Shown here: piece after piece, positions 1-64,000 of the stretch
How the letters are laid out: each line of letters starts with the position of its first letter
How positions within the stretch are numbered: position 1 is the first letter of the stretch
Assembly (NCBI GenBank): GCA_030428205.1
Contig: JAUIBK010000016.1
Coordinates: 11,454-75,453 of the forward strand
DNA: 64,000 nt
From: a bacterium
GTDB lineage: Bacteria; Bdellovibrionota_C; UBA2361; RFPC01
Reading direction: 5' to 3'
Notes under the pieces: generated by a model
What the model was told of the DNA's origin: nothing
Seen by the model: only the letters and a program-made list of their open reading frames with translations
Databases searched by the model: none
Translations under genes and position numbers: made by a program

Positions 1-14
1 GTCCCCAAAGAGAC

Positions 15-76
15 CCAAGTGAATAGAAAGGTTAAGGATTTTTGGGTATGAGAACTTCCTCTTTTATTCTCATGAT
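15..76 (+). promoter_or_regulatory. Conserved ~60-nt upstream motif, copy 1. It recurs at 954-1015 and the core is gttaaggattttt.
   Basis: ccaagtgaatagaaaggttaaggatttttgggtatgagaacttcctctttt is about 80% identical to 954-1015. Both copies lie upstream of adjacent + strand genes. Confidence 0.3.
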
Positions 77-199
77 ATCTCTTATGTGATGAGGTCCGCT
101 GGTATCAGCTCTTTTCTGAGTTCTACGAAACGTTGTGGTTGACATTGTACGTAAACTTGGCTTTGTTAAGTTTTAAATGTTTTTTTTGAGTGAGTCCCA

Positions 200-721
200 A
201 TGAAGTCCAAATTCATCTTAATGCTCTTATCACCTTTCATTTTTATTCATTCTACCCTTGCTGAACCAGAATTCTCGGACCAGCAGTTATCCTTTGCCGA
301 TCTTTCATTCAGTTTTGACTCTCTTTCGTTGGAAACGCCCTCAATTCCTTCTCAGCGAGGAAAGAAGAAAAATACACTCGGTACATACTCTGGTACGTTT
401 GTTCTTGCTAAGAGTAAAAGCTTCAATGGTGCCAGCTGCACACCGACTCAGTCCTTTCCAGCTGTATTTACTGTTAGTGGAAAAAAGAACCGCCCAACTG
501 GTCAACTAGGGAATATCCCTATTTCATTTACTGGAAGAGCAAATAAAAAAGGGGCAAAACTCAAAGGCACTTATGTCTCAAATGGCTTGACTCGAAAATA
601 TACGATGCTTATTCGGAAAGTGAAGTCTCAGTCCGCAAAGTTGATCTTCAAAGAGACCATTAAGAGTGGGAGCCTCAAAGCGTGTCTCTTTAAGCACACT
701 GCATCTTTTTCTCGCTCATAG
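200..721 (+). CDS. Secreted hypothetical protein with an N-terminal signal peptide
   Basis: The ORF opens with MKSKFILMLLSPFIFIHSTLA, a hydrophobic leader followed by an AxA-like cleavage site. It has no recognisable domain. Confidence 0.45.
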   Translation: MKSKFILMLLSPFIFIHSTLAEPEFSDQQLSFADLSFSFDSLSLETPSIPSQRGKKKNTLGTYSGTFVLAKSKSFNGASCTPTQSFPAVFTVSGKKNRPTGQLGNIPISFTGRANKKGAKLKGTYVSNGLTRKYTMLIRKVKSQSAKLIFKETIKSGSLKACLFKHTASFSRS

Positions 722-953
722 CCTAGTATCCTCCGCTGGTTCTAGTCTTCAAAACTGCTTGGCAGCTCTATCGGCGACCTCTGTGTGCTCGTCTGAGTAG
801 CTCCAATTGTGGAATAGTATCTCGCCACTGGACGGGCCCTCTGCATTATGTATCTCACTCTAAGCCCTTAAGGGGGGTGACTTAATCTTACTCTATGAAC
901 TTATATGGGGTAGAATGTTGAACCCAGCAACATCACCACTCCTGAAAGTTCTC

Positions 954-1015
954 CAAGTAAACAGAAAAGTTAAGGATTTTTAGGTTTTAACAACTTCTTC
1001 TGTTGTCCGAGGATG
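954..1015 (+). promoter_or_regulatory. Conserved ~60-nt upstream motif, copy 2
   Basis: It aligns to 15-76. It lies about 90 nt upstream of the methyltransferase start. Confidence 0.3.
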
Positions 1016-1103
1016 TGCTCACATGTCATTGATTTTATGAGTAATAAATGATACTTACGTTGTTTGCTTGCACCATGTAAAAGCAGATCTAGGGAGTATC
1101 AAA

Positions 1104-2591
1104 ATGGGCAATACCGCCGCTGAAGATCACAGCGAAAACCGCAGCCAAGAGAGCCAGAATGGCAGCTGTGATGACAATAGCGTAGCTACAAACGGACAGA
1201 TCAAACCAGATGTCCTAAAGCTCATGGCTCAGATCCGTGAGCGAGTAAAAGAAGATGCCTCGCAACAAGAAGATGTAAGACCGGCGTTTCGTCCTGAAAG
1301 CTCGGAGCCAGGCAAAGGAAGCAACCGCAAAGCTGGAGAGCTCCTCTATTCTGAAGAGCTCCGATATATCAACAGCAACTACTCGTACAGTCTCCGAAAT
1401 AACTTCGATTCGCTCACTTCTCACCGTCCAGGGATTCTTGGAAAGTTCATTGTAAAGGTAAAGCGTAAGCTGCTCTCGATTATTTGGGATAGCTTACTCA
1501 AAGAATACTTTGAAGCAGAAAAAGAGTATCAAGCAAATGTCGTTCGTTTTTTAAACGATGTGAGCAAGTATGTTGATGAGCGTGATGGATCAAACTTCTG
1601 GGAGCTTATCCGTAAGATCGATGTGGATGTGACAAAGGCCATCGAACGTATTGAACGAATAAGTGACGAGCAGATGGGTTCTATCCGGTCTTCTGAGCGG
1701 AGAGTGTTTGATGCTCTTGATGAAGCGCTAGCGAGCCTTCGTGGTTCTATAGAGGGGCTTACTGGCACAGTGCAAAAGCATGATGTTGGCCTCTGTGAGC
1801 TAGAGAGTGTCGCAAGTGGGCTTGAAGGGATCATTGCGAAACTTGGAAAAGACTCTGTTCCTCGTACGCAAGAAGAAGGAGAGAGCAAGCAGGTACCAGA
1901 CTACTCCTACCTTATGCTTGAAAACCGCTTTCGTGGTAGTGAAGAAGCTATTAAGAATCACCTCAAGATATACCCGCCAATTTTTCAAAATGCCTCTGCT
2001 CCTATCCTTGAGATCGGCTCTGGTAGGGGAGAGCTCCTTGAGCTCTTTCAAGAGGGTGGGAATGAAGCATATGGAGTTGATATCGACCACGCGATGGTTG
2101 AGGCAGCGTGTGCTAAAGGACTCCGTAGTGAGCTTGGTGACGGCATCGCTCACTTGCGCTCACTTGAGCCAAACTCTCTTGGTGGTGTTGTTGCTATCCA
2201 AGTTGTAGAGCACCTCACGCAAGCACAGCTCGAAGAGCTCTTTGAGCTCGTTGCCTCACGTGTTGTCTCAGGTGGAAAAGCTGTCTTTGAAACTATTAAT
2301 CCACAATCTGTTATGGCGCTCTCGTCGAACTACTTTAGAGACCCGACACATGTTTTTCCACTTCATCCAGATACCCTTTCGTACACTATGAAGTTAGCAG
2401 GGCTTCCCACTCCGAAGGTCACCAAAATCTCTCCTGTTCCTCAAGAAGCACAGCTCAAACCAATTCCTGTGGAATCGTACATGACACCACGTTGGGCGTT
2501 TGTGATTGAGCGGATGAACTGGAACTTTGATCGCCTCAACGATCTTCTCTATGGACACCAGGACTACTTCATTGAAGTAGAAGTTCCTTAA
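1104..2591 (+). CDS. Coiled-coil N-terminal domain fused to a class I SAM-dependent methyltransferase
   Basis: The motif I methyltransferase signature LEIGSGRGELLELF...GVDID is present. AGGGAG sits 9 nt upstream of the ATG at 1104. The ORF track starts at 1068. Confidence 0.6.
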   Translation: MGNTAAEDHSENRSQESQNGSCDDNSVATNGQIKPDVLKLMAQIRERVKEDASQQEDVRPAFRPESSEPGKGSNRKAGELLYSEELRYINSNYSYSLRNNFDSLTSHRPGILGKFIVKVKRKLLSIIWDSLLKEYFEAEKEYQANVVRFLNDVSKYVDERDGSNFWELIRKIDVDVTKAIERIERISDEQMGSIRSSERRVFDALDEALASLRGSIEGLTGTVQKHDVGLCELESVASGLEGIIAKLGKDSVPRTQEEGESKQVPDYSYLMLENRFRGSEEAIKNHLKIYPPIFQNASAPILEIGSGRGELLELFQEGGNEAYGVDIDHAMVEAACAKGLRSELGDGIAHLRSLEPNSLGGVVAIQVVEHLTQAQLEELFELVASRVVSGGKAVFETINPQSVMALSSNYFRDPTHVFPLHPDTLSYTMKLAGLPTPKVTKISPVPQEAQLKPIPVESYMTPRWAFVIERMNWNFDRLNDLLYGHQDYFIEVEVP

Positions 2592-2610
2592 TAGAGAGGG
2601 AGGAAGTACG

Positions 2611-3714
2611 ATGGCTAATATCCTTATTCTCGGCGTAAAAGTTCCTTTTACCAGTGGTGGGCAAGAAGTCTTAGTGCGAACGCTCTGTAAGGAGCTCAAC
2701 GCACGTGGCCACAACGCTGATGTTGTAGAACTTCCTTTTACTGTTTTTCCAAAGGAGAGTTTTCTTAATCAAGCTGCTATGTGGCGCGCCGTGGATCTCA
2801 CCACCTTTGGTGGAAAAGATGTGGATCTTGTTATTGCCACCAAGTTCCCAAGTTACTACGCTTCTCACCCAAAGAAGAGCCTCTGGCTTGTTCACCAGCA
2901 CCGTGCTTTGTATGACCTCTACGGTTCTCGTTATTCAGATATTTCTGATGATCCACGAGATGAAGCTTTGCGTCGGATGCTTGTTGAAGGCGACCGTAAG
3001 GTTATCGGCGAGTGTCAGTTCGTCTCGGGAATCTCTCAAAATGTAGTCAGTCGTCTTGAGAAGTATATCGATATTAAAGGCACAGCGCTCTATCCACCGC
3101 TTCCACAAGGAAGTGCATACCGACGGGGCGAATCTGAAGAGTATTTTCTCTCTGTTGGACGGTTGTGTGCCATCAAACGTGTTGATTTGATGCTCAAGGC
3201 GATGCCTATTGTTCACAACGTGGCAAAGCTTAAGATCGTTGGCACTGCTGATGAGCCTGGTGTTATGGAGTACTACAAAAACGAGATCGACAAGCACCAC
3301 CTCTGGGATAGGGTTGAGTTTCTTGGGCGTGTAAGTGACGAGGAACTTATTGATCTCTACTCGAAAGCGCTTGGAGTGTACTACGCACCACACGACGAAG
3401 ATTATGGATACGTTACCCTTGAAGCATTTGCTTCTGGCAAACCTGTACTTGCAGGAACAGATAGTGGGGGAGTCTTAGAGTTTGTCCGTCACGAAGAAAA
3501 CGGTCTTGTCGTAGATCCCACAAGTGATGCGTTTGGACACGCTGCAAACCGATTGATTGAAAACAAAGAGTGGGCTGCGCAACTCGGTGAAAACGGATTC
3601 TCGTTCATTCAAGAATCAGGGCTCTTAGAAAGTGGATGGGATACGGTTATTGATGGACTTCTCTCTCCACTTGAGAATACGTCATGTCAATCAGCTGTCG
3701 GATGTGGAGTATAA
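2611..3714 (+). CDS. Glycosyltransferase, GT4/GT1 family
   Basis: The C-terminal GT-B motif EAFASGKPVLAGTDSGGVLEFV...GLVVDP is present. GGGAGG RBS. Confidence 0.7.
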   Translation: MANILILGVKVPFTSGGQEVLVRTLCKELNARGHNADVVELPFTVFPKESFLNQAAMWRAVDLTTFGGKDVDLVIATKFPSYYASHPKKSLWLVHQHRALYDLYGSRYSDISDDPRDEALRRMLVEGDRKVIGECQFVSGISQNVVSRLEKYIDIKGTALYPPLPQGSAYRRGESEEYFLSVGRLCAIKRVDLMLKAMPIVHNVAKLKIVGTADEPGVMEYYKNEIDKHHLWDRVEFLGRVSDEELIDLYSKALGVYYAPHDEDYGYVTLEAFASGKPVLAGTDSGGVLEFVRHEENGLVVDPTSDAFGHAANRLIENKEWAAQLGENGFSFIQESGLLESGWDTVIDGLLSPLENTSCQSAVGCGV

Positions 3715-3720
3715 GTTTCT

Positions 3721-5052
3721 ATGTCGGCATCTGATAAACTCCGCATAGCTTGGTTTTCTCCTCTCGGCTCAGAGGGTGAGACGTCGATCTCTGCCTATGC
3801 AACAGAGACTCTTCTGCCGTATCTCACGGATCGTTTCGAGATAGAGCTTTTTCACGACTCTTTCTTCTCTCACAAGAAGTATCCGACGTATCACTACTTA
3901 AACGCGTTTTTGCGTGATAAGGAGCGTCCGTTTGATCTCTTCTTTTATCAGCTAGAAGACTCTCCGTGCACAAAATTTGTGAGAATGCACCTTGGGCTTA
4001 TGCCAGGGATAACGTGGTTTCACCACTTTTTTCTCTCTGATGATGGACCAGAACCAATTTTAAATAGTGGTTGGCAAGATACTGTGGATCACTTCTGTGG
4101 AAAGAGAACGGTGTGGCCTGAGCGAGGAAAAGAGTATACCCGTCCAGGTCCTCAAGCGTACCGCGAGGCAGGTCTTAGCTTTGCTTCGCTCTTTTCACTT
4201 GAGCGAGACCACGGTGAATACGAGAGACTTGTCACTCATAAGCTCCTTGCTGATAGTAATCAGCGCCAAAGTTTCTTTTTGCCACTACCTGTTTCAGAAG
4301 AAGTTTTCTCGTGTCGTAGTAAACAATCAACGACAGATGCTCCATTTCGTGTCGGATACTTTGGTACGCCACGTATTGAGCACCGAGCCCATAAGGTTCT
4401 TCAAGCACTCACAGAGAAGTATGAGCAAGAGGTGCAACTCCACTGGGTTGTCCCAGAAGAAGAGCTTGTGATTGCCCAAGAGAGACTTTCTGAGTTCGAT
4501 CTCGATGGTGTGCTCTATCCTCAAGCAACCCCTGAGCAGTGGAAGCAACTTCTCCCAGAGCTTGATTGTGCTCTGCATCCACTTTTTAGCGTTTTTGGAC
4601 AACCTGGAGCACCGCTTGCGATGAGCTTAGCTGCCGGCGTACCAACGGTTGTAACTGGATTTGGAAATACAGAGCGACTCGTAGACGAGGTGGCATGTAA
4701 GATTGAGCCAGGAAGTAGCGAAGCCACTCAGGTAGCCTCTGCGCTTCGAGAGTTGATGAAACAACCGAGACCGTTACAGAACAGAGAGGCCCAAGCCTTT
4801 GCTCGTGAGATGTACGATGTGCAAGGCGTGGCTGCTCAGCTCGGTGATACTTTTGAGTACCTAGTGAGCGGCGAACAAAGTTACCTACCACAAGCTATGA
4901 AACGGTGGCGCGCACTTGAGCAAGATGCAGCCGACTCGCTTCGAAAAGAAGTTTCCTCCTTTTTGCCAGCATCACTTTGGGAAGGGAAAGATGGAGAGTT
5001 GCTCAATCCTGTTTTCGAAGAACTCGGCTGGTCGTCGAAAGGAGAAGGGTAA
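3721..5052 (+). CDS. Glycosyltransferase-like protein, divergent GT-B fold
   Basis: The N-terminus RIAWFSPLGSEGETSIS and the C-terminal GAPLAMSLAAGVPTVV resemble GT1 architecture. Motifs are weak. Confidence 0.45.
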   Translation: MSASDKLRIAWFSPLGSEGETSISAYATETLLPYLTDRFEIELFHDSFFSHKKYPTYHYLNAFLRDKERPFDLFFYQLEDSPCTKFVRMHLGLMPGITWFHHFFLSDDGPEPILNSGWQDTVDHFCGKRTVWPERGKEYTRPGPQAYREAGLSFASLFSLERDHGEYERLVTHKLLADSNQRQSFFLPLPVSEEVFSCRSKQSTTDAPFRVGYFGTPRIEHRAHKVLQALTEKYEQEVQLHWVVPEEELVIAQERLSEFDLDGVLYPQATPEQWKQLLPELDCALHPLFSVFGQPGAPLAMSLAAGVPTVVTGFGNTERLVDEVACKIEPGSSEATQVASALRELMKQPRPLQNREAQAFAREMYDVQGVAAQLGDTFEYLVSGEQSYLPQAMKRWRALEQDAADSLRKEVSSFLPASLWEGKDGELLNPVFEELGWSSKGEG

Positions 5053-8296
<3,244 letters not shown>

Positions 8297-8297
8297 A

Positions 8298-9776
8298 TTG
8301 ACTACCGTAAGAACCCGTTTTGCCCCGAGTCCTACAGGAATGCTTCATATCGGAGGCTTTCGCTCGGCTCTCTATGCATGGCTTCTAGCTCGTCACCACG
8401 GCGGAGAATTTCTCCTCCGTATTGAAGATACTGATCGAGAGAGAAAGGTAGAAGGAGCCATTCAGGGAATCCTTGATTGCTTTGAGTGGTTTGGGCTCGA
8501 TATTGATGAAGGTCCCACCAAAGAAGAACTTGCTCAGATTGATGAAGATGTGACTCTTTCTTCTACCGTAGGGCAGGGAGACTTTGGTCCCTACATACAG
8601 AGCCTGAGGCTAAAGCGCTACCAAGAAGTCTGCAGTCAACTCATAGAATCTGGCCACGCCTATCGCTGTGATTGTGCCCCGGAGATGTTAGACCAAGAGC
8701 GAGAAGCCCAAAAAGCTGCTAAGCAGCAAGTCGGCTACGGTGGAAGGTGTCGTGATAGAAATGTATCTGCCGATACGCCACACGTTGTTCGTTTTAAGAT
8801 GCCCGAGAATCCAGAGCTCGTGCTCCAAGATGGTATCCGTGGTGAGATTACGTGGGAGTCCATCCCCCTTAAAGACCCAATCATTGTAAAGTCTGATGGG
8901 TTTCCTACGTACCACTTGGCAGTTGTTGTTGATGATTACGACATGAAGATCTCTCACGCCATGCGCGGAGAAGAGTGGATTCCATCTACGCCGCTTCACC
9001 TGTTGCTCTATAATGCACTTGGTTGGGAGCCTCCTATTTATTGCCACTTACCTGTAGTACTTGGTACCGATGGCAAAAAACTTTCTAAACGACACGGTTC
9101 GACCGCATGGGATTCCTTTAAAGATCAGGGATATCTCCCCGAAGCAGTGGTCAACTTTGTTGCACGTATCGGCTGGTCGCCTGGAGATGGGTGTGATGAA
9201 GAGATTTTTTCTCTCAAAGAGATGGCAGAGCGGTTTAGCTTAGAGAAAGTAAATCCCTCAAGTGGCGTTTTTGATTATGATAAACTCCAATGGATGAATG
9301 GCCTTGCTATCCGTGCGCTCTCTTTTGAAGAGTTCACAAAGAGGGTAAATCCGTTTCTTGAAAAAGAGGGGATAAAGCTATCTCCTGAGCAGTGGGCACT
9401 GATTGGGCCACACATTCAAGAGCGCACGAAAGTACTCACAGAGGTTGCTCCTCAATTAGAGTGTCTTGTGACTGATTCACTTGAGCGTGAGATAGACCAG
9501 ATGCTCAGTAAGAAGGTTGATGCTGAGCTCGCGAAGAAAATTTTGACTTCTGAAAAAGAGGCGCTTTCTGTGCTTGAGACCTTTGATGTGGAGCATATTG
9601 AACCAGCGGTGAAGGCTTTGGCTCAAACGTTAGAGGTTAAAGCTGGAGCACTCTTCTTGCCGCTTCGTATCGCTACTTTGGGCAAGAAAGCTACGCCTCC
9701 ACTTTTTGAGTCGCTTCAGGTGATTGGAAAAGAGGTTACAGTGAAAAGGATTGAGGATGCGATCCTTGAGCTTTAG
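8298..9776 (+). CDS. gltX: Glutamyl-tRNA synthetase
   Basis: HIGH motif (PSPTGMLHIGG) and KMSKS-like KLSKRHG. TTG start preceded by AAGGAGAGG. Confidence 0.9.
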   Translation: MTTVRTRFAPSPTGMLHIGGFRSALYAWLLARHHGGEFLLRIEDTDRERKVEGAIQGILDCFEWFGLDIDEGPTKEELAQIDEDVTLSSTVGQGDFGPYIQSLRLKRYQEVCSQLIESGHAYRCDCAPEMLDQEREAQKAAKQQVGYGGRCRDRNVSADTPHVVRFKMPENPELVLQDGIRGEITWESIPLKDPIIVKSDGFPTYHLAVVVDDYDMKISHAMRGEEWIPSTPLHLLLYNALGWEPPIYCHLPVVLGTDGKKLSKRHGSTAWDSFKDQGYLPEAVVNFVARIGWSPGDGCDEEIFSLKEMAERFSLEKVNPSSGVFDYDKLQWMNGLAIRALSFEEFTKRVNPFLEKEGIKLSPEQWALIGPHIQERTKVLTEVAPQLECLVTDSLEREIDQMLSKKVDAELAKKILTSEKEALSVLETFDVEHIEPAVKALAQTLEVKAGALFLPLRIATLGKKATPPLFESLQVIGKEVTVKRIEDAILEL

Positions 9777-9831
9777 CGGTATCTGTAATTCTCCCCAGTA
9801 GTCTCTCTCTTTATCCCTAAGACAATGATAG

Positions 9832-12800
9832 CTAAACCTCGGCAGGTGGCTCAATTGATATCCGTAGTGTACAGAATTCTTCGTCGTTTTGGATAGATCG
9901 TGCTCGCTGTTCTAGATGAAATCGGAAGCCGTTTCGATTTGCAAGCTGGTGAAGTCGCGCGGAGAAAAAGCGAGCACTTGTTGATTGTCGGGTATCAAGT
10001 TCCAGCCGTATCTCTCCACCTTCAGAGAGGTAGTGGTATCGGAGCAACTCTTCGAACCCTCTTGAAAGCCGAATGGCCGCTTCACGTTGCCTCTTACTTG
10101 AAGCAAAACTAGATACAACGATGAGTGGATTACCCTCTTCATCTCTTCCTTCGTAAGCCAAGAGGAAGGCATCCAGCTCACCATCTGGCTGAGTGTGCTT
10201 AAGAAGAAGTGAAGGTCTTCCCTTTTGATGATTGTTAATAGCTACAGCTGTAGCAAAGTGAAAGAGGTCTACCCCTTCATGATCGAGAACAACGGGATTA
10301 TCGGTATAAGCTATCCTTTCAAGTTGACGTACAGCTAACCAATCAGACTGCTCGATAAGAGAAACTTGAGGGGGCAGAGAAACCGGTGCGGTATATTTTG
10401 CTCTGCTCTCCTGAACCTCTCCTACCTCTCGAGAGAAAAGCCGTTCATTCTCACCAATCTTAAGCTGGATGACACTCTCTCCATAGTTATCAGAATATCC
10501 AATAGGGATTTCAGGTAAGAAGTTGTTCGGTTGTCGAGGAAGCTTTGTGACTACACTCGAGAATGCTTCACCGATCGGTATCCAGTCTTTGGAGGTATCC
10601 CAAGAGCTATTGAGACGATTCTGGTAATTTCCAAAGAAATCAGAGAGGAGTTCGGGGAGTAAGGTGGCTAGAGTGCCCTCTCGATAATTTGGATGCACTT
10701 CTAGGTTATCCAAAGCAAGTTCGGACTTTGCGCCAACTCGAATAATCTCATCACTTGCCTCAGCCTTACCAATGAGACCACGAAGTTGTTCAGATGCTGG
10801 AACCGGCACTCTAGAGACCCTCGTGAGCACACTTTGTGCAAAGGTTCGCTGCGAACCATCAGGCCTTTCAAGTCTAACAGTGAAAAAAGCAGCGCTCGGG
10901 TTCACCGTATAGCTGTTGGTTTTTCCTACACCAAATAAGGCGCATTCGGTTATATCGTTGGCAGCGATTACACCGAGCGGATCTGATGGAAGATGAATCT
11001 CTGCTATTACTGCTACTGGTTCGTCAGGAATCCCGAACTGAGGATTGAATAAGATCTCTCGCAGTTGCGCATGGAAGTGCTCGCGCCCAGAGGCGATCAT
11101 GAGAGGAGATGAGGTAATGCAATCAGGTTCTGAAATATACTGCTGAGGTGAAACACCATACTGAGATAGTAACCCTTTTACAGAGTGAAAGAGTTTCCCA
11201 CTATTTCGAGCAAGTGGCTTGTCACCCGACTGAGAGCTTCCGAGAGCTCGTTTCAACAGTTCATGTGGAGTTGCTTGTATTGCGTCTGGGTTCACTTCAT
11301 AACGAATTCGGAAAGGAGGGATACTTTTCGTCGCGTCTAGGGTGCCATCCATCCATGCAGTGCGAAGATCTTCTGGTGTAAGATCTAGGTGTTCGAACAG
11401 GAAGAGATTCGACACATTCCACTCTTTGTCAGCATCTTCATTGAGTGAACTGTCTGGGCGAGAAAAGAATGCTTCGGGAGCCGTGATAAGGTCCTGCACG
11501 GCAGAAAGATCTATCTTGCTCCCAGGATGACCTATGAGTGGGTCTATGAACTTTACTAAATTGAGGTCACCACTATCGACGACATTCTGAAGCTGTTCTT
11601 GCAAACCTGCTGTTAGAGCAAGCTCTTCCAGTTCAGCATACTGCCGAAGCTTTGCCCAGGATTGAAAGGGGGTGGTCTGTTGGCTGAGCTGTTTCGCAAG
11701 TTGCTGGAGATGTGGGAATCCGGAGAGAGTTGAGAGACGAGCCGATATTCCCTTTCTCTCAAAGGTACAGGTGTTTCCAATTTTCTTCAAAAGTTGAGTA
11801 GCACTCCCTCCGCTATAACTATGACCGTCCTGCTTGACCTGTGAAAGGATGTTGTGCGTAAAGGCTTCAAGTGAGAGTCCAGATTGGTGATAAAGCTTTA
11901 CGATAGCATGTATTCCGTGCAACGCAGCAACGGAGGAACGATTGGTATCTCGTAAGTACCAGAGTAATCTATCAGCTCCTAAGACTTCAGCTGCCTCGCG
12001 AAACTCTCCTTCAAGAGATTTTGCCATTTCCCATTGAGGAGAATACTTGAGAAGTGCTTCAAAGGTCGCTATTCCACCAAGTTCTGACGAATGAACGCCA
12101 TTGAAGTAGATCATGTCGAGATCAAGAAGTGAGATATGTAGTTTTTTTGCAGTAGGAAGGTCTGATTGGTCTACACAAGAGAACCACTCGGGATCTTCAA
12201 GCAAAGTTGCGACATACTCTTGATTCTCACGCTTGAAACGGACGAGTTCCTCAAGGGTCGTAACCTCAAATCCTTCCCTCAAGCATGCAATCACCTCGGG
12301 TGTGAAGCCTTCTAAAGCAGTAAGGTCATCTCCTAGGTAGTGTTCTGCTATTACTTGCGCGACTTGAGAGGAATGTCCTCCTCCTGCCATTTGAATCCCA
12401 ATTCGCTCGAAAGAAGAGCCTTCAAACTCAAAACAGCTCACCATCGCTTTCGCTGCGAGTTCTCTGACAGATTCAGGCTGAATGGAGAACTTCTCTATGA
12501 GATAATCGGCGCAACCAAATGCTCCTGCTGCAATCGCTCGCTCTACACTGAGAAGAACACTCTCTCTGATCTCTTCATGCTCCTCTAAGAGAAGCGTGGA
12601 AGTGTTATAGGCTGTAACAACTCGCTCGGGGTTCCAAGGGAAGGTGAGAGTTGAGGGGATTCCCGAAACAAGTTCACGCTGCACATCTTCGGCTCGGATA
12701 ATGTCATCTACTTCTTCTTTTGAAAGCGAGCAGCGATTGATTACATCGAGTGGATCGCCATCACCGTAAAGCCCCAATGTCTTCAGAAGTGCTTCTTTGA

Positions 12801-13017
12801 ACTCTCTCTGTTCGCCAGAGAGCCCTTGGAATGTTGCCCGTGCAAGATGAGGGTGCTGTATCCGAGTAAGGAGGTTCGTAAACTCTTCACTCGATATTGA
12901 TGTTTCAGCGCTGAGCGTCTGATCGCCCTCTGGGGCGTGGGGGAGAGAAGCTGTCTCTCCTCCTTCGTTATGAGTTATTAGCTCACCTAGTGGTGATAGA
13001 AGGGGAGTGTGCGCCAT
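9832..13017 (-). CDS. Large (1061 aa) acidic hypothetical protein, no recognisable domain
   Basis: A long uninterrupted ORF. It has no Walker, nuclease or other motif I can identify. Confidence 0.5.
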   Translation of the reverse strand: MAHTPLLSPLGELITHNEGGETASLPHAPEGDQTLSAETSISSEEFTNLLTRIQHPHLARATFQGLSGEQREFKEALLKTLGLYGDGDPLDVINRCSLSKEEVDDIIRAEDVQRELVSGIPSTLTFPWNPERVVTAYNTSTLLLEEHEEIRESVLLSVERAIAAGAFGCADYLIEKFSIQPESVRELAAKAMVSCFEFEGSSFERIGIQMAGGGHSSQVAQVIAEHYLGDDLTALEGFTPEVIACLREGFEVTTLEELVRFKRENQEYVATLLEDPEWFSCVDQSDLPTAKKLHISLLDLDMIYFNGVHSSELGGIATFEALLKYSPQWEMAKSLEGEFREAAEVLGADRLLWYLRDTNRSSVAALHGIHAIVKLYHQSGLSLEAFTHNILSQVKQDGHSYSGGSATQLLKKIGNTCTFERKGISARLSTLSGFPHLQQLAKQLSQQTTPFQSWAKLRQYAELEELALTAGLQEQLQNVVDSGDLNLVKFIDPLIGHPGSKIDLSAVQDLITAPEAFFSRPDSSLNEDADKEWNVSNLFLFEHLDLTPEDLRTAWMDGTLDATKSIPPFRIRYEVNPDAIQATPHELLKRALGSSQSGDKPLARNSGKLFHSVKGLLSQYGVSPQQYISEPDCITSSPLMIASGREHFHAQLREILFNPQFGIPDEPVAVIAEIHLPSDPLGVIAANDITECALFGVGKTNSYTVNPSAAFFTVRLERPDGSQRTFAQSVLTRVSRVPVPASEQLRGLIGKAEASDEIIRVGAKSELALDNLEVHPNYREGTLATLLPELLSDFFGNYQNRLNSSWDTSKDWIPIGEAFSSVVTKLPRQPNNFLPEIPIGYSDNYGESVIQLKIGENERLFSREVGEVQESRAKYTAPVSLPPQVSLIEQSDWLAVRQLERIAYTDNPVVLDHEGVDLFHFATAVAINNHQKGRPSLLLKHTQPDGELDAFLLAYEGRDEEGNPLIVVSSFASSKRQREAAIRLSRGFEELLRYHYLSEGGEIRLELDTRQSTSARFFSARLHQLANRNGFRFHLEQRARSIQNDEEFCTLRISIEPPAEV

Positions 13018-13267
13018 ATTCGTGTCCTACAAGTCCCTGTTGGCAGGCTACAGAACTCCCAGCAGCTAATCAAAAATATCTCTCTGGAGAATGAGGAGAG
13101 CAAAGCTAAGCGTAGGAGATTTTATAGCTTGAGTAGTTTCAATGGCTTCTGAGAGTGCATCGATGAGCTCTAGGCTATGATTTCATATGGAGTATCTCTC
13201 GAGTATAAAATTTCAAGAAAGCTCGAATTTACAGGAATCTAACTGTTCATCTTGAGTATATACCCCG

Positions 13268-13488
13268 TGAGATCAGGTCTGTCGTGCTCTCTGAATGTTT
13301 GTGGCGCGTATGGTGGTGTGAAAACTGGTCGCTTTCACGTGTTTTTCTGCACGGTGTATATTTGTCTTCTCCAGGGAAGTACGCTGCTAACGCAGCATAC
13401 TTCCCGTGCGGCGTCCCCGAGGACGCCTTGAAAAGCGCATGGCGTTTTTTATACTCAAATCAGCTTTGTCTCCGACAAACCTGATCTC
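13268..13488 (+). repeat. Structured repeat element, copy 1. It is a candidate sRNA, cis-leader or MITE-like element, and its second copy is at 51213-51411.
   Basis: About 80% identity to 51213-51411. It has the terminal inverted repeat caggtctgtcg...cgacaaacctg and internal helices carrying compensatory changes. Its 3' hairpin carries a T-tract. Confidence 0.6.
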
Positions 13489-13589
13489 TTTGAGTTTATT
13501 TGACTAACATCTTCAAAATTTTGATACTTCGTTATCACCAAATGGACGGGGGATTGAGATATATTCTTCCATATCTTTAGGAGCTGCAC

Positions 13590-14732
13590 ATGAATTGCAA
13601 ACAAAAATGTCTTTTTATTCTTAAAAGTCTCTCGATAGTTTCACTTTTTCTTTTCGCTATGAGCCCTACTGCTTATTCAGAGGTTACCTGTGTGAAGGTC
13701 AAGTTGAATAAAAAGAAGAAGCCAAAGCTCGTTACTAAAGTTTTCCCAGATGCTTGCCCCGGAAAATTTGTACAGATTCAAGATACCAACGCAACTGTTC
13801 AAGGTGCGCAGGGGCCAAAGGGAGATACTGGGGCGCAAGGACCTCAAGGGCAGACTGGCCCGCAAGGCCCACAAGGATTGCAGGGGCTCCAGGGAGTGCC
13901 GGGAGTCGATGGGGCAGATCTGTATGAACGTACCATTGTCGTTCCTGCTGGAGAGGCGCCAACGGAGAATGGTAGTGCCCTTCTGAATGCTGCTTCTGGG
14001 CTTGTTGGAACTGTCGATGCTCCTTGGATGATTGAGCTTGAGAGCGGCACGTATGATCTTGGAGACCTTGTTCTTGAGCTTGGGACTTACGTGTCTCTTC
14101 GTGGAGCTGATACTCATAGCACTGTTGTGACAGGTTCGTCGTCCAGTGCAGTCGTTGATACAAATACTGGTAGCTCTCTTCGCAATATGTCAATTTTTGG
14201 AACTGCTATCACCACAAGCACCTTGTCTGGAGTTGTACGTGTTGATGACGACAACGATGTTCTTATTGAGAATGTCAAAATGACAAGCACTGGTCGTGGC
14301 TTGCTACTTGAGAATTGCTCTGGAGTGAAAATAAATCGTATCGACATTACAGCAGCTGGTTATGCTATTAATACGGATCATTCATCGCTTGATACCACGA
14401 TTTCAGATTCTCAAATAACCTCAACCGGTGATTCTGGTGTCGATTTTGGTACTTCGACTTCCCATACTATCGTTGAGCGTTGTGTCGTTACTGCCACGGC
14501 AATAGATCAGAGTGCTCTGCGAAGTAGTGGAGGAAGTGGTATCGTTCGTCATTCAACTTTGATTTCAAGCTTTGGTGGCACACTTGAAAGCTCAAATGGG
14601 AACACTGACATCGTAATCTCTCAAACGTATGTTGATGTTGAAGATTCTTTCAACATGCATTTTACAGGGGGAACAGCATCTTGTACTGCTATTTCCACAG
14701 ACAGTACATTTAGCACAACTACTTGTCTTTAG
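13590..14732 (+). CDS. Secreted collagen-like triple-helix repeat protein with a C-terminal right-handed beta-helix (pectate-lyase-like) domain
   Basis: Signal peptide, 15 G-X-Y repeats (GAQGPKGDTGAQGPQGQTGPQGPQG...), then Thr/Ser/Gly-rich beta-helix-type repeats. Confidence 0.65.
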   Translation: MNCKQKCLFILKSLSIVSLFLFAMSPTAYSEVTCVKVKLNKKKKPKLVTKVFPDACPGKFVQIQDTNATVQGAQGPKGDTGAQGPQGQTGPQGPQGLQGLQGVPGVDGADLYERTIVVPAGEAPTENGSALLNAASGLVGTVDAPWMIELESGTYDLGDLVLELGTYVSLRGADTHSTVVTGSSSSAVVDTNTGSSLRNMSIFGTAITTSTLSGVVRVDDDNDVLIENVKMTSTGRGLLLENCSGVKINRIDITAAGYAINTDHSSLDTTISDSQITSTGDSGVDFGTSTSHTIVERCVVTATAIDQSALRSSGGSGIVRHSTLISSFGGTLESSNGNTDIVISQTYVDVEDSFNMHFTGGTASCTAISTDSTFSTTTCL

Positions 14733-14828
14733 TGTTGCGATAAGTTCATTTGAAACAGCACGAATACTCTCTTTTCGCCCCGCTGAGCGGTTTGCGGCGG
14801 GGCCTCTGCAGAGTTCAGACAAGCCTCA

Positions 14829-17378
14829 TCAGGTATTACTTTCTATAAGATAGTTGTCGTCATCTGAGGCATCTTCTTCAGAGCATGCATATGTTTTTAC
14901 TGGAAGTTGTTTCGCAGCACCAATCGCTTGCTTAGCGAGTCTATGAATACGTTGGAGCTTTTTCTTTCGCTTTGTGCCTTTGAGGGCAAGGCGTAGTACT
15001 TTCTTCGCTTGTGACTTTAATGAGCGTATTGAATTTATGTACGTTTTCTTCTCTGAGCGAGTCTTCTTTTTTGTACAGAGAAGGGAGTCGTTGCATTTGA
15101 GAAGTTGCAGTTTCGTAACATCTCTACTTGCGCCTATCGCTTGTTCGTGAAGGAGGTTAAGAGTAGTAGACTCTTCAAGCAGTGCAGTCTGGTTGCTGCT
15201 TGACGTGTATGCTTTATGAGCAAGAGAAAGAGCAAGTTCTACCATGGCGGTGAGTTTTCGATTCGCTTTGATTATTTTCTTGCTCTTATTTTTTGTCTTA
15301 CAGTTATAATCTGCGAAATTTCTTTGTCGTACGACGACTGCTGGAAGGACTTCGCCTGTTGAGAGAGCTATGGAGTTGGTAGCGAGTGTGAGATCCTCAC
15401 GGTCTATGCTCAGGTTGTAGTCTCCTGCTGGGACATTCTGAAATGTAAATGTGTTTCCTTCTTCCAGAAGAGTGACGAAGGAACGAGGATGAGAAGATAT
15501 TCCACTCTCAGAAGTTGCGTCTGCTTCTCCTCCTGTTCTTGGAGTAAGGTGAGCTTGGGTGCCTGAGAGATCCGAAGAGGCTCCACCGACAGTACCACGA
15601 ACATCATAAAGGTCTTCTCCATCCTCTTGGCTTGTAGGTGTAGGAGCGGGAAGAGGTGGCGCATCGGGGAATTCCGCTGGTTGTACAACTTCGGTGAGAG
15701 CCGTAAGCTTTTCGTTTTCCCCAAGAGTAAGAAATGGACCATAGAGAAAACTACCAGGATGAGGGATGACAAATCGAATCGTATTCGTATAGCCATAGTA
15801 TGCTACATAAGGAGTTTCAGCGACTGATGTATCAAGATGTTGAATGCCAACTATTCGAGGAAATTCTTCTGGGTGAACACCGATACTGCCATACCAGTCC
15901 CCATTCTCGTAATCAAAACTTGGAAGTTCTTCTCTCCGAACCCAATAACCAGCGGTGTGCACGAGCTGATCATCATCAAAACTAGCGAAGCTCGAAATAG
16001 GGCTTATGAAGTTGACAAAGCTACTTGATACGCTTTTATCACCTCGATCGACTGTTTTATAGAGATAGAGGTTTCTGAAGTAATCATCCGACACAGCTTT
16101 TTCGACGAAAAGGACCGCATCACCATAGAATCCAAGACTTGAAAGAAGGGTAGAGTCTCCATTCAAAGAGAGGAGAGTTTCTTCATCGTCTCCATCTACC
16201 AAGTCAACACTCACTATGGTCTGTGAATCACTGCAGTAGTAGAGTCGGCCATAAATATCATCAGCTAACAGGCAGTAGACCGAAGAGTTTTGAAGAGTGA
16301 GAAAGTCTTCCACGTTTGTGCCATCTGCATCGGCCATTTTAATTTTGACGGTATTTCCGCTTGCATCCACCCAATACAGTTTTTCTGTCTCCACAGAATA
16401 GCTCATTGCCTTTACGTCTCCGATAGTATCGGAATCAAATACAGGCACGATTTCTTTCGTTATGTTTGTCCAAAATATTCGGGAAGTATTGAGTTGTGTA
16501 TCACGAACAGCAAAGTACATTCTTGTATCATCATAGATGCTCGAGGTGGGCTCCTGTGTGTCCCCTGTAGTAAAGTTCGCTATGATATCATAACCTTTTT
16601 GAGAAGCGACTGCGCTTAGAGAAGACCCATTTGTATTGACACTGCTGAGAAGTGTCCCTGAAGAAGGTGCGCCAATGAAGAGCAGCTTTTGAAGAGTGTT
16701 ATCATATGTAATTCCACGGGGAGAATTTGTACTTGAAGAGAGGAATGCTTCAGGAGAACTTCCATCGGTATTACATCGATAGATGGCATCTTTTGTATGG
16801 TTCGACCAATAGAGTTTTCCATTGAATAGAGTAAGATTGGTGAGGGTGTCTCCTTGGGCAATATTGTCGAAGAGAGAAGATTGATTGAGTCCATCACTGA
16901 GGTTCACACGCTCGATTCCTTCGAGGCTTGCGTAGTACAGAGTGTTTGTTGACTCGCTTACGAACAGACCATAGGGGTCTGACATACCAACAAGAAACAG
17001 CTCTTTGTTGCTACCATCTAGATCGGCTCGATAGATAGCTGCTTCCTGTGGATCGCTCCAGAGTATTTTATTATTTGTCAGGTCGAGTGCGATATCGTTT
17101 ATGGAGCTACTTGCTGAGGCAAAAATGGTGACGATATTGCTCCCATCCCGATTGGCTCGTTTTATTGAGGGGCCAGAGTCACTGTAATACAGGTGGTTAT
17201 TCTCAGGATCGTATGCGAGGGCTCTCGTTGCTGACGCAATGAAGGTTGAAGTTACGCTAGTCTCGCTGTCAACTAGTTTAATATCGCTGCCTGTAGCAAC
17301 AAGGATGTCCGCTGATAAGGGAAGCGACGATAGAAGGAGCAAAGTAAAGAGTATTCGAAGGAGGCTCATATATTTCAT
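14829..17378 (-). CDS. Secreted YWTD/LDL-receptor class B beta-propeller repeat protein with a Lys-rich C-terminus
   Basis: Signal peptide. Repeats of type LYYSD...IKRANRDGSN, ILWSD...IYRADLDGSN and LYWSN...IYRCNTDGS. The C-terminal tail is KK-rich. Confidence 0.6.
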   Translation of the reverse strand: MKYMSLLRILFTLLLLSSLPLSADILVATGSDIKLVDSETSVTSTFIASATRALAYDPENNHLYYSDSGPSIKRANRDGSNIVTIFASASSSINDIALDLTNNKILWSDPQEAAIYRADLDGSNKELFLVGMSDPYGLFVSESTNTLYYASLEGIERVNLSDGLNQSSLFDNIAQGDTLTNLTLFNGKLYWSNHTKDAIYRCNTDGSSPEAFLSSSTNSPRGITYDNTLQKLLFIGAPSSGTLLSSVNTNGSSLSAVASQKGYDIIANFTTGDTQEPTSSIYDDTRMYFAVRDTQLNTSRIFWTNITKEIVPVFDSDTIGDVKAMSYSVETEKLYWVDASGNTVKIKMADADGTNVEDFLTLQNSSVYCLLADDIYGRLYYCSDSQTIVSVDLVDGDDEETLLSLNGDSTLLSSLGFYGDAVLFVEKAVSDDYFRNLYLYKTVDRGDKSVSSSFVNFISPISSFASFDDDQLVHTAGYWVRREELPSFDYENGDWYGSIGVHPEEFPRIVGIQHLDTSVAETPYVAYYGYTNTIRFVIPHPGSFLYGPFLTLGENEKLTALTEVVQPAEFPDAPPLPAPTPTSQEDGEDLYDVRGTVGGASSDLSGTQAHLTPRTGGEADATSESGISSHPRSFVTLLEEGNTFTFQNVPAGDYNLSIDREDLTLATNSIALSTGEVLPAVVVRQRNFADYNCKTKNKSKKIIKANRKLTAMVELALSLAHKAYTSSSNQTALLEESTTLNLLHEQAIGASRDVTKLQLLKCNDSLLCTKKKTRSEKKTYINSIRSLKSQAKKVLRLALKGTKRKKKLQRIHRLAKQAIGAAKQLPVKTYACSEEDASDDDNYLIESNT

Positions 17379-17489
17379 AGTATTTATTCATCGTCTCCCC
17401 CTGGGTTTGATCTTGAGGTATTCGTGTACGAAAAAGAGTGCGAGATATCAGTAGGATAGGAACGTATCAGGCCTATGATGAGCTCTCGC

Positions 17490-17993
17490 TCATGAGCTTT
17501 GTGTATCATCACTGCAGGTCGAATCTTCGATTGCCTTATTGAGAAGTTCGTCAAATCCCTTTTCGGGAACAATTCGGTACCCACAACCAGGAAGCAATCC
17601 TCCACCGAGTTGAACCATCTCGGAGTGGGGATATCGACGACAGAGAGCCGGTCGAGACTCATAAATTCCACATTTGTTATCTGCTCGCAGGTTGGTGCAA
17701 GTATACCTAAGGTAGCCCTCTTCAGTTTGAGATCCGTTTGGTTGAAACATCTCATAGACTGGAAATTTCTTTTTGAGTTTTTCAAATGCAGCCTGAGAGG
17801 TGACAGGCTTGCCTCGGTCAACGAGTATAAGATTGCGGCAGCAATTTCCCGTTTGCCTGCAGCTTCCTTCAATCCGGAGCTTGTTCTTTTTCTTCTTAAA
17901 AAGAGAGAAGTAGAGATCGGTTTCCGTTAAGCGGGTCCAAAGGTTCTTTAACATGGAGTCATTGTACATAGGGAAAGAGATCAAGATACTCAT
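17490..17993 (-). CDS. YkgJ-family (UPF0153) zinc/iron-chelating cysteine-cluster protein
   Basis: CRQTGNCC...C-IYESRPALCRRYP cysteine signature. Confidence 0.6.
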   Translation of the reverse strand: MSILISFPMYNDSMLKNLWTRLTETDLYFSLFKKKKNKLRIEGSCRQTGNCCRNLILVDRGKPVTSQAAFEKLKKKFPVYEMFQPNGSQTEEGYLRYTCTNLRADNKCGIYESRPALCRRYPHSEMVQLGGGLLPGCGYRIVPEKGFDELLNKAIEDSTCSDDTQSS

Positions 17994-18160
17994 GAAGTTG
18001 TACCTATGACCGTTTACTCTATAAACATGCTGAGATCTCTCATTATTTTTCTAGGATAGACGATTTTTAGCCGAGTTCTGAAGTCTTGGCCTCCTGTTTT
18101 CTTGATTTTGTACTAACTACATGCTATATGCAAGTATATAACATGTGATTAGCACTTGGA

Positions 18161-19750
18161 GTGGCCATGACAACATTAGCGAGCAGCCCAGTATTACCCG
18201 ATGCAGAGTTGGTCCAACGAGAGATATTGACTCTGTTGCCAGTTGACACGAATCCGTTTGTCTCTGTGGCACCAATTGAACAGAAAACCTATCTAGTTGA
18301 TGGCGAGGTTCGAGAATGGAAAGGGAAAACCACAGATGTGACATCTCCACTTGATCTCGGTGGCGGGGAGCCAAGGCTCGGATCTCATCCAGCCTTAGGC
18401 CCGAAAGAGGCGCTTGAAGCAATGAGTGCTGCTAAAGCAGCATATGATAACGGCCTCGGGGAGTGGCCTCAAACGAGCCTCCTTGATCGAACAGCACAGG
18501 TACTCGACTTCGCACGTCGCATGGAGGAGGTTCGAGATGTTGTCATTGAGCGAATTACTTTAGAGATAGGAAAAACAACAGCTGATGCAACAGCTGAGTT
18601 TGACCGAACAGTTGAATATATACGTCGTAGCTGTGAGGAAGCTCTGAAGATTCACAGTGAATCTCAGGGCGTTCAACATGTCGATGGTATTGAAGCAAGC
18701 ATCTCGCGCCAACCACTTGGCCCAACCTTGTGTATGGGCCCCTTTAATTATCCACTCAACGAAACGTTTGCCACTATGATTCCAGCTCTGTTAATGGGAA
18801 ATACGGTAGTCATGAAACCTCCAAAAGCTGGTGTGCTTCTCTTTGAGCCACTTCTTGACGCTTTTCAAGAATCGTTTCCTGCTGGAGCAGTGAATGTGAT
18901 CTATGGTGATGGGGCTGAGATTATCGGGCCAATCATGGAGAGTGGAGACATAGACGTCCTCTCTTTCATAGGGAGTGCAAAGGTGGCTGATATTGTTTCT
19001 GGTGCGCACCCTGAGCCACACCGTCTCAAGAAAATTCTCGGTCTTGGGGCCAATAATCCTGCGATTGTGCTTCCTGACGCGGACTTGGAGTCAGCGATTC
19101 CTGTGGTTGGAAAGGGAAGTTTGAGTTACAACGGCCAACGGTGTACGGCACTCAAAGTTCACCTTGTTGTTGGTGAAGAGCTTGCCCAAGAGTATGCTCT
19201 CCGTTTTGCTGAGTATGTTGATGGGCTCCAACTTGGTGACCCTCGAGATGAGGGAGTAGACATTACACCTTTAGCTGAAGGAGCTTGGAAGGTTGAATAC
19301 CTCCAAGAGCTGATTGAGGATGCGGTTGCCAAGGGCGCGCGTGTGATGAATAACGGTGGGGGTATAGCTAAGGGGAATCTTATTACTCCTGCGGTCTTGT
19401 ACCCTGTAACACCTGAAATGCGCATCTTTCACGAAGAACAGTTTGGTCCTGTCGTTCCCGTTGTGCCAATTTCTTACGTTGAGGAAGCCACGCAGTTTGT
19501 CGCTCAGTCAAAAGTTGGCCAACAAGTGAGTATATTTTCAAGTGATGACTCAGAGCTTTACTCGCTTGCAAAAAAGCTTCAACCGCTTGTTGGGAGAGTA
19601 AATCTTAATGATGGTTGTAAACGGGGACCCGATGAGTTGCCATTTACTGGAAAACGGAGCGCTGCCATGGGAACGTTGTCCATTCGAGCAGCTCTTGAGG
19701 AGTTTTCGAGCCCCTCTGTCTTAGCCCGGTCTTTTGGGGGGTATTCTTAA
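18161..19750 (+). CDS. Aldehyde dehydrogenase family, GapN-like non-phosphorylating
   Basis: Catalytic Cys context (GQRCTALK) and EQFGPVVPV, typical of the ALDH superfamily. Confidence 0.75.
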   Translation: MAMTTLASSPVLPDAELVQREILTLLPVDTNPFVSVAPIEQKTYLVDGEVREWKGKTTDVTSPLDLGGGEPRLGSHPALGPKEALEAMSAAKAAYDNGLGEWPQTSLLDRTAQVLDFARRMEEVRDVVIERITLEIGKTTADATAEFDRTVEYIRRSCEEALKIHSESQGVQHVDGIEASISRQPLGPTLCMGPFNYPLNETFATMIPALLMGNTVVMKPPKAGVLLFEPLLDAFQESFPAGAVNVIYGDGAEIIGPIMESGDIDVLSFIGSAKVADIVSGAHPEPHRLKKILGLGANNPAIVLPDADLESAIPVVGKGSLSYNGQRCTALKVHLVVGEELAQEYALRFAEYVDGLQLGDPRDEGVDITPLAEGAWKVEYLQELIEDAVAKGARVMNNGGGIAKGNLITPAVLYPVTPEMRIFHEEQFGPVVPVVPISYVEEATQFVAQSKVGQQVSIFSSDDSELYSLAKKLQPLVGRVNLNDGCKRGPDELPFTGKRSAAMGTLSIRAALEEFSSPSVLARSFGGYS

Positions 19751-19811
19751 TAGTGGCAAGGGCAATCACTTCTTAGCCTTTTTGAGATAAACCTCAATGA
19801 GAAAAAGTGGC

Positions 19812-19844
19812 GGGGTGCTTCTTGTGTCAACAGGAAGCACCCCC
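19812..19844. terminator. Candidate bidirectional terminator hairpin between convergent genes
   Basis: ggggtgcttc-N13-gaagcacccc, a perfect 10-bp stem. There is a short T-run on the minus-strand side. Confidence 0.4.
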
Positions 19845-19872
19845 ACACCACTGTTACCTAAGAGAGAAGAAG

Positions 19873-20652
19873 TTACTTCTTCGATTTCTTCTTCTCCTTC
19901 TTTGGCTTCGGTTTCTGCTCTTTTTTTGGACTGGCTGCCTTCGCCTGCTGAGCAAGTACACGTTTCTTGTGTCGCTTGAGCATACGCCGCTCTTTTCGTT
20001 TTGCAGCAGCAGGGGTAAGAATGGGAAGCTGTTCTTGGAAGCCGAGGGCAAAGCGTGCTCGCTCTGTGCGACCAGCAATCACGCGCTTATGCCATCCAAC
20101 AACTGAGAGGTTGATGTCGTGCCATGGACCTTCTTTAGAACATGCAGCTCGATATGCTGCGTTATCGTCATTTGGTCCAACGATATACTTGCCTCCAGAT
20201 TGAGAGTAGAATCCCGTGTTTCCGATCTGCTTACCCTTTGGGGTATCAGCTTTCTTTGCCTTGGGAGGCTTTTCTTTACCTTTCTCCTTTTTATTCTTCT
20301 TGCCATCTTTCTTTGTTTTGGATGGCTTTGAATCAGGGGAAGGCTCTGTAGCGACTGCGCCAATCGCTGACTCCGTAACTATAGCTCCAACAGCTGCTTC
20401 CATCATGCTTGAGCCATCAGGGTCAGCCTCTTGCTCAACAGTTATGCTAGCGAAATCGATACTTGAGTCGCCAGCAATGGGCAGGATCTCGTCGTCCTCT
20501 ACGGCAATCGGGATCTCGCCGACTTCTTTGCCGGAGCTATCTTGAGGAGCTTCGTCTTCGAGTTGCTCGAGAGGGAGACTCTGGCTGTCGTCAGGCGTTT
20601 CGGTTGCTTCAACTTCGTGTGTTTCATTATTTTCTCCTGAACCTTTGCTCAT
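19873..20652 (-). CDS. Hypothetical protein with an acidic N-terminal half and a histone-H1-like Lys-rich C-terminal tail
   Basis: N-terminus rich in D and E. C-terminus KRKERRMLKRHKKRVLAQQAKAASPKKEQKPKPKKEKKKSKK. The start at MSKGSG is preferred, with AAGGAA RBS 8 nt upstream. The ORF track extends to 20739. Confidence 0.5.
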   Translation of the reverse strand: MSKGSGENNETHEVEATETPDDSQSLPLEQLEDEAPQDSSGKEVGEIPIAVEDDEILPIAGDSSIDFASITVEQEADPDGSSMMEAAVGAIVTESAIGAVATEPSPDSKPSKTKKDGKKNKKEKGKEKPPKAKKADTPKGKQIGNTGFYSQSGGKYIVGPNDDNAAYRAACSKEGPWHDINLSVVGWHKRVIAGRTERARFALGFQEQLPILTPAAAKRKERRMLKRHKKRVLAQQAKAASPKKEQKPKPKKEKKKSKK

Positions 20653-20734
20653 CGTTTGATTCCTTTCGGGGCGGACCCCCAAGTGTACGTTCACAACAAT
20701 GGAGTGTGTGAAAAGTGAGATGGAGGACCGCGTC

Positions 20735-20784
20735 CTCACCTGGCATCAAAAGTGGCATGCTCTCCACTGTTGATGCCAGGTGAG
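20735..20784. promoter_or_regulatory. Perfect 15-bp stem-loop in the 5' region of the 19873-20652 gene
   Basis: ctcacctggcatcaa-N20-ttgatgccaggtgag. The loop contains an inner gtgg/ccac stem. Confidence 0.4.
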
Positions 20785-21424
20785 TCTCATGAGCTAAAAC
20801 AATATGAAAGAAGTGATTGCACCTCGCTCAGAGGCTTTACTGCGGGTGAGGTGTTTGGGCTGTAAGAAGAGAATTCTGACAGGGGAGCAAAAAGCAGCTG
20901 AGTGAAGTGCAACAGGTGTGCATCTACTCTAGGAATAAGTTTTGGGAGTTAAAGAACGCTCCCCCCATCTCTTCATGTACGAAGATATGCTTAGTGTAGG
21001 ACAGCAGTAGGGGGCTACTCAAGTGTTCATGGGGGCAACGTACCCGTCTTGAGTAGGGAAATGGAGGGCACGTTCAAGTGCAAGGAGGAGCGGGGATGCT
21101 TCTCGTGGGCTGTTTTGGTGGTGGAGCTGGCCATGGTGGACAGGAGTAATAGAGCTTTAATATCAGTGGGTTAGATTGCCCTTTGTGCTGCTCTCTATGT
21201 TCTATCCAGAAATTGACTTCTTGGGGTGGACTTGCTACCTTTCGCACAAGAAAGTTTGAGTGATTAGAAGCACTTGGTTAGGTGCTTAGGGATAAGAGTT
21301 TTTTTAGAGTCTCTTGCTAGGGATTGTAAAAAAACTTCTGTGTACCTTCGCACCGTACCATACTTCTCGCTCGTTAACTTCTCACGTATTACATGTCATT
21401 TGTTGATCAATAAGGATTCATTCC

Positions 21425-21697
21425 ATGGCTTTAGAAGGCTACAAAACAAAACAAGAAATTATTGCCAAGTTTGGCAAAAGCGAAAACGATACAGCTTCTC
21501 CAGAAGTGCAGGTAGCACTTATTACCAAGCGTCTTGAAACACTTGCTACGCATTTTCAAAAGCACAAGCAAGACAAGCACTCTCGCCGCGGGCTCCTAGG
21601 GCTTGTGTCGCAACGTAAGCGTCTTCTCGGATACCTCCGGTCTGAAGATGTAACACGTTACCGCACACTTATCGGTGAGCTTGGTCTACGTAAGTAA
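21425..21697 (+). CDS. rpsO: 30S ribosomal protein S15
   Basis: 90 aa with the typical S15 sequence ...[20 protein letters not shown]... The gene is followed by pnp. Confidence 0.9.
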
Positions 21698-21909
21698 TCC
21701 TCTTGTCCCCAGTAGCGTTAGCTTGAACATTTCGTGTGCTGTGAGACAGACTGTTTTTTTCTGCACTGAGTTTTGGTGCCAGGAAGAGGAGTCTTTTTGT
21801 GCTCGTGAGGTTCACTCTCTAGCTGCATGTCATGGGGCGTTGCTGTATAGTTCAACCCAAAGTTTAAAGAAGAATAAATAGAACCTTAGATCGAATTAAG
21901 GAGTAGATA

Positions 21910-24039
21910 ATGTCATTAGGAAATAAAGTTGTTGTTGAGAGAGACTTTCATGGCCAGTCTTTTTCGTTTGAAACAGGATATGTCGCCAAGCAAACCTCTG
22001 GAGCAGTTCTCGTTCGAAGCGGAGAATCGGTTGTTCTTGTTACCTGTGTTCTTGGAGAAGAGAGAGGTGTAGATTTCCTCCCACTCACAATAGATTACAT
22101 CGAAAAAACATATGCTGCAGGTAAAATTCCTGGAGGATTTTTTAAGAGAGAAGGGCGTCTCGGTGAAAAGGAAACTCTTACCTCACGTTTCATTGACCGA
22201 CCTTGTCGGCCAATGTTTAAGAAAGGTTTCTCTTCTGAGATTCAGATTGTAGCCACCGTGCTCTCTGCTGATCCAGAAGTCGATACTGACGTTCTTGCTC
22301 TCTGTGGAGCTTCAGCTGCTGTCTCTATCTCGGCCATCCCTTTTGATGGGCCTCTTGCTGGTGTTCGTGTTGCAAGACATAACGGACAGCTTGTGATTAA
22401 TCCTCCAGTCTCGCAATTTGAAGAGTGCGATCTCAACTTTATCGTTGCCGGTTCGCGTGATGCGATTGTCATGGTTGAGGGTGGAGCCGCAGAAGCTACT
22501 GAAGCTGAAGTGCTTGAAGCTCTTTTTTATGCGCACCAAGAAATTAAGACGATCATCGAAATGCAAGATGAGCTTGTCGAAAAGTGTGGAAAGGAGAAAG
22601 TCGAGTTTACTCCGCGAGAGCTCCCTGCAGAGATTGTTGCCCAGGTAGAAAAAGCAGTAGGTGATAAGCTTACGAGCGCTATCACAGTCGCTGATAAGCT
22701 CGAGCGAAAGAAAGCTATTAAGGCAGTTCGTAATGAAGCTATCGAGTCAATCTGGGACGAAAATGCAGAGGACGCGGATCAGGTACTTGCTGATATGAAG
22801 TCGGCTTTTGACGATCTCGTATCAAAAGCTGTACGTGGCCTGCTCTTTGAGAAGGGGGTTCGTCTTGATGGGCGTGATAACAAAACTGTTCGAGATATCG
22901 AAATTGAAGTTGGTATGCTCCCACGCGTTCACGGCTCTTCGCTCTTTACCCGTGGAGAAACACAAGCAATCGTTACGGCAACACTTGGTGTCGATGATGA
23001 TGCCCAGCGTATCGATGGGCTCCTTGGTTCTTCGCTGAAGCGTTTCATGCTTCATTACAACTTCCCTGCATACAGTGTGGGAGAAGCTCGCCCGATGCGT
23101 GGGCCTGGTCGTCGTGAAATTGGTCACGGAGCGCTTGCTGAGAGAGCACTTTCAGCGGTTATCCCGTCAGAAGATGATTTCCCGTATGTGCTCCGTATCG
23201 TCTCTGAGATTACCGAGAGTAACGGTTCAAGCTCAATGGCCTCTGTCTGTGGTGGAACGCTTGCACTCATGGATGCTGGTGTTCCGATTAAGGCTCCTGT
23301 TGCAGGTGTTGCAATGGGCCTTATCGCCGAAGAAGAGAATACCGTTATCTTGACTGATATTCTTGGTGATGAAGACCATCTTGGTGATATGGACTTTAAA
23401 GTGTGTGGTACCGAAAAAGGTATTACCGCACTTCAGATGGATATCAAGATTAAAGGTCTCAGCCAAGAAATTATGACCAATGCTCTTGATCAAGCCAAGG
23501 ATGCAAGACTGCACATCCTCGGTAAGATGAGTGAAGCTATCAGTTCTTCACGAACTGAGCTCAGTGAATACGCTCCACGTGTTGAGACGCTTAAGATTAG
23601 CTCTGATAAAATTCGAGATCTTATCGGACCTGGTGGAAAGGTCATCAAAGGCATTCAGGCTACTTGGGAAGTAAACGTCAATATTGATGATAGTGGTATT
23701 GTGACTGTCTCAGGGAACGATGCTCAGAAGATGGCTTCTGCTATTGAGACAATTAAGTCACTTACCGAGAAGCCAGAAGTCGGAAAGATCTACGAAGGTG
23801 TAGTGAAGCGTATTGCTGACTTTGGTGCTTTCGTTGAGATTCTTCCTGGCACTGATGGTCTTGTGCACATCTCTCAACTCTCTGATGAGCACGTTAAGCG
23901 TGTGACTGATATTGTTCAGGAAGGAGACCTCGTCTCTGTGAAAGTTCTTGAAATTGATCGCATGGGTAAGATCCGTCTTTCAATGAAAGAGGTTTCCGCA
24001 GACGAGAGTGCTGAGGAAGAACGACAGGCGAACGCTTAA
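21910..24039 (+). CDS. pnp: Polynucleotide phosphorylase
   Basis: Two RNase PH domains, then KH and S1 domains. Conserved rpsO-pnp arrangement. Confidence 0.95.
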   Translation: MSLGNKVVVERDFHGQSFSFETGYVAKQTSGAVLVRSGESVVLVTCVLGEERGVDFLPLTIDYIEKTYAAGKIPGGFFKREGRLGEKETLTSRFIDRPCRPMFKKGFSSEIQIVATVLSADPEVDTDVLALCGASAAVSISAIPFDGPLAGVRVARHNGQLVINPPVSQFEECDLNFIVAGSRDAIVMVEGGAAEATEAEVLEALFYAHQEIKTIIEMQDELVEKCGKEKVEFTPRELPAEIVAQVEKAVGDKLTSAITVADKLERKKAIKAVRNEAIESIWDENAEDADQVLADMKSAFDDLVSKAVRGLLFEKGVRLDGRDNKTVRDIEIEVGMLPRVHGSSLFTRGETQAIVTATLGVDDDAQRIDGLLGSSLKRFMLHYNFPAYSVGEARPMRGPGRREIGHGALAERALSAVIPSEDDFPYVLRIVSEITESNGSSSMASVCGGTLALMDAGVPIKAPVAGVAMGLIAEEENTVILTDILGDEDHLGDMDFKVCGTEKGITALQMDIKIKGLSQEIMTNALDQAKDARLHILGKMSEAISSSRTELSEYAPRVETLKISSDKIRDLIGPGGKVIKGIQATWEVNVNIDDSGIVTVSGNDAQKMASAIETIKSLTEKPEVGKIYEGVVKRIADFGAFVEILPGTDGLVHISQLSDEHVKRVTDIVQEGDLVSVKVLEIDRMGKIRLSMKEVSADESAEEERQANA

Positions 24040-24064
24040 GCCTTTTTAGCTTTTTCCTTGAGAA

Positions 24065-24102
24065 GGCGTTACTATGGCTTTGCTGTAGTAGCGCCTTTTT
24101 TT
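24065..24102 (+). terminator. Rho-independent terminator of pnp
   Basis: ggcgttacta-N11-tagtagcgcc followed by ttttttt. Confidence 0.6.
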
Positions 24103-24121
24103 GTGTCAGTTCTCAAGTTTT

Positions 24122-24196
24122 ATTGAATCGCAGAGGCGCTCAGAGGAACACAGAGGAGAGCGATAGAACATCCTCTGTGCGCCTCTGTGATTCAAT
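24122..24196. terminator. Long imperfect hairpin between the convergent pnp and cls genes
   Basis: attgaatcgcagaggcgc ... gcgcctctgtgattcaat 18-bp outer stem. Inner cacagagg/cctctgtg stem. Confidence 0.4.
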
Positions 24197-24206
24197 TGTC
24201 TTAAGG

Positions 24207-25622
24207 TCAGAGCACTGGAGATGCTATTCGAAAGACATTTTCTCTGAGCCGAGTAAGGAGCGTCTCCTTTGGTAAGTTGCTGAGTGATAACTCTGTGCTC
24301 TCGGTCTTTATATCACTCAGTGTCTGTGACAAATCCTTATGAACTTTCTTGTCAATCGCAAGCAGACTCGATTCGAAGTTAATAAAGAAACTCCGTTGGT
24401 CCATGTTTGCTGAACCAATAAAAGAGACCTCATCATCAATGATGACGACTTTGGCGTGAACAAATGCCTTTCGGCTTTCGAAGATCTTTACACCTGCTTG
24501 AAGAAGTTCACGGTACCAACTTTTTGCTGTAACATTAACAATCCAAAGATCTGACTTGTAGGGGAGTAGCACCTCGACCGAAATCCCTTGCTGAGCAAGG
24601 GATTTAAGCGTGAGTATAAAGGCATCTGTTGGAATAAAATACGGGGTAAGGATGGAAACCCGCTGTTGTGCTTGCTGAAAGAGAGAGGTGAGGATCATCT
24701 CTAAGGTCGAGTCTTCTTCTTCTGGGCCCGTTGGAATGACTTGTAGTAACGTGTTTCCTTGTGGAGAGAGCTCTGGAAAATACTCTTGACCGTCGAGTTT
24801 TTCACCAGACGTAAATCCCCAATCTTCTGAAAAAATGCACTGTAGGTGTGCTACGGCAGGTCCTTTGATTTGCACGGCAACATCTCTCCAGAGTAATTTT
24901 CTGTTTCTCCACTGGAAATATTCATTTCCAATATTTTGACTGCCGATGAATCCTGTTGTGCCATCAATAATGGCAAGTTTGCGGTGATTTCGGAGTTGAA
25001 ATCCCCAAGGGCGTCTTAGGGTAAGGGGCCAGAAGAAAGCCACCTGTACACCAGCGTCTTTGAGAGGGCGAAGAAACTTACGATTGAGATAAAATGAGCC
25101 CACAGCATCTACGAGCAATCGACATTCAACACCTTGTAGAGCTTTCTTGATTAAGAGTTCTCGAAACTGTTTGCCAATATCGTCTGGACGAAAAATATAA
25201 TATTCCAAGTGAACATGGTGGCATGCAGACGCGATAGCTTCTGTAAGCGCGGTGTATGTCAAAAAAGATTCATCAAGGGGGGTTACAAGATTACCTCCAT
25301 TCTCAGGGAACTCGGTCAGATTTTGGGCGAGCCTATGAATTTTACTATAGCGACACGTGCTGGCTTTATCGGGGGTCTGGTTCGCATCGCTTGGTTGAGG
25401 GGTGGGGTTCGGCTTTATGGCACGTTGTCGGACTGTATAGCGGTAGCCTGCAAGGATAAAGATCAAGATGCCAAGATAGGGAAGGAGAAAGAACGCGAGA
25501 ATCCAAGTAAGCGTGGTTTCAGATCGTCTTCTTTGAGGCTGAACGAGTACGTAGAGAGAGAAGAGGGTGGCAAGGATAGGGTGAAGCGGCAGGATGTACA
25601 GCCATTGAGTGTGCTCGAACAT
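24207..25622 (-). CDS. cls: Cardiolipin synthase, phospholipase D family
   Basis: Two HKD motifs (HRKLAIIDG, HAKVVIIDDEVSFIGSANMD) and N-terminal transmembrane helices. The start is taken at MFEHTQW. The ORF track extends to 25751. Confidence 0.8.
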   Translation of the reverse strand: MFEHTQWLYILPLHPILATLFSLYVLVQPQRRRSETTLTWILAFFLLPYLGILIFILAGYRYTVRQRAIKPNPTPQPSDANQTPDKASTCRYSKIHRLAQNLTEFPENGGNLVTPLDESFLTYTALTEAIASACHHVHLEYYIFRPDDIGKQFRELLIKKALQGVECRLLVDAVGSFYLNRKFLRPLKDAGVQVAFFWPLTLRRPWGFQLRNHRKLAIIDGTTGFIGSQNIGNEYFQWRNRKLLWRDVAVQIKGPAVAHLQCIFSEDWGFTSGEKLDGQEYFPELSPQGNTLLQVIPTGPEEEDSTLEMILTSLFQQAQQRVSILTPYFIPTDAFILTLKSLAQQGISVEVLLPYKSDLWIVNVTAKSWYRELLQAGVKIFESRKAFVHAKVVIIDDEVSFIGSANMDQRSFFINFESSLLAIDKKVHKDLSQTLSDIKTESTELSLSNLPKETLLTRLRENVFRIASPVL

Positions 25623-25786
25623 ATTTTTCCTCTCTTGAGAGCATACGAGATGAGCAGCAATGGGAGCAAGAGGAAGGTGCTCACACGTTCTTAGCTCTTC
25701 GCTAACACTTTTCAAACTCGAACTGACTGAAAAGTTATGGCAGCGTTCCATGTATTGTACTGTCTCTCTCTCGAAGGAACCCGTCG

Positions 25787-27019
25787 ATGTCCGCTGAAGC
25801 TAAAGTATTGCTCAAGAATGCTGTTGAACACTCCTCTACGAAGCGTCAAGGGGCGCTTGAGAAGATGTTCACCTATTGGTTTAACGGTTTTGTCTATAAC
25901 CAGATTTGGGAAGATCCTGTTGTTGATATGAAAGCGATGCAGCTTTCAAGCCAGTCAAGAATCCTTACGATCTCATCTGGTGGGTGTAATGTGCTCTCTT
26001 ATCTTACGAAGTCTCCCGCTTCGATAGATGCAGTAGATCTCAATCCCTATCACCTGGAACTGACGAGACTGAAACTTACTGCCGTTCGACACCTTCCAAA
26101 TTATGAGACTTTCTATGAGTTTTTCGGAAGAGCTCGAAGTAGCGAGAATGTGAGAAACTATTTCAAGTATATCTCACCCCATCTCTCGTTTGAGCAGCGT
26201 GCATTCTGGGAGAATCGTCGTGGCCTGTTGGCTCCGCGCATTCAATACTTCCGTAAGGGACTCTATGATGTGTCTCGTTCCGGCTATTTTATCCGTTTTC
26301 TTCACTCTATTTGTCGCCTTGCAAACTGTAAGCCTGAAAAGCTCCTTGCTGCTCACTCTCTACAAGAACAAGAGGAGCTCTTTTCAAAATATCTTGAGCC
26401 TGTTTTTTCTCATCCCGTGGTTCGTATCTTGGGACCGGTATCGCCACTCCTCTTTAGCCTCGGTATTCCCCCGAAGCAATTTGAGGCGCTTCGGGCAGAG
26501 CACCCCGGAGGAATTGTTGCGCTCTATTGTGATAGGGTGAAACGGCTTGCATGCCGCTTCCCTATTCAAACAAACTACTTTGCTTGGCAAGCATTTTCTC
26601 GAAAATACAGTAACGATTGGCATGGGTTTCCTGAATATCTCAAGCCTCACCATTATGAAGCGATCCGTGAGAATGCTCACCGTGTTCGTCTTCACAATAT
26701 GGGACTCACTGCTTTTCTTGAAGAAAAAGCACCCGAAACCCTTTCACATTTTGTCTTTCTTGATTCTCAAGATTGGATGCCTGATCACGTGCTTCAAGAC
26801 CTTTGGTCAGAAGTGGGGCGTGTATCTCAACCGCAATCAAGAGTCATTTTTCGTACGGCTGCTGCCCATAGTCCTGTGTGTGCCGCCTTAGAATCACTGG
26901 GATGTAAGAAGTTTGAGTATCGCCGCGATGAGTCTTTGAGTCTCTACGATCAGGACAGATCCGCGATCTACGGTGGTTTCCATCTCTATGCTCGTGGTGG
27001 TTCAAAGAATGTCGCATAA
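25787..27019 (+). CDS. btaA: S-adenosylmethionine:diacylglycerol 3-amino-3-carboxypropyl transferase (BtaA-like, DUF3419)
   Basis: N-terminus MFTYWFNGFVYNQIWEDP...ILTISSGGCN, characteristic of BtaA. Confidence 0.65.
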   Translation: MSAEAKVLLKNAVEHSSTKRQGALEKMFTYWFNGFVYNQIWEDPVVDMKAMQLSSQSRILTISSGGCNVLSYLTKSPASIDAVDLNPYHLELTRLKLTAVRHLPNYETFYEFFGRARSSENVRNYFKYISPHLSFEQRAFWENRRGLLAPRIQYFRKGLYDVSRSGYFIRFLHSICRLANCKPEKLLAAHSLQEQEELFSKYLEPVFSHPVVRILGPVSPLLFSLGIPPKQFEALRAEHPGGIVALYCDRVKRLACRFPIQTNYFAWQAFSRKYSNDWHGFPEYLKPHHYEAIRENAHRVRLHNMGLTAFLEEKAPETLSHFVFLDSQDWMPDHVLQDLWSEVGRVSQPQSRVIFRTAAAHSPVCAALESLGCKKFEYRRDESLSLYDQDRSAIYGGFHLYARGGSKNVA

Positions 27020-27665
27020 CGAGCTGATGGATAAGACATATCGTTTTCAGCGATATATCTATGATGCAACAAGAAAGTACTTTTTGCTCGGGAGAGATCG
27101 CTTAATTGATTCACTTGAGCCAAAGCCAGGAGCTCGTATTCTCGAAGTAGGAGTGGGAACGGGGAGAAATCTGCTCTGTCTTGCAAAGAAGTATCCTGAG
27201 TGCACCTATTATGGACTCGATGCATCTTCGCTTATGCTTGAAACCGCGAAAACTCTTTTTACAAAAAAAGGTTTGACCCCACCAAAGCTCAAAGAAGCGT
27301 TGGCTGAAAAGGTTGATTATCGAGAGCTCTTTGATGTTCCAGAAGGCTTTGATTATATCATATTTTCATATGCCATTTCGATGATACCAGCTTGGGAGGA
27401 GTCACTTGCAAGAGGAGTGGAGGCGCTTTCGCCTCATGGAACGCTCTCTGTGGTTGACTTTGGAGATCAAGCTGGACACCCTCATATCTTTCGCACGTTC
27501 CTCTGGAAGTGGCTTGGATTCTTCCATGTCCATAAAAGGTTTTCTCTCTTGGGAAGCTTAGAAGGTTTGGCAATCAAAGCAAGGGCTCACTTCGAGTATG
27601 AGTCTGTTGTTCGAAACTATGCATGGGTTGCTCATGTACAACTTGGCCAAGAGAAAACCTCATGA
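27009..27665 (+). CDS. btaB: SAM-dependent N-methyltransferase (BtaB-like)
   Basis: YRFQRYIYDATR...ILEVGVGTGRNL methyltransferase motif I. It overlaps the end of btaA. Confidence 0.6.
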   Translation: MSHNELMDKTYRFQRYIYDATRKYFLLGRDRLIDSLEPKPGARILEVGVGTGRNLLCLAKKYPECTYYGLDASSLMLETAKTLFTKKGLTPPKLKEALAEKVDYRELFDVPEGFDYIIFSYAISMIPAWEESLARGVEALSPHGTLSVVDFGDQAGHPHIFRTFLWKWLGFFHVHKRFSLLGSLEGLAIKARAHFEYESVVRNYAWVAHVQLGQEKTS

Positions 27666-28372
27666 GTGCTGCCCCATTACATTCGTCTCCTGTTGATACG
27701 GATGCGGCAGAGCCGCAGCTTGAAGGGGTTTCCATGAGTCGCAACCCTCTTCCTTTCCTATGGATGACAGATAGGAACACATTTCCTTTTCGAGAGGACA
27801 CCGTTGTCCTTGTTCCTAGTGTTGTTGACTTTGAGGATCAGATATTTAACGTAAGTGTGAACGTTCGACGTTCACACCCAGATAGTGTGCCAGCTAATTT
27901 TATCCAAGAAGATCTCCCTCAAGAACTTCTCGAGAGGATTGAAGAGCTTCGAAGCGAAGGCGCTAAGATGCATTGGGTACTTCTTGATGTGCGATTGATG
28001 CAACCGTCTGACGTTTATGGTTCACGAAGTGCTTATAGCCCTTCACTCGCTTCGAGTTCTCGTAAAGGAGCAGTTCCTTTAAGTGAAAAGGAAAGTCTGC
28101 AGCGAACAAAACAAAGAGAAGCCAAGAGGCGGATAGCTTCGCCAAAAGAGGAAGCCTCAAGCCCCCATGGAAAGGCGAGGAAGCTTCAGCCCGTTACCGT
28201 TTCCCCTGCCTTGACACAGGCCCCTGATCTTGTCTTGGCTCAAGAAAGGGAGCATTCTGAATCGACCGCAGGTTCCACCGAAGAAGAGCTAACGGGTGCT
28301 CAGAAGCAAGAGGCTGACGCAAGAATGCAAGCGATTCTGAATAAATTTCGGAAACAAGGATACAAGGTTTAG
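27662..28372 (+). CDS. Hypothetical protein translationally coupled to btaB through an ATGA overlap
   Basis: The ATG overlaps the btaB TGA. The C-terminus is charged and Lys/Glu-rich. No recognisable domain. Confidence 0.45.
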   Translation: MSAAPLHSSPVDTDAAEPQLEGVSMSRNPLPFLWMTDRNTFPFREDTVVLVPSVVDFEDQIFNVSVNVRRSHPDSVPANFIQEDLPQELLERIEELRSEGAKMHWVLLDVRLMQPSDVYGSRSAYSPSLASSSRKGAVPLSEKESLQRTKQREAKRRIASPKEEASSPHGKARKLQPVTVSPALTQAPDLVLAQEREHSESTAGSTEEELTGAQKQEADARMQAILNKFRKQGYKV

Positions 28373-28403
28373 CCTGTGCCACTCTTTATGAGCATAGGAT
28401 ATG

Positions 28404-29180
28404 TTACGGCTCACCGAAGATAACATCGAGGTCGAATCGGTCTGAGTTATTTTCTCGAGCTTCCGCCTCTGCAAGGCGAGCCTCGAAATCAAGCATTTTT
28501 TGATATTCACGGTAGGGGGCAAAGATAAATTCGGCAAGAATTTCAAAATATGATTGCTCACCCGGAGTTTTCCCTTTTTTCTCGCGAAGGACAGGGAGTA
28601 GTATTTTTATTGCTTCGTAGGTTTCAAGGCTTAGTTGTTTATTGATAGCGATTTCGCGAAAAAGCCGAGAGGTGAGATCGAGAGCAATGATATTAGGCTC
28701 CATTCGCTTTCGTGGAGGCTTATATTCTTCGTCTTTCTTTTCGTTGTTGGTTTCTGTTTCTTCGTTCGAATTCTTTGCATTTGAACGCTTTTTTATTTTT
28801 GGTCTGCGAATAGCTTTCGGACGGCATGAAGACGAGAGAGCCTTAAAGAACTGTTTGCATGCCACACATCCAATGGTAGTACGAACGAAATCTTTCGTAT
28901 TCTCGTAAAGCCATTCGTTTCGACCATCTTCGGCAATCGCTGCGCATAGTGCCTTGAAAAGTTTTTTCTGTTTGCCGTAGCCACGAAAGCGAGTTGTTTT
29001 TTGCCGCTTTTTTTTCACAATCGAAACGGTAGGAAGCTCATCTTGGTATTCATGCTTGGGATTATCAAAGCGTGGTGATTGGGGAGCGATCTGTGGAGTT
29101 TCCTGGGCAAGCAGAGAAGGACCAGCGAGAAGAAGGAACAGAAGGAGCGAGAACGAAAATGTAAAGTATTTTCTCTGCAA
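28404..29180 (-). CDS. Secreted Lys-rich hypothetical protein
   Basis: Signal peptide MQRKYFTFSFSLLLFLLLAGPSLLAQ followed by a basic region. Confidence 0.5.
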   Translation of the reverse strand: MQRKYFTFSFSLLLFLLLAGPSLLAQETPQIAPQSPRFDNPKHEYQDELPTVSIVKKKRQKTTRFRGYGKQKKLFKALCAAIAEDGRNEWLYENTKDFVRTTIGCVACKQFFKALSSSCRPKAIRRPKIKKRSNAKNSNEETETNNEKKDEEYKPPRKRMEPNIIALDLTSRLFREIAINKQLSLETYEAIKILLPVLREKKGKTPGEQSYFEILAEFIFAPYREYQKMLDFEARLAEAEARENNSDRFDLDVIFGEP

Positions 29181-29269
29181 TTTCAGGAGCCTATAAAGAG
29201 TCTCAGTAGCACTTGTTATTCTTTGAAAGAATGCATAATTTTAACGAGTTATATCTTATTGTAGGGAGA

Positions 29270-30661
29270 ATGATGAAATATCACAACACTATCCTTGAAG
29301 CTATCGGAAATACTCCACTTGTAAAACTCAACAAGATTGTCCCCGATGGCGCAGCCACTGTGCTTGTAAAGTGTGAATTCATGAATCCTACGGGCTCGAT
29401 TAAAGACCGGATGGCTCTCTATATAGTAGAAGAAGCTGAGCGGGCAGGGGATCTCAAACCTGGTGGTACGATTGTAGAGAATACTTCTGGTAACACTGGG
29501 CTAGGGCTCGCCATGGTAGCAGCCGTGAAAGGATACCGTTGCGTATTCACGATGCCTGACAAGATGAGCCAGGAGAAAATCGATATGCTCAAAGGTTTTG
29601 GTGCAGAGGTTGTTATTACCCCAACCGATGTGCCTGGAGACTCCCCCGATCACTACGTCAATACTGCAAAACGTATTGCAGCAGAAACTCCTAACTCATA
29701 TTACGTTGACCAATATCACTCTCCCCGAAATATTGATGCACACTACCACAGCACTGGTCGAGAGATTTTTGAGCAAACTCAAGGAGACTTTGACTATTTT
29801 GTAGCCGGTACTGGGACTGGAGGAACTGCCTCTGGCGTTGGTCGTTACCTTAAAGAAAAAAACAAAGAAACAGGGAAGAATATTCAAGTTGTTGGTGTCG
29901 ATCCAATTGGAAGCGTACACTACCACTATTTTCATACGCAAACACTTGTGACTCCTCACGTCTACAAAGTAGAGGGGATTGGAGAGGATATTCTCTGTGG
30001 TGCTATGGACTTTGATGCCGTTGACCGCATGATGCAAACAAACGACAAGGAAGCGTTTACGATGGCACGAAGGCTCGTTCGAGAAGAGGGGCTTTTTTGT
30101 GGTGGATCATCAGGAGCGATTGTACACGGAGCTATTGAGCTTGCCAAAGAGGTTGGAGAGGGTAAGACAATCGTTACTGTACTAACCGACTCCGGCACGA
30201 GGTATATTTCGAAACACCTTTCTGATGCATGGATGAAAGATCATGGATTTTTAGAGCCCTACTCTGAGCTTGGGTTTGTTGAAGAGTTGCTCAAAGGTCG
30301 TAGCCAAGATGCAATTACTGCAAGTGCTTCTGATAAAGTTGGGGATATTGTTACTACTCTCAAAGACAAAGGAATCTCTCAGGTGCCAGTACTTGATGGC
30401 CAAGGAATGCCTCAGTCTATTGTGCACGAGCTTGATGTCTTACGAGCCCTTCAAACTGGAGAGGTCAATCTTGATACAGCTATCTCTGAAATTGCACACC
30501 CCATTGGTGGATTGACTTCTCCTAAAGCTCGTATAGAAGAGCTCTTTCAGATTTTCGATGAAGATCAGGTCGCTGTTGTGGTCGACAACCAAAAGCTTGT
30601 AGGGATTGTTTCAAAAATTGATGTCATCGATTTCATGGCACGCCATAGCTCAAAAGGGTAA
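29270..30661 (+). CDS. Cystathionine beta-synthase/cysteine synthase-like PLP enzyme with a C-terminal CBS pair
   Basis: PLP lysine context NPTGSIKDR and GNTGLGLA. Two C-terminal CBS domains. GGGAGA RBS. Confidence 0.8.
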   Translation: MMKYHNTILEAIGNTPLVKLNKIVPDGAATVLVKCEFMNPTGSIKDRMALYIVEEAERAGDLKPGGTIVENTSGNTGLGLAMVAAVKGYRCVFTMPDKMSQEKIDMLKGFGAEVVITPTDVPGDSPDHYVNTAKRIAAETPNSYYVDQYHSPRNIDAHYHSTGREIFEQTQGDFDYFVAGTGTGGTASGVGRYLKEKNKETGKNIQVVGVDPIGSVHYHYFHTQTLVTPHVYKVEGIGEDILCGAMDFDAVDRMMQTNDKEAFTMARRLVREEGLFCGGSSGAIVHGAIELAKEVGEGKTIVTVLTDSGTRYISKHLSDAWMKDHGFLEPYSELGFVEELLKGRSQDAITASASDKVGDIVTTLKDKGISQVPVLDGQGMPQSIVHELDVLRALQTGEVNLDTAISEIAHPIGGLTSPKARIEELFQIFDEDQVAVVVDNQKLVGIVSKIDVIDFMARHSSKG

Positions 30662-30854
30662 TTCGGAGTTTTCTCTGAGCTATCTCTGTTCAAACTCTTC
30701 TGCATAGAGAGAGAAGTCGACTACCAACTTCTGTAGGCTGTGTCTTGTTAGTGCCCTGAAATTACAGGATTTTTCATCTGGCCATCACTTTGCAGGGTTA
30801 TAAACGATTTTGTCTACTGACGGATGAAATCGAAATTCGTTATTCTCTACTCCT

Positions 30855-32582
30855 ATGAGTTACCGATCGGCTCTCCTCTTTGTTCTTCTTTTTTTTCTTG
30901 CTGGATATGCGTGTGCTGAATCTCCAGGTCTAGCGGTTGAGGAAGCTCAGGAGAAAGACCCTTTTGCCTTCACCTGGCAGAGAACGCGTGAAGCAGTAAG
31001 CGCTCGAAATCTTCTTGCTGTTCAAGAAGAGATAGCTGCCCTTGAAAATCTTAAACTCCTGCTTGGAGTTCGCTCGCTTGAGTCTTATTCTGCTGAGTTG
31101 ATTGAAGATGCTACAGATGAGCTTCGTGCTGGAAATCTTGATGAAGCAAGCTTTTATGTTCGAAAAGCTTTTCAACTTTCGCCTCAGTCTCCGTATGTTG
31201 TACTTTCGGCTTTTTCGATAGCACCTGCAACAGGTGTTGCATCACGGGCAGAACTTTTTGGAAAGCTGTTGTCACAAGTGATCTCCTCTCCTCTCTCATT
31301 GTTTTCAGCGGCACATCTCTTCCTCTATCCGCTGCTCTGGGCTGTTACTTTTGGGATTATTCTTTCGATCCTTCTTCTGCTTATTACTCAGTGCGATGAG
31401 GTATTACGAGCTGTAGCTCTTAGGATGCCTCTTCAATCACGTGGTTTTCTTGCGCCACTCTTTATAGCTCTGTGTGTCTTTGTCCCATTTTTCTTTGGCC
31501 CACTTGCTGTTCTCTCAGTTACGGTGCTGATGGTTTACCTTTTTTTGCCTCGTTTTCGATGGACGGCGTTCGTAGGCAGTGTTGTTGTTGCGCTTTGGGG
31601 ATTTGTTTTGCCTCTGCAAGAAAATGTCACGGTGTGGCTCGGGGACTCAGGTGTTCAAGCGCTCTTGCGAGTCTATGAAGGTGGGCATCAAGAAGGGGAC
31701 CTTGAGCGTCTTGGCGATCTTGTGTCTCGCAGACCATCTGATGGAGTTGCCATTTATACGTATGGCACACTCCTTCGCCGGTTTGGGAAGTATCACGAAG
31801 CTGAGAAAGCATTTCTTCTTGCCGAAAAGAATCTCCCATCTCCTGCATGGACCAAAGCACAGCTTGGCATGTTGGCGTTTCTCCGAAGCGATACACAGCA
31901 AGCACTTGAGTACTATGAACAAGCTGAAAGTGAGGGATTAGATACGGCGGCATTTTATTTCAACTTCTCGAAAATTGCTTTCGATCTTCTTGATACTACT
32001 CGTAGCCGCGAACTTGCCGATAAAGCAAGAGGTCGTGATCGTGCGTTTGTGAGAGAGCTGCAAGAGAGAGAGGCCTCTGTTGGTATGAAAGATGCCAGCG
32101 CAACTGCTGAACTACCTCTTCCGTTTGATTTGCTCTATCAATCAGCCCTCACGCCAGTCCCAGGGGTATCGCTCCTCTATGAGAAAAAAGCAGCGTCACT
32201 TTTTCAGGGGGTGTCACCTCAAGCGCTTGGAATTCTGGGTGTCGTGCTCTGTATCGTATTCTTTTTTGTCTCAGCAGAGAGACAAGCTCGACGTTTTCAA
32301 CTCTACTATACTGAGTATGCTCTTCCTGCTTCGCTTGTTGTGATCTTAAAGCTTATCCCTGGCGGAGCGTGGGTGTGGGCGAAAAGGCCGCTCTGGGCTG
32401 TTCTTATCTTAAGCCTTGTCTTTATTGCACTCTTGCCGCTTCTACACTGGCCATCAGAGGTGTCGCAGGTGTTTGAACTGTTCTCCTTCTCTAAGCGTGT
32501 GTATCTGATTCCTTTTGGAATTTTTCTCCTTGGTCTTTATTACTTGAGCTTTTTCCTTTCACGAGAGGAGGATGAGCAGTGA
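30855..32582 (+). CDS. Polytopic membrane protein with a TPR-like periplasmic segment
   Basis: Signal peptide and multiple hydrophobic helices. Confidence 0.45.
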   Translation: MSYRSALLFVLLFFLAGYACAESPGLAVEEAQEKDPFAFTWQRTREAVSARNLLAVQEEIAALENLKLLLGVRSLESYSAELIEDATDELRAGNLDEASFYVRKAFQLSPQSPYVVLSAFSIAPATGVASRAELFGKLLSQVISSPLSLFSAAHLFLYPLLWAVTFGIILSILLLLITQCDEVLRAVALRMPLQSRGFLAPLFIALCVFVPFFFGPLAVLSVTVLMVYLFLPRFRWTAFVGSVVVALWGFVLPLQENVTVWLGDSGVQALLRVYEGGHQEGDLERLGDLVSRRPSDGVAIYTYGTLLRRFGKYHEAEKAFLLAEKNLPSPAWTKAQLGMLAFLRSDTQQALEYYEQAESEGLDTAAFYFNFSKIAFDLLDTTRSRELADKARGRDRAFVRELQEREASVGMKDASATAELPLPFDLLYQSALTPVPGVSLLYEKKAASLFQGVSPQALGILGVVLCIVFFFVSAERQARRFQLYYTEYALPASLVVILKLIPGGAWVWAKRPLWAVLILSLVFIALLPLLHWPSEVSQVFELFSFSKRVYLIPFGIFLLGLYYLSFFLSREEDEQ

Positions 32583-33592
32583 ACTTACAAGGTGTGGTTT
32601 CAAACACTTCTCTTGAAGAGCTCCTCACATGTTTGGCCAAAGAGCGTCGGCAGGGTGTTCTGAAATTGCACCTTGGGGAGGCACCGCTTGAAATATTCTT
32701 TGAGCAGGGAAAGATTTTTGAAATTGCGTCTCATGCTGTACGACCGGAGGCGGAAGTACTTGCTTGGTTACACCAGTCGGGGCTGATTCCCGACACGTTT
32801 TCTTCACAAGCTGAGACCTATGAGGCGCTCTATGTAGATTTTTCCCCTGTTTTCATAAGCGAGGATCGAGAGTCGCATTACCGTCGTGTTATTTCTGCAC
32901 GTATACGTGAGAAGTTTCACAGCTTGAGCCTTCCTCAAGATATTCCTTATCTTTTTAGCCCTGAACGTGTCGTTCCTGAAGAGGGCTATAGTCCTTTGTT
33001 TTCCGTCAGTCAATTACTTCTGGAGCGTGCCGAATTTCTCGAGGATCTCTCTCAGCGGAAAGAAGAGTTTCCGGGCGATGGGGTCTTTGTGGCTGATACC
33101 GACAAAAAGGTTGATTTGACTGATGTGTCTCGAGCAGTCTTTTCGGCGCTTGACGGAATTACCCCTTTATCTGCAGTGCCTTTTCTTGCTGGTTCGTGCC
33201 GCTTTGATGTGTATCGTACGTTAGAAACTCTTCGAGATGCTGATGCGCTCATGCTTGTGAGTCAGGGAAGTGGTGTTGAGGCTCTTGATCTCGGTGTGCT
33301 TGATAATCTTGATGAGCTCTTTGATGAATCATTAGAAACCGACCCATCGGCTCTTCAGTCTTCTCATGTCCCCCAGATGAACCAAGAAAGGCCGAAAGCT
33401 CAGAGCACCAACGAGCCTCCTACTGAGGAAGTATTGCCAACACCTCACGCGCCCCAAGTGAGTACGGCGCAAATCTACAATGGACGCCTGCTCTCAAGTG
33501 TGCTTGTACCAAAGTTGCTTTCATACCTTATAGTTCTCGCTACTGTGCTATTACCACTCCTCCTTTGGGATAGTGTTTGGACCACTTTCTAG
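32579..33592 (+). CDS. DUF4388-domain protein
   Basis: N-terminus LEELLTCLAKERRQGVLKL matches the DUF4388 signature. There is a 4-nt overlap with the upstream gene. Confidence 0.5.
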   Translation: MNLQGVVSNTSLEELLTCLAKERRQGVLKLHLGEAPLEIFFEQGKIFEIASHAVRPEAEVLAWLHQSGLIPDTFSSQAETYEALYVDFSPVFISEDRESHYRRVISARIREKFHSLSLPQDIPYLFSPERVVPEEGYSPLFSVSQLLLERAEFLEDLSQRKEEFPGDGVFVADTDKKVDLTDVSRAVFSALDGITPLSAVPFLAGSCRFDVYRTLETLRDADALMLVSQGSGVEALDLGVLDNLDELFDESLETDPSALQSSHVPQMNQERPKAQSTNEPPTEEVLPTPHAPQVSTAQIYNGRLLSSVLVPKLLSYLIVLATVLLPLLLWDSVWTTF

Positions 33593-33719
33593 AGATTGAG
33601 CAAACGATGTTTGTCAAAGACGGGATAGATCGCCTCTAGTTTCATATTGTTTCTACCGAATATTGTACAGGTAGTGGTACCTCGTTTTCTTATGGCTTTC
33701 TCTTTGAGGATAACTTGTT

Positions 33720-35282
33720 ATGTATGCTTTTCGTAGGGTCTTGAAGACTCTCCTCGTTGGTTTTCTTCTCTCAAACTTCCTTTCTTCCACCGCGCTTGCT
33801 GGGAAGTTTACACCGAAATCTTGGGATAGTGTTCGTACGATAAAAAACTTTTTTTGCGTACGAGATGATGCAGATACAAAGTGGTTTCCTGCAAAGCAAA
33901 AAGGGGAGCTCTATAAGCGGTTGAAGAAGCCTAAATCTACCGCTAAGAACTACTCCTCGAAACTGGCAAAGTTTAAGAAGAGAAAGAAGAAGTGCAAAAA
34001 ACAATCGGCGCCAAATGCTCAAACCTTAGCGAGCTTGCCAAGTGGTGGTGACTTTATAACCGAAGTGACATCTCAAGAAGTGGTCACGGGCACGCCTCCT
34101 GCTTTCACCGATATCACCAATACCAGCGCTCTCTCCCTCTATTGGAGAGATGTTGATAGTGAAAACGTTATCGCTGGTCTTGTCAGTGGAACCCCAACAG
34201 CCAACCAGTGTGATGAGTTTTTTGCTGGGGGCAGTGATGGTGAGTCAGGTGGGCTTCTTGCGTGTCAGGCGAACATCGATGCTGTTCGAGCGCTCGTAAA
34301 GCCGCTTGAAGCAAGTATCGCCGCTTGTTATCTCCGTAACCTTGCGACGCAATCAACGGTTGATGATGGGGGAGTTTCGCTTACTTCTCCTTCAAGCTTT
34401 CCTGGAGCAAATATTGAAAACCTTTATGCTGCTCCAAATGGTTCGAGTGACCGGGTGGTGCGTATGGATATTGTCAACGATGATTTTCCTCAGTCTATCT
34501 TTGTGAAGATTTATGCTGCACAAAATAACGAGGCAAACGATCGTTCCTATCAGGTAGATCTCTGGTTTTGTGATGACACCAATAGTGGAACAAGTCCTAG
34601 TGGAGTCGACCAGATTTATGTTGGAACTGACAATAGCTTCTCAGCAACTTCGACATCAGCCTACGATGACAGCCTTTCTATGGTTTTGACTGGAATGGTT
34701 ACACAAGATGATGATGGAGATTATGATTTTGACCCTGAATCACCAAGCCAGGCCGCAATTAACTTCGTGACCTCTGATCAATCGAACAAATTTGCCTACA
34801 GCATCTCAGTTGAAGATGGGCGAATAACGATGAAGAAGAATGAAGTGAACACCGGCTCAAATAGCTCAGAGCAAGGGTATGCTTTGATTGATTATCTCGG
34901 TGATGTTGATGATCTTGCGATGAGTCAAGGTGGACTCAAATTCCGCAGCCTCGTAAATGATACTCCTGTGCTTGCTGACTCAGCCGCATTTGAGTATCGC
35001 ACGACAACGTACGCGAGTGCTCCAGGCAATGAGCTCCATGGACTTGTTCAAGCGTTCGAATTTAGCTCTGATACCTTTTATTCTACAGCCCCTTCAGTAT
35101 CACTCGATACAACGGGGTATGCCTGTGATGCCACAGCAAGCTATGTGATCGAAGTTGATATGGCTTCAACCTCTATGCAAGCTATTGAAACGGCATGTAA
35201 CGCGTTTGTACCACAAAATACTGATTTCTGTGCGAGTGATGATATTACTGATGCGGAAGACAGTTTTGAGAATAATTGTTAG
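33720..35282 (+). CDS. Secreted hypothetical protein
   Basis: Signal peptide, a Lys-rich stretch, then a Thr/Ser/Asp-rich body. Confidence 0.5.
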   Translation: MYAFRRVLKTLLVGFLLSNFLSSTALAGKFTPKSWDSVRTIKNFFCVRDDADTKWFPAKQKGELYKRLKKPKSTAKNYSSKLAKFKKRKKKCKKQSAPNAQTLASLPSGGDFITEVTSQEVVTGTPPAFTDITNTSALSLYWRDVDSENVIAGLVSGTPTANQCDEFFAGGSDGESGGLLACQANIDAVRALVKPLEASIAACYLRNLATQSTVDDGGVSLTSPSSFPGANIENLYAAPNGSSDRVVRMDIVNDDFPQSIFVKIYAAQNNEANDRSYQVDLWFCDDTNSGTSPSGVDQIYVGTDNSFSATSTSAYDDSLSMVLTGMVTQDDDGDYDFDPESPSQAAINFVTSDQSNKFAYSISVEDGRITMKKNEVNTGSNSSEQGYALIDYLGDVDDLAMSQGGLKFRSLVNDTPVLADSAAFEYRTTTYASAPGNELHGLVQAFEFSSDTFYSTAPSVSLDTTGYACDATASYVIEVDMASTSMQAIETACNAFVPQNTDFCASDDITDAEDSFENNC

Positions 35283-35314
35283 GGGACAAGAAAGCGTCTT
35301 GTAATCCTTTATTG

Positions 35315-35358
35315 AAAACGTGAGCCCGCCGTAAACAGATGGCGGGCTTCACGTTTTC
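35315..35358. terminator. Bidirectional rho-independent terminator
   Basis: aaaacgtgagcccgcc-N10-ggcgggcttcacgtttt. The stem is flanked by A- and T-tracts. Confidence 0.6.
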
Positions 35359-35367
35359 TTGATCTAC

Positions 35368-35568
35368 CTAGTCGCTGGTAGAGGAGAGGGACGCTTCACG
35401 GGCGATCTGATTTGCGACTTCTCGCCGGTGAATCTCGACATCCCGTGGGAAGTCGAATGCCACTCGTACCCGCTCTCCCTTGACCGATGCGATTCGAACA
35501 AACCCAATGGGATTGTTCGGATCTCCAACAACAACCTCTTCTCCTTCACGTCTCGTAATCACGAGCAT
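35368..35568 (-). CDS. csrA: Carbon storage regulator CsrA
   Basis: MLVITRREGEEVVVGD...VRIASVKGERVRVAFDFPRDVEIHRREV matches CsrA. AAAGGAG RBS. The ORF track start lies upstream at 35619. Confidence 0.8.
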   Translation of the reverse strand: MLVITRREGEEVVVGDPNNPIGFVRIASVKGERVRVAFDFPRDVEIHRREVANQIAREASLSSTSD

Positions 35569-35633
35569 TCCGTTACTCCTTTCGCTGGAGAAAGCCCTCT
35601 TTTGTTTGCACCCATGCAAACAGTAAGCTCAAA

Positions 35634-35677
35634 GGGGCCCATGAGAGTTGTGTCTCAACACAAGTCTCATGGGCCCC
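35634..35677. promoter_or_regulatory. 19-bp stem-loop between the upstream gene and csrA. It may be a leader element or a terminator.
   Basis: ggggcccatgagagttgtg-tctcaa-cacaagtctcatgggcccc, with one mismatch. Confidence 0.4.
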
Positions 35678-35846
35678 TCACTCTCAAGGATGTAAAGTAA
35701 CAGATGCGTTACAGGAGTAGCTCTCAAATCGAGAGCGAAAGAAACCCTATACGCTTTTGTCCCCAGTGAGGGGAGTATCGAGGCGATTCAAATCTTAGTC
35801 AAGTTCGCAGGAATATAGATGGGGAGGTTGGAGTTCGTCGGGAGGG

Positions 35847-36473
35847 CTAGCGGATATCGTCGTCTGAGGTATCAAGAAAAAAGATACCAGATACGAGGTC
35901 GATAACTTCATCCCCGCAGATACCGACATATCCACCAACAAAGAGATCGAGCCCTAGGCCAAACTCGGCCTTACAAATATCTCTATCTTTTGAGGCGATA
36001 AAGGCAGGACCAGCACCGAACTCGTTGGAAGACTCAACCATCACAGGAGCCCTCCGACCGAAGTTTCCGACCCGCAGGCTTGCTGGCGAAACAGAGCGAT
36101 AGCCAACCTGACCGTATTTGGTTACTCGAGCAACTCCGCCAAATGAGGTGCCAACTCCAACATCAAATTTGACCACATCAATCACATCAAGTACGCGGTT
36201 TACCGGCCAGAGGAGCACTTGTTGCCACCACGGTTTGCTAAGATCTTTTTCAACCACTTCAAAGTCTCCCCAGCCAGGTTTTGGGCTTGCCGTTACCCCG
36301 TCTTTTGGAGTGACGAGGTCTTTTTCTTTGACGGTTGAGGTTGATGGATCCGCAAGGCCGGGAGAAGGGGGAAGGAGGGAGAGGCACACAAACGCACAAC
36401 AGAGTGCTCGGAGCGAAGACCAGGCAAAAAATGAGCGGTTACGAATCATTGCAGTGACGCGACCAATAGTCAT
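35847..36473 (-). CDS. Secreted hypothetical protein
   Basis: Signal peptide-like N-terminus. No recognisable domain. Confidence 0.4.
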   Translation of the reverse strand: MTIGRVTAMIRNRSFFAWSSLRALCCAFVCLSLLPPSPGLADPSTSTVKEKDLVTPKDGVTASPKPGWGDFEVVEKDLSKPWWQQVLLWPVNRVLDVIDVVKFDVGVGTSFGGVARVTKYGQVGYRSVSPASLRVGNFGRRAPVMVESSNEFGAGPAFIASKDRDICKAEFGLGLDLFVGGYVGICGDEVIDLVSGIFFLDTSDDDIR

Positions 36474-38145
36474 CTAATTTACGTCGAACCTCTCTTACGA
36501 GAAACAAGCTTCCAATGATATTTGGAAAAGCCATGCTCAAGATCATAGCATCTGAAAAATCGAGCACATCTTTGAGGCTACTAATAGCTCCAAGATAGAC
36601 GAAGAATACAAATGTTAGCCGGTAAATGGATAACGTCTTTTGACCAACACCTTTACCGAAGTGATCGAGCAAGTATATCCAACCACGTTCACCGTAATAG
36701 CACCAGGAGATCATTGTAGAGTAAGCAAAGAGACCGATGCAGACAGTGAGCACCGTTGGAAACCACGGAAGAACCGTTCGAAAGGACTCTGTAGTGAGAG
36801 TTACCCCAATATTTCCACCTTGAGCAACGAGAGCAGGATCAGACCAAGTGCCAGTGACGATAATAACGAGTGAAGTCATAAGACAGATCAGGATGGTATC
36901 GATACACGGTCCGAGCATGGCGACCATTCCTTCTCGGATTGGTTCATCAGTTTTTGCAGCGGCGTGAGCAATAGCAGCACTACCAAGCCCAGCTTCGTTT
37001 GAGAAAGCAGCGCGCGTTATCCCACGAATAATGACACCGACAACGCCACCAAAGGCAGCGTTTGACGTAAACGCCATTGTAAAGATGAGTTGAATAGCAT
37101 GAGGGATTTCAGAGAGACTCGTTAATATGACAATCAGGGAAGCGAGAATATAAAGTCCACACATGGCAGGAACGATCTTAGATGTGGCAGCGCCAATGCG
37201 TTTAATGCCGCCAAGGATCACAACAGCTACAGCACAGGCCATGATGATTCCAATGGCATGACCAGCGTTGTTGCCGAGACCAAATGAGCTCGTAAATGCT
37301 TCAACGGTCTGATTCGCTTGGAACATATTTCCGCCGCCCACGGCTGCTCCCATGACCATAAAGGCGTACATGATAGCGAGAACTTTTCCGAGCCCAGCAA
37401 TGAGCGTTCCTTTATTCTTCAGCCCAAGATCAATGTAATACATCGGGCCACCTGAGATTGAGCCATCATCATTTACCTGACGGTACATCTGAGCGAGTGA
37501 GCAGCTATTGAATTTAGCTGTCATACCAAAAATCGATAACAGCATCATCCATAACACAGCTCCTGGCCCACCGGTCTGGATAGCAAGAGCAACTCCAGCG
37601 ATATTTCCTAGGCCCACCGTAGCAGAGAGTGCACTAGTGAGAGCACGGAAGTGAGAGATTTCACCAGCATCTTCTTCTTTGTCATATTTTCCACGAACAA
37701 CATCTATGGCGTGGCGAAATCCGCGGATATTGATAAAGCCATGGTAGAAAGTAAAAAAGATTGCTCCGAGCGAAAGTATAGTTACAAGAAAAGGAACGGG
37801 GACAGTTTGCATTTTAGGCGTTCCATCGTCACTGAGTACGGGAGTGCCATCAGGCTTGATCTGTTCAATTTCAAAAGCACCAAAGGCAACGTCAAAAAAG
37901 AGCACAGAGAAGATAGCGCCGTTTACTTGGGAGAGCAGGGTTGGTTGTTCTTCGTCGGGGGAGGGTTTTTTCGGAGTTGCACTCTCTTCCATAGCCGGAG
38001 TCTGGGACGAAGCAGGTGTGTCTTGAGCGGTGGCGGAAAAAGAAGCGAGGACAAGGGCGCAAAGGAAGAGCAGTGAAAGGAGAGAACGTGTTGTACGCTG
38101 CATAGAAAGGAGCCTCCGTGAGATGGGTTGTTCAGATGATGGCAT
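36439..38145 (-). CDS. Sodium:alanine (amino acid:cation) symporter, AGCS family
   Basis: GGPGAVLWMMLLSIFGMTAKF and a polytopic membrane profile typical of AGCS. Confidence 0.7.
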   Translation of the reverse strand: MPSSEQPISRRLLSMQRTTRSLLSLLFLCALVLASFSATAQDTPASSQTPAMEESATPKKPSPDEEQPTLLSQVNGAIFSVLFFDVAFGAFEIEQIKPDGTPVLSDDGTPKMQTVPVPFLVTILSLGAIFFTFYHGFINIRGFRHAIDVVRGKYDKEEDAGEISHFRALTSALSATVGLGNIAGVALAIQTGGPGAVLWMMLLSIFGMTAKFNSCSLAQMYRQVNDDGSISGGPMYYIDLGLKNKGTLIAGLGKVLAIMYAFMVMGAAVGGGNMFQANQTVEAFTSSFGLGNNAGHAIGIIMACAVAVVILGGIKRIGAATSKIVPAMCGLYILASLIVILTSLSEIPHAIQLIFTMAFTSNAAFGGVVGVIIRGITRAAFSNEAGLGSAAIAHAAAKTDEPIREGMVAMLGPCIDTILICLMTSLVIIVTGTWSDPALVAQGGNIGVTLTTESFRTVLPWFPTVLTVCIGLFAYSTMISWCYYGERGWIYLLDHFGKGVGQKTLSIYRLTFVFFVYLGAISSLKDVLDFSDAMILSMAFPNIIGSLFLVREVRRKLDDYWSRHCNDS

Positions 38146-38181
38146 ATTTTTGTGGGATCTTGCTAGCAGTAATGGGGGAGT

Positions 38182-38343
38182 GAGGCGGAAGCGGATACCA
38201 AGAATAAGACCAAAACGAAGATATAGGTCAAGGCGGAGGCTGAGAAAAAGATAAAGAGCAAGGAGATCCTATTTCTCAGCCTCTATCTCAGTCTTCGTCT
38301 AGATCTTGGTTTTGGTCTTATTCTTGGCCTTGGTCTCCGCCTC
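38182..38343. repeat. Long imperfect palindrome of 6-bp tandem units, copy A. The same family is at 52864-53082.
   Basis: Arm GGCGGA AGCGGA TACCAA GAATAA GACCAA... pairs with TCTTGG TTTTGG TCTTAT TCTTGG CCTTGG TCTCCG, with a perfect 18-bp core. Confidence 0.6.
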
Positions 38344-38365
38344 TAAAAAACAAGCAAAAGTTCTA

Positions 38366-38821
38366 TCAAAAATACACCACCGTAACCCCAGCATTCCCCT
38401 CATCAACCTTAAAATGCTTTACAGCTGATATCTCTCTCAATCTCTTATGAACAGCTTCCTGTACTTTCCCTGTTCCAATCCCGTGTACAACACGAAACGA
38501 ATCGTGACCAGCACGAAGTGCAGCATCAAGTGCGCTGTCGAGAGCTTCAAGTGCTTCGTGTACACGCTTGCCGTGAAAATCGATGGATGTTGGGGCCGAG
38601 TGTAGCGAATGTGCTTGTTTTGCTGGAGAGGTAAAAGCTCCTTTGGGAATCTCTTCTCTCTTAGATTTTTTCTTTTCAATTTTACGTAAATCTTGACACT
38701 TGCAACGCATTGAGAGGTTGCCAATTCGCACTTCAAACGTATTGCGAGCGAGTGATTGAACAATAATCCCGGATTTATTTAGCGGGATAACGAGGACACT
38801 ATCTCCTGGTTGAAGTTGCAT
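38366..38821 (-). CDS. Smr (small MutS-related) domain protein
   Basis: DFHGKRVHEALEALDSAL...VVHGIGTGKVQEAV Smr domain signature. Confidence 0.65.
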   Translation of the reverse strand: MQLQPGDSVLVIPLNKSGIIVQSLARNTFEVRIGNLSMRCKCQDLRKIEKKKSKREEIPKGAFTSPAKQAHSLHSAPTSIDFHGKRVHEALEALDSALDAALRAGHDSFRVVHGIGTGKVQEAVHKRLREISAVKHFKVDEGNAGVTVVYF

Positions 38822-38836
38822 GGAAGAGGCGCGGTG

Positions 38837-40102
38837 TTACGAGAGAAGCTTTACGAGGTGATACTTCTTTTTTCCTGTACGAAGTACGAGTAGCTCTTGA
38901 GGTTCTGGAAGAGCTTCTTTCAGAGAGAGGGCTCCGTCAGTAATACGCTCATTGTTGAGATAAGCACCGCCATTTTTAATTAGTCTCTTGCATTCTCCCT
39001 TTGAAGAGATAGCACCAGAATTGACAAAGAGATCGAGCAAAGAGCTCTCTCGTGTATCGTGTAAAGGAAGCGAAGAGGAGGGGACATCGGAAAAAATCTC
39101 TTCTAGCTGCTCAGTTGAAAGCCCCTCAAGTGACCCACCAAAGAGAACTTGCGCTGAGCGTTTGGCGTCTTCAGTGGCATCTTTGCCGTGAATGAGTGTG
39201 CATACTTCATCCGCGAGTGTTTTTTGAGCGAGCCGTTTTTCAGGCGCTTGTTCTACACATCTTTCAAGCTCTGCAACTTTCTCTTTATCGAGAAAGGTAA
39301 AGATCTTAATGTAACGAATGACATCGCTATCGTCAGTATTGAGCCAGAACTGGTGAAGCTTGTAGGGACTTGTCAATTTCGGGTCGAGCCAAATAGCCCC
39401 ATCTTCTGATTTACCAAACTTTTTCCCTTGGCTGTTGGTGAGAAGAGGAAAGGAGAACGCAAATGCTTCACCAACATTCTTTCGACGGATGAGTTCAAGC
39501 CCAGCAGTGATGTTGCCCCACTGGTCAGAGCCCCCGATCTGCAGCCGGCAACCGTGATGCTTAAAGAGGTGGAGGTAATCAAATGCCTGTAGAGTCATGT
39601 AGCTAAATTCAGTAAATGATATACCAGCCCCTTCGACTCGTGATTTGACGACTTCTTTGGCAAGCATGTAGTTGACGGTAAAGTGCTTTCCAATATCACG
39701 CAGAAACTCGAGCATTGTGACGTCTTTGGTCCAGTCGAAATTGTCTACAAAAGTGGCCGTAATACCAATTCGCTCGTAGATAGCTTCAGTTTGCGCTTTT
39801 TGAGTGTCAACGTTTGCTTGGATCTCTTCGCGCGAAAGAAGTTGGCGCTCTTTATTCTTTCCTGAAGGGTCTCCAATTGAGCCAGTTGCGCCTCCAAAGA
39901 GGATAATAGGCTTATATCCTTCTTGAGCCATGCGAGCTGAAACGAGCAGGGGAATAAGGTTGCCCAGCTGCAAGCTCGTAGCTGTCGGGTCAAAGCCCAC
40001 GTAAAATGGCGCTCCAGCCGGTAATTTGCCTGCTATCTCGTCATCAGAGCGGTCTTGGAGGAGACCGCGCCACTCAAGGTCTTGGAATAATTCAACTGTC
40101 AT
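38837..40102 (-). CDS. tyrS: Tyrosyl-tRNA synthetase
   Basis: Class I motifs, KMSKS-like KFGKSE and a C-terminal S4-like domain. No T-box leader; only 137 bp lie upstream. Confidence 0.9.
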   Translation of the reverse strand: MTVELFQDLEWRGLLQDRSDDEIAGKLPAGAPFYVGFDPTATSLQLGNLIPLLVSARMAQEGYKPIILFGGATGSIGDPSGKNKERQLLSREEIQANVDTQKAQTEAIYERIGITATFVDNFDWTKDVTMLEFLRDIGKHFTVNYMLAKEVVKSRVEGAGISFTEFSYMTLQAFDYLHLFKHHGCRLQIGGSDQWGNITAGLELIRRKNVGEAFAFSFPLLTNSQGKKFGKSEDGAIWLDPKLTSPYKLHQFWLNTDDSDVIRYIKIFTFLDKEKVAELERCVEQAPEKRLAQKTLADEVCTLIHGKDATEDAKRSAQVLFGGSLEGLSTEQLEEIFSDVPSSSLPLHDTRESSLLDLFVNSGAISSKGECKRLIKNGGAYLNNERITDGALSLKEALPEPQELLVLRTGKKKYHLVKLLS

Positions 40103-40239
40103 GGCCGGGAGAATACCTTTTTCTCTTCTTGCGTGTCCACAGCACTTGCCTTTTTTTCTGTGATCTGAGAATGTTAGCCTTCGATTTGATGGTACCCCTC
40201 ATGTTAGAGAGGGAGGAATTTTTTTGAGTTAACCAACTG

Positions 40240-40440
40240 ATGGCAAAAGCAGCGAAAGAAACCACTTTTCTCGTATCATCTGAGGGGACAGGGTATTTCT
40301 ACACGAACCGACGTAATAAGAAGAAGAACCGTGGCGATAGCAAGGTTTCTGTTCGTAAGTACGACCCCATTGCTCGAAAGCATGTGCTTTTCGAGGAGAA
40401 AAAACTCTCAAGGCTAAAGAAAAAGTACGTGCAGGCTTAG
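40240..40440 (+). CDS. rpmG: 50S ribosomal protein L33 with a C-terminal extension
   Basis: MAKAAKETTFLVSSEGTGYFYT...KYDPIARKHVLF resembles L33. Confidence 0.7.
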   Translation: MAKAAKETTFLVSSEGTGYFYTNRRNKKKNRGDSKVSVRKYDPIARKHVLFEEKKLSRLKKKYVQA

Positions 40441-40470
40441 ATTCCTCCGTGCTACGCTAACCGCGTTCGT

Positions 40471-40509
40471 TTTTTGCCCATTAACCTGAGTGTGGTGTGT
40501 GGGCAAAAT
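40471..40509 (+). terminator. Candidate terminator of rpmG
   Basis: A T-tract, then the tttttgccca...tgggcaaaa stem. Confidence 0.45.
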
Positions 40510-40576
40510 TATTGTTGTATTGCTCTTTGCTTCGGTGCAAGGAGAGTGTTTTTCCCGTAGAGAGTAGTGTTGTTCT

Positions 40577-42727
40577 ATGGCTTTGCCCGTCTCTGAGAGT
40601 AAGCCCAAATCACCTCAAGAACTCACCGCTGCCGGTGGTCCTGGAATACAGCAACAAGACCCTCCTCTCGATATACCAGTGCAACAAGGGGCTGGAGAAC
40701 CAGCAGTTCTGTCCATCCCCGAGGAGAGTATTTCTCGTCTCTCTCGTATTGAAAAGATTCGACCACTCACGGAGAACTCGCGCATCCTTTTCGGTGCTTT
40801 TGCGGCAATAAACGTTCTGCTCTATCACCTTATTCTTCGGTCTCAAGGCTCAGAGGTGATGAGCAACGAGCTTTTGCTTGGGCTTTTCTGTGTTGTCTCT
40901 AGTGTGCTTGGTGCGCTCACCCTTGTTTTTTCACTCTCAGAGCTCTTCCGCTCAGGTTTTTCAGCGCTCCTGCGTGGTAAGCCTTCAATTGATACCTCGC
41001 TGATGGTGGCGCTTGTCGTTGGTATGGCTGCCATTGTGTATAGCCTCATTTTTGATTTTCAAACACTAAGCCGCTCGGGGTTTGCTGACCTTTATGTACT
41101 TGCTGCCTTTCTTCTTACGGTATGGAGATTTTTAGCAAGCGGATACAGTGAGGCGTTAGGTGATTCGCTCGGTTTTGATCTGCGAAAATACGTCTCAACA
41201 GTGCGTCTCTCCTCTTCTCAAGCTGAAGGTGAGGAGGCCAAAAAAGAGGTTCCTTATCAATCTCTCAAAGAGGGGGCTCAGTTCGAGCTACAAGCCGGTG
41301 ACATGGTGCCCACAGACGCAACGATACTCAAAGGCACGGCTCAGCTAAACGAGAGAAAATTTGGCGGTAAGGCGAGCTCGCACGTTCGCACCGAAGGACA
41401 GACCATTTTTGCTGGCTCTCGAATTGTCGTTGGAAAGCTTGTGTGTGAGGCGCTCTTGCGACCAGAAGATGCGACTATTACAAACTTTAGTTCAAAGCTT
41501 AAAGAGGTTCTTGTTCGTTCGAGGCAGCAAGCCAAAGAGCTCTGGAAGTATGCTCCAGTGCTTAATGCGCTCCTTGTTTTTACGGCAGCATGCTCTGGCG
41601 TGTATTGGTATCAAGAAGGCTTAACTCTGCTCCATACTGTCGAACTGATTATGGCTGTGCTCTTTCTTGCGCCGCTATTGCAGTTTGTTCTTATCGTTCC
41701 ACGTCTGACAGGTCTACTCCTTACGGATCTCTTTATGAAAGGGGCGCTTGTGCACTCTCCTGAAACGTTGCACAAGCTACGGAAACTTGAGCGGCTCACC
41801 CTCTATGTGCATGAGGATGATACGATAGGTGAACCACAGGCAACTTCGTTTGAGATACTCGATTCTCGAGTTGATGAAGAGGGGCTCCGTGCCGTGTTGC
41901 TTGCTATTCTTGGTGCTGTCGACGGCGATAGAGAGCGGTCTCTTGTGCAGTTTCTCTCTAAAGATTCAAAGGTAACACCTCTTCTCGATGTCGATGACCT
42001 CACGGTGTATCCGGGATACGGCTTGTGTGCAACGGTGCGCGGAGTTGAGTTTAGTGTTGGTCGCGAAGGCTTTTTGATTGACCGTGGTGTGCAAATGACC
42101 GCTTCTGAGATAGGCCAAGACACTGAAACTGAAGAGTGGCTCTATATTGCACTTGGCGATGCTCTGGTAGCTCGCAGTAAGTTTATGAGAGCGTTCTATC
42201 AAGACGGAAGAGAGCTCCACGAGAGACTCCGTGCGCTTGGTATTCGGTGTTCGCTTGTCAGTGATTCAATAGATCAGAAGACGCTCGATCATGTAGGTAA
42301 GATTACAGGACTTGACCTGAGCCAGATTCATGGTGGAGCCTCTCTTGAAGAGCTTACTCGCCTCTGTGAGCGCGGGGAGGGACCACTTGCTACGTATGGA
42401 ACTTCTACCGTTCCAAAGGAGCTTCAAGCTCACGGACTCTCTTTTCGACTCTTTGACACCGTTTTGTGGGACCTTAAAGCGGGAGATGTGCTTCTCTTTG
42501 ATAGAAACCTATCGGTTCTCCCAAAGATCGTTTCGGCTGTAAGAAGATTCTATAGACTGAGAAATGTTGGAGTCGCTGTGTTGGCCGCACTCTCAGTGGT
42601 TTTACTCTTGAGTGCCTGTCTTGCTGCTGTGCCGCCACTTGCGCTGCTGCTGAGCTCTATGTTTGCTGCGAGTGCTTTTGGGCTTCTCTCGTTTCTCTTC
42701 CTCCCTGAGCTGCCTAAAGCCTCCTGA
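40577..42727 (+). CDS. P-type-ATPase-like membrane protein with degenerate catalytic motifs
   Basis: P-type architecture with N- and C-terminal transmembrane helices. HEDDTIGEP replaces DKTGT, FGGKAS replaces TGES and SDSI replaces TGDN. Confidence 0.45.
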   Translation: MALPVSESKPKSPQELTAAGGPGIQQQDPPLDIPVQQGAGEPAVLSIPEESISRLSRIEKIRPLTENSRILFGAFAAINVLLYHLILRSQGSEVMSNELLLGLFCVVSSVLGALTLVFSLSELFRSGFSALLRGKPSIDTSLMVALVVGMAAIVYSLIFDFQTLSRSGFADLYVLAAFLLTVWRFLASGYSEALGDSLGFDLRKYVSTVRLSSSQAEGEEAKKEVPYQSLKEGAQFELQAGDMVPTDATILKGTAQLNERKFGGKASSHVRTEGQTIFAGSRIVVGKLVCEALLRPEDATITNFSSKLKEVLVRSRQQAKELWKYAPVLNALLVFTAACSGVYWYQEGLTLLHTVELIMAVLFLAPLLQFVLIVPRLTGLLLTDLFMKGALVHSPETLHKLRKLERLTLYVHEDDTIGEPQATSFEILDSRVDEEGLRAVLLAILGAVDGDRERSLVQFLSKDSKVTPLLDVDDLTVYPGYGLCATVRGVEFSVGREGFLIDRGVQMTASEIGQDTETEEWLYIALGDALVARSKFMRAFYQDGRELHERLRALGIRCSLVSDSIDQKTLDHVGKITGLDLSQIHGGASLEELTRLCERGEGPLATYGTSTVPKELQAHGLSFRLFDTVLWDLKAGDVLLFDRNLSVLPKIVSAVRRFYRLRNVGVAVLAALSVVLLLSACLAAVPPLALLLSSMFAASAFGLLSFLFLPELPKAS

Positions 42728-42840
42728 AATTGTAAATACTTATACATGCAGTGCGTAGATTCCCGTATTCGTCAAAAAAATGACATCGATTGGCCTTTGT
42801 CTCCATCGTAATGGCAGAAGTGGCTACCCAATGGGAGGAG

Positions 42841-43209
42841 ATGATGTCTGAAGCACAATCAAACACTTGGTCAGGCTCAAATGGGAGAACACAAGTCTTT
42901 CTCGTAGATAATATTGCTGAAGAACTTGAGGGATATGCGAGGGGGCCTGAAAGAGCGCTCCTCACGGCGCTCCTCTTTGATGGTATTCAAGCCTATATGA
43001 ATTACGCTATGAGTGATGACTCACGCCCTACGCAAGATAAGTATCGAGAGGCCTACCTGTGGGTGCATACCACTGGCTCAGAGTACGTTTTTAGTTTTGA
43101 AAACGTTTGTGAAGCGCTTGGCATGAACCCCGACTATCTACGATTAGGTTTAGCGAACGCCACAAACTCTCAAACCTTTGAGTGGCGCAGATCGCGTAGA
43201 AATTTCTAG
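42841..43209 (+). CDS. Small hypothetical protein, paralogous to 49077-49364
   Basis: It shares the motif RxLLxAxL...EAxLW...SFxxxCEALxxxPxxLR with 49077-49364. GGGAGGAG RBS before the ATG at 42841. Confidence 0.45.
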   Translation: MMSEAQSNTWSGSNGRTQVFLVDNIAEELEGYARGPERALLTALLFDGIQAYMNYAMSDDSRPTQDKYREAYLWVHTTGSEYVFSFENVCEALGMNPDYLRLGLANATNSQTFEWRRSRRNF

Positions 43210-43390
43210 AGCAAATCTCTGTAAGCGTTTCTTTGAAGTAACTTGAAAGGTTCTAAGTGCAGTAGAGTGTTTGAAGACAAGCATTTCTCCAAAGCTTCGC
43301 AGGCAGCAGAGAATTATTGCTGTGAGGGATAAAGCTACTGCTCGAAAGAGAAACGATTTTATGTGTCAACACTGAGTGGTGAGGACCTCG

Positions 43391-45322
43391 TTATCCTGTT
43401 TCCTTCATACTTCTCTGATTTATTTGAGCTTGCAGCTCTCTTGCTTGGGCGATGAGGGAATCAACGCCAGTGGAAGGAGATTGAGTCCCTTCTCCATAAG
43501 GTCCTCTGTGTTCTGTTGGAAGAAGGGAAGCTACTCGATCACCTAACAGATGAGCCACTACTTGAGGGGAAGAGTTGTTCGCATGTTTGGTAAGCGACTC
43601 GGCTGGGAGTGGTTCGCCAAAGACAACTTGTATTGGACGAGAGGAACTGATCTTCGTAGTTTTTCCGTTTGAGAAGTTGGCGCCACCTACTTGGCACCAG
43701 GGCACGATAACGAGATCGCTCGGAAGTCCGCCACTATTAGAGAAAGCTGTAAGTGTCTCCATAAAGTGTGTTCCAAACGAGTTCATTGCCGTTGGTGAGC
43801 ATTCATTTTCAGGGAAGAGAGCGAGAGCATCAGCTGGGGACCGTAAAGCGTCAAGCCCTATTCTCATTGCCTCTTCGTATGGTGGAAGAGCTGGACTTGC
43901 AGGAAGATTTGTCGAGCGAGGTATGATAATCCTATTTGCGGCTGCTCCTAGAATGCTTTTAGCAAACTGACTGGAATAGTGCTCGTCTTTCTCGGTATGG
44001 GTAAGACCGTCAGCTATTCTCCGTAGACCTGAGGAACGTAAAGCGTGGGAGAGAAGAGTTGCATCACCCCAGCCACTGTGGTTTCCAATGAAAAGAAGTT
44101 TTTTGCCGTCACGATAGAGATCCGTGAGGGCATCCGCTCCAGTAACCTGAAAGTTTTCGTGTGTGAAGATGGACTGTGTCAGAGCTGTTGTGAGAAATTG
44201 GAGGGACCGACTTGCCGGAGAAAGTTCAATCGAAGCAGTTTCTTGAGGTTGTCCTTCAAATTCTCTGTCGAGTGCGGATTTGTATTCTTCAACATAATTG
44301 TTGAGTTCTATAAGTTCACTGTGATCGAGTCTGCTGAGTGCGCTGTGTAAAGCAAACGCGACAGCATCTCCCGCAAAACCGTGTCCGGGAAGAGTCGCCG
44401 AAAGATCTTGAGAGAGTTCGTGTCTGAGACTATCTGCCGATAGAGAAACTCCTTTGCCCCACTTTAAGGTGGGTTGAGTGCTTGGAGATGAGGCTTTGTG
44501 ATCTGTACGGCCAGCGTAGAGTTCTTGTTCTTGGGCGTATTGAGTTACAACGTCAATCCCCTTGGCCCGGCCTGCTCGGATATCGGTAGCATGAATGTTA
44601 TGTAGTCCTGGATAGACGAGAACCGTCTCCTTGAATCCTGGAATTTTGTTGTACATCCTCCGAAAGCCGAAGAATCGATCTGCATGAGGATTCTCTTGGA
44701 TTTCGGGAGTGTGAGTCCAGAGTGTATTTTGTGAGATTGCCTTTTCAAAGTTGTCTGGGCCAAGGAGTACATAATTATTTTTCCCCCAGAGTGAGCGTAG
44801 ACGTAAGTCGTCAAAAGTTCGTTTATCCGTGGGTATAAAAACTCCGGGTTCTTCGAGGGAGTCATCAGGGGAATCGAAAACGGTGATACCTACATTTTCA
44901 AGTGCTCTGCGAGCCATTTCATGTCTGTGCTCAAAGCTTGAAGATTGAGGTTTGTATGGATTTTGAAAAACAACACCGAGATTAACTCGAGAAAAGCCTA
45001 GTTTGAGTGTTTCTTGAATGATTTCTAAGTGGTGAGGTCCAATCGGATCAAATGTCCCTTCGAACCAAACAGAGCACTCGTGCGCATGTGAAGGAGCGCG
45101 AAAAGGATGTTGTTGCAAATGAAGCAGTGCTCGTGGGGGAATATTTGAGGTATCAACGAGTTCTATTGAGTTGTTTTCCCTTGAGGCATCTAGATTTGCT
45201 GCAGGGTGCTCCAGTGCAGCGAGTGGAGAGACGGGAAGAGCTGGCCTTTCTGGTGTGGATTCTGCTGGCTGTTGATTCCCAGGCTGTTCTGATAGATCAG
45301 GTTGCTTCGGATCAGTTTGCAT
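43391..45322 (-). CDS. Fusion protein: NadD-like nucleotidyltransferase domain plus PlsC-type acyltransferase domain
   Basis: GTFDPIGPHHL (HxGH) and IHATDIR (ISSTxIR-like) at the N-terminus. FIGNHSGWGD (NHx4D) acyltransferase motif at the C-terminus. Confidence 0.5.
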   Translation of the reverse strand: MQTDPKQPDLSEQPGNQQPAESTPERPALPVSPLAALEHPAANLDASRENNSIELVDTSNIPPRALLHLQQHPFRAPSHAHECSVWFEGTFDPIGPHHLEIIQETLKLGFSRVNLGVVFQNPYKPQSSSFEHRHEMARRALENVGITVFDSPDDSLEEPGVFIPTDKRTFDDLRLRSLWGKNNYVLLGPDNFEKAISQNTLWTHTPEIQENPHADRFFGFRRMYNKIPGFKETVLVYPGLHNIHATDIRAGRAKGIDVVTQYAQEQELYAGRTDHKASSPSTQPTLKWGKGVSLSADSLRHELSQDLSATLPGHGFAGDAVAFALHSALSRLDHSELIELNNYVEEYKSALDREFEGQPQETASIELSPASRSLQFLTTALTQSIFTHENFQVTGADALTDLYRDGKKLLFIGNHSGWGDATLLSHALRSSGLRRIADGLTHTEKDEHYSSQFAKSILGAAANRIIIPRSTNLPASPALPPYEEAMRIGLDALRSPADALALFPENECSPTAMNSFGTHFMETLTAFSNSGGLPSDLVIVPWCQVGGANFSNGKTTKISSSRPIQVVFGEPLPAESLTKHANNSSPQVVAHLLGDRVASLLPTEHRGPYGEGTQSPSTGVDSLIAQARELQAQINQRSMKETG

Positions 45323-45564
45323 AAATACTACGAAACTCCAAGTTCATAGACTCATAGATAAAAAGAATGATTCGCGATGGGCAGATGGTGAATAAAAGAA
45401 CAACAAATAGACTGGGAGAAGTGGATAGCGAAGGGGAGAGACGAACACACGCCTCACCCGTACTCACATGAACACTAACCCTAGTGGCGCGAAATATAAC
45501 CTAGCGCTTTTCAAATTGCACGGGGACAACGAAAGAAAACGCCACGAGAATTGTTTATTCTTTG

Positions 45565-46398
45565 TTAGTGGTTTGAGGCCAGTTGAAGAGGAGTTCTCTC
45601 ATGGGTGTAAGTTACTGGGTATACTCCCTCAATCCTTGTCGTAATGCGCGATTGGTCGATAGTAACCGTGGCAAAAGCTTCGGCCGCAACACCATTGTCT
45701 TTTGCGTCTTCAATAAATGATTGAATTGTAAAATAGGGAATATTATTGACTACATGGAAGTCATTGGAGTGCATGTGGCCATTAAATACAGCGGCAACTT
45801 TACCTGAGCCTTCGAGGAGTGTTCTCAGGGTTTCACTATGATGGATAAAAGCATACTCCGGGATTCCCTTGAACCAAAAGGTGTCTTCAAGGGGCCTCTC
45901 AACAAGTGGATGGTGAATAAAGACAAGTACAGGCTTTTGAGACTTCTTGAGCTCATCTGATAACCAGGTGAGCTCCTCCTCGGGAATATGTGCATTTTTG
46001 AGTTCTGGTGTGCGGCTATAGAGCACCAAGTTCGTAAATTCTTGAGATTCAAAAGAGTAGTAGAGCTTCTCGTAGCCAAAACCTTCTTGAAGCTCATGCT
46101 CAGAGAGCACGGCTGTGTCGTGGTTCCCAACTACGTGATAGACCGGGCATGGGTGCTGCCCGAAGATCTCCATTGAATCTGCAAGCTTCTTTGACTCTTC
46201 AGAGTGGGAGGGAGCATCTGGGTTTTCTTGAAAAAGATCACCAAGTTGGACGACAAACTCAGTGGGCTTGGATTCTAGTCGGCTCAGTGCTTCTTTGATT
46301 GAGGTTAAAGTCCCGTGTGTTACAGGCTCTTTTGTGACAGGGTGCTTGCGTGGTACGCCTACATGAAAGTCAGAGATGAGGCCAAAAACAGTAGTCAT
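45565..46398 (-). CDS. Calcineurin-like metallophosphoesterase
   Basis: GDLFQEN, YHVVGNHD and GHMH motifs. Confidence 0.7.
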   Translation of the reverse strand: MTTVFGLISDFHVGVPRKHPVTKEPVTHGTLTSIKEALSRLESKPTEFVVQLGDLFQENPDAPSHSEESKKLADSMEIFGQHPCPVYHVVGNHDTAVLSEHELQEGFGYEKLYYSFESQEFTNLVLYSRTPELKNAHIPEEELTWLSDELKKSQKPVLVFIHHPLVERPLEDTFWFKGIPEYAFIHHSETLRTLLEGSGKVAAVFNGHMHSNDFHVVNNIPYFTIQSFIEDAKDNGVAAEAFATVTIDQSRITTRIEGVYPVTYTHERTPLQLASNH

Positions 46399-46682
46399 AA
46401 CACGGTCTCCTTGTTTGGTCGGCGAGATTGTGCCTTATCTCTATTCTTGTTTCAACTGCCACCAACCTGAGTTTCTTCTCCAAGCACCATGAGCTCCGGT
46501 TGAGTTGTTGAGGGTGAGCAGGCCTGTTCGATATTTTACAGTTGCGTCAAGGAATCCCTGAGGAAGTATTGCTCTTCCAGAGGGGTTTGGTATATTTAAA
46601 ACCTCGTTTTGATGTCAGGGGCTATCTATAGTCAGTTTAACTCTCATCCTTTTATGAGTATGAGAAGAGGTGGGTCGTAATT

Positions 46683-48299
46683 ATGCTACATTCGCAAGGT
46701 GAAGGGACCTCAGGAGGTTCATCTAGGAATAACTCAGAACATGCCGTAACTGACCCCTCTGTGTCGCAACAGCTACGTCCTGATGACCAGAGATTGGCAA
46801 TTCTTGCACACCAAGGAGTCCAGGGGGAGCTTCCGCCAAATTCTCTTGCCGCCCTTGAGCAGGCATTTCATACCGCAGACGTTGTTGAATGTGACATCTA
46901 TACAGCCCCAGACTCCAGTGAAATCGTTGTGATTCACCCTGAGAGCTTCTTTCTCTTTGTTGATAAGAATGGGATGCAAAATGAAAAGCCCATTCCGATA
47001 GGCCTTGATGAATTGCGAGCTGTCAATGTTCGTGGCCACCAACTTGTACCGACCTTGAATGAAGTGCTGGATGTCTACACGTCAATCCCAGGAAGAAAGG
47101 CAGAGTTGCATATCGAACTGAAAGGCCCTGGAACAGCTGAGGCTGTTGTGCCCTTGCTCCGTCAACGAGTGGAGTCTGGGGAACTTGCATATGAAGACTT
47201 CCTCCTGACGGGCTTATGTTACAAAGGAGACGAAAAGTCTCGGATTGAAGTTGCTCGTGAACTTGACCCAGAAGCTCGCTTAGTTCTTGTGGTTCGTGGA
47301 GGAGATCTCGAATCAGAAGGATTTGATGGATGGCAAGGAGTTATCGAGAAGGGCAAAGAGCTCCAGGTAGAAGTGATTACGGCAGCAAGAAAATTCCTTA
47401 CTCCAGAGATCGTAGCTCAACTGAGAGATGCTGGTTTTGAAGTTGGATGTTATCACAGCCGTACCTCTGATGAGCTTGAAGCGGCCCTTGCTCTAGAAAC
47501 AGATGTTGTTGCAGCGGACTTCTTTTGTGGTGCGAGTGTGGAAGATTATCCACACGTGCGGAAAAATGGGTCTCCTCTTTTTGCTCCTCTACAAGAAGCA
47601 GGCTATTACCACATGCGTGATCTTATCTGGGAGCTTGGTTGGAAGCTTGAATCACAGCGAGATTCTTGGCCAAATGTTGATCAAGGGCCCGGAAAAGTGC
47701 AGGCAGATGCAGGGGTGCTCCACCGTGAGGACCAACTCATAGCGAAGCTGCTTCATGAAGGAGTCGAGTCTCCGGTCCACTGTGATCTCTCTCGAGTTCT
47801 CATTCCTGAAGAGTTTCTTGGTGACATTGATCGAACAGTATTCTCTACAACAGTGACGTTCTCAGAACTTCTTTCCCCTGGTGGGCAATTACGCCTTAGA
47901 GATAGCTTGCTCGATGATTTTCTTGATCGTGATGTCCCAGGTGTATCTGAAGCTACGGTTGATTTTCTAACAGGTCTTTCCGTGCGTGATTTTTTACGCA
48001 TTGGTGACGGAGTGCCTCAAGAACTCTTACGAGAAGTTTCGCAACCGCTCGATGAAACAGAGCTCTCGTTTTGTGAAACTTTTTCTCGCGATTTTGCCGT
48101 TCGTACGGGACGATTGCTTGGGATGCTTGGATTTACAGCATTAAACCCAAGGCATGGGGCGAAAGATTCTTATACGGTAGCTATCTCGTCACCTCTCTTA
48201 GATGAATCCTCTTGGGCGAGGCAGGGAGCACATGAGCAAGTACAGGCTCAGCTCCTTCGAAGTGGCAAGATGGGGGAAGTGGAGTTTCTTTCTTCCTAG
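46683..48299 (+). CDS. Glycerophosphodiester phosphodiesterase-like N-terminal domain plus a C-terminal domain of unknown function
   Basis: AHQG...PNSLAALEQAF...ECDIYTAPDSSEIVVIHPE resembles the GDPD catalytic region. Confidence 0.45.
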   Translation: MLHSQGEGTSGGSSRNNSEHAVTDPSVSQQLRPDDQRLAILAHQGVQGELPPNSLAALEQAFHTADVVECDIYTAPDSSEIVVIHPESFFLFVDKNGMQNEKPIPIGLDELRAVNVRGHQLVPTLNEVLDVYTSIPGRKAELHIELKGPGTAEAVVPLLRQRVESGELAYEDFLLTGLCYKGDEKSRIEVARELDPEARLVLVVRGGDLESEGFDGWQGVIEKGKELQVEVITAARKFLTPEIVAQLRDAGFEVGCYHSRTSDELEAALALETDVVAADFFCGASVEDYPHVRKNGSPLFAPLQEAGYYHMRDLIWELGWKLESQRDSWPNVDQGPGKVQADAGVLHREDQLIAKLLHEGVESPVHCDLSRVLIPEEFLGDIDRTVFSTTVTFSELLSPGGQLRLRDSLLDDFLDRDVPGVSEATVDFLTGLSVRDFLRIGDGVPQELLREVSQPLDETELSFCETFSRDFAVRTGRLLGMLGFTALNPRHGAKDSYTVAISSPLLDESSWARQGAHEQVQAQLLRSGKMGEVEFLSS

Positions 48300-48373
48300 T
48301 ATTCCGACAGAAAAGTTTTTTCACCTAACGGGGAGGGCCAATACAGTTGGCTAGTGCTCCGTCGGAAGAGATA

Positions 48374-48589
48374 TTACTGCTCTGCTGTTTTTTGTGCGTT
48401 TTCAAGGGCCTCTTGAATTTCACCTTCATCATCTGTTGGGAGAATCTCGCGTGAAATAACGTAGGAGCCGTTTGCCCAACTTCCCAGATCTTTAAGTCTG
48501 CACCGATCGCAGCAGAATGGGAAGGATGGAGACTCGCGCAAGGCAGGTTGTTTACACTCAGGGCAAGGGGGGAGGGACTTGGACGTCAC
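48374..48589 (-). CDS. yacG: Zinc-ribbon DNA gyrase inhibitor YacG-like protein
   Basis: CPECKQP...FCCDRCRLKDLGSW four-Cys ribbon. Confidence 0.6.
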   Translation of the reverse strand: MTSKSLPPCPECKQPALRESPSFPFCCDRCRLKDLGSWANGSYVISREILPTDDEGEIQEALENAQKTAEQ

Positions 48590-48868
48590 TTATTTCTCTT
48601 CGTACTTTCGGATACGTACTTTCTCAACACCAACGGCATCATGTGCGAGAAACTGAAGTTGTTGGAAGGTAGCATCGCGTTTAAGATATTCCTCGTCTTC
48701 ATCACTGCCCGGCTCAATGAAGAGCTCTTCGTGCTCGAAGTGGTAGGAGTTTGCTCGACGGAGGTGCTCGAGGAGAGCGAGTTGAAGCTTTTCGTCTAGG
48801 CTTTGAAGGAGCTTTTCCCAGAGTTCAGGTTGGTTTCCTTTTGCTGTTCCGCCCGCATCAGAAGACAT
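48590..48868 (-). CDS. Hypothetical small acidic protein
   Basis: The ORF abuts yacG. No recognisable domain. Confidence 0.35.
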   Translation of the reverse strand: MSSDAGGTAKGNQPELWEKLLQSLDEKLQLALLEHLRRANSYHFEHEELFIEPGSDEDEEYLKRDATFQQLQFLAHDAVGVEKVRIRKYEEK

Positions 48869-49076
48869 AATGCAACTCTTCTCCTTCTAAAAAATTCCTC
48901 TACCTCTATTATAGATCACAGCCTGTGATCCGTAAAAGGGATGAACTCAATATGTTTTCCCTTTCTTTCATTCTTAAGATGCACAAAACCCCTTTGTCGA
49001 TACATTCTGTTAGACAAAGGGGCTTTTATCAGAAATAAGCAGTCATTCGAGAGAATGCTTATTCTTATGAGAGCGA

Positions 49077-49364
49077 CTACATTGCGGCTTCTTGGCGTTG
49101 TGGAGTGGCGTCTCTGTTGGCTTGAAGTTTAAGGGCGTTGCGAAGGCTTGGCATGTCAAGATCGAGTGCTTCGCAGATAAAGCGGAAAGAGAGTGGGGCA
49201 TCCGTTGGTTCATCGTCCATGAGCCATAACTCAGCACCGTCACGGAGATCCCCGTCTCCTGTGAGGTAGTCAGTGATAGCGCGTTGGAGCACAGCTGCTA
49301 GGAGACGGCGCTCTGGAACTTGTGTGTTGCCAACAGGAACTTCTGCGTTTGACCAAAATTTCAT
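49077..49364 (-). CDS. Small hypothetical protein, paralogous to 42841-43209
   Basis: RRLLAAVLQRAITDYL...AELWL...SFRFICEALDLDMPSLRNAL shares the motif of 42841-43209. Confidence 0.4.
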   Translation of the reverse strand: MKFWSNAEVPVGNTQVPERRLLAAVLQRAITDYLTGDGDLRDGAELWLMDDEPTDAPLSFRFICEALDLDMPSLRNALKLQANRDATPQRQEAAM

Positions 49365-50052
49365 GATGATTACCCTTCAATAATGCTCAGAATAAAAATC
49401 TGTTAATTCAACAGAGAGTTTCATTTCTTCCTACCTTTTAGGGCGAGCAGCCCCGTGCAAGTTATAAGTGAGAAGCCGAAAAAGTCCCTCACCATCGTGA
49501 TTTACCCAACCACATGGCTTGCAAAAGATAGGTGATGTAAAAGAAACAACAGTTTAAGTATTTGTAACTCGTGCTCGAGTCAATCTGCGTGCTTTAGGAT
49601 GAAAATCACCGGCTTTTACTTTCAAGCCCAAACTAAAGGGTCTCGTGAAAAGCAAGCACACACAACAAACTACTGTGGAGATCAAATCATATGAGACCCA
49701 AGCAGTGAGCTGATGAAAAAAACCGAAAGGTGAACCCGAAAAGAGGTAAGTGTTTTCTTTTTACAGGCGGAGTTGTCTCGCCCCCAAAAAAAGAAAGCCC
49801 CAAAAAAAAAGAAAGCATGTCAGAAGTGACAAGCTTTCCCCAAAGACAAGCGAATACTACCGAACGGATATTCGGGAGTCAACGAAAAAATAACATTGCA
49901 CAAATAAAAAGTGCATTCAAAGAAAGTACTAATCAAACCCTCTATGAGGGGCTCACTAGCACCATCAATTGAAAAATAGAACAAAGGGTCAGTTCTTGCA
50001 AGAGGAAGACTCGATAAATATGCGATAGAATGAATCGATGAGCTTGTTAAGG

Positions 50053-51114
50053 CTATGTATTAGGGGAGATCCAACCTGAAAAGAGTAGGTCCGTCAGTGG
50101 CTGGGGGGCATGGTAAGTATATAGAATTATTAGTTTTGATAAGACTTGCTGTACTTCATGACGGATGTTGAGAGACGAAGTTCGTAGTTCAGTAATCTTC
50201 AACTGTGCGTTGGTCTGTTCGGCCAGTGCACTTTTGTATGAACTAGCTATATCAAGACTTGAAGTACGGATCCTACTGAGAGTTTTTTGAAAATCTTGAG
50301 GGCTACGTGCTCGGACTTTTCCCCCAGTTTGTTCGAGAAGCTTTTTGAGCGAGTTGAGGGTAAGAATATTGTCTCGAAGTGCTGGAATTTGTGGAAGATC
50401 CTTTAAAACCCCCCCTCCATAGACCTTGATAGATGAAGCTGGAGCGAGATCCCGAAAACTAGGATATCCCATAAATTCACGGAAATCCTCGGCAACGAGC
50501 TGAAATCTCTTCACTGAGCTACTTAGTGTTCCTTCTAATTGGCGTAATCTCTGTTCTTTTCCATCAATCTCTTCCTCTATATCAGTGTGTTGATGGGCAA
50601 GAGCGCGAGCATACTCGAGTCGAGCCGAGAGGTTTTCTCCTGAGCTCTTGAGCTCGAGTAGTGCTGGAGAATTTGGCAGCATCTCTTCATCAAAAGTATT
50701 TTGACCCATGATAGTCAAAACCTCTGAGAGTCTCCTCCTCTGAAGCAGAGGAAGGGCTTTGGCGTAGTGTTTAGCCGCTGAAAAGAGAAGCTTTTCTAGC
50801 TGTCTTGGGTGGGAGAAGCCCGGAAATGCAATGGTACTCAGTCGAGAGGTCGAGCGATCGATAAGCTCAAAGTATTCAGAAACTTGTGCTATATTTCCTT
50901 TTTCGAGGCTCTCTCGTAGTTTTTGAGAGGCTAAGACATGGTGCAGGTCTGACGTGAGGAGGTAGATGTACACAGAGACAAGGCCAACACCCAGAACAGA
51001 GAGTGCAGCAAGTACCCACACTTTCGCGGAGACTCGGATCTTAAGGTTGGGGTTGAGTAATAGTATGCCTTCGTCCATGTCACTATATCTACCAGAAGTC
51101 TGTGGAGATGGCAC
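50053..51114 (-). CDS. Single-pass membrane protein with a long coiled-coil
   Basis: Transmembrane helix VWVLAALSVLGVGLVSVYIYLL followed by heptad-like charged repeats. Confidence 0.45.
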   Translation of the reverse strand: MPSPQTSGRYSDMDEGILLLNPNLKIRVSAKVWVLAALSVLGVGLVSVYIYLLTSDLHHVLASQKLRESLEKGNIAQVSEYFELIDRSTSRLSTIAFPGFSHPRQLEKLLFSAAKHYAKALPLLQRRRLSEVLTIMGQNTFDEEMLPNSPALLELKSSGENLSARLEYARALAHQHTDIEEEIDGKEQRLRQLEGTLSSSVKRFQLVAEDFREFMGYPSFRDLAPASSIKVYGGGVLKDLPQIPALRDNILTLNSLKKLLEQTGGKVRARSPQDFQKTLSRIRTSSLDIASSYKSALAEQTNAQLKITELRTSSLNIRHEVQQVLSKLIILYTYHAPQPLTDLLFSGWISPNT

Positions 51115-51212
51115 TTAGTCTTCGTGGCATATTCCCCGAGATCGACAATGCGGAGCTCTTGCAGCATCGAGGGATGGAAGTATCCAAGGCCACCAATGGG
51201 GATATACCCCGT

Positions 51213-51411
51213 AACCTCAGGTTTGTCGTGCTCTCGGAGTATGGTGCAGCGTATCGTGGTGTGAAAGCTTGTCGCTTTCACGCGTATTTCCCCACGGGGT
51301 ATATTTGTCCTCCCCAGGCCCATAAATGGGCCGTGCGGCCTCCCCGAGGAGGCCTCGAAAATGCTTCGCATTTTATACTCAAGCAGCTTTGTCTGCGACA
51401 AACCTGGGTTT
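51213..51411 (+). repeat. Structured repeat element, copy 2, the same family as 13268-13488
   Basis: caggtttgtcg...cgacaaacctg perfect 11-bp terminal inverted repeat. Internal helices are conserved with compensatory changes. Confidence 0.6.
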
Positions 51412-51493
51412 GAGCATATACTTGATCAAATTTTTGATGTTTTGATGCTTGCTTGCTATCCTAGCCTCTTCATTTGCGTAACCGAGAGGTATT

Positions 51494-52831
51494 ATGAGTG
51501 AAAGAGCTGTGCTTGACGGCAATGAGAAACCCTCACCTTTATGCTCGAGTGAGCTTGGGGGCTGTGCGATGAGCCAAGAGCATCGATCTCTCGGAAAGCA
51601 AGTCCGCTCTGATTTCCCGTTCTTTGGTGGGGATAGAGACCAAGAGTCATCAAGAATAGCGTTTCTTGATTCGGCGGCGAGTGCTCTTAAGCCACAAGTT
51701 GTAGTGGATCGCATGTCTCATTACTTGCTCCATGAGCATGCAAATATCCATCGAGGTGCATACAAGCTTAGTGCTGATGCTACGGCAGCATACGATCTCG
51801 CTAAACTCCAAGTTGCTCAATTTCTCTCAGCCCCATCGGCTTCTTCTATTATTTTCACACGAGGGACTACAGAGGGAATCAACCTGCTGGCTCATAGCTT
51901 TGGAGAGAGGCTTGAGAAGGGTGATAGAGTCTTGCTCACTACGCTAGAGCATCACAGCAATATTGTGCCTTGGCAGCTTCTTGAAATGAGAAGGGGAGTA
52001 GGCGTGTCGTACGCTGATATTCGAGATGACGCCGCTCTTGATCTCGCGGATCTCTTTGCAAAGCTTCGCCAAGAGAAACCAAAATTACTTTCGATTACCG
52101 CCGTTTCAAATGCGTTTGGGACTATTATTCCACTAGAGAAGATTATTCCAGTTGCACGAGAGGTCGGTGCGCTTGTTCATGTAGATGCTGCTCAAGGAAT
52201 TGTGCACTTTCCGCTTGATGTTCAAAGTCTCGATATTGATTTTCTCACCTTCTCAGGTCACAAGATCTACGGCCCAACGGGAATTGGTGTCTTGTATGGA
52301 AAGCCGGAGCTTCTGGAAGCGATGCCTCCATACCAAGGCGGAGGTGACATGATCCATGAGGTCACGCTAGACGGTTCAACCTGGGCTGAATCACCTCGTA
52401 AATTCGAAGCAGGTACGCCTGCTATTGCTGAAGCTATTGGACTCGGTGAGGCCTTAGCCTATGTCACCGCACTTGGACGACAAGAGCTTCTTGACTATGA
52501 GTCACAATTGTTTGAAGAAGCTTTTGAACTTCTGTCGCGTGAGCCTGGGGTTACTCTTTATGGCCCTGCCACGAGCATTCAAAACGAGAGAAGCAAAGTA
52601 CAGACGTCAATCTTACCTTTTACCGTAGAAGGTGTGCATCCACATGATATTTCAACTATAGCGGACAGTTTCGGTGTTCAGATTCGTGCTGGCCACCACT
52701 GTGCTATGCCGGCGTTACGGAGACTAGGAATCCAGTCGACGGGAAGAGCGAGTATTGGTGCGTATACTATCTTAGAAGACTTCGAACTTCTGTGTGAAGC
52801 TATTCGGCGGGCGAGGAAGACTTTTCAGTAG
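51494..52831 (+). CDS. sufS: Cysteine desulfurase, SufS/CsdA-type class V aminotransferase
   Basis: RSDFPFF, FLDSAAS..KP, SGHKIYGPTGIGVLYG (PLP lysine) and a C-terminal catalytic Cys region. The true start may be the internal Met at 51569. Confidence 0.8.
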   Translation: MSERAVLDGNEKPSPLCSSELGGCAMSQEHRSLGKQVRSDFPFFGGDRDQESSRIAFLDSAASALKPQVVVDRMSHYLLHEHANIHRGAYKLSADATAAYDLAKLQVAQFLSAPSASSIIFTRGTTEGINLLAHSFGERLEKGDRVLLTTLEHHSNIVPWQLLEMRRGVGVSYADIRDDAALDLADLFAKLRQEKPKLLSITAVSNAFGTIIPLEKIIPVAREVGALVHVDAAQGIVHFPLDVQSLDIDFLTFSGHKIYGPTGIGVLYGKPELLEAMPPYQGGGDMIHEVTLDGSTWAESPRKFEAGTPAIAEAIGLGEALAYVTALGRQELLDYESQLFEEAFELLSREPGVTLYGPATSIQNERSKVQTSILPFTVEGVHPHDISTIADSFGVQIRAGHHCAMPALRRLGIQSTGRASIGAYTILEDFELLCEAIRRARKTFQ

Positions 52832-52863
52832 ATCGTGAGCTCCCTAAAGTTTTTCACTGTCTA

Positions 52864-53082
52864 GGTCTTAGCCTTAGTCTTAGTCTTAGTCTATAATCTT
52901 GGTCTTGGCCTGATTCTTAGCGTTGGCCTCCGCCTATAAAAACTCCCACTTTCACCTCAGCATGCACGCGTACGGGAACGTCTACGTTAACGTTTCATTT
53001 TAAATGCGAGGATCAGGCTGATGCCAAGAATAGGACCAAGACCAAGATGTAGACTAAGGCTAAGACTAAGGCTAAGGCTGAG
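52864..53082. repeat. Long palindrome of 6-bp tandem units, copy B. The arms are separated by an 88-bp spacer.
   Basis: Left arm CTTAGC CTTAGT CTTAGT...TCTTGG TCTTGG. The right arm is its reverse complement (CCAAGA...CTAAGG CTAAGG). The spacer contains acgttaacgt, gcatgc and acgcgt palindromes. Confidence 0.6.
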
Positions 53083-53254
53083 GGGGGTAGGGGGTTATCT
53101 TTTGGGCGGGGGAGGGAACCTAAAGCTCCCAAGATACCCCGGTAAAAAATACCGGGATATCTTAGTTGCATCAGGAACAGGACAGGCAACCGTGCATCGC
53201 ACCTATGCATGGCACCAAACGTTCTGCAATTATTGGGGGTGAAAGGACTGTTGT

Positions 53255-53902
53255 TTATACCACCTGATCAACAACAATACTTCCGGATTGAGCAAGCACC
53301 TCTTGTGAAACTTGTTCCGATACTTCGGTTTCAACCTTGAGAGGTTCAAGGCCGAGATCGGCTCGTTTTTGTGATTCGTATGCTATGAGTTTTTCTTCGA
53401 TCAGAGATTTGGTTTCTTCAATCCCTGCTTGAACTCCTTCGATCTCAAAAGCTCCGATGCCTTCGAGGATATCAAATGCTTCGCCGTATCCTGTTCCTAT
53501 TCCACTACGGATGGTGGACATAAACGAATCTAGCAGCTCTTCGCCTTCAAGCTCGGGGTTCTGTTTTGCATACACATCAAAGAAGGCTGTAGCACCTTGC
53601 ACGATACGCTCAGCCGTTGCTTCGGGAGTATGTTGTTCAGGTTGTAGCGACTCAACTCCGTCTGGAACTTCCGATGCGAGAATTTCGTTTAGCTTTTGAA
53701 TGACTTGATCTGTTGTAATCGTCAGTGAAGTTGGAAGATCAAGCGGGGAAAAGGACACCTTAGCTGCTGGTTCTCGCTCAAACTTAAGAGCTGAGTCGAG
53801 CACGTATTTGTCAGCCTGGAGTTTTCCAGTTTCACTTGATACGTTGGTGAGGGATTTAGGAACGGTTGTTCCACTTTGGATGAGAGATTGGCTACCTTCC
53901 AT
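53255..53902 (-). CDS. Hypothetical acidic protein
   Basis: ORF with a Glu-rich C-terminal half. No recognisable domain. Confidence 0.4.
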   Translation of the reverse strand: MEGSQSLIQSGTTVPKSLTNVSSETGKLQADKYVLDSALKFEREPAAKVSFSPLDLPTSLTITTDQVIQKLNEILASEVPDGVESLQPEQHTPEATAERIVQGATAFFDVYAKQNPELEGEELLDSFMSTIRSGIGTGYGEAFDILEGIGAFEIEGVQAGIEETKSLIEEKLIAYESQKRADLGLEPLKVETEVSEQVSQEVLAQSGSIVVDQVV

Positions 53903-54098
53903 GATGTACTCCTTACAGTGCCTTCCTTGTCACGTAATAGAGGTATCGACAAGGCTTGTGAGATCTTGAGTAAAAAATCGTTTTATTCTTGATTTTTCTA
54001 TGCTTTACAGTATGTTATGTGGGTAGGATTCTATCCATCGACGAGAACAAGTTGATACGTCAAAATGGCCTTAGAGTGACAAAGGAGAGGATCTCACC

Positions 54099-54905
54099 AT
54101 GGAGCTAGCCCGTGATTTACATGCAGACATATTGCCGAAGAAGGACCTAACCCGCATGGCATGTACTCACCTTGACTGTCATACATTTCGTGGTGCAAAC
54201 GCGCTGCTTGATACGTCCTCGTTTGTGTCTTTCAATCCCCATTGCTCACCAGGTAATCTGGTCATCGCTGGTGCTCGCGCCGTGAAACAGAGTATTGGTA
54301 GTCAGGTTGCTTGTAAGCTCTCGCTTGAACATTTTGTAGAAGGCATCCTCGACTATTTCTCCGGTAATTTTAGTGATGAAGATTTTGTTGAGGCTGAGCC
54401 AAGCCTTCGCGCTCTCGAAGCTGCGTTTAAACGTGCAAACAAGAGCGTATACTCTTTTGGCCACAGCCTTGCTGCTGGTGGGAGAATGGCTGCTGCCTTT
54501 ATCGGATTAGTTCTCGAAGAGGAAACAATTGCTTCTGGAAGGGTGGGAAACGGCTCAGCATATCTCTACCGTGCAGGTGAGCTTTTTCCTTTTTTTGATA
54601 GCGCTGATGAGGCTACCCAGGAACATCAGGAGGGTTATCTCGGAACGCAATCGCTTGTATCTGTCGAGCTTGCAAGTGTCGCTATTGAGCCAGGGGATGT
54701 GCTCTACGTTTTCTCGCAAGAGCTAAGTGAGAGCGAAGAGGCCGAACTTATATCCCTCTCTCAAGATATGGATTTTAATAGTCCGGGAAATCCTATCTCT
54801 GAAATTTGTCGTTTCCTCTTTGATTCACCCGATGATGTCGCCTTTGCCACGTTGACACGGGTAGGGCCGGAAACGATCTATCTCGATAATGTTGTTGGCG
54901 GATAA
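54099..54905 (+). CDS. PP2C-like Ser/Thr phosphatase fold protein, possibly degenerate
   Basis: SGRVGNGSAYLYRAGEL resembles the PP2C ANVGDSRAYLLRDGEL motif but lacks the metal-binding Asp residues. Confidence 0.4.
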   Translation: MELARDLHADILPKKDLTRMACTHLDCHTFRGANALLDTSSFVSFNPHCSPGNLVIAGARAVKQSIGSQVACKLSLEHFVEGILDYFSGNFSDEDFVEAEPSLRALEAAFKRANKSVYSFGHSLAAGGRMAAAFIGLVLEEETIASGRVGNGSAYLYRAGELFPFFDSADEATQEHQEGYLGTQSLVSVELASVAIEPGDVLYVFSQELSESEEAELISLSQDMDFNSPGNPISEICRFLFDSPDDVAFATLTRVGPETIYLDNVVGG

Positions 54906-54933
54906 TTTTGGGGCTCCGTTGTTCTTGTTGAGC

Positions 54934-54995
54934 TACCACTTTGATAGAGTTTTTGATCCTGTGAAAACAGGATCAAAAACTCTATCAAAGTGGTA
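54934..54995. repeat. Perfect palindrome with 28-bp arms and a 6-nt loop
   Basis: taccactttgatagagtttttgatcctg-tgaaaa-caggatcaaaaactctatcaaagtggta. No flanking T-tract. Confidence 0.7.
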
Positions 54996-55028
54996 AGACA
55001 AGTGTGCCTCCAATATCAACCGAGCTTC

Positions 55029-55139
55029 TTAGAAGTAGTCTTTATCCCCAACCATAAAGTAAACCACTGCAGCAATCAGGGCTGCGATGAGAACGAGGGT
55101 GACGTTGTCTGAGCTGTATTGATAGAGTTGTTCAATCAT
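55029..55139 (-). CDS. Candidate 36-aa small hydrophobic membrane protein (sORF)
   Basis: MIEQLYQYSSDNVTLVLIAALIAAVVYFMVGDKDYF. GGAGAAG RBS 6 nt upstream. Not in the ORF track because it is under 60 aa. Confidence 0.35.
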   Translation of the reverse strand: MIEQLYQYSSDNVTLVLIAALIAAVVYFMVGDKDYF

Positions 55140-55400
55140 AAGTTCTTCTCCGTTTGTGTATGTATATCTATATTATACACATATATACAGAGTATATGCA
55201 TATTATGTGTATGTTTTTCGTTAAGTAGCTGTTATTACAGGCGATAAGTTGATGGAGATTAGGTGGTGTCCAGGACTCGTAATTCTGTCCGTGAAAGACC
55301 TATGTTCCTTGTCTATTTTTCCGAGTAACTTCAGTAACAGCTGGTACAATGCTGCCAGTAGTAAGCTCATTTCGTTGTTTGTCCCAAGGAGATTCTTCGT

Positions 55401-55886
55401 ATGCCGTCTTTTGATGTTGTCTCAACTGTTGAATATCAAGAAGTTGTTAATGCTGTAGATCAGACGAGACGAGAGATAGGTACAAGATACGATTTTCGAG
55501 GTTCGAAGTCTTCAGTCGAGCTCAAAGACCATGAGATCATTCTCCTCTCTGAGGATGACATGAAGCTCAAAGCTGTAGTGGAGATTCTCAAGCAGAAGCT
55601 CGCTAAGCGGCAGGTAAGCCTTAAGTTGTGTGAGTTTCAAGATCCCAAAGCAGTTGGTGGAGACATGATCCGACAAGTAGTTCGTGTCAAAGACGGGCTC
55701 CAAGAAGAAGAGCTCAAAAAGCTAACGAAGATGATTAAACAAACGAAGATGAAGGTGCAACCGCAGATTCAAGGGGAGCAGGTGCGAGTTTCAGGAAAGA
55801 AACGCGACGTGCTTCAAGAAGTCATCTCTTACCTAAAATCAAACGCAACCGAGTTCGAGTTGCAGTTCGTCAATTTTAGAGACTAA
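55401..55886 (+). CDS. yajQ: YajQ-family (UPF0234) nucleotide-binding protein
   Basis: MPSFDVVSTVEYQEVVNAVDQTRREIGTRYDFRGS matches YajQ. Confidence 0.8.
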   Translation: MPSFDVVSTVEYQEVVNAVDQTRREIGTRYDFRGSKSSVELKDHEIILLSEDDMKLKAVVEILKQKLAKRQVSLKLCEFQDPKAVGGDMIRQVVRVKDGLQEEELKKLTKMIKQTKMKVQPQIQGEQVRVSGKKRDVLQEVISYLKSNATEFELQFVNFRD

Positions 55887-55935
55887 TTTTTTCTATTTTG
55901 TTGTTTTTTCGTTTTTTCAAAGAGGAGTTATACAC

Positions 55936-58641
55936 GTGGGAACAGAGCAGAAGAACGCCTTTGATGCATATGCAAAACTAGCTGGTGGTAAAATTGGAGA
56001 GGTAGAGTATGTCCGTTTGCATGCCCTCGAAGATGCTGGTGTTGCAAACCTCTCAAAACTTCCATTTTCTATCCGTGTGCTGCTTGAGTCTGTTCTTCGA
56101 AATTGTGATGGGTTTGTTTTTACTGAAGATCACGTCAAAGATCTTGCAGCCTGGAAGCCCCAAGGCGAGAGAAAAGAGACTCCGTATAAGCCTGCTCGTG
56201 TTGTGCTCCAGGACTTTACCGGGGTACCCGCCCTTGTTGATCTTGCTGCTATGCGTGATGCCATGAAGCGGCTTGGAGGTGACCCGAAAAAAATCAACCC
56301 TCTTGTACGTTGCGATCTTGTCATCGATCACTCGGTGCAAGTTGACCACTTTGCGCAGATTAATGCGCTCTCACAAAATGAAACAATCGAGTTTCAGCGT
56401 AATAAGGAGCGGTATGAGTTCTTGAAGTGGGGGCAGACCGCGTTTGAAAACTTCCGTGTTGTTCCACCATCAACTGGAATTGTGCACCAGGTAAACCTTG
56501 AGTACCTCTCTCAGTGTGTCTTTCACAATGAAAAGACGAATATGGTTTATCCTGATTCGTGTGTGGGAACTGATTCTCACACTCCAATGGTAAACGGAAT
56601 GGGCGTGGTTGCTTGGGGTGTTGGTGGTATTGAGGCTGAGGCTGTGATGCTCGATCAGCCAATTTACATGCTTGTTCCTGATGTCATAGGCGTAAAGCTT
56701 GTTGGAGAGCTTCCAGAGGGTACCACGGCAACAGACCTCGTGCTCCGCATTACAGAGAAGATGCGTGAAGTAGGCGTGGTTGGTAAGTTCGTTGAGTTTT
56801 TTGGTACAGGCCTTTCGTCACTACGTGTAGCAGACCGGGCTACGATCGGAAATATGGCACCAGAGCAGGGATCGACTGTTAGTTTCTTTCCGGTTGATGA
56901 TGCCACGATTGAGTTTTTACGTTCAACAGGACGTAGCGAAGAAACTGTTGAGCTTGCTGAGCGGTATTACAAAGAGCAGGGGCTCTTTCGTACGGCTAAA
57001 ACTCCTGATCCAGAGTACACGAAGGTGGTCGAACTTGATCTCTCAACTATTGAGCCAGCTGTTGCTGGGCCAAAGCGTCCTCAAGATCGCGTGCCTCTTT
57101 CTAAGCTTGGGCCAACGTACAACGATGTGCTGACAGCACCTGTGGGCCCTAAAGGGCTTGGGATTGATCCGTCTGAGCTAGACAAGAAAGCTACGATCGA
57201 AATTGATGGCGAAAGTGTTGAGATGGCACAAGGAAGTGTTGTCATTGCTGCCATTACTTCTTGTACGAATACAAGTAACCCCTCGGTGATGATTGCCGCT
57301 GGTCTTGTAGCCAAAAAAGCGGTCGAGAAAGGGTTAGCTGTTAAACCGTTTGTAAAAACTTCGCTTGCGCCAGGCTCAAGGGTGGTGACTGAGTACCTGA
57401 CCAAATCTGGCCTATTGCCGTACCTTGAAAAGCTCGGCTTTCATGTTGTGGGATACGGATGTACGACCTGTATTGGAAACTCTGGCCCACTTCCTGAAGC
57501 CGTGCACAACGGTATTGCAGATAATGATCTCGTTGTGTCAGCTGTTCTCTCAGGCAACCGTAACTTTGAGGGGCGAGTGCATGCGCTGACAAGAACAAAT
57601 TACCTTGCTTCTCCTCCACTTGTTGTGGCTTTTGCGTTGGCAGGATCAACGGCAATGGATATCACCACTGATGCTATTGGTGTTGATGGTGAGGGCAATG
57701 ATGTCTTTCTTAAGGATATCTGGCCTACATCGAAAGAGGTAAATGATGCAGTGACCTCTTTTGTCACCCGTGAGATGTTCCAAGAACGTTATGCAGAAGT
57801 TTTTCAAGGCTCTGATGCTTGGAGAGAGATTGAAGCTGGAGCAGGGGAGTTGTACGACTGGCAAGAGAGTTCGACATACATTCAGTGCCCACCGTTCTTT
57901 GATGCTGTGACGAAGGAAGAAGCCTCTATCTCTCCAATCAACGGTGCGCGAGCTCTCGCGGTTTTTCGGGACTCGGTAACAACGGATCATATCTCTCCTG
58001 CTGGTGGAATTGCGAAAGATTCACCTGCGGCCAAGTATCTTACGAGTAATGGTGTCAAGCCTGTTGATTTCAATTCCTACGGATCACGACGTGGAAATGA
58101 CCGTGTGATGGTCCGGGGAACGTTTGCGAATATTCGCATTAAGAACCAGCTTGTTCCAGGCTCTGAAGGAAACATAACTTTGCATCATCCTAGTGGAGAG
58201 CAGATGACGTTCTTTGAGGCAGCAGAGAAATACCAATCTGAGGGTACGCCTCTTATGATTCTTGCTGGAAAAGAGTATGGGTCAGGCTCGTCGAGAGATT
58301 GGGCTGCGAAGGGGCCTTTCCTCCAAGGGGTGAAGGCTGTTATCGCCGAGAGCTATGAACGTATTCACCGCAGTAACTTAATTGGTATGGGGATTCTCCC
58401 ACTTCAATTTAAGGATGGAGAATCTGCAGAATCTCTCAGGCTCAAGGGTGATGAGACGTTCGACTTTGCTATCTCTAATAATATGACCCCAGGAGAGGAG
58501 GTCGTAGTCACAGCAACTTCCCCCGATGGAAGTAAGCAAGAGATTACGGCTTTGAGTAGAATCGATACTCCAGTTGAAGTGCAGTATTACCGCGATGGTG
58601 GTATTCTTTGTACGGTGCTTAAAAAGCTAGCGACTCAGTAG
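55936..58641 (+). CDS. acnA: Aconitate hydratase A
   Basis: VLLESVLRNCDGF and the full Fe-S aconitase domains. GTG start. Confidence 0.9.
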   Translation: MGTEQKNAFDAYAKLAGGKIGEVEYVRLHALEDAGVANLSKLPFSIRVLLESVLRNCDGFVFTEDHVKDLAAWKPQGERKETPYKPARVVLQDFTGVPALVDLAAMRDAMKRLGGDPKKINPLVRCDLVIDHSVQVDHFAQINALSQNETIEFQRNKERYEFLKWGQTAFENFRVVPPSTGIVHQVNLEYLSQCVFHNEKTNMVYPDSCVGTDSHTPMVNGMGVVAWGVGGIEAEAVMLDQPIYMLVPDVIGVKLVGELPEGTTATDLVLRITEKMREVGVVGKFVEFFGTGLSSLRVADRATIGNMAPEQGSTVSFFPVDDATIEFLRSTGRSEETVELAERYYKEQGLFRTAKTPDPEYTKVVELDLSTIEPAVAGPKRPQDRVPLSKLGPTYNDVLTAPVGPKGLGIDPSELDKKATIEIDGESVEMAQGSVVIAAITSCTNTSNPSVMIAAGLVAKKAVEKGLAVKPFVKTSLAPGSRVVTEYLTKSGLLPYLEKLGFHVVGYGCTTCIGNSGPLPEAVHNGIADNDLVVSAVLSGNRNFEGRVHALTRTNYLASPPLVVAFALAGSTAMDITTDAIGVDGEGNDVFLKDIWPTSKEVNDAVTSFVTREMFQERYAEVFQGSDAWREIEAGAGELYDWQESSTYIQCPPFFDAVTKEEASISPINGARALAVFRDSVTTDHISPAGGIAKDSPAAKYLTSNGVKPVDFNSYGSRRGNDRVMVRGTFANIRIKNQLVPGSEGNITLHHPSGEQMTFFEAAEKYQSEGTPLMILAGKEYGSGSSRDWAAKGPFLQGVKAVIAESYERIHRSNLIGMGILPLQFKDGESAESLRLKGDETFDFAISNNMTPGEEVVVTATSPDGSKQEITALSRIDTPVEVQYYRDGGILCTVLKKLATQ

Positions 58642-58654
58642 AAAGGGCAGGTCA

Positions 58655-59092
58655 GTGCTTGCTCGACTCGCTTACCGTGTACTTAGTCTTTATTGGCGGA
58701 TCCGCCGTCCTATTGTGCTGGGGGTGTGCGCCGTTGTTGTCCGAGACGGTGCAGAAGTTTTGCTTGTGAGGCACTCCTATCTTCCTGGTTGGCATTTTCC
58801 AGGTGGCGGTATCAAGAGAGGGGAGTCTGCTTCCCAAGCCGCAGTTCGCGAGCTGTGGGAAGAAACTGGGCTCAGGGCTCTTGGCGAGCCAGTGTTGTGC
58901 GCTGGGCCAACTTACCGCGTGCTCGATGGAAAGCACGATCACGTTACTTTCTTTGCGATCGATTCATGGGAGGAGGACCCGGGGTGGAATAGAAGCTTTG
59001 AAATTGAAGAAGCTAAGTTTTTTCCTCTTAGCAATCTACCACCATCCACCAGTGAACGAGTAAGAGAGGTTCTCTCTCTCATAGCTACTTGA
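58655..59092 (+). CDS. Nudix hydrolase
   Basis: Nudix box GGGIKRGESASQAAVRELWEETGL. GTG start. Confidence 0.7.
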   Translation: MLARLAYRVLSLYWRIRRPIVLGVCAVVVRDGAEVLLVRHSYLPGWHFPGGGIKRGESASQAAVRELWEETGLRALGEPVLCAGPTYRVLDGKHDHVTFFAIDSWEEDPGWNRSFEIEEAKFFPLSNLPPSTSERVREVLSLIAT

Positions 59093-59170
59093 TTCTGCAC
59101 CTAGAACCCTGTAGATGTGAATTCTCTTTAAGCGCTACAGTAGGGAGGAGACGTAAGAACTTTTCTTTGT

Positions 59171-64000: not shown

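Follow-up and report, generated by a model that had tools for sequence, protein, structure and literature searches.

A non-coding element occurs twice, in the same orientation and 38 kb apart, in the 64-kb stretch of DNA analyzed here (the window). Each copy is 250-275 bp long, and the two have kept a common multi-hairpin fold while much of the sequence in its stems has changed. The explanation we tentatively prefer is a structured intergenic repeat that is dispersed and was once mobile. Selection would have acted on its fold, and it is probably transcribed and may also donate a weak promoter.

Extent of the Element and Its Borders

The copies show 83% column identity in a MAFFT alignment. In a structure-aware alignment, 175 of 218 positions are identical (80%), with 24 gap columns in addition. 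The left border is sharp in both copies and lies at ATATACCCCGT, upstream of which the flanks are no more alike than shuffled sequence (p ~1). The right side is different in character: similarity runs ~45 nt beyond B', the distal arm of the long-range helix described below, into an AT-rich tail that ends in TTTTGATRCTT (p ~0.0015). The element ends ~58 nt (copy 1) or ~43 nt (copy 2) before the downstream start codon. The GC content of the core is 50-54%, against 46.6% for the window, and that of the tail is 26-28%.

An earlier reading, made from the sequence alone, described two ~200-nt copies about 80% identical and similarly oriented. Orientation and identity hold (80-83%), and the element extends ~45 nt farther to the right. 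The lengths then quoted, 211 and 189 nt, are B-to-B' spans, and the intervals given with them actually cover 221 and 199 nt. With an identity of 80%, the copies are old, yet they have kept their structure. Similarity between the flanks is wholly gone while the core retains that identity. The features of the element are collected in Table 1.

Table 1. Coordinates of the two copies and of their segments, numbered from the first base of the window.
Feature	Copy 1	Copy 2	Strand	Description
Whole element, copy 1	13258..13531		.	~274 bp; left edge sharp, right edge fading in AT-rich tail
Whole element, copy 2		51202..51450	.	~249 bp
Segment A, ATATACCCCGT	13258..13268	51202-51212	.	Identical in both copies; complementary to A'
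Closing helix, 5' arm	13269..13284	51213-51228	.	Extension GAGAT (copy 1) or AACCT (copy 2), then conserved B, CAGGTYTGTCG
TGCTCTCTGAAT	13285..13296	51229-51240	.	Minus-strand partner is the M-/B'' region, forming a second long-range helix, H2
Hairpin C, GTGAAARC-5 nt-GCTTTCAC	13318..13338	51261-51281	.	Nearly invariant
Segment A', CACGGKGTATAT	13350..13361	51293-51304	.	Pairs with A, crossing B:B'
Hairpin D	13374..13405	51317-51332	.	14 bp in copy 1; unrelated 6 bp in copy 2
Hairpin E, GGCSTCC-CCGA-GGASGCC	13410..13427	51337-51354	.	G:C to C:G swap
Hairpin F	13431..13449	51358-51374	.	A/T-clamped short stem; one pair changed on both sides
3' block	13450..13488	51375-51410	.	M- TATACTCAA, B'' CAGCTTTGTC, B' CGACAAACCTG, then variable extension
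AT-rich tail	13489..13531	51411-51450	+	Putative weak promoter-like hexamers facing the downstream gene

The Fold and Its Compensatory Changes

In the proposed fold, a long-range helix of 15-16 bp, made of B:B' and its extension, would close the local hairpins C, D, E, and F. B pairs with B' at 13274-13284 and 13473-13483 in copy 1, and at 51218-51228 and 51396-51406 in copy 2. The CAGGTYTGTCG repeat had been described as a terminal inverted repeat; the pairing is present in both copies, and the position of the repeat is subterminal. The flanking extension, previously taken to be a clean 5 bp in each copy, does have that length in copy 1, as GAGAT/ATCTC, but copy 2 has AACC(T)/GGTT, with 4 bp and a bulged T.

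The local helixes reported by the sequence-only reading all exist, some with corrections. The GTGAAA/TTTCAC helix of hairpin C is found in both copies and has an A.C mismatch in copy 1. The GCACGG/CCGTGC helix is only 5 bp long in copy 2, and it competes with a longer pairing, A:A', that the reader missed. Hairpin D is, as was stated, wholly different in sequence between the copies and yet paired in both, and the swap in hairpin E is confirmed. The stem of hairpin F is present. The T-run said to follow it lies almost wholly inside the stem, which leaves F no free T-run, and the terminator scan calls this hairpin in neither copy. A CRP-like operator was considered for hairpin C and rejected by inspection, the spacing of the half-sites being 12 and not 6.

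Over helixes B plus extension, C, D, E, and F, nine stem pairs are changed on both sides and still paired (three in the extension, four in D, and one each in E and F), a count somewhat inflated by the hand alignment of D, F, and the extension to the helixes; an unfitted MAFFT alignment still gives four. When the same 43 substitutions were scattered randomly in 100,000 neutral simulations, the maximum was five such pairs. On the plus strand, just two pairs are broken, fewer than in any of the 100,000 simulations. Compared with column-shuffled alignments, the consensus-fold (alifold) energy reaches a z of -7.9 for the plus strand and of -11.5 for the minus.

Single-strand base pairing is established for B:B' with its extension and for D, E, and F. 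A selected fold is very likely, and the earlier claim that pairing is kept where the sequence differs, by selection rather than by chance, is upheld by the nine compensated pairs against a simulated maximum of five. Because the same multi-hairpin fold has been kept through matched base changes, the element probably acts as a folded single strand.

Potential Competing Pairings and Uneven Conservation

Several segments of the element have more than one possible partner, as follows. Segment A is complementary to ACGG(T/G)GTATAT (13351-13361 in copy 1, 51294-51304 in copy 2) in A', ~80 nt downstream, and the two make up an inverted repeat of 11-12 nt. The A:A' pairing crosses B:B', and the two would therefore form a pseudoknot or represent alternative states. 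The conserved ATATACCCC had been proposed to be a -10 box; it is not accompanied by a conserved -35 and is instead one arm of this inverted repeat. The CACGG of A' is able to pair instead with CCGTG 3' of hairpin D. B' has a choice between distant B and adjacent B'', and the M- block has pairing partners on either side. Under constrained folding, for either copy and either strand, the B:B'-closed state and a state with A:A' plus the 3' hairpin are 2-9 kcal/mol apart.

Conservation is distributed unevenly among these classes of segment. The multi-partner segments are 95% identical between the copies, linkers and loops 74%, and single-partner stems 47%; multi-partner segments differ from linkers with p = 0.001, and linkers from simple stems with p = 0.002. 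Frozen multi-partner segments beside freely compensating hairpins are what competing pairings would be expected to produce, which suggests two conformations or a pseudoknot. We propose that the simple hairpins drift freely provided that pairing persists, and that A, A', B, B', B'', and M-, which have two possible partners, do not.

Neighboring Genes and Coding Potential

Each copy occupies most of a divergent intergenic region, with a minus-strand gene upstream and a plus-strand gene downstream. The four flanking genes are mutually unrelated. They encode proteins of 1061 and 353 aa without a Pfam match, a collagen/beta-helix protein, and a SufS-type cysteine desulfurase. The downstream genes had been noted to be unrelated, one collagen-like and the other sufS-like; this is borne out, and the upstream genes are unrelated too. 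The window is ordinary chromosome, with genes for LigA, GltX, PNPase, TyrRS, and aconitase. Among its ~38 ORFs, none encodes a transposase (tnpA included), an integrase, an RT, or TnpB. A second, unrelated two-copy family of long-hairpin repeats lies in the same 64 kb; therefore, this genome does carry dispersed structured repeats.

The element is non-coding, because reading frames are not conserved between the copies. The frames differ owing to indels of 1 nt and 16 nt, and in-frame substitutions are nearly all non-synonymous. A coding gene or a type I toxin was rejected on the same ground: just one frame is open in each of the two copies, and there 8 of the 19 aligned codons differ, non-synonymously in every case, before the frame diverges. 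RNAs that accompany a protein partner were rejected as well. For a retron msr-msd, the window has no RVT domain and no RT gene adjoins either copy; for an IS110 bridge RNA or a TnpB-associated RNA, no such protein is encoded nearby.

Searches for Relatives

No third copy, whole or partial, was found in the window by blastn (word size 7) or nhmmer --max, and the same programs gave no new copy over 18 other loci. GTDB species representatives had no match to AGCTTTGTCTNCGACAAACCT and two to GGTGTGAAANNNNGTCGCTTTCA, both by chance. In JGI metagenomes, with both inverted repeats required, 12 loci were recovered, all chance matches. Pattern scans of IMG/VR were negative, as was a distant-mode blastn search of plasmids and phages. 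Each copy was also translated in all six frames and compared with a set of 5.8 billion predicted proteins, a search aimed at spurious ORFs called over further copies, and nothing appeared at E <= 10. Thus, the count of two given by the sequence-only reading stands for the window, and the searched collections add none to it.

Nor does the element match a known RNA family. Rfam 15, 6S models included, has no hit at gathering thresholds over the whole window, in agreement with the earlier opinion that this is no recognized standard RNA. Of the sub-threshold hits, the best are to STnc430 (19.9 bits; threshold, 47) and whalefall-1 (18.2 bits; threshold, 37), and each copy draws a different noise family. 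A tRNA or tmRNA was rejected.

The sufS locus can be compared with that of relatives. SufS has no homologue above 59% identity, and its nearest named matches are Bdellovibrionales and "Deltaproteobacteria" MAGs. The closest of the relative contigs, L016, has the same local order: a divergent 342-aa gene (E = 2e-13), sufS (59% identity), and a DUF5610 gene (55% identity). There, the spacer between the divergent gene and sufS is 134 nt; here, it is 379 nt, equal to the 249-nt element plus 130 nt. Neither blastn nor nhmmer finds the element at the sufS loci of L016, L017, or L018. Because the L016 spacer lacks it, the element either is an insertion at the sufS locus or was lost from the relative; it is not a conserved sufS leader. 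An empty site for copy 1 was looked for through the collagen-like protein; the search gave only collagen-repeat matches and no orthologue. Outside the window, the collagen-like gene itself was found on a 4.9-kb Logan contig.

Candidate Promoter and Terminator Signals

The AT-rich tail of copy 1 contains TTGACT-17-GATACT (13500-13528), which passes the threshold of the promoter consensus scan. The homologous TTGATC-16-GATGCT of copy 2 (51422-51449) is below the threshold. These -35/-10-like hexamers are located 43-58 nt before the downstream start codons, and the tail is possibly a weak outward promoter. On the minus strand, no sigma-70-like promoter was found in the tail and no terminator at the 3' end. 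Consensus scans of either strand revealed no conserved promoter-terminator pair.

Comparison with Mobile Elements

The element shares several properties with MITEs. At 274 and 249 bp, the copies are below 500 bp and have no coding capacity. Their position is intergenic, and the predicted stem-loop is stable. Two copies in 64 kb and one empty site in a distant syntenic relative may in addition reflect dispersal by insertion. Nevertheless, three defining features of a textbook MITE are lacking. In place of terminal inverted repeats of about 4-30 bp, the element has 11-nt repeats (16 nt with the extension) that are subterminal, set in by 11-16 nt of conserved sequence on the left and by ~45 nt on the right. 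A systematic border scan found no target-site duplication of at least 4 bp at homologous borders in both copies; TTGAGT is present on both sides in copy 1 alone. Finally, only the 40-nt tail is AT-rich. The sequence-only reading had entertained a plain MITE, with target-site duplications at the copy boundaries as its mark. None is common to both copies, and terminal repeats and AT-richness, also expected of a plain MITE, are lacking as well.

Target-site duplications of MITEs may fade with age (PMC10969869). Prokaryotic MITE-like repeats give rise to stable stem-loop transcripts and carry sigma-70-like promoters and RNase sites, and some members yield sRNAs or RNase III/E sites (PMC10969869). 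Like Correia/NEMIS, ERIC, BOX, RUP, and the Coxiella QMITEs, the present element is shorter than 500 bp, non-coding, intergenic, and dispersed. As in those families, inverted repeats close a very stable predicted stem-loop, and an outward sigma-70-like promoter is possible. The differences are that the repeats are subterminal, that no target-site duplication is common to the copies, that the core is GC-richer, and that two copies are known, at 80% identity, with no known parent IS. Covariation of the internal hairpins, found here, is not a defining property of any of these families.

A second comparison is with putative mobile promoters (PMPs), defined as sequences of at least 50 nt at 80% identity or more that lie upstream of non-homologous CDSs and whose upstream CDSs are also non-homologous (PMC3488235). 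Among PMP families, those with two members are the commonest (Matus-Garcia et al. 2012, PMC3488235). The pair falls within this definition in length, in identity, and in having non-homologous CDSs both downstream and upstream. The likeness lies in a conserved sequence before non-homologous genes, in the two members, and in the promoter-like hexamers of the tail. The element departs from a PMP in being mostly a structured module upstream of the putative promoter part, and PMPs are an operational class without a mechanism.

Our preferred explanation can be stated as follows. A dispersed repeat of the ERIC, BOX, Correia, or "mobile promoter" kind, non-coding and non-autonomous, would have inserted at two sites, each an unrelated divergent promoter region, and the copies would since have diverged. 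It would function folded and single-stranded, most likely as an RNA transcript. Its effect would be local: a stable RNA structure would be brought next to the flanking genes, possibly together with a weak outward promoter. Against this explanation are the small number of known copies (two), the want of a common target-site duplication, the subterminal position of the repeats, and a core that is not AT-rich. No transposase-type ORF is found among the ~38, and the promoter scan passes in copy 1 only. Old copies with a maintained structure are no less well explained by a functional RNA gene than by a mobile repeat.

Strand and Alternative Explanations

The sequence-only reading took the plus strand for granted, but folding is better and more consistent for the minus strand. 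The minimum free energy of copy 1 is -88.5 kcal/mol on the plus strand (z of -4.7 against shuffles) and -97.0 kcal/mol on the minus strand (z of -9.1). For copy 2, the values are -91.2 kcal/mol (z of -5.6) and -91.6 kcal/mol (z of -6.8). The consensus fold has an energy of -64.3 kcal/mol on the plus strand and -80.9 kcal/mol on the minus strand, and the structure conservation index (SCI) is 0.72 and 0.86, respectively. Where helixes B, C, and D of copy 1 pair imperfectly, the plus strand has A.C mismatches and the minus strand G.U pairs; hairpin F alone is the opposite. Helix H2, which has three A.C mismatches on the plus strand of copy 1, is intact on the minus strand only. The G.U asymmetry, minus to plus, is 3:1 in the core helixes and ~7:1 with H2, a helix itself picked by the folding program. 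The folding predictions thus lean towards the minus strand.

The main rival explanation, which we judge to be somewhat unlikely, is that the copies are paralogous stand-alone sRNA genes, most likely on the minus strand. Each would encode an RNA of ~215-230 nt with its ends paired in B':B, either trans-acting or stable and protein-binding. Its promoter region would then be the AT-rich tail and its 3' end the sharp border by segment A, a gene-like layout in which the upstream side is conserved but fuzzy and the downstream end is sharp. The better folding of the minus strand is as expected for such genes, as is the occurrence on that strand of G.U pairs, in place of A.C, at the imperfect positions of B, C, and D and at three in H2, although this asymmetry is small. 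Compensatory evolution at 80% identity implies long-term selection; however, no collection searched contains a homologue, so that the covariation is confined to two sequences. The tail has no sigma-70-like promoter on its minus strand, and the putative 3' end has no terminator. Moreover, precise landing in a 130-nt divergent spacer would still require a mobilizing mechanism.

6S RNA paralogues and other multi-copy sRNAs are structured families with paired 5' and 3' ends. The present pair is like 6S-type paralogues in its length of ~200 nt, in its long terminal helix, in the presence of two diverged paralogues per genome, and in the compensatory retention of the fold. It differs in giving no 6S hit in Rfam and in having a multi-hairpin junction instead of a rod with a central bubble. 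In contrast to paralogous sRNA families generally, it has no identified promoter or terminator. The sequence-only reading offered an sRNA or a transcribed MITE-like element; both remain the leading readings, the second of them without three defining features of a textbook MITE.

A further proposal is that a new class of structured ncRNA, confined to an uncultivated Bdellovibrionota-like lineage, is first represented by these two copies. Such an RNA would be ~220 nt long and probably transcribed from the minus strand, with a long-range pseudoknot or a two-state switch formed by the closing helix and the crossing A:A' pairing. It would have a dedicated cellular function and would not be a by-product of a mobile repeat. 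We consider this proposal unlikely.

An element acting at the level of single-stranded DNA, such as a palindrome-associated derivative of an IS200/IS605-type or other HUH-transposase element, is improbable. IS200/IS605-type elements have neither terminal inverted repeats nor target duplications, and their subterminal hairpins are recognized as ssDNA; in IS608 and ISDra2, the LE and RE hairpins are alike. The pair resembles such elements in lacking a target-site duplication and in having subterminal palindromes and a sharp left border. Its G.T-type mismatches occur on both strands (three on one, one on the other) and would be tolerated equally by DNA hairpins. But the bases at the left edge differ between the copies, TTGAGT in one and ATGGGG in the other, and the left-most hairpin, C, is dissimilar to the right-most, B'':B', unlike LE and RE. 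The right border is fuzzy, and the window has neither tnpA nor tnpB. Nor does the pair show the marks of PATEs, namely the same 5' target and similar subterminal hairpins, since the left flanks differ and C is unlike B'':B'.

We give equally little credence to a functionless old duplication, the hairpins of which were kept or rebuilt by template switching in quasi-palindromes and not by selection. This would explain why changes cluster in the hairpins, with simple stems less conserved than linkers, why hairpin D was replaced wholesale and not stepwise, and why G.T-type mismatches are seen on both strands. It would not explain the extension, which covaries at three pairs across ~200 nt, a distance beyond the reach of template switching within a hairpin. 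Nor would it account for multi-partner segments being more conserved than linkers, or for flanks that have lost all similarity beside a core that has not.

The least probable explanation, also raised by the sequence-only reading, is a plus-strand cis-regulatory leader, riboswitch-like or an attenuator, for the collagen-like and sufS genes. In its favor, each copy faces a monocistronic gene downstream, the two distances being similar, and the mutually exclusive pairings A:A', B:B', and B'':B', close in energy, resemble attenuator logic. Against it, the two downstream genes are functionally unrelated, the syntenic relative has no element before sufS, F is enclosed by the closing helix and has no free U-tract, Rfam gives no hit, the plus strand is the poorer folder, and ~80-100 nt, including the promoter-like hexamers, separate the fold from the start codons.

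Significance

The element is a good candidate for follow-up and not in itself a discovery. If the fold is functional, the pair would represent a lineage-specific structured RNA, or a structured mobile module, in a very poorly sampled group of bacteria. It would also be a clean case in which hairpins with one partner drift by compensation and segments with two partners are frozen. This pattern of frozen and compensating segments could flag conformational switches from as few as two sequences.

Surroundings of sufS and the Empty Spacer

The SufS-type cysteine desulfurase gene downstream of copy 2 is monocistronic; neither sufBCD nor sufE is found near it in the window. L016, a syntenic relative contig lacking the element, retains this arrangement, including the DUF5610 neighbour. 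Its "empty" spacer upstream of sufS carries TTGAGTACTTTGCTCAA, which resembles the TTGAGTATATAC / TATACTCAA motif of the element, a likeness that was spotted post hoc and is taken up below.

Coordinates of the features (window positions unless stated otherwise)
Feature	Position	Strand	Remarks
SufS-type cysteine desulfurase gene	51494-52831		
whalefall-1 match, copy 2	51307-51357	minus	hairpins D+E
ATCAA-N4-TTG, copy 1	13517-13529	minus	TATCAAAATTTTG
ATCAA-N4-TTG, copy 2	about 51428-51440	minus	
Start (position 1) of L013	13459		between hairpin F and B''
Second repeat family	52860-53085		
Second repeat family	38176-38350		
Inverted repeat	54934-54995		perfect, 29 bp, loop 4 nt; TACCACTTTGATAGAGTTTTTGATCCTGT ... 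ACAGGATCAAAAACTCTATCAAAGTGGTA
Gene preceding inverted repeat	54099-54905		
Direct repeat, 46 nt	2-47 and 940-985		78% identity
TTGAGTACTTTGCTCAA	L016 1421-1437		

Other Repeats in the Window

The window also holds a second two-copy family of structured repeats, unrelated to the element. Its copies form long, imperfect palindromes with arms of ~60-90 nt; each is composed of degenerate GTCTTA / GTCTTG / GCCTTA hexamers and ends in ...GGYCTCCGCCTMTAAAAAAC. The two loci share ~80% identity across 77 nt; one occupies the convergent spacer 3' of sufS, and the other lies between two minus-strand genes. Separately, a perfect inverted repeat immediately follows the 3' end of a gene, and a direct repeat is located close to the window start.

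Identity, Copy Number and Possible Protein Sites of the Element

The Rfam family whalefall-1 matched the D and E hairpins of copy 2 with 18.2 bits (E = 0.03), below the gathering score of 37. As the Rfam search did not find this match in copy 1, we treat it as noise of two GC-rich hairpins.

The sole other public assembly of the copy 1 locus is L013, a Logan contig from ERR3428546, and it begins within copy 1, ahead of B'', the 3'-block segment able to pair with B'. The assembly graph may have broken here at a repeat, which would hint at more copies in the sample, or the start may simply reflect low coverage.

The AT-rich tail, the right end of the element, contains ATCAA-N4-TTG in both copies. 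The copy 1 version fully matches the IHF core consensus WATCAANNNNTTR, and Correia elements are known to carry sites for IHF; chance easily yields such matches in AT-rich DNA.

The two halves of the element's motif, TTGAGTATATAC and TATACTCAA, if joined, would form a perfect 16-bp palindrome, TTGAGTATATACTCAA. The similar TTGAGTACTTTGCTCAA in the L016 sufS spacer, noticed after the fact, may represent a favoured target or a site bound by a protein.

Follow-up and report, generated by a model that had tools for sequence, protein, structure and literature searches.

Results

Two convergent genes among housekeeping neighbors

The locus lies in a 64-kb stretch of bacterial DNA (64,000 nucleotides, hereafter the window) and comprises two genes that face each other. 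ORF A (13590-14732, forward strand) encodes a protein of 380 aa and ORF B (14829-17378, reverse strand) one of 849 aa, the positions and orientation given in an earlier note on this DNA, and their stop codons are separated by 96 nt. Because of the convergent arrangement the two genes do not form an operon and cannot be co-transcribed. The gap holds a G+C-rich 9-bp hairpin (14777-14803, assigned to neither strand) that has no U-run beside it on either strand and thus is not a canonical intrinsic terminator; the fold of the surrounding stretch (14725-14835) is unexceptional, with a z of only -1.16. Housekeeping genes are found near the pair (ligA, gltX, pnp, tyrS, and the aconitase gene), which speaks against a genomic island or a prophage.

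ORF A is preceded, as had been observed before, by the first copy of a highly structured repeat element of about 230 nt (13253-13485, forward strand) that ends 105 nt upstream of the gene. A terminal inverted repeat of 12 bp, or long-range helix, closes this copy, and a promoter-like sequence, TTGAAA-N16-TATACT, lies within it (13428-13455). The second copy (51197-51408) is located upstream of a class-V aminotransferase gene. The element has no match in Rfam, and copy 1 probably stands outside the protein pair.

ORF A encodes a collagen-like protein with a putative beta-helix head

The ATG of ORF A is preceded at 7 nt by an AGGAG Shine-Dalgarno sequence. The first 30 residues (MNCKQKCLFILKSLSIVSLFLFAMSPTAYS; 13590-13679, forward strand) resemble a signal peptide by heuristic judgement, with three K/R followed by a hydrophobic 12-mer (mean Kyte-Doolittle 2.25) and AYS/E. 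Next comes a Lys-rich pre-collagen segment (aa 31-71; 13680-13802, forward strand) with cysteines C34 and C56 in the motif C-x-[KR]-V...C-P-x-x-F-[VI]-x-[IL]-x-D-T, which is shared, loosely, with the related protein P0129 and, as described below, with a collagen-like neighbor of an ORF B homologue.

The collagen-like part consists of 13 uninterrupted, Gln- and Pro-rich G-X-Y triplets (aa 72-110; 13803-13919, forward strand), and not the approximately 15 that had been proposed. It is matched by Pfam Collagen (PF01391) at aa 72-108 (30.1 bits against a cut-off of 27.2), and it is the sole run of at least six triplets in the six frames of the window. Thirteen triplets are close to the lower limit for a stable triple helix lacking a trimerizing neighbor domain; as a triple helix, the stretch would be about 11 nm long.

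The remainder is a Ser/Thr-rich head of parallel beta-helix type (aa 111-380; 13920-14729, forward strand) with a C-terminal cysteine pair, C365 and C379. The beta-helix assignment made earlier is borne out by Pfam Beta_helix (PF13229; 34.6 bits against a cut-off of 25.9, aa 205-343), a profile match that predicts a right-handed parallel beta-helix; weaker matches over aa 146-295 are to NosD (20 bits, under the cut-off) and TIGR03808 of the NosD family. The term 'pectate-lyase-like', previously used for this head, denotes a fold class and not an enzyme. ORF A found no match among PDB sequences, and its single-sequence AlphaFold model (mean pLDDT 36) is unusable. Two relatives, P0050 and P0129, have the same layout of collagen and head and are 38% identical to ORF A over the first ~100 aa of the head (E 2e-12 and 3e-14, respectively). 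All three carry the junction motif Y-E-R-T-I-V-V...E-x-G-T-Y-D-L-G. A word-indexed search of 5.8 billion proteins returned no further relatives of the head.

ORF B encodes YWTD propellers fused to a four-cysteine module

The N-terminus of ORF B (aa 1-23; 17310-17378, reverse strand) was likewise judged signal-peptide-like by heuristics, in keeping with the earlier note on both proteins: positive residues are followed by a hydrophobic 12-aa stretch (mean Kyte-Doolittle 2.32) and LSA/D. Directly after it stands the motif A-D-I-L-V-A-T-G-S, conserved across the family described below. A first YWTD beta-propeller (aa 24-275; 16554-17309, reverse strand) contains class B blades, four of them strong (aa 52-219) and those at the flanks weaker. 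The second propeller-like region (aa 286-455; 16014-16523, reverse strand) has the YWTD-like blades FWTN, YWVD, and YYCS; a profile built from four blades of ORF B itself recovers the four strong ones and, here, two to three weaker ones at aa 296-404. The following segment (aa 456-565; 15684-16013, reverse strand) has no family assignment and was modeled at very low AlphaFold confidence, and it is the most conserved part of the protein relative to a 71%-identical orthologue (pN 0.095); it may complete the second propeller.

That ORF B carries LDL-receptor class B repeats was confirmed by Pfam Ldl_recept_b (PF00058; 47.4 bits against a cut-off of 21) and by phmmer matches in the PDB to chains of LRP2, LRP4, LRP6, nidogen, and LDLR, including a two-propeller LRP6 chain (E 2e-25) and a single propeller (1e-13). 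An AlphaFold model based on a two-sequence alignment reaches such confidence in two stretches only, aa 50-220 (pLDDT 70-85) and aa 320-410 (pLDDT 70-80). Tandem propellers of LRP6 are the top Foldseek result for this model (E ~1e-21), but TM-scores are ~0.2-0.3, and identity in the structural alignments is ~15-20%. Neither EGF nor Ldl_recept_a was matched in Pfam at E up to 1. ORF B is also matched by Pfam DUF5050 (PF16472; 44.5 bits against a cut-off of 27). The remark that YWTD propellers are uncommon in bacteria needs qualification: they are a minority, but a sister family, DUF5050, already exists in Pfam.

Lactonases, paraoxonase-like arylesterases, and virginiamycin B lyase are among the six-bladed propellers of this Pfam clan, and ORF B could be read as an exported hydrolase or lyase instead of a binding protein, with ORF A as an unrelated neighbor. 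ORF B and its relatives do show weak matches to SGL (24.9 bits in ORF B, under the cut-off), Arylesterase, and Vgb_lyase, and family members with NHL-type propellers match SGL and Arylesterase too. In ORF B, however, none of the three reaches its curated cut-off, in contrast to Ldl_recept_b and DUF5050, and YWTD propellers of known function (LDLR, LRP, nidogen) are protein-binding modules. We consider an enzymatic ORF B quite unlikely.

The C-terminal half was modeled at very low AlphaFold confidence. It begins with a Pro-rich linker and a CarboxypepD_reg/SdrD_B-like (prealbumin-like) beta-sandwich (aa 566-690; 15309-15683, reverse strand) and ends in a basic domain of four predicted helices (aa 691-849; 14832-15308, reverse strand) with cysteines C693, C762, C768, and C832, an L-P-x-K-T-Y-x-C motif (LPxK[TS][YF]xC in the family), and an acidic end. 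The number of helices and the grouping of the cysteines were taken from this model and are tentative. This domain has no sequence match in Pfam, NCBIfam, or the PDB. It had been taken for a Lys-rich tail; the final 175 aa are indeed basic (36 K/R against 16 D/E), but they form a conserved four-cysteine, predicted helical domain and not a low-complexity sequence.

The ORF B family

An exhaustive phmmer search with aa 456-849 gave 29 hits among 1.84 billion representatives (E 1e-192 to 5.5e-4). The four-cysteine pattern is present within the C-terminal 175 aa in 24 of the 29, two being short fragments, and C693, C762, C768, and C832 are invariant in alignments of 13 full-length members and of 21 C-terminal sequences. 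A family therefore exists, defined here by a propeller, a CarboxypepD_reg-like sandwich, and a basic four-cysteine domain of ~150 aa, and ORF B is, by sequence similarity, a member of this small and undescribed bacterial family. Its only two named members come from an Oligoflexia MAG, Oligoflexia belonging to Bdellovibrionota. DUF5050 is matched in 8 of 13 members, one of which is called 'DUF5050 domain-containing protein' at NCBI. The C-terminal module is joined to NHL propellers in P0154 and P0167 and to fn3 in P0164. Comparison of ORF B with its 71%-identical orthologue (pS 0.76, saturated; pN 0.19) gives a dN/dS of ~0.07-0.08 where estimable; ORF B is under purifying selection.

Both genes have a native composition

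In G+C content, GC3, and synonymous-codon likelihood, ORF A and ORF B lie inside the spread shown by the window's 38 other genes (z -0.3 to -1.7). Both have a native composition, with no sign of recent transfer. The repeat proteins had been called eukaryote-like, with horizontal transfer named as a point to check. A rival reading would make the pair a recently acquired cassette, its YWTD propeller coming from a metazoan host and its collagen/beta-helix protein being the remnant of a prophage tail fiber or tailspike. The solved structures related to ORF B are all metazoan, and ORF A matches many PHROG tail-fiber families and, in database searches, phage minor tail proteins. These matches of ORF A are, however, confined to the G-X-Y stretch, with a query coverage of 8-21% in nearly all of those listed; no relative of the head was found in viral contigs, and no phage genes flank the pair. 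Outside its family, the best relatives of ORF B have bacterial-type domains (dockerin, FlgD-Ig, a T9SS tail, and Big_2; the one with a named source is from Lewinella) and score up to 284 bits against it, compared to ~92 bits for the two-propeller LRP6 chain. ORF B is without the EGF module, and it shares its entire architecture with a family in which all named members are bacterial. A eukaryote- or phage-derived cassette is already largely refuted and in our view very improbable, and the transfer signature that 'eukaryote-like' implied was not found. Typical genomic composition had been set in the earlier note as a refuting condition, and by that measure the idea of transfer fails.

Adjacency of ORF A and ORF B

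The two genes had also been proposed to form a module. We considered a two-component surface fiber or adhesion system in which the collagen-like fiber would dock, via its N-terminal cysteine motif or stalk, onto the YWTD propellers of ORF B, itself held at the envelope by the basic four-cysteine module. One other genomic context (L086) is in line with such a system. Here, a collagen-like gene of 441 aa and 24 triplets lies 150 nt downstream of P0149, an ORF B homologue of 26% identity, and is read from the same strand. Its product aligns at the N-terminus with aa 10-110 of ORF A (E 3e-10), including C...CPxxF[VI]x[IL]xDT. The heads of the two collagen-like proteins and the flanking genes differ and, hence, this is not simple conserved synteny. 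Furthermore, only two collagen-like genes occur in the window and ~181 kb of context DNA of the family, each adjoining an ORF B-type gene. The presence of the same cysteine motif next to so distant a homologue suggests that the adjacency may not be accidental.

Several observations point the other way. The convergent orientation in the window precludes co-transcription, next to the 71%-identical orthologue of ORF B the position of ORF A is taken by an unrelated gene of 203 aa, and P0050 and P0129 have no YWTD gene beside them. Among the other family contexts with a readable downstream neighbor, a collagen-like gene is found in one and absent in seven of eight. Since the window pair itself prompted the search, only one independent recurrence counts (rough p ~0.01-0.07, the range depending on the number of collagen-like genes per such genome), and the one-in-eight recurrence is suggestive only. 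The adjacency probably does not reflect obligate functional coupling. The evidence that the two proteins cooperate is weak, and we regard the two-component system as unlikely; the module as first proposed is not upheld.

Discussion

Collagen-like proteins are well established in prokaryotes and are often surface-exposed (PMC4565658). ORF A resembles Scl1/Scl2 of Streptococcus, BclA of Bacillus, Lcl of Legionella, and Bucl of Burkholderia (PF01391) in its N-terminus for export, which in ORF A is predicted, its uninterrupted G-X-Y triplets without hydroxyproline, and its adjoining globular domain. It differs from them in the short stalk of 13 triplets, in having a globular part of beta-helix type at the C-terminus, and in the absence of an LPXTG anchor and of a C1q-like or V domain. 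Assignment to one of the named adhesins was rejected; matches to the NCBIfam equivalogs involve the triplets only and are far under the cut-offs (Lcl, 35.2 bits against 500; SclB, 25.7 against 325; SclA, 25.8 against 400).

The mosaic adhesive trimer (MAT) fibers of Bdellovibrio bacteriovorus are exported trimers that combine beta-helical portions with adhesive tips of various kinds; they measure ~800-1200 aa and are built of intertwined triple beta-helices, often with an S74 chaperone (PMC10769870). They come from the phylum of the named ORF B family members and offer a possible functional analogy for ORF A. With its 380 aa, collagen stalk, and match to a single-chain right-handed beta-helix profile, ORF A is built differently, and it has no S74 or MAT-type match among Pfam matches up to E = 1 or among its best 25 PHROG matches; membership of the MAT superfamily was accordingly rejected. 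The words 'collagen' and 'propeller' are absent from the main text of the MAT paper (PMC10769870).

ORF B has blades of ~42 residues of YWTD type in common with the YWTD-EGF modules of metazoan LDLR, LRP2/4/5/6, and nidogen (PF00058). Unlike these, it lacks a transmembrane segment as well as LDL-A repeats, and no EGF domain packs against its propeller; its second propeller is divergent, and its C-terminal half is unrelated to any of the metazoan receptors. A further related group is the bacterial DUF5050 (LRP1-like_beta_prop; PF16472) proteins, uncharacterized exported propeller proteins whose profile ORF B matches above the cut-off. The ORF B family is set apart from these by the ADILVATGS motif, the tandem propellers, the CarboxypepD_reg-like sandwich, and the four-cysteine basic domain, which lies outside DUF5050.

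We favor, at a probability of roughly 60%, the reading that ORF A and ORF B are native, separately transcribed genes of an uncultivated flagellated bacterium, encoding a collagen-like protein and a member of a propeller family that are both exported by Sec and probably not obligately coupled in function. ORF A consists of a predicted signal peptide, the Lys-rich two-cysteine segment, 13 G-X-Y triplets, and a putative beta-helix head of ~270 aa that a pair of cysteines closes off. As in characterized bacterial collagen-like proteins, three chains would form a stalk of ~11 nm carrying three heads, which would most likely bind or cut a glycan. In ORF B, a predicted signal peptide is followed by tandem YWTD propellers, the Pro-rich linker, the prealbumin-like sandwich, and the basic four-cysteine, putatively helical domain. 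The propellers would supply ligand binding, and the sandwich and four-cysteine domain make up a constant module that most likely serves as a handle for anchoring, oligomerization, or sorting, with either a pair of disulfides or a Cys4 metal site to stabilize it. Export, trimerization, the type of ligand, and cellular location are predictions. Instead of lying on the surface, both proteins could reside in the periplasm, and a part in surface adhesion or prey interaction is what we infer at most.

In conclusion, the sandwich and four-cysteine module of ORF B may represent a domain for anchoring or sorting that is new and confined to one lineage, used in Bdellovibrionota-like bacteria to display interchangeable propeller (YWTD, NHL) or fn3 heads. 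In at least some species, this one included, the YWTD form and a motif-matched collagen-like fiber might together make up a two-part structure of the envelope or for contact with prey, a proposal that we regard as a long shot.

ORF B and a conserved C-terminal module

Two neighbouring ORFs, A (13590–14732, plus strand, 380 aa) and B (14829–17378, minus strand, 849 aa), lie where the earlier note placed them, and its collagen, beta-helix and YWTD calls all score above the profile cut-offs. B reaches 47.4 bits against Pfam Ldl_recept_b (cut-off 21) and 44.5 bits against DUF5050 (cut-off 27), and a profile built from its own blades picks out four that are strong (aa 52–219) and a further two or three that are weaker (aa 296–404). 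PDB sequence matches are to the YWTD propellers of LRP2, LRP4, LRP6, nidogen and LDLR. An AlphaFold model from a two-sequence alignment, usable for the propeller parts only, has a pLDDT of 70–85 over aa 50–220 and 320–410, and Foldseek with this partial model returns the tandem propellers of LRP6 as best matches (E ~1e-21). The solved structures of relatives are metazoan, as the label “eukaryote-like” would have it. The propeller-only matches to B in a word-indexed search carry bacterial-type domains (dockerin, FlgD-Ig, a T9SS tail; one is named from Lewinella) and reach 284 bits, compared with ~92 bits for a two-propeller LRP6 chain. B is therefore nearer to proteins with bacterial-type domains than to metazoan ones, and the label reflects only which proteins happen to have solved structures.

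Besides these, the word-indexed search with all of B gave a single orthologue, P0002, at 71% identity. Between the two genes pS is 0.76, with synonymous sites saturated, and pN is 0.19, falling to a minimum of 0.095 over aa 456–565. On these figures, B is evidently a real gene under purifying selection.

The family to which B belongs was revealed only by an exhaustive phmmer search with its C-terminal half (aa 456–849), which returned 29 representatives from a set of 1.84 billion proteins. Lengths of 835–960 aa are common among them, with the match at the C-terminus. Alignments of 13 full-length and 21 C-terminal sequences give a common order, which begins with a signal peptide and then an ADILVA motif. 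YWTD propellers come next, then a linker rich in Pro and Thr whose length varies; a CarboxypepD_reg/SdrD_B-like sandwich leads on to a basic domain. In B, the N-terminus resembles a Sec signal peptide by a simple heuristic, and ADILVATGS, after the predicted cleavage site, is kept across relatives. The basic domain comprises ~150 aa, is predicted to be helical, and has an LPxKTYxC motif and four invariant cysteines (C693, C762, C768 and C832 in B). The four-cysteine pattern is found within the C-terminal 175 aa of 24 of the 29 representatives, including two short fragments. What had been described as a Lys-rich tail is indeed basic; given the alignments and their invariant cysteines, it is a conserved domain and not a mere tail. 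No match to it was found in Pfam, NCBIfam or among PDB sequences.

The C-terminal module is not confined to YWTD proteins, being joined to NHL propellers in two relatives (P0154 and P0167) and to fn3 in a third (P0164). It thus appears to act like a constant handle beneath a variable head. Only two members of the family are named, as “DUF5050 domain-containing protein” and “hypothetical protein”, both from one Oligoflexia MAG of the Bdellovibrionota, a poorly studied phylum that includes predatory bacteria. Scanning 185,579 species genomes with the B alignment and two peptide patterns found no relatives, nor did a scan of JGI metagenomes, and a literature search on DUF5050, bacterial YWTD proteins and collagen-like proteins of Bdellovibrio found nothing specific. 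This small, undescribed family with its four-cysteine C-terminal module is the most interesting result of the analysis.

ORF A, a collagen-like stretch with a predicted beta-helix head

A scores 30.1 bits against Pfam Collagen (cut-off 27.2) and 34.6 bits against Beta_helix (cut-off 25.9), with weaker matches to NosD and TIGR03808 profiles at the start of the head. The collagen run is real and somewhat shorter than the roughly 15 G-X-Y triplets first reported: aa 72–110 hold 13 uninterrupted triplets, and nowhere else in the 64-kb window, whatever the frame, is there a run of at least six. As in B, the N-terminus is Sec signal peptide-like by the simple heuristic, in line with the signal peptides proposed for both proteins.

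Matches to A in the sequence databases and PHROG are nearly all confined to the triplets, and the word-indexed search with the whole protein is dominated by collagen matches; the head alone retrieved only A itself. No relatives of the head were found in viral contigs and no match among PDB sequences. A phage origin was considered and, in view of the PHROG matches and of the lack of viral relatives for the head, rejected. The collagen matches of higher coverage yielded two genuine relatives, P0050 (430 aa) and P0129 (412 aa). In both, the head comes after a collagen stretch and shares 38% identity with that of A over the first ~100 aa (E 2e-12 and 3e-14), and each has a cysteine pair at its C-terminal end. 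The three proteins have in common a junction motif, TIVV...E-x-GTYDLG...YV-x-L-x-G, which is similar to the usual start of a right-handed beta-helix domain; in A it falls inside the stretch matched by the NosD-family and TIGR03808 profiles. Because a single-sequence structure model of A was unusable, the profile match is the sole basis on which the head is predicted to be a beta-helix.

Genomic setting and origin

The window is a piece of ordinary bacterial chromosome, with ligA, gltX, pnp, tyrS, aconitase, a class-V aminotransferase, flagellin, a methyltransferase and three glycosyltransferases; no phage genes, tRNA genes or matches to Rfam families, including rRNA, were found in it. GC and codon usage, which the earlier note named as a check for horizontal transfer, bear no such mark: in GC, GC3 and synonymous-codon likelihood, A and B (z −0.3 to −1.7) are inside the range shown by the other 38 genes. 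The pair is therefore without a signature of recent transfer, and this origin was rejected. Exact copies of both proteins occur in one NCBI contig (76,995 bp) and one Logan assembly, in identical gene order. Among the matches listed for the window's PNPase, the best, from a Binatia MAG, is 59% identical; those next in rank come from MAGs of Nitrospira, Myxococcota and Desulfobacterota.

The window also encodes a 630-aa flagellin (61950–63842, plus strand) whose conserved N- and C-terminal domains are separated by a large insert; motility of the organism is therefore likely. Locus L092 likewise has a flagellin gene, 4 kb away from its B homologue. A putative zinc/iron-chelating CxxCxxCC protein is encoded by the gene next upstream of B (17490–17993, minus strand), 111 nt away and in the same orientation; the other B-family genes examined do not have it upstream.

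Do A and B belong together?

The pair had been proposed to form a surface adhesion or prey-host interaction module. Since bacterial collagen-like proteins and YWTD-type propellers are both already known, their presence together is no surprise in itself. One context speaks for a partnership between fibre and propeller. In locus L086, a distant B homologue (P0149, 26% identity) is followed 150 nt on, on the same strand, by a gene for a 441-aa collagen-like protein (11028–12353, plus strand) with 24 triplets and a Gly/Ser/Asn-rich C-terminal region that has no Pfam match. Its N-terminus aligns with that of A, including a two-cysteine motif, C-x-[KR]-V...CPxxF[VI]x[IL]xDT, and the heads of the two proteins differ. 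Against a module, A and B are convergent, with a gap of 96 nt; an unrelated 203-aa ORF lies downstream of P0002; the contexts L084, L085, L087/88, L090/91, L092/93 and that of P0172 have no collagen-like neighbour; and neither P0050 nor P0129 has a YWTD neighbour. The contig of L089 stops at the B gene, where the downstream side is not readable.

A collagen-like neighbour thus recurs in one of eight other B-family contexts with a readable downstream gene, the window being left out of the count because it was chosen for exactly that feature. A rough estimate puts p at ~0.01–0.07, varying with the number of collagen-like genes per such genome. This is a weak hint, suggestive and not conclusive, of a recurrent partnership between the B family and collagen-like fibres, and comes second in interest to the B family itself.

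Other neighbours were noted. In three of nine other contexts (L084, 7110–7850; L092, 5133–5732; and the P0172 context), the gene immediately before that of the B family encodes a small class-I SAM methyltransferase, and glycosyltransferases are found within a few kb in three contexts. In the window, a methyltransferase and three glycosyltransferase genes (1068–6285) lie 8–13 kb from B. The B family may be loosely linked to loci for surface glycans or protein glycosylation.

Structured repeat elements

The collagen gene is preceded by a structured element, as had been pointed out, in the divergent intergenic region upstream of A (13253–13485, plus strand). A second copy (51197–51408, plus strand) occupies another such region and precedes an unrelated aminotransferase gene, and there is therefore no specific tie to the collagen gene. 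The element is ~230 nt long, with copies ~80% identical that fold far more stably than shuffled controls (z −4.7 and −6.7). Its two ends come together in a 12-bp terminal inverted repeat or helix, CAGGTyTGTCG...CGACAAACCTG. In one hairpin a G-C pair has become C-G, a clean compensatory change; another hairpin is replaced by a different one in copy 2, and a promoter-like site, TTGAAA-N16-TATACT, is conserved. The element matches no Rfam family; it may be MITE-like, or a gene for a small RNA. Locus L083, the sole hit from a metagenome scan with a 20-nt core, was rejected as a chance match.

Directly upstream of copy 1 is an ORF of 1061 aa (9832–13017, minus strand), known only from the NCBI contig of the window and with no match in Pfam, NCBIfam or PHROG. 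A second palindromic repeat family, in two intergenic regions (38182–38343 and ~52870–53070), consists of TCTTAG/CCTTAG/TCTTGG hexamer runs that form long imperfect inverted repeats.

Conclusion

In conclusion, the original observation is confirmed and its interpretation partly supported. A and B are native genes for two multi-domain proteins of mostly known parts, predicted from their N-termini to be exported; judging from their domain families, they may serve in binding, anchoring and surface display. The one other B-family gene next to a collagen-like gene suggests a hypothesis, a fibre-propeller partnership, that could be tested cheaply. The analysis also has a useful side result, in that it defines a small, uncharacterised family and a C-terminal domain common to proteins with different heads. 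If this module turns out to serve for anchoring or sorting, it would be a new entry among C-terminal display signals and provide a handle on the surface biology of the Bdellovibrionota.

Follow-up and report, generated by a model that had tools for sequence, protein, structure and literature searches.

A predicted btaA-btaB operon for betaine-lipid synthesis with a lineage-restricted third gene in a Bdellovibrionales-like bacterium

Gene organisation of the locus

The window analysed here (a stretch of DNA of 64,000 nucleotides) carries three consecutive, co-oriented open reading frames, ORF1 to ORF3, which correspond to btaA, btaB and a gene for a protein without a known domain. They are preceded on the other strand by cls, a gene for cardiolipin synthase (Table 1). 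The positions of the three ORFs and both of their overlaps, as given in an earlier sequence-only reading of this DNA, were matched exactly in the sequence. btaA and btaB overlap by 11 nt, the ATG of btaB being located at 27009 and the TAA stop codon of btaA at 27017–27019; the proposed coupling of btaB (stop codon TGA) to ORF3 by ATGA is present at 27662–27665. As longest-ORF alternatives, ORF2 is open from 26973 and ORF3 from 27623 (both on the plus strand).

Table 1. Features of the cls-btaA-btaB-ORF3 locus; positions are counted from the first nucleotide of the window.
Feature	Position	Strand	Basis and remarks
cls, cardiolipin synthase (ClsA type)	24207..25622	-	TIGR04265 and PLD domains; longest ORF reaches 25751
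Divergent cls/btaA intergenic region	25623..25786	.	23-bp conserved block; Shine-Dalgarno sequence AAGGA preceding the ATG of btaA
btaA, predicted S-adenosylmethionine:diacylglycerol 3-amino-3-carboxypropyl transferase, 410 aa	25787..27019	+	PF11899, identity to S. meliloti
btaB, predicted diacylglycerylhomoserine N-methyltransferase, 218 aa	27009..27665	+	Class I SAM methyltransferase Pfam families, identity to S. meliloti
ORF3, lineage-restricted protein without assigned function, 236 aa	27662..28372	+	Start overlaps btaB stop (ATGA)
ORF258, convergent neighbour, predicted signal peptide, no known domain, 258 aa	28404..29180	-	No match in Pfam or NCBIfam; syntenic with ORF3 in relative L011

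The rest of the window is made up of housekeeping genes (ligA, gltX, rpsO, pnp, cbs, tyrS, aconitase and flagellin); no pst or pho genes and no Rfam or tRNA features were found within it. The GC and GC3 contents of btaA, btaB and ORF3 match those of the housekeeping neighbours and are indistinguishable from them; there is therefore no sign of recent transfer, and a recent horizontal acquisition of the locus was rejected. On the chromosome of this Bdellovibrionales-like bacterium, the btaAB operon is surrounded by housekeeping genes (rpsO-pnp, cbs).

Identification of btaA and btaB

ORF1 was matched by the Pfam family PF11899 (DUF3419/BtaA) nearly from end to end (profile positions 4–384 of 385), with an E value of 9.3e-101 and a score of 338.2 bits against a cut-off of 28.2. 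The suggestion that ORF1 encodes a BtaA/DUF3419 protein thus passed the Pfam check, and the signature MFTYWFNGFVYNQIWEDP...SGGCN is present in it. Comparison with the btaA locus of S. meliloti gave 43 % identity across residues 9–401, the S. meliloti references for both BtaA and BtaB being taken from a mislabelled PLSDB record. The motifs YNQIWEDP, SGGCN, DLN and DRSAIYGGFH are invariant in an alignment of 13 sequences and occur also in S. meliloti, the first as YxQIWEDP. The closest protein outside the genome itself (86 % identity) comes from a Bdellovibrionales MAG and is named 'BtaA family protein' by NCBI; many of the other matches bear the name S-adenosylmethionine-diacylglycerol 3-amino-3-carboxypropyl transferase. 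By family profile, homology to S. meliloti and motifs, ORF1 is BtaA, and its enzyme activity is predicted accordingly from these features.

In the Pfam search, ORF2 was assigned to generic class I SAM methyltransferase families only (Methyltransf_25, 12, 31, 11 and 23; E 6e-12 to 7e-9), and the named solved structure closest to it in sequence was the phospholipid N-methyltransferase 8ys9 (E 1.8e-6). Alignment with the methyltransferase encoded directly 3' of btaA in S. meliloti gave 46 % identity (E 2e-62; residues 2–207 of 218), which upheld the description of ORF2 as a BtaB-like SAM N-methyltransferase; the glycine-rich SAM-binding motif LEVG(V/C)GTGRNL is common to both proteins. Because this alignment starts at SH..LMD, the start codon at 27009 is favoured over the one at 27027, where the btaB start is placed by the automatic gene call in the public copy of the sequence.

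Gene neighbourhoods were counted at 80 btaA loci from species-representative genomes, kept out of at least 588 matches and including no model organism. At 76 of these loci btaA is followed on its own strand, usually no more than 200 nt away, by a homologue of ORF2 (39–48 % identity), and the other btaAB loci that were fetched likewise carry such a homologue after btaA. ORF2 is a BtaB ortholog rather than a generic methyltransferase; the activity of its product is a predicted one.

Occurrence of btaAB and comparison with known loci

The ORF1 family comprises more than 5,700 database proteins, and the scan of species genomes yielded at least 588 confirmed relatives from many phyla. Thiotrichales, Verrucomicrobiota, Acidobacteriota, Planctomycetota, Myxococcota, Desulfovibrionaceae, Alphaproteobacteria and Latescibacterota are represented among the listed matches, together with other groups. 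Annotated BtaA copies are already present in at least three Bdellovibrionales MAGs (GCA_020434525.1, GCA_020434565.1 and GCA_020434495.1). The presence of btaAB had been called notable on the ground of a patchy distribution; it is unremarkable, because the family is widespread and BtaA is already named by NCBI in Bdellovibrionales MAGs. The btaAB genes are not new here, whereas DGTS itself is unreported for Bdellovibrio in the literature searched, in which no paper tying Bdellovibrio to betaine lipids was found. The predicted DGTS capacity of a Bdellovibrionales-like bacterium is a small addition to what is known of phosphorus-sparing membranes in groups other than the Proteobacteria, but no open question is moved by it, as the gene pair is automatically annotated in sister MAGs and widespread across phyla.

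In S. meliloti and R. sphaeroides, btaA and btaB are likewise two genes in the same order, the start of btaB overlapping the end of btaA; in S. meliloti the overlap with the btaA stop amounts to 4 nt. The present locus differs from both in its Bdellovibrionales-like phylum, in the extra, coupled ORF3 and in the divergent cls upstream. Among the Bdellovibrionales MAGs, GCA_020434525.1, the source of the 86 % identical BtaA, shows the same pnp-cls-btaA synteny; GCA_020434565.1 and GCA_020434495.1 contain btaA-btaB pairs as here, but without adjacent cls and without ORF3.

Types of lipid-remodelling gene cluster, with btaAB accompanied by PlcP and a glycosyltransferase, were reportedly described by Sebastian et al. 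in 2016. In a Thiomargarita MAG (loci L003/L014), btaA-btaB is followed by more co-oriented genes, as in the window, and the idea of a phosphorus-sparing membrane applies alike; the additional genes there encode an LpxH-like metallophosphoesterase (PlcP-like) and a GT4 glycosyltransferase, whereas the additional gene here is the domain-less ORF3. The sole metallophosphoesterase gene of the window (45565–46398) lies 18 kb away and was rejected as a PlcP candidate, as its product has no similarity to that of the PlcP-like gene of L003 and resembles a cyclic-nucleotide phosphodiesterase.

The neighbouring cls gene

The product of the cls ORF was matched by TIGR04265 with 342.6 bits against a cut-off of 290 (E 4e-102). 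It contains two PLD (HKD) motifs, with PF00614 in two stretches; PLDc_2, PLDc (twice) and PLDc_N are also present. A cardiolipin synthase gene therefore lies immediately upstream on the opposite strand, as had been read from the sequence. Since cls of the closest relative encodes 471 aa (70 % identical), translation probably starts at M44 (25622), and the divergent intergenic region is then 164 bp long. The wider description of the surroundings as a membrane-lipid remodelling locus could not be maintained: the order pnp-cls-btaA is common only to the 86 % relative (GCA_020434525.1), and cls was adjacent at none of the 80 other loci. cls is a lineage-specific neighbour that has a divergent promoter region in common with btaA, and not a conserved partner.

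ORF3: family, predicted structure and context

In keeping with the earlier description of ORF3 as a protein with no known domain, no match was obtained in Pfam or NCBIfam; what was returned by Pfam at E values up to 10 and by a PDB sequence-profile search was noise. When 1.84 billion cluster representatives were searched exhaustively with phmmer, two true homologues emerged, P0122 (37 % identity, E 1e-29) and P0123 (35 % identity, E 3e-15), and at these E values ORF3 is regarded as a real gene. P0124, a tandem-repeat protein of 722 aa with 11 weak stretches summed, was rejected as a homologue. This family of three gained no further members when 5.8 billion proteins were searched with a profile, no homologues were found in a JGI metagenome scan, and a word-indexed search returned ORF3 itself only.

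The three proteins have in common a core with the motifs FLW, RR, LP and QPS at approximately residues 28–118, a variable linker rich in Lys, Arg, Ser and Pro, and a conserved, short, basic amphipathic helix at the C terminus. The AlphaFold2 model of ORF3 has a good core. ORF3 is described as a fast-evolving, lineage-restricted protein whose predicted small alpha/beta domain is joined by a disordered basic stretch to an amphipathic helix at the C terminus.

On the contigs that encode P0122 (L011/L012; ERZ28655193 and ERZ27309112), the ORF3 homologue is again located after the 3' end of btaB. At this junction btaB ends in ...NYAWVAHLKLR and a stop, the nucleotides reading TGA-GGAG-7 nt-ATG. The fragment 3' of P0122 on L011 encodes a homologue of ORF258, the C-terminal 35 residues being 77 % identical. 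L011 thus keeps btaB, ORF3 and the convergent ORF258, which argues for one block inherited by descent and not for an independent association; the locus of this relative is sampled as fragments of about 1 kb, so that near relatives give only a thin sample of how far ORF3 is conserved. The gene for P0123 (L013; ERZ27279858) is surrounded by genes for an ECF sigma factor and NrsF and by unannotated genes; btaB is absent from this context. L013 was also tested for neighbours known from the window (ORF258, cbs), and none was common to both.

At the 80 species-genome btaAB loci no ORF3 homologue was found within 6 kb, and the additional Bdellovibrionales-like btaAB loci fetched that run past btaB lack one as well. 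The gene after btaB varies in the additional loci: an LpxH-like metallophosphoesterase gene with a GT4 glycosyltransferase gene, an inositol monophosphatase gene on the other strand, a GGDEF regulator gene, or nothing. The contig of the closest relative (GCA_020434525.1) stops inside btaA, and ORF3 cannot be scored there.

Interpretation

The whole is best explained by a canonical btaA-btaB operon for DGTS synthesis in which ORF3 is lineage-restricted and not a conserved component of the pathway; the probability of this reading is put at about 0.85. BtaA and BtaB produce DGTS in R. sphaeroides and S. meliloti (PMC3972451; PMC8829014), and the pathway is assigned to the present locus because of orthology to this characterised system. 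BtaA would move the 3-amino-3-carboxypropyl group from SAM onto diacylglycerol to give diacylglycerylhomoserine, the amine of which would then be methylated three times by BtaB to yield the phosphorus-free betaine lipid DGTS.

ORF3 would be co-transcribed and translationally coupled with btaAB, most likely as a lineage-specific passenger in the operon; at most it would act locally, as a modulator that can be dispensed with or as a partner associated with the membrane. A general role in the DGTS pathway is unlikely, because ORF3 is absent from every other btaAB locus examined except the syntenic L011/L012. The sequence-only reading had proposed ORF3 as a new accessory of the pathway and had suggested looking for its co-occurrence with btaAB elsewhere. 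This proposal is not borne out by the loci compared: the 80 species-genome loci and the other fetched loci were negative, one of the two homologues is encoded away from btaB, and the sole positive case is the inherited syntenic block.

A narrower form of the proposal, in which ORF3 is a true lineage-specific DGTS accessory, for example a peripheral membrane adaptor that is anchored to the membrane by its basic amphipathic C-terminal helix and recruits or regulates the soluble BtaA and BtaB, is improbable. The ATGA coupling to btaB speaks for it, and so does the tight btaB-ORF3 junction with a GGAG Shine-Dalgarno sequence, which is kept in the relative despite an ORF3 identity of only about 35 % and fits a functional link within this lineage. 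The conserved, positively charged amphipathic C-terminal helix of all three members points the same way and would fit a membrane-peripheral role. These points are countered by the missing ORF3 at the 80 species-genome loci and at the other Bdellovibrionales-like btaAB loci, by the location of the third member, P0123, away from btaB, and by the retention of the opposite-strand neighbour in L011/L012, which marks inherited synteny. Moreover, no fold or domain connection of ORF3 to lipid biology was found, and in bacteria the two Bta enzymes reportedly suffice on their own, going by the title of Riekhof 2005 as cited in PMC4796936. It is similarly improbable that ORF3 founds a very rare new family with an unmatched small alpha/beta fold which, in one Bdellovibrionales-like lineage, has been recruited to assist or regulate BtaA and BtaB at the membrane. 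Unless it is tied to the pathway experimentally, ORF3 is a minor curiosity.

That the pair of DUF3419 protein and methyltransferase makes another aminocarboxypropylated or a partly methylated lipid, the btaAB label reflecting family resemblance, is very improbable: no NCBIfam equivalog model matching ORF1 was found and the Pfam matches of ORF2 are generic, but the full-length identity of 43–46 % to the S. meliloti pair, the like gene order and overlap, the invariant BtaA motifs and the conservation of the btaA-btaB pairing across phyla stand against it.

Regulation and the intergenic region

For the canonical btaA-btaB operon, induction by phosphate limitation would be expected by analogy with known systems; in S. 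meliloti, btaAB is under the control of PhoB and its expression rises under phosphate stress (PMC3972451; PMC8829014). The locus differs from that of S. meliloti in having no recognisable E. coli-type Pho box: the sequence CTGTCATAWAWCTGTCAY, sought as two 7-bp direct repeats with an 11-bp period and with up to three mismatches, was not found anywhere in the window, the consensus being that of E. coli, which may not be that of this phylum. As far as this consensus goes, the sequence lends no support to phosphate control. A promoter scan gave no scored sigma-70 match in the cls/btaA intergenic region. This region contains, at 25700–25722, a block of 23 bp (CGCTAACACTTTTCAAACTCGAA) that shows no difference in an alignment with the relative L001, while its flanks diverge. 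On the minus strand the block reads TTGAAA, which by inspection, unsupported by the promoter scan, may be a candidate -35 element of cls. A related 18-mer is located at 30680–30697.

Gene neighbourhoods of btaAB

The accessory neighbours of btaAB clearly differ from lineage to lineage. On a contig entitled uncultured Thiomargarita sp. MAG (locus L003, contig shared with L014), btaA and btaB belong to a co-oriented cluster of four genes, together with those for an LpxH-like metallophosphoesterase (PlcP-like, 286 aa) and an Agt-like GT4 glycosyltransferase. This arrangement has the appearance of a complete operon for phosphorus-sparing lipid remodelling, in which betaine-lipid and glycolipid branches are combined. 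In the Bdellovibrionales MAG GCA_020434565.1 (locus L009), an Exo_endo_phos family gene (391 aa), whose product is possibly a phospholipase C or a sphingomyelinase-like enzyme, is located upstream of btaA-btaB; downstream of the pair lies a convergent gene of the inositol monophosphatase family. The S. meliloti Ak57 record used for comparison (locus L094; CP090106.1, 2458967-2466153; 3.7 Mb) is labelled 'plasmid pSymB' in PLSDB, though it is chromosome-sized. Its btaA, which carries no annotation, is split into two overlapping ORFs, which points to a frameshift or an error of assembly.

Features of the window and of the comparison loci (positions are those of the respective sequence)
Feature	Sequence	Position	Strand	Size	Remarks
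Surface-type protein	window			380 aa	collagen-triple-helix repeat, beta-helix
Surface-type protein	window			849 aa	LDL-receptor class B repeats, DUF5050
Long flagellin	window			630 aa	counted among the unusual surface-type proteins
cls, longest ORF	window	24207-25751	-	514 aa	
Conserved block	window	25700-25722		23 bp	CGCTAACACTTTTCAAACTCGAA
Protein convergent to ORF3	window	28404-29180	-	258 aa	signal-peptide-like N-terminus, no known domain
18-mer	window	30680-30697		18 nt	CTATCTCTGTTCAAACTC, 3 mismatches
Cytidylyltransferase-like protein	window	within 43391-48299		643 aa	
Metallophosphoesterase	window	within 43391-48299		277 aa	cyclic-nucleotide phosphodiesterase-like, not PlcP-like
GDPD (glycerophosphodiester phosphodiesterase) domain protein	window	within 43391-48299		538 aa	
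Short tandem repeats	window	52860-52921		ca. 4.7 copies	unit GTCTTAGCCTTA
Reverse-complement repeats	window	53051-53076		2.2 copies	unit AGACTAAGGCTA, 130 nt beyond the first array
Four-gene btaAB cluster	L003	6001-9835			
btaAB neighbourhood	L009	1491-5394			
btaA, split	L094	2953-3693, 3618-4202			two ORFs

The cls/btaA intergenic region

The conserved block between cls and btaA is 100% retained in the relative with 86% identical BtaA (GCA_020434525.1), and its flanks diverge. A related 18-mer with 3 mismatches was located between cbs and a TPR gene, with two matches observed versus 0.07 expected; it could represent a common promoter or regulator motif. The longest ORF of cls is probably over-extended at its N-terminus, with translation starting at M44 (25622) instead; the cls product of the same relative has 471 aa, matching a start at this residue.

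ORF3 and its neighbour

The C-terminus of the 258-aa protein encoded convergently to ORF3 is 77% identical in L011, a relative with an ORF3 homologue after btaB, and is therefore better conserved than ORF3. P0124, also returned by the phmmer search with ORF3 (E 2e-12), was rejected as a false positive, the score being the sum of many weak stretches; this protein of 722 aa is built from about 11 identical 62-aa tandem repeats.

Other features of the window

The cluster about 18 kb from btaAB (cytidylyltransferase-like, metallophosphoesterase and GDPD-domain proteins) may have a role in phosphodiester turnover. Genes for three unusual surface-type proteins were noted at 13590-17378 and 61950-63842. 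The two short repeat arrays form an inverted pair in the intergenic region that separates a DUF5610 gene from the gene for a class-V aminotransferase.

Follow-up and report, generated by a model that had tools for sequence, protein, structure and literature searches.

The window analysed here, a 64-kb stretch of a single bacterial contig, is ordinary chromosome (ligA, gltX, pnp, acnA, fliC and the like), and its nearest TyrS sequences are only 63% identical, carrying the labels Oligoflexia, Bdellovibrionota or 'Deltaproteobacteria'. Two long inverted repeats stand between its genes. The first, copy A (38182-38343), has arms of 57 nt each (38182-38238 and 38287-38343) which are 77% complementary. 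It lies in the spacer between an Smr-domain gene and the gene of an alanine/glycine:cation symporter (AGCS), both on the minus strand, which is the gene context given in an earlier note on this DNA: the Smr stop codon (38366) is found 17-22 nt upstream of the palindrome in the direction of transcription, and the palindrome ends about 35 nt ahead of the first AGCS ATG. The AGCS reading frame has two in-frame ATGs, at 38145 and 38103. Since a GGAGG stands 8-9 nt upstream of the second, and the same start is called in relatives, the start is probably 38103 and not 38145. A flanking block, CTAGCAAGA...ATATGCCATCAT, is conserved in a relative.

The second element, copy B (52857-53085), lies between the convergent ends of a SufS-type cysteine desulfurase gene and a DUF5610 gene. 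Its arms are found at 52865-52929 and 53015-53082, with their inner parts 85-88 nt apart, and they are complementary over 34 nt at 79% and, in a 27-nt outer segment, at 96%. One arm begins 27 nt past the SufS stop codon; between the other arm and the DUF5610 gene lie a hairpin and a 3' block of 140 nt that is conserved. The coordinates of the arms at their full extent, and of the surrounding genes, are collected in Table 1.

Table 1. Positions of the repeat arms and adjoining genes in the window, with a similar element from a metagenome
Feature	Coordinates	Strand	Description	Basis
Arm A1	38180..38262	+	AAG/purine-rich strand; head GAGGCGGAAG at left, outer side; 13-14 phased hexamers	nhmmer E = 2.9e-17
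Arm A2	38265..38348	-	head GAGGCGGAG at right, outer side, TTTTTT before it	nhmmer E = 2.8e-21
Arm B1	52857..52941	-	head TAGGCGGAGG toward spacer; 1-nt insertion after AAGATT	nhmmer E = 5.6e-22
Copy B spacer	52942..53004	.	between the heads	alignment vs sister contig L051
Arm B2	53005..53085	+	head GAGGATCAGGCTGATG toward spacer; AAGRCT-hexamer tail	nhmmer E = 4.2e-22
AGCS gene	36439..38145	-	alanine/glycine:cation symporter	ORF list
Smr-domain gene	38366..38821	-		ORF list; Pfam PF01713 on called gene
SufS gene	51494..52831	+	SufS-type cysteine desulfurase; convergent with DUF5610 gene	PF00266 on orthologue
DUF5610 gene	53255..53902	-	convergent with SufS gene	
Ga0187893 element	e.g. L022:2925-3085		copies on L018, L022, L026, L027, L031, L036, L042, L045	

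The repeat unit

Both palindromes are composed of the same unit, an arm of ~80 nt made up of 13 in-phase hexamers with the consensus RAGRCY, or RGYCUN on the opposite strand. Read from its head, the arm runs (T)5WW-AGGCGGAG, then the core CCAAGAATARGACCAARACSAAGAT, then TAG, and finally a tail of AAGRCT-type hexamers; a 25-nt core of the unit is CCAAGAATAAGACCAARACCAAGAT. The window holds the unit four times, as two inverted copies at each locus, and the four arms can be aligned over about 85 nt once two of them are reverse-complemented. The arm order is opposite at the two loci, as had been described: at locus A the GGCGGAG end of each arm (the head) points outward, and at locus B it points inward.

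Copies A and B are real and homologous, far beyond what chance would give. An nhmmer profile of the arm finds exactly these four arms in the window and no other match, with E values from 1e-17 to 1e-22. Runs of at least five in-phase NAGRNN hexamers are likewise confined to the four arms, with 0.06 expected per shuffled window, and TRF returns periods of 6, 12 and 18. The proposal that the two loci form one family with a genuine 6-nt periodicity is supported. Moreover, whether as many as 2 or as many as 3 mismatches are allowed, the 24-nt core occurs 3 times in the window as against 0 in 100 shuffles.

The nature of the periodicity, however, is not quite that of the '6-bp tandem units' in which it was first described, in that the 6-nt period holds but a strict tandem repeat does not, the arms being phased RAGRCY arrays. 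Among 80 hexamers from six arms (the four of the window and the two at site B of a sister species), the information at positions 1 to 6 is 0.46, 1.45, 1.19, 0.98, 0.60 and 0.14 bits, which makes A2, G3 and R4 the best-conserved positions. A decayed microsatellite was considered and rejected on these values: its mutations should be spread evenly over the six positions, and the information is uneven, from which it follows that the array is a phased one. Two further details of the first description need adjusting, since the perfect core at copy A does exist but has 19 nt (CCAAGAATAAGACCAAAAC) rather than 18, and the spacing of 31 nt between its arms is true only of the innermost GAGGCTGAG/CTCAGCCTC pairing.

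Within the window the arms are 60-76% identical to one another, with the highest value, 76%, between A2 and B1. Partner arms, at a mean identity of 65%, are no more alike than non-partner arms, at 66%. In other words, the conserved unit is the single arm of ~80 nt and not, as had been suggested, the palindrome.

Retention and loss in related bacteria

Among the relatives is a sister species ('Bdellovibrionales bacterium', GCA_020434525.1), with a protein identity of 75-77% and with synteny kept at both sites. Its DUF5610-SufS site carries copy B, again with the heads inward, and the possibility raised at the outset, that the family might show no conservation in relatives, therefore does not hold. 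Between the two species the copy B arms are 67-68% identical and contain no 6-nt indels, the length changes being limited to a single base in the interior of one arm and to a gap of 5 nt just beyond an arm boundary, whereas the four-fold degenerate sites of the DUF5610, AGCS and Smr genes are only 36-40% identical. This contrast points to purifying selection on copy B. By our own estimate from hexamer frequencies, unrelated arrays with the same hexamer profile would be expected to reach an identity of ~55%, such that the excess of the arms is modest; what appears to have survived the near-saturation of neutral sites, in this comparison of one species pair, is the hexamer profile with its phase, together with the number of units and the core.

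The substitutions that have accumulated since the split follow the hexamer, with 13, 5, 6, 9, 5 and 14 at positions 1 to 6. They are under-represented at positions 2 and 3 (p = 0.04), and position 5 is also avoided. The equal number of hexamers in the two species, despite near-saturated synonymous sites, speaks against the replication-slippage hotspot that had been considered; in addition, no length heterogeneity is seen among three public contigs of the same strain, from two sequencing runs, which are identical across A or B. As the unit has been retained at one site ever since the two species diverged, it is probably functional.

The spacer of copy B is poorly conserved. In the sister species it is ~150 nt long and largely unrelated (48% identity with 51 gap columns against L051), with only ~20 nt conserved, AAAATGAAACGTTAAC. 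An inversion of the spacer between the species was rejected, given that its left end is homologous in the same orientation.

Copy A, for its part, is absent from the Smr-AGCS site of the sister species, where the flanks, TAGAACTT... on one side and ...CTAGCAAGA..ATATGCCATCAT on the other, are conserved. Between them lies an unrelated palindrome (L008:188-276) with 29-nt arms that are 93% complementary and a folding z score of -6.1. Given conserved flanks around an unrelated hairpin, what is conserved at site A, as judged from its predicted fold, is a strong hairpin at that position and not the sequence of copy A. The loop of the sister palindrome reads GGTCTTA..CCAAGAA, which is faintly like the core of the hexamer unit.

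More distant relatives, with DUF5610 identities of 67%, 56% and 48%, show short hairpins of the ordinary kind at site B, or lack a spacer there; the element is therefore dispensable. The Smr-AGCS spacer of one distant relative (L058, GCA_030431715.1) contains short phased runs of NAGGAN and NAGGTN on opposite sides, and its fold is not significant (z = -0.4). The same contig has further long intergenic palindromes, at 14689-14816, 15044-15124 and 20200-20310, with 47-nt and 33-nt arms.

Folding and a role at gene ends

As RNA, both loci are predicted to fold far more stably than shuffled controls, which answers the earlier call for folding energies: copy A gives -79.8 and -91.1 kcal/mol on its two strands (z = -7.4 and -8.0), and the two strands of copy B give z = -8.8 and -8.4. 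Pairing, however, appears not to be what is selected, given that the similarity between partner arms does not exceed that between non-partners. Only 3 columns have changed on both arms between the species (p about 0.05), and no consistent asymmetry in G-U wobbles between the strands is found. Selection appears instead to act on the phase of the hexamers, A2, G3 and R4 being the positions most conserved.

Neither locus is a canonical intrinsic terminator, in keeping with the first description of the element as something other than a simple hairpin terminator: there is no U-tract or T-run after the arms on either strand, and a terminator scan gives no match at A or B. In this regard the window contains other long, near-perfect hairpins just downstream of genes, at 54934-54995, 24122-24196, 35633-35678 and 20735-20784, with stems of 21-29 bp and again no U-tract; one of these gene-end hairpins follows pnp and another precedes csrA. 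Together with the sister hairpin at site A, they make a hairpin at such positions the norm of the lineage, and they suggest that a hairpin without a U-tract is its usual transcript-end signal.

It is well supported that the element is a lineage-specific, non-coding cis-element situated just downstream of genes. From this, a role at transcript ends or as an insulator is inferred, termination being deduced from position only. The explanation that we tentatively prefer is of a non-coding module at gene ends which forms a long RNA hairpin and acts as a terminator, insulator or stabiliser. Since the unit always comes as two inverted copies, every transcript through it carries one purine-form and one pyrimidine-form arm, between which a hairpin of -80 to -100 kcal/mol can form. 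At locus B each of the convergent transcripts would expose its pyrimidine-form arm first, as would those of the sister species and of a family of elements from the metagenome Ga0187893 (see below). The YC series of that arm would be enough to fill all six clefts of the Rho primary site at 12-nt spacing; the purine-form arm, transcribed next, would then close the very long hairpin, which could block or pause the polymerase and shield the 3' end. The hairpin of locus A would keep Smr apart from the promoter region of AGCS.

The involvement of Rho in this scheme deserves closer consideration. Its primary binding site is known to take up 60-80 nt, with YC dinucleotides bound in clefts 9-13 nt apart (PMC6144790), and stem-loops are reported to be common at the 3' ends of Rho-dependent transcripts; rut-like features are also frequent in random sequence and, as such, are weakly specific (PMC13613805). 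The pyrimidine-form arms are 78-85 nt long and 62-78% pyrimidine, with a YC dinucleotide every 6 nt; in all six, C accounts for 24-34% and G for 13-20% of the bases, YC dimers number 14-22, and (YC)N9-13 occurs in chains of 6-7. All six thereby agree with the published description of a rut site, a segment of 60-80 nt past a stop codon with C in excess of G and YC dimers 9-13 nt apart (PMC6144790). At locus B the likeness to a Rho-dependent terminator extends to the arm that starts 27 nt past the stop and is followed by a stem-loop. Set against this are the strict 6-nt phase, a fairly conserved G in the pyrimidine arm, which is unfavourable for Rho, and the probable burial of the arm within a hairpin of great length, none of which is a feature of rut sites. 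Moreover, the argument from Rho loading is inapplicable at copy A, where the purine arm comes first.

Neither Rho nor pairing fully accounts for the strongest conservation, that of AG/CU plus the R/Y position. It is this unexplained, phase-locked conservation that keeps a periodic protein-binding array viable, be it TRAP-like on RNA or ribbon-helix-helix-like on DNA. Indeed, the suggestion of such an array in the earlier note seems to be strengthened, in that conservation is specific to the hexamer phase and the arms appear to change far more slowly than synonymous sites. As the AG/CU phase is conserved more strongly than the pairing, the hairpin on its own may not be the selected feature, and the pattern suggests that the periodic AG/CU array is recognised by a putative oligomeric protein which reads its sequence. 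Candidate readers are a TRAP-like protein, a ribbon-helix-helix-like protein or Rho in an unusually sequence-specific use. In the most specific version of this idea, which at present seems rather unlikely, the phased (N-A-G-R-C-Y)x13, or its CU complement, would be a platform for a ring or filament protein that takes up one triplet per six nt.

Other explanations and known systems

The element could instead be selfish, a decaying non-autonomous MITE or foldback element, with sub-repeats that served as transposase-binding sites and without a host function. It is known that some MITE and foldback elements have long inverted repeats built from short sub-repeats, and the long inverted arms of short periodic units found here are of that kind. 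The sister species lacks copy A at its orthologous site, assemblies break within the arms (L002, L055), and the reticulate similarity between arms, with A2 closest to B1, suggests exchange between copies. Mobility also has support from outside the window. A scan of metagenomes with the core pattern gave 41 loci, mostly chance or coding matches, but the metagenome Ga0187893 holds at least eight copies, more than 90% alike and some of them truncated, of a palindromic element of ~145 nt. Its arms are phased NAGAxx hexamers (AAGAAT AAGAAT AAGACC AAGACA AAGATT...) with the termini CAATGGCGTCAACTTAAGG, which form terminal inverted repeats, and the sole complete copy, on L022, has the 9-bp direct repeat GGCCTTACC on both of its sides. 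In position the copies are intergenic and mostly lie between convergent genes, with the pyrimidine arm first. However, beyond the searched pattern the likeness of this family to the window unit is limited to the phase, such that it is an analogue and not a proven homologue; its organism, whose proteins are without names, shares no genes with the window, and the tetranucleotide correlation is only 0.51-0.67.

The window copies themselves do not have the appearance of recent mobility. At 60-76% identity they are old, with no sign of a recent burst; on inspection of the sequence no direct repeat or target-site duplication flanks A or B, and the two share no terminus, nor is there a transposase among the about 30 annotated genes of the window. 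Copy B is fixed at one site, where it has changed far more slowly than neutral sites with its arm length and phase intact, which is unexpected under neutral decay, and the opposite arm orders at A and B are left unexplained by any one transposon structure. A purely selfish origin is consequently doubtful.

Searches elsewhere added little. Viral contigs, plasmids and phages gave no match, and Rfam 15 none at the gathering threshold, its sub-threshold matches being plant miRNA hairpins at 38-41 bits against gathering values of 144-184. A scan of a genome collection with AAGAATNRGRCCAARACNAAGAT gave only chance matches (Tolypothrix, SAR324), with a pattern that is too strict even for the sister arms, and nothing relevant was found in the literature on hexamer palindromes, on the core sequence or on repeats in Oligoflexia.

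A further alternative places the recognition on DNA, with the arms as arrays of 6-bp subsites bound cooperatively by a small dimeric protein and serving as an operator, insulator or segregation site. The model here is that of ribbon-helix-helix operator and centromere arrays, such as the omega heptads and short-repeat parC sites. Contiguous arrays of 6-8-bp subsites, in direct or inverted orientation, do exist, some with more than 10 subsites and with information in 3-4 bp of each. The arms are alike in this respect: the information is held in 3-4 bp (AGR, less so C) of each 6-bp unit over 13 contiguous units, both inverted arrangements are found, and phase and unit number are conserved between species. 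The surroundings, on the other hand, fit poorly. The adjoining genes are Smr, AGCS, TyrS, SufS and DUF5610, with no gene for a ribbon-helix-helix, Par or other DNA-binding protein next to the element, the region is chromosomal and housekeeping, and locus B, between convergent gene ends, offers no promoter for such regulation. Such an array is accordingly improbable.

Less probable again is a role of the purine-form arm as RNA, in which its NAG triplets would be bound by a TRAP-like ring protein, with binding in competition with the hairpin as a switch for read-through. Each arm does offer 11-13 NAG triplets with fixed 3-nt spacers and a competing RNA structure adjoining, and the array at locus A is in what may be the leader of an amino-acid transporter gene. 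In the targets of TRAP, too, 9-11 NAG repeats are spaced by several residues that are not conserved; the preference at N, however, is there G ~ U > A > C (PMC1474065), as compared with A > G > U > C in the arms (A 44, G 23, T 10, C 3). The spacers of the arms, moreover, are partly conserved (RCY). Position is also against it, in that the conserved locus B is at 3' ends with no downstream gene, and the leader-like locus A is the one which is not conserved. The phylum is a further difference: outside Bacillus and its relatives TRAP is not known, and no gene for it is known in this lineage.

Finally, the arms might encode small peptides, which could be Arg/Pro-rich (from AGR), Leu-X (CTN NNY, on the other strand) or hydrophobic in the manner of a signal peptide (LVLVLFLASA). 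The phased pattern is compatible with Arg AGR or Leu CTN codons, the order of Leu codons in the arms (CTT > CTC > CTA > CTG) is that preferred by the genome, a GAGGA stands 8 nt ahead of an ATG in B2, and a metagenomic contig (L038) has tandem small reading frames of the same hexamer type. Nonetheless, this explanation is scarcely credible. In a comparison of all six frames over the six arms, none keeps both a start and a stop throughout; in several arms a start codon is missing altogether, B1 is interrupted by a 1-nt indel, and the two species differ in how the frame is set against the conserved flanking block. As to codons, only 22% of the Arg codons of this genome are AGA/AGG, and Gly GGA/GGG never occurs in the arms. 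No gene is called at either locus on public contigs, and the arms have no Pfam or NCBIfam matches. The candidate dipeptide-repeat frames, K/T, R/P (Arg-rich), L-X, L/V hydrophobic, S/W and a third frame of the purine strand, were all rejected as not conserved. The Arg-rich reading frame at 38030-38254 does exist and, as had been supposed, is spurious, with no frame conserved and with Arg codons that are rare in the genome.

On L038 itself (Ga0307377_10377479), positions 1-1058 hold ~8 tandem small reading frames of 45-68 aa, composed nearly entirely of CTTGGT-type hexamers and without Pfam or NCBIfam matches. Two frames are open: a (Ser-Trp)n frame, in which an AGGA ribosome-binding site is accompanied by ATGA stop/start overlaps and by a conserved N-terminus, MKSxFNA(E/D)S, and a (Leu-Gly)n frame.

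Among known systems, the gene-end module that we prefer is close to the REP, BIME and REPIN elements of proteobacteria. These too are intergenic at the 3' ends of genes, come in inverted pairs both head-to-head and tail-to-tail, form hairpins in transcripts and have been credited with the roles proposed here, as terminators, mRNA stabilisers or insulators. Alternating inverted pairs at gene 3' ends are found at both A and B. The unit is different: that of REP is an imperfect palindrome of 20-40 nt, whereas the arm is ~80 nt long, purine-rich on one strand, made of 13 phased hexamers and not self-complementary, such that hairpins arise only between the two arms. As compared with REPINs, moreover, no RAYT gene is seen, and there are two loci within the 64-kb window.

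The element thus falls within the known category of gene-end palindromic repeats and is a modest curiosity rather than a new kind of system. The evidence of phase-specific constraint nonetheless makes it somewhat more interesting than a simple repeat. For the well-known repeats of this category the usual explanation is pairing on its own or selfish spread; here the signal is the 6-nt AG/CU phase. If the conservation of phase holds in more genomes, it would point to a partner that binds nucleic acid periodically at the gene boundaries of a little-studied phylum of predatory bacteria, and would provide a concrete sequence motif with which to find that partner. Were the arms indeed a platform for a ring or filament protein, they would represent a previously undescribed class of periodic, selection-maintained elements at gene boundaries in Bdellovibrionota-like bacteria, and at least one other organism, known from a metagenome, would have a mobile relative built alike. 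If the conservation of phase is not upheld, the element would be another lineage-specific REP- or MITE-like repeat.

A separate observation concerns the non-coding block of ~140 nt found on the minus strand at 53095-53254, directly 3' of the DUF5610 stop codon, which is 81% identical to that of the sister species, as against 36-40% at four-fold degenerate sites, and has no Rfam match. It contains two minus-strand hairpins, one of them at 53133-53165, and 8 of the 8 one-sided changes in their pairs keep the pairing. The motif CCCCCAA, right after the DUF5610 stop, is found in more distant relatives as well. From this pattern of conservation the block is a candidate 3'-UTR element or small RNA.

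Follow-up and report, generated by a model that had tools for sequence, protein, structure and literature searches.

What is a P-type ATPase retained for once every one of its catalytic signatures has gone? The question is raised by a 716-aa open reading frame in the 64,000-nucleotide stretch of DNA analysed here (the window), which an initial annotation had described as a membrane protein of P-type topology with degenerate motifs, a dead ATPase kept under selection and possibly a sensor or scaffold. The gene and the layout of its product are as follows.

40577..42727, plus strand: P1B-type P-type-ATPase-like pseudoenzyme of 716 aa with an ATG start (profile, PDB, structure-model and hydropathy evidence)
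Residues 1-68: disordered N-terminus
Residues ~69-206: membrane helices MA, MB, M1 and M2
Residues ~207-295: A domain
Residues ~296-387: membrane helices M3-M4
Residues ~388-420 and 538-646: P domain
Residues ~421-537: N domain
Residues ~647-710: membrane helices M5-M6

The open reading frame proved exact, and its ATG start is backed by an N-terminus, MA(L/I)P..., that is kept in the orthologues. Hydropathy and an AF2 model of moderate confidence (pLDDT 66) both gave eight membrane helices, four before the A domain, two between the A and P domains and two at the C-terminus, which together with the A, P and N domains bears out the topology first proposed. Pfam recognised the A domain (E1-E2_ATPase, 1.7e-12, 47.7 bits for a cutoff of 28.1), TIGR01525 matched at 2e-18, and the sequence of AfCopA in the PDB matched residues 113-645 at 2.4e-7. 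When the AF2 model was used as a Foldseek query, LpCopA was matched at 1.8e-25, AfCopA, ATP7B and ZntA were also recovered, and many P-type structures were matched with E-values of 1e-25 to 1e-16. The protein thus has the build that marks the P-type superfamily, a helical membrane domain bearing cytoplasmic A, P and N domains, and it has the extra MA and MB helix pair of the P1B group, whose structures are its best fold matches. These results confirm that it is homologous to P-type, and specifically P1B (Cu/Zn), ATPases at a level far above chance, so that the possibility of there being no P-type homology at all fell away. Its bit scores stayed below the NCBIfam thresholds for TIGR01525 (66.6, cutoff 346), TIGR01511 (42.3, cutoff 397) and TIGR01512 (47.6, cutoff 313). 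No HAD-type Pfam domain (PF00702, PF12710 or PF08282) was matched in the protein or in six scanned relatives, and none is on record among the family members having precomputed Pfam matches, unlike the canonical P1B matches, which all carry PF00702. The Pfam scan of the 716-aa protein found no HMA metal-binding domain either.

The columns of the catalytic and transport motifs were set by alignment to canonical P1B ATPases, and hold the following sequences.

41360..41377, plus strand: TGE(S) position in the A-domain loop, FGGKAS (residues 262-267), with K265 in the Glu column
41669..41686, plus strand: CPx position in TM4, APLLQF (residues 365-370), by alignment to canonical P1B
41801..41836, plus strand: DKTGT position on the P-domain strand, LYVHEDDTIGEP (residues 409-420), with Y410 in the phospho-Asp column
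42254..42271, plus strand: TGD position in the P domain, LVSDSI (residues 560-565), by alignment
42392..42424, plus strand: GDGxNDxP hinge position, TYGTSTVPKEL (residues 606-616), with both Mg-site Asp gone

None of the four signatures of P-type pumps (DKTGT, TGE(S), TGD and GDGxNDxP) is present, and the same is true of the hallmarks of the P1B group, namely CPx (or SPC, TPC or CPH), the metal ligands of TM5 and TM6, and the HP motif. The CPx site in TM4 reads PLL (residues 366-368): Cys and His are absent, and Pro does not stand where canonical pumps have it. In the N domain the HP motif (SEHPL) is gone, its canonical H (100%) and P (92%) aligning to G450 and D451. The degenerate strings first reported, FGGKAS in the TGE column, the one at the DKTGT site and VSDSI in the TGD column, are all there, and the hinge described as unrecognisable now has an aligned column. 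Loss of DKTGT, TGE, TGD, GDGxND, HP and CPx leaves no E1P/E2P cycle and no canonical binding of a transported metal, and the protein is predicted to carry out no ATP-dependent metal transport. The alignments and the model show what is, on sequence grounds, a catalytically dead P1B descendant that keeps its eight-helix anchor and folded A, P and N domains.

The loss is not confined to this protein. A word-index search had returned two relatives, and with a profile one true member besides the query, its other matches being canonical P1B pumps; the resulting picture of a tiny family was overturned by an exhaustive profile search, which gave ~130 to more than 140 sequence clusters (~130 at 50% identity, E<=1e-30). 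The hosts are uncultured bacteria labelled Bdellovibrionota, and the open reading frames are intact across the clusters at identities down to ~20%. Canonical P1B pumps, with their motifs complete, enter the match list only at lower scores, starting at P0256 (8e-35). In the aligned columns, DKTGT, TGE, CPx, TGD and GDGxND were found in 0 of 143 members (~130 clusters) and in none of 34 genomic loci. The KTGT positions are never conserved among the 143 aligned members, and the lone DKTG string in the family, at residue 181 of P0177, lies off-column. In place of the Glu of TGE stand L, V, A, S, R, Y or K, with a conserved E never seen; the CPx columns are aliphatic (L/I/V), the HP column holds D, E, S or G, and no member matches GDG.ND. 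Nor does the family conserve the Asp of TGD, either Asp of GDGxND or the Lys of the P domain. Since no canonical motif remains in any of the 143 relatives, the loss is ancient and family-wide rather than a strain-specific decay, the outcome that an intact DKTGT in orthologues would have signalled.

One column behaves differently. At the phospho-Asp position, D is found in 89 of the 143 members (62%), E in 14, H in 7 and Y in 4, and this frequent retention of Asp makes residual or altered chemistry possible in those members. Members of the family could then be enzymes of another kind, a phosphatase, a phosphotransferase or a nucleotide-dependent switch that works through the kept Asp or through D429, R431, E497 and R503, and the Asp and Glu counts are joined in its favour by the newly acquired, near-invariant acidic and basic residues of the N domain. 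We nonetheless consider such an enzyme improbable: most relatives keep the Asp, but the window protein has Tyr and its near relatives Tyr or His, the seven scanned members lack any HAD-profile match, and, with the Lys, Thr and Gly of DKTGT, the TGD Asp, the GDGxND Asp and the P-domain Lys all unconserved, a HAD-type active site is absent.

Intact reading frames might still be relics. Because dS between the window protein and its closest orthologue, at locus L002, is saturated (pN 0.18, pS 0.79), dN/dS was taken from three closer, unsaturated pairs within the family, which gave 0.073, 0.114 and 0.130. The family is therefore under strong purifying selection, and the initial claim of a dead ATPase retained under selection is upheld by these ratios, by pN far below pS against L002 and by deep synteny. 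That the gene is decaying into a pseudogene, or survives as a relic without function whose open frame is intact by chance, could be argued from the loss of all catalytic motifs and from the absence of the gene at a few related loci such as L031. Against this stand the frames intact in more than 140 clusters, the low dN/dS, residues that are invariant only within the family and a fixed place after rpmG; the conservation data effectively refute this reading, which we regard as highly improbable.

Where selection acts is best seen from the family alignment, in which conservation is highest in the N domain (0.43), followed by the A domain (0.375), the P domain (0.32) and the membrane segments (0.26-0.28).

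41861..42187, plus strand: N domain, the best-conserved part of the family, with the motif FSVGxExFLIxRGV

D429, R431, G482, G495, E497, L500, R503, G504 and V505 in this domain are near-invariant and specific to the family, as is F626. In the membrane helices, M5-M6 included, the alignment holds no conserved polar residue and no conserved Cys, His or Met, and none of the 207 positions in MA-M2 and M5-M6 exceeds a conservation of 0.6. The membrane positions that are conserved (F335, A337, W344, G348, L362 and F386) include no charged residue and no metal ligand. These data bear on whether the membrane domain itself might be the working part, as a passive channel, a facilitator or a structural component for which the headpiece is only a gate or plug. 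All full-length members do keep the eight helices, and W344, G348 and L362 in M3/M4 are shared with real pumps; however, the membrane segments are the least conserved and the cytoplasmic domains the most constrained, the conserved positions are uncharged and the canonical ion-site residues of TM4-TM6 are all lost, which makes a working membrane domain quite unlikely in our view. Cytoplasmic constraint combined with the lack of a conserved polar membrane residue points instead to a binding module, rather than a pump, as the most likely function.

The surroundings of the gene are equally constant. Upstream lie the following two features.

40240..40440, plus strand: rpmG, coding for a Cys-free ribosomal protein L33 with a Lys-rich C-terminal extension (Pfam Ribosomal_L33, 1.3e-9)
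40523..40544, plus strand: terminator-like hairpin and T-run in the 136-nt spacer between rpmG and the ATPase-like gene (pattern scan, consensus match only)

At all 26 loci with enough upstream DNA, rpmG lies directly 5' of the pseudo-ATPase gene on the same strand, with a median gap of 48 nt, and it also adjoins the remote family members P0164, P0234, P0259 and P0266; at P0200, the exception, a 70-aa gene without identification takes its position. The gene order holds even at 20-25% identity. The two genes are probably co-transcribed; in the window the spacer, which is much shorter at most other loci, contains the hairpin that may attenuate read-through. Rfam recognised no known RNA over 36-52 kb, save for a sub-threshold match to a hairpin. 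The wider surroundings are stably of the housekeeping type (tyrS, Smr, rpmG, yacG and a cysteine-desulfurase-like gene). An anti-phage defence context was considered and dropped, PADLOC giving no match and the surroundings being housekeeping.

Linkage to an L33 gene also brings metals into view. Pseudoenzymes often regulate active paralogues, and Cys-free L33 paralogues belong to zinc-starvation regulons in other bacteria. The 716-aa protein might accordingly be a regulator or decoy in metal homeostasis that pairs with an active P1B pump, or docks a metallochaperone or metal sensor, and so modulates Cu/Zn export without pumping; it could stem from an old operon of rpmG and a metal ATPase. In sequence as well as fold it stands closest to the P1B pumps for Cu and Zn, P-type ATPases can dimerise, and the L33 at every locus is Cys-free. 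Yet HMA, CPx and conserved Cys, His or Met in the membrane helices are all missing; the window contains no second P-type ATPase, and neither it nor the conserved neighbourhood has an active P1B gene, a metal chaperone or a metal regulator; and the L33 is so highly conserved at all loci that it looks like the housekeeping copy. A role in metal homeostasis seems unlikely to us.

Downstream of the pseudo-ATPase gene, the features below are of note.

42771..42784, plus strand: palindrome GTCAAAAAAATGAC (GTCA-N6-TGAC, then A, ~19 nt and CATC), which precedes the small gene by 57 nt
42841..43209, plus strand: gene for a ~120-aa all-helical protein with no recognised fold or family, the usual downstream neighbour of the pseudo-ATPase
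48590..48868, minus strand: gene for a conserved hypothetical protein of 92 aa, found together with the small paralogue in relatives
49077..49364, minus strand: gene for a divergent 95-aa paralogue of the small protein (hmmsearch 34.9 bits; hhalign 96.4%, E 1e-9)

The small gene starts at 42841 or 42844 (the NCBI call is 42811). Loci were collected by anchoring on it, a three-sequence ATPase alignment being too specific an anchor, and in 33 of the 41 loci so obtained it lies 3' of the pseudo-ATPase gene. L031 has lost the pseudo-ATPase gene but still has rpmG next to the small gene, and at L027, L036 and L040 the small gene has no pseudo-ATPase gene upstream of it; the two proteins are thus not obligate partners. 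The palindrome occurs at the same position in 12 of the 41 loci exactly and in 3 more with one mismatch, whereas exact matches number 30 in 834 kb overall, and a ~45-nt block around it is near-identical between the window and L002 despite saturated synonymous sites. It is probably the small gene's own promoter or operator. Given this promoter-like element and a gap of at least 185 nt, the adjacency of the two genes may be inherited housekeeping synteny rather than functional coupling. The small gene had been said to belong to a duplicated family, and hmmsearch and hhalign indeed retrieved the 95-aa paralogue, which had escaped a plain tblastn search of the window with the small protein. The paralogue is syntenic in relatives (its cluster occurs in 25 of the 41 loci), as is the 92-aa protein (neighbour cluster in 27 of 41), for which Pfam and PADLOC gave no match. 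Distant homologues of the small protein, in Binatia and others, adjoin a DegP-like protease and a RibBA-like gene, which offers no functional clue.

We favour, as reasonably probable, a non-catalytic P1B derivative, anchored in the membrane, whose cytoplasmic headpiece serves as a binding or regulatory module. Selection would act mainly on the headpiece, at the N-domain face by the former nucleotide pocket (G482, G495, E497, R503, D429 and R431) and at the core of the A domain; the membrane helices would serve as an anchor, and the headpiece as a non-hydrolysing binding module instead of a pump. The ligand might be a small molecule, possibly a nucleotide, or a partner protein, for which the small downstream protein would be the first candidate. 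The putative sensor or scaffold role first suggested fits the conservation of N and A domains above the membrane helices. A bolder and rather doubtful proposal is that this is the first natural family of pseudo-P-type ATPases, in which the scaffold has become a receptor or regulator whose old nucleotide pocket senses a ligand or holds a partner, with expression tied to the L33 gene. If so, the lineage, a deep and uncultured one labelled Bdellovibrionota, would couple growth or ribosome production to a membrane or metabolic signal.

Few membrane enzymes have been studied as thoroughly as the P-type ATPases, in which DKTGT, TGE and GDGxND are treated as universal. That the whole architecture has been kept long after the loss of all motifs means that the scaffold must serve some use other than pumping, and the family constitutes a natural experiment on the movements and surfaces of A, P and N domains without phosphorylation. 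The family is a warning to automatic annotation as well: Pfam recognises no more than the A domain, and the one relative whose NCBI annotation was checked, P0002, is named 'hypothetical protein'. Linkage to rpmG, with two uncharacterised small helical proteins nearby, delimits a compact module that lends itself to experiment in a lineage of which little is known. No described family of pseudoenzymes descended from a P-type ATPase is known to us; a full-text literature search of limited scope, which included a 2023 review of P-type ATPase 'enigmas', found no dead or pseudo P-type ATPase family, and we found no published description of the present one.

Among known systems, the closest by sequence and fold are CopA of A. 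fulgidus and L. pneumophila, ZntA and ATP7A/B. As in these P1B pumps, the membrane part of the 716-aa protein consists of eight helices (MA, MB and M1-M6); the beta-barrel of the A domain links M2 to M3, and the P domain, into which the N domain is inserted, links M4 to M5. It also shares with them GDxVPxDG, the glycines of AG(S/T)xxxxG and the GxG and VG glycines of the N domain. Unlike them, it lacks DKTGT, TGE, TGD, GDGxNDxP, HP, CPx or any other TM metal ligand, and an N-terminal HMA; with these motifs missing and a TIGR01525 score far below the cutoff, it cannot work as they do. The second-best group of PDB matches is KdpB, the P1A ATPase of KdpFABC and a precedent for a P-type subunit that works with separately encoded partners and does not carry the ion path alone. 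KdpB, unlike the 716-aa protein, is fully active and has all motifs, and no KdpA/C-like partner is encoded near the gene studied here. In its manner of evolution, the family resembles pseudokinases, pseudophosphatases and inactive HAD-fold proteins, in which the fold is kept, catalysis is lost, selection is purifying and new conserved residues mark the surface.

The ATPase-like gene (40577-42727, forward strand) is, as described in the initial annotation, an intact ORF coding for a product of 716 aa; it starts with ATG, and the P-type homology proposed for this product was recovered by profile and structure searches. Pfam analysis returned the A-domain model E1-E2_ATPase alone (residues 219-363, E = 1.7e-12, 47.7 bits, gathering score 28.1) and no HAD/Hydrolase model. 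The top-ranked NCBIfam model was TIGR01525 (P1B heavy-metal, 2e-18), for which the 66.6 bits of the protein fall below the trusted cutoff of 346. A phmmer search of PDB sequences matched residues 113-645 to residues 55-577 of A. fulgidus CopA (E = 2.4e-7), followed by L. pneumophila CopA, KdpB, HMA4 and ZntA. The AlphaFold2 model, of moderate confidence (mean pLDDT 66, residues 1-68 disordered), runs from four long helices through a beta-rich domain and further helices to a Rossmann-like P domain, into which an N domain is inserted, and ends in a hairpin of helices at the C-terminus; it has 8 membrane helices, in agreement with hydropathy. Foldseek against the PDB ranked P1B pumps first (LpCopA 4bbj, 1.8e-25, then AfCopA 7r0g, ATP7B and ZntA), with KdpB and P2/P3 pumps lower. 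By ancestry and fold, the protein is a P1B-type P-type ATPase.

The degenerate motif strings quoted in the initial annotation were found in the motif columns of the alignment to canonical pumps, which read as follows.

Residues 262-267, TGE column: FGGKAS, with K265 in place of Glu
Residues 365-370, CPx column: APLLQF
Residues 409-418, DKTGT column: LYVHEDDTIG, with Y410 in place of Asp
Residues 450-451, HP column: G450-D451
Residues 560-565, TGD column: LVSDSI
Residues 606-616, GDGxNDxP column: TYGTSTVPKEL

Judging from these columns, autophosphorylation at the canonical site is impossible because that site is a Tyr. Also missing are the ligands for Mg2+ and phosphate, the Glu needed for dephosphorylation and the metal site of the membrane helices, and the protein falls outside the working pumps by the five motifs, this metal site and the curated family thresholds.

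A word-index search recovered only two relatives, P0002 (73% identity), a 'Bdellovibrionales bacterium' MAG protein annotated as hypothetical, and P0003 (33%). When 1.84 billion cluster representatives were searched exhaustively with a profile, 130 representatives came up at E ≤ 1e-30, their scores declining without a break from 395 bits to about 120; canonical pumps with every motif set in at P0256 (8e-35), mixed in among the weakest family members. All records with names are MAGs, under the labels Bdellovibrionota, Bdellovibrionales, Oligoflexia, Deltaproteobacteria and Dadabacteria, the last probably by mislabelling. We aligned the profile-search representatives to the window protein and to canonical pumps, read the motif columns, and repeated the reading on 143 full-length members, 34 of them from genomic loci. 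Intact DKTGT in orthologues would have implied strain-specific decay; none of the 143 aligned members carries DKTGT, TGE, CPx, TGD or GDGxND in register, and a stray DKTG (P0177, residue 181) and TGEA (P0210, residue 97) lie outside the motif columns. As aligned, the motif loss is not a private decay but is common to a large family. The phospho-Asp column holds D in 89 members, E in 14, H in 7 and Y in 4, so that most relatives retain an acidic residue that is absent from the window protein and its nearest relatives. Across the family, conservation is lacking at the K, T, G and T beside the phospho-Asp, at the TGD Asp, at both GDGxND Asp, at the P-domain Lys and at the N-domain His. A very divergent sub-branch (P0266, at 5001-6971 of locus L090, with P0261, P0265, P0271, P0272, P0275, P0277 and P0282) reads 'xDPS...' at the DKTGT position and 'LLVRGxESD' at the GDGxND position.

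Retention under selection, also claimed initially, was substantiated by a dN/dS of 0.073, 0.114 and 0.130 in three pairs of family members that have diverged less and by a pN of 0.18 against a pS of 0.79, at which synonymous sites are saturated, relative to the closest orthologue (locus L002). Conservation by domain was 0.43 for N, 0.375 for A, 0.32 for P, 0.28 for M3-M4, 0.27 for MA-M2, 0.26 for M5-M6 and 0.12 for the N-terminus. The family, unlike canonical pumps, has D429 (100%), R431 (98%), E497 (99%), R503, G504, V505 and F626 as near-invariant positions, and it keeps G482 and G495, the counterparts in the alignment of the canonical GxG and VG glycines; these N-domain glycines line the adenine pocket in CopA. 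No conserved polar or charged residue was found in any membrane helix.

We infer that constraint sits mainly on the surfaces of the N and A domains and holds the membrane part only as hydrophobic helices, which argues for a non-hydrolysing module, anchored in the membrane and serving in binding or regulation, as the likeliest role, a general reading that we favour with some reserve; we are far less confident of any specific partner. Such a module could hold a small ligand in its remodelled nucleotide pocket or bind a partner protein, the adjacent small helical protein being the first candidate. The alternatives are taken in order of our confidence. That the protein regulates active metal pumps or acts as their decoy is unlikely, as there is no metal ligand, no HMA domain and no metal gene nearby. 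The protein is least conserved in its membrane helices, making a passive channel or a structural role in the membrane improbable. We doubt that it is an enzyme with new chemistry, for which the Asp kept by 62% of relatives would speak, since the HAD site is dismantled. A functionless relic is contradicted by the conservation data and hardly credible.

The gene assigned this putative binding or regulatory role lies in the following order.

38366-38821, reverse strand, Smr-domain gene
38837-40102, reverse strand, tyrS
40240-40440, forward strand, rpmG (L33)
40577-42727, forward strand, ATPase-like gene
42841-43209, forward strand, small gene

The same order was found beside P0003 and in loci L003 and L004. 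A genome-collection scan anchored on the small protein gave 80 loci, including a close group of 41, in 33 of which the ATPase-like gene lies upstream of the small gene on the same strand; the gap between them is at least 185 nt in the close-group loci. L33 directly precedes the ATPase-like gene in all 26 loci with enough upstream DNA (median gap 48 nt). Among the remote ATPase-like anchors also used, L33 is again upstream at P0164, P0234, P0259 and P0266, and P0200 has an unidentified 70-aa gene there; downstream lie a gene for a product of about 116-127 aa (P0200, P0259, P0266), a contig-end fragment of about 80 aa (P0234) or yacG (P0164). The ATPase-like gene is under strong selection and occupies a constant position behind rpmG. 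It is also dispensable: at L031 (5394-6321), a natural deletion variant, the small gene directly follows rpmG and the ATPase-like gene is missing, and L027, L036 and L040 have the small gene without an ATPase-like gene upstream.

The one P0266-sub-branch locus examined, L090, keeps the order Smr-tyrS ... rpmG-ATPase-like-small gene. The L33 copies beside the pseudo-ATPase (40240-40440 and 26 loci) are Cys-free or have one stray Cys, bear a lineage-specific Lys-rich C-terminal extension (KKLSKLKKKY...) and measure 64-88 aa, against about 55 aa for a typical L33. The rpmG-to-ATPase-like spacer is unusually long in the window (136 nt; 14-65 nt in most relatives) and contains a terminator-like hairpin with a T-run (40523-40544). 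Between the Smr-domain gene stop and a Na+/alanine symporter gene start, a 57-nt imperfect inverted repeat (38182-38343; 77% complementary, 48-nt loop) has sub-threshold Rfam hairpin matches on both strands.

The small gene does belong to a duplicated family: a divergent paralogue (49077-49364, reverse strand, 95 aa) was found again in 25 of the 41 loci. It is accompanied by a conserved 87-92-aa protein (48590-48868, reverse strand, 92 aa), often with a YacG-like zinc-finger gene nearby; the pair is common to 25-27 of the 41 related loci, and neither the 92-aa nor the 95-aa protein has a known domain. The window and L002 share an almost unchanged block 5' of the small gene, although synonymous sites are saturated; it contains the palindrome GTCAAAAAAATGAC (42771-42784). 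At an unchanged distance, the pattern GTCA-N6-TGAC (N6 A/T-rich), followed by A, about 19 nt and CATC, occurs without mismatch in 12 loci and with one mismatch in 3 more; overall, the 834 kb contain 30 exact matches. Sites at the same position are those of the window, L001, L002, L003, L006, L016, L029, L031, L034, L035, L038 and L039. This palindrome probably serves the small gene as a promoter or operator of its own, recognised by a sigma factor or a transcription factor, which would weaken the case for one transcript with the ATPase-like gene. Loci L044-L085 (Binatia, Deltaproteobacteria and other MAGs) contain distantly related homologues of the small protein, of about 150 aa, and no ATPase-like gene; these homologues are typically encoded upstream of a DegP/HtrA-like protease, with a RibBA-like gene in the vicinity. 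The reverse-strand gene at 43391-45322 codes for an unusual 643-aa fusion, not syntenic in relatives, of an N-terminal cytidylyl/adenylyltransferase-like (NadD-like) domain and a weak acyltransferase match.

We know of no catalytically dead P-type ATPase family. The one reported here, whose function is predicted, should interest specialists in P-type ATPases and pseudoenzymes; neither full-text searches of the literature available to us nor a 2023 review on open P-type ATPase questions yielded a description of such a family. The window protein behaves like a classical pseudoenzyme.
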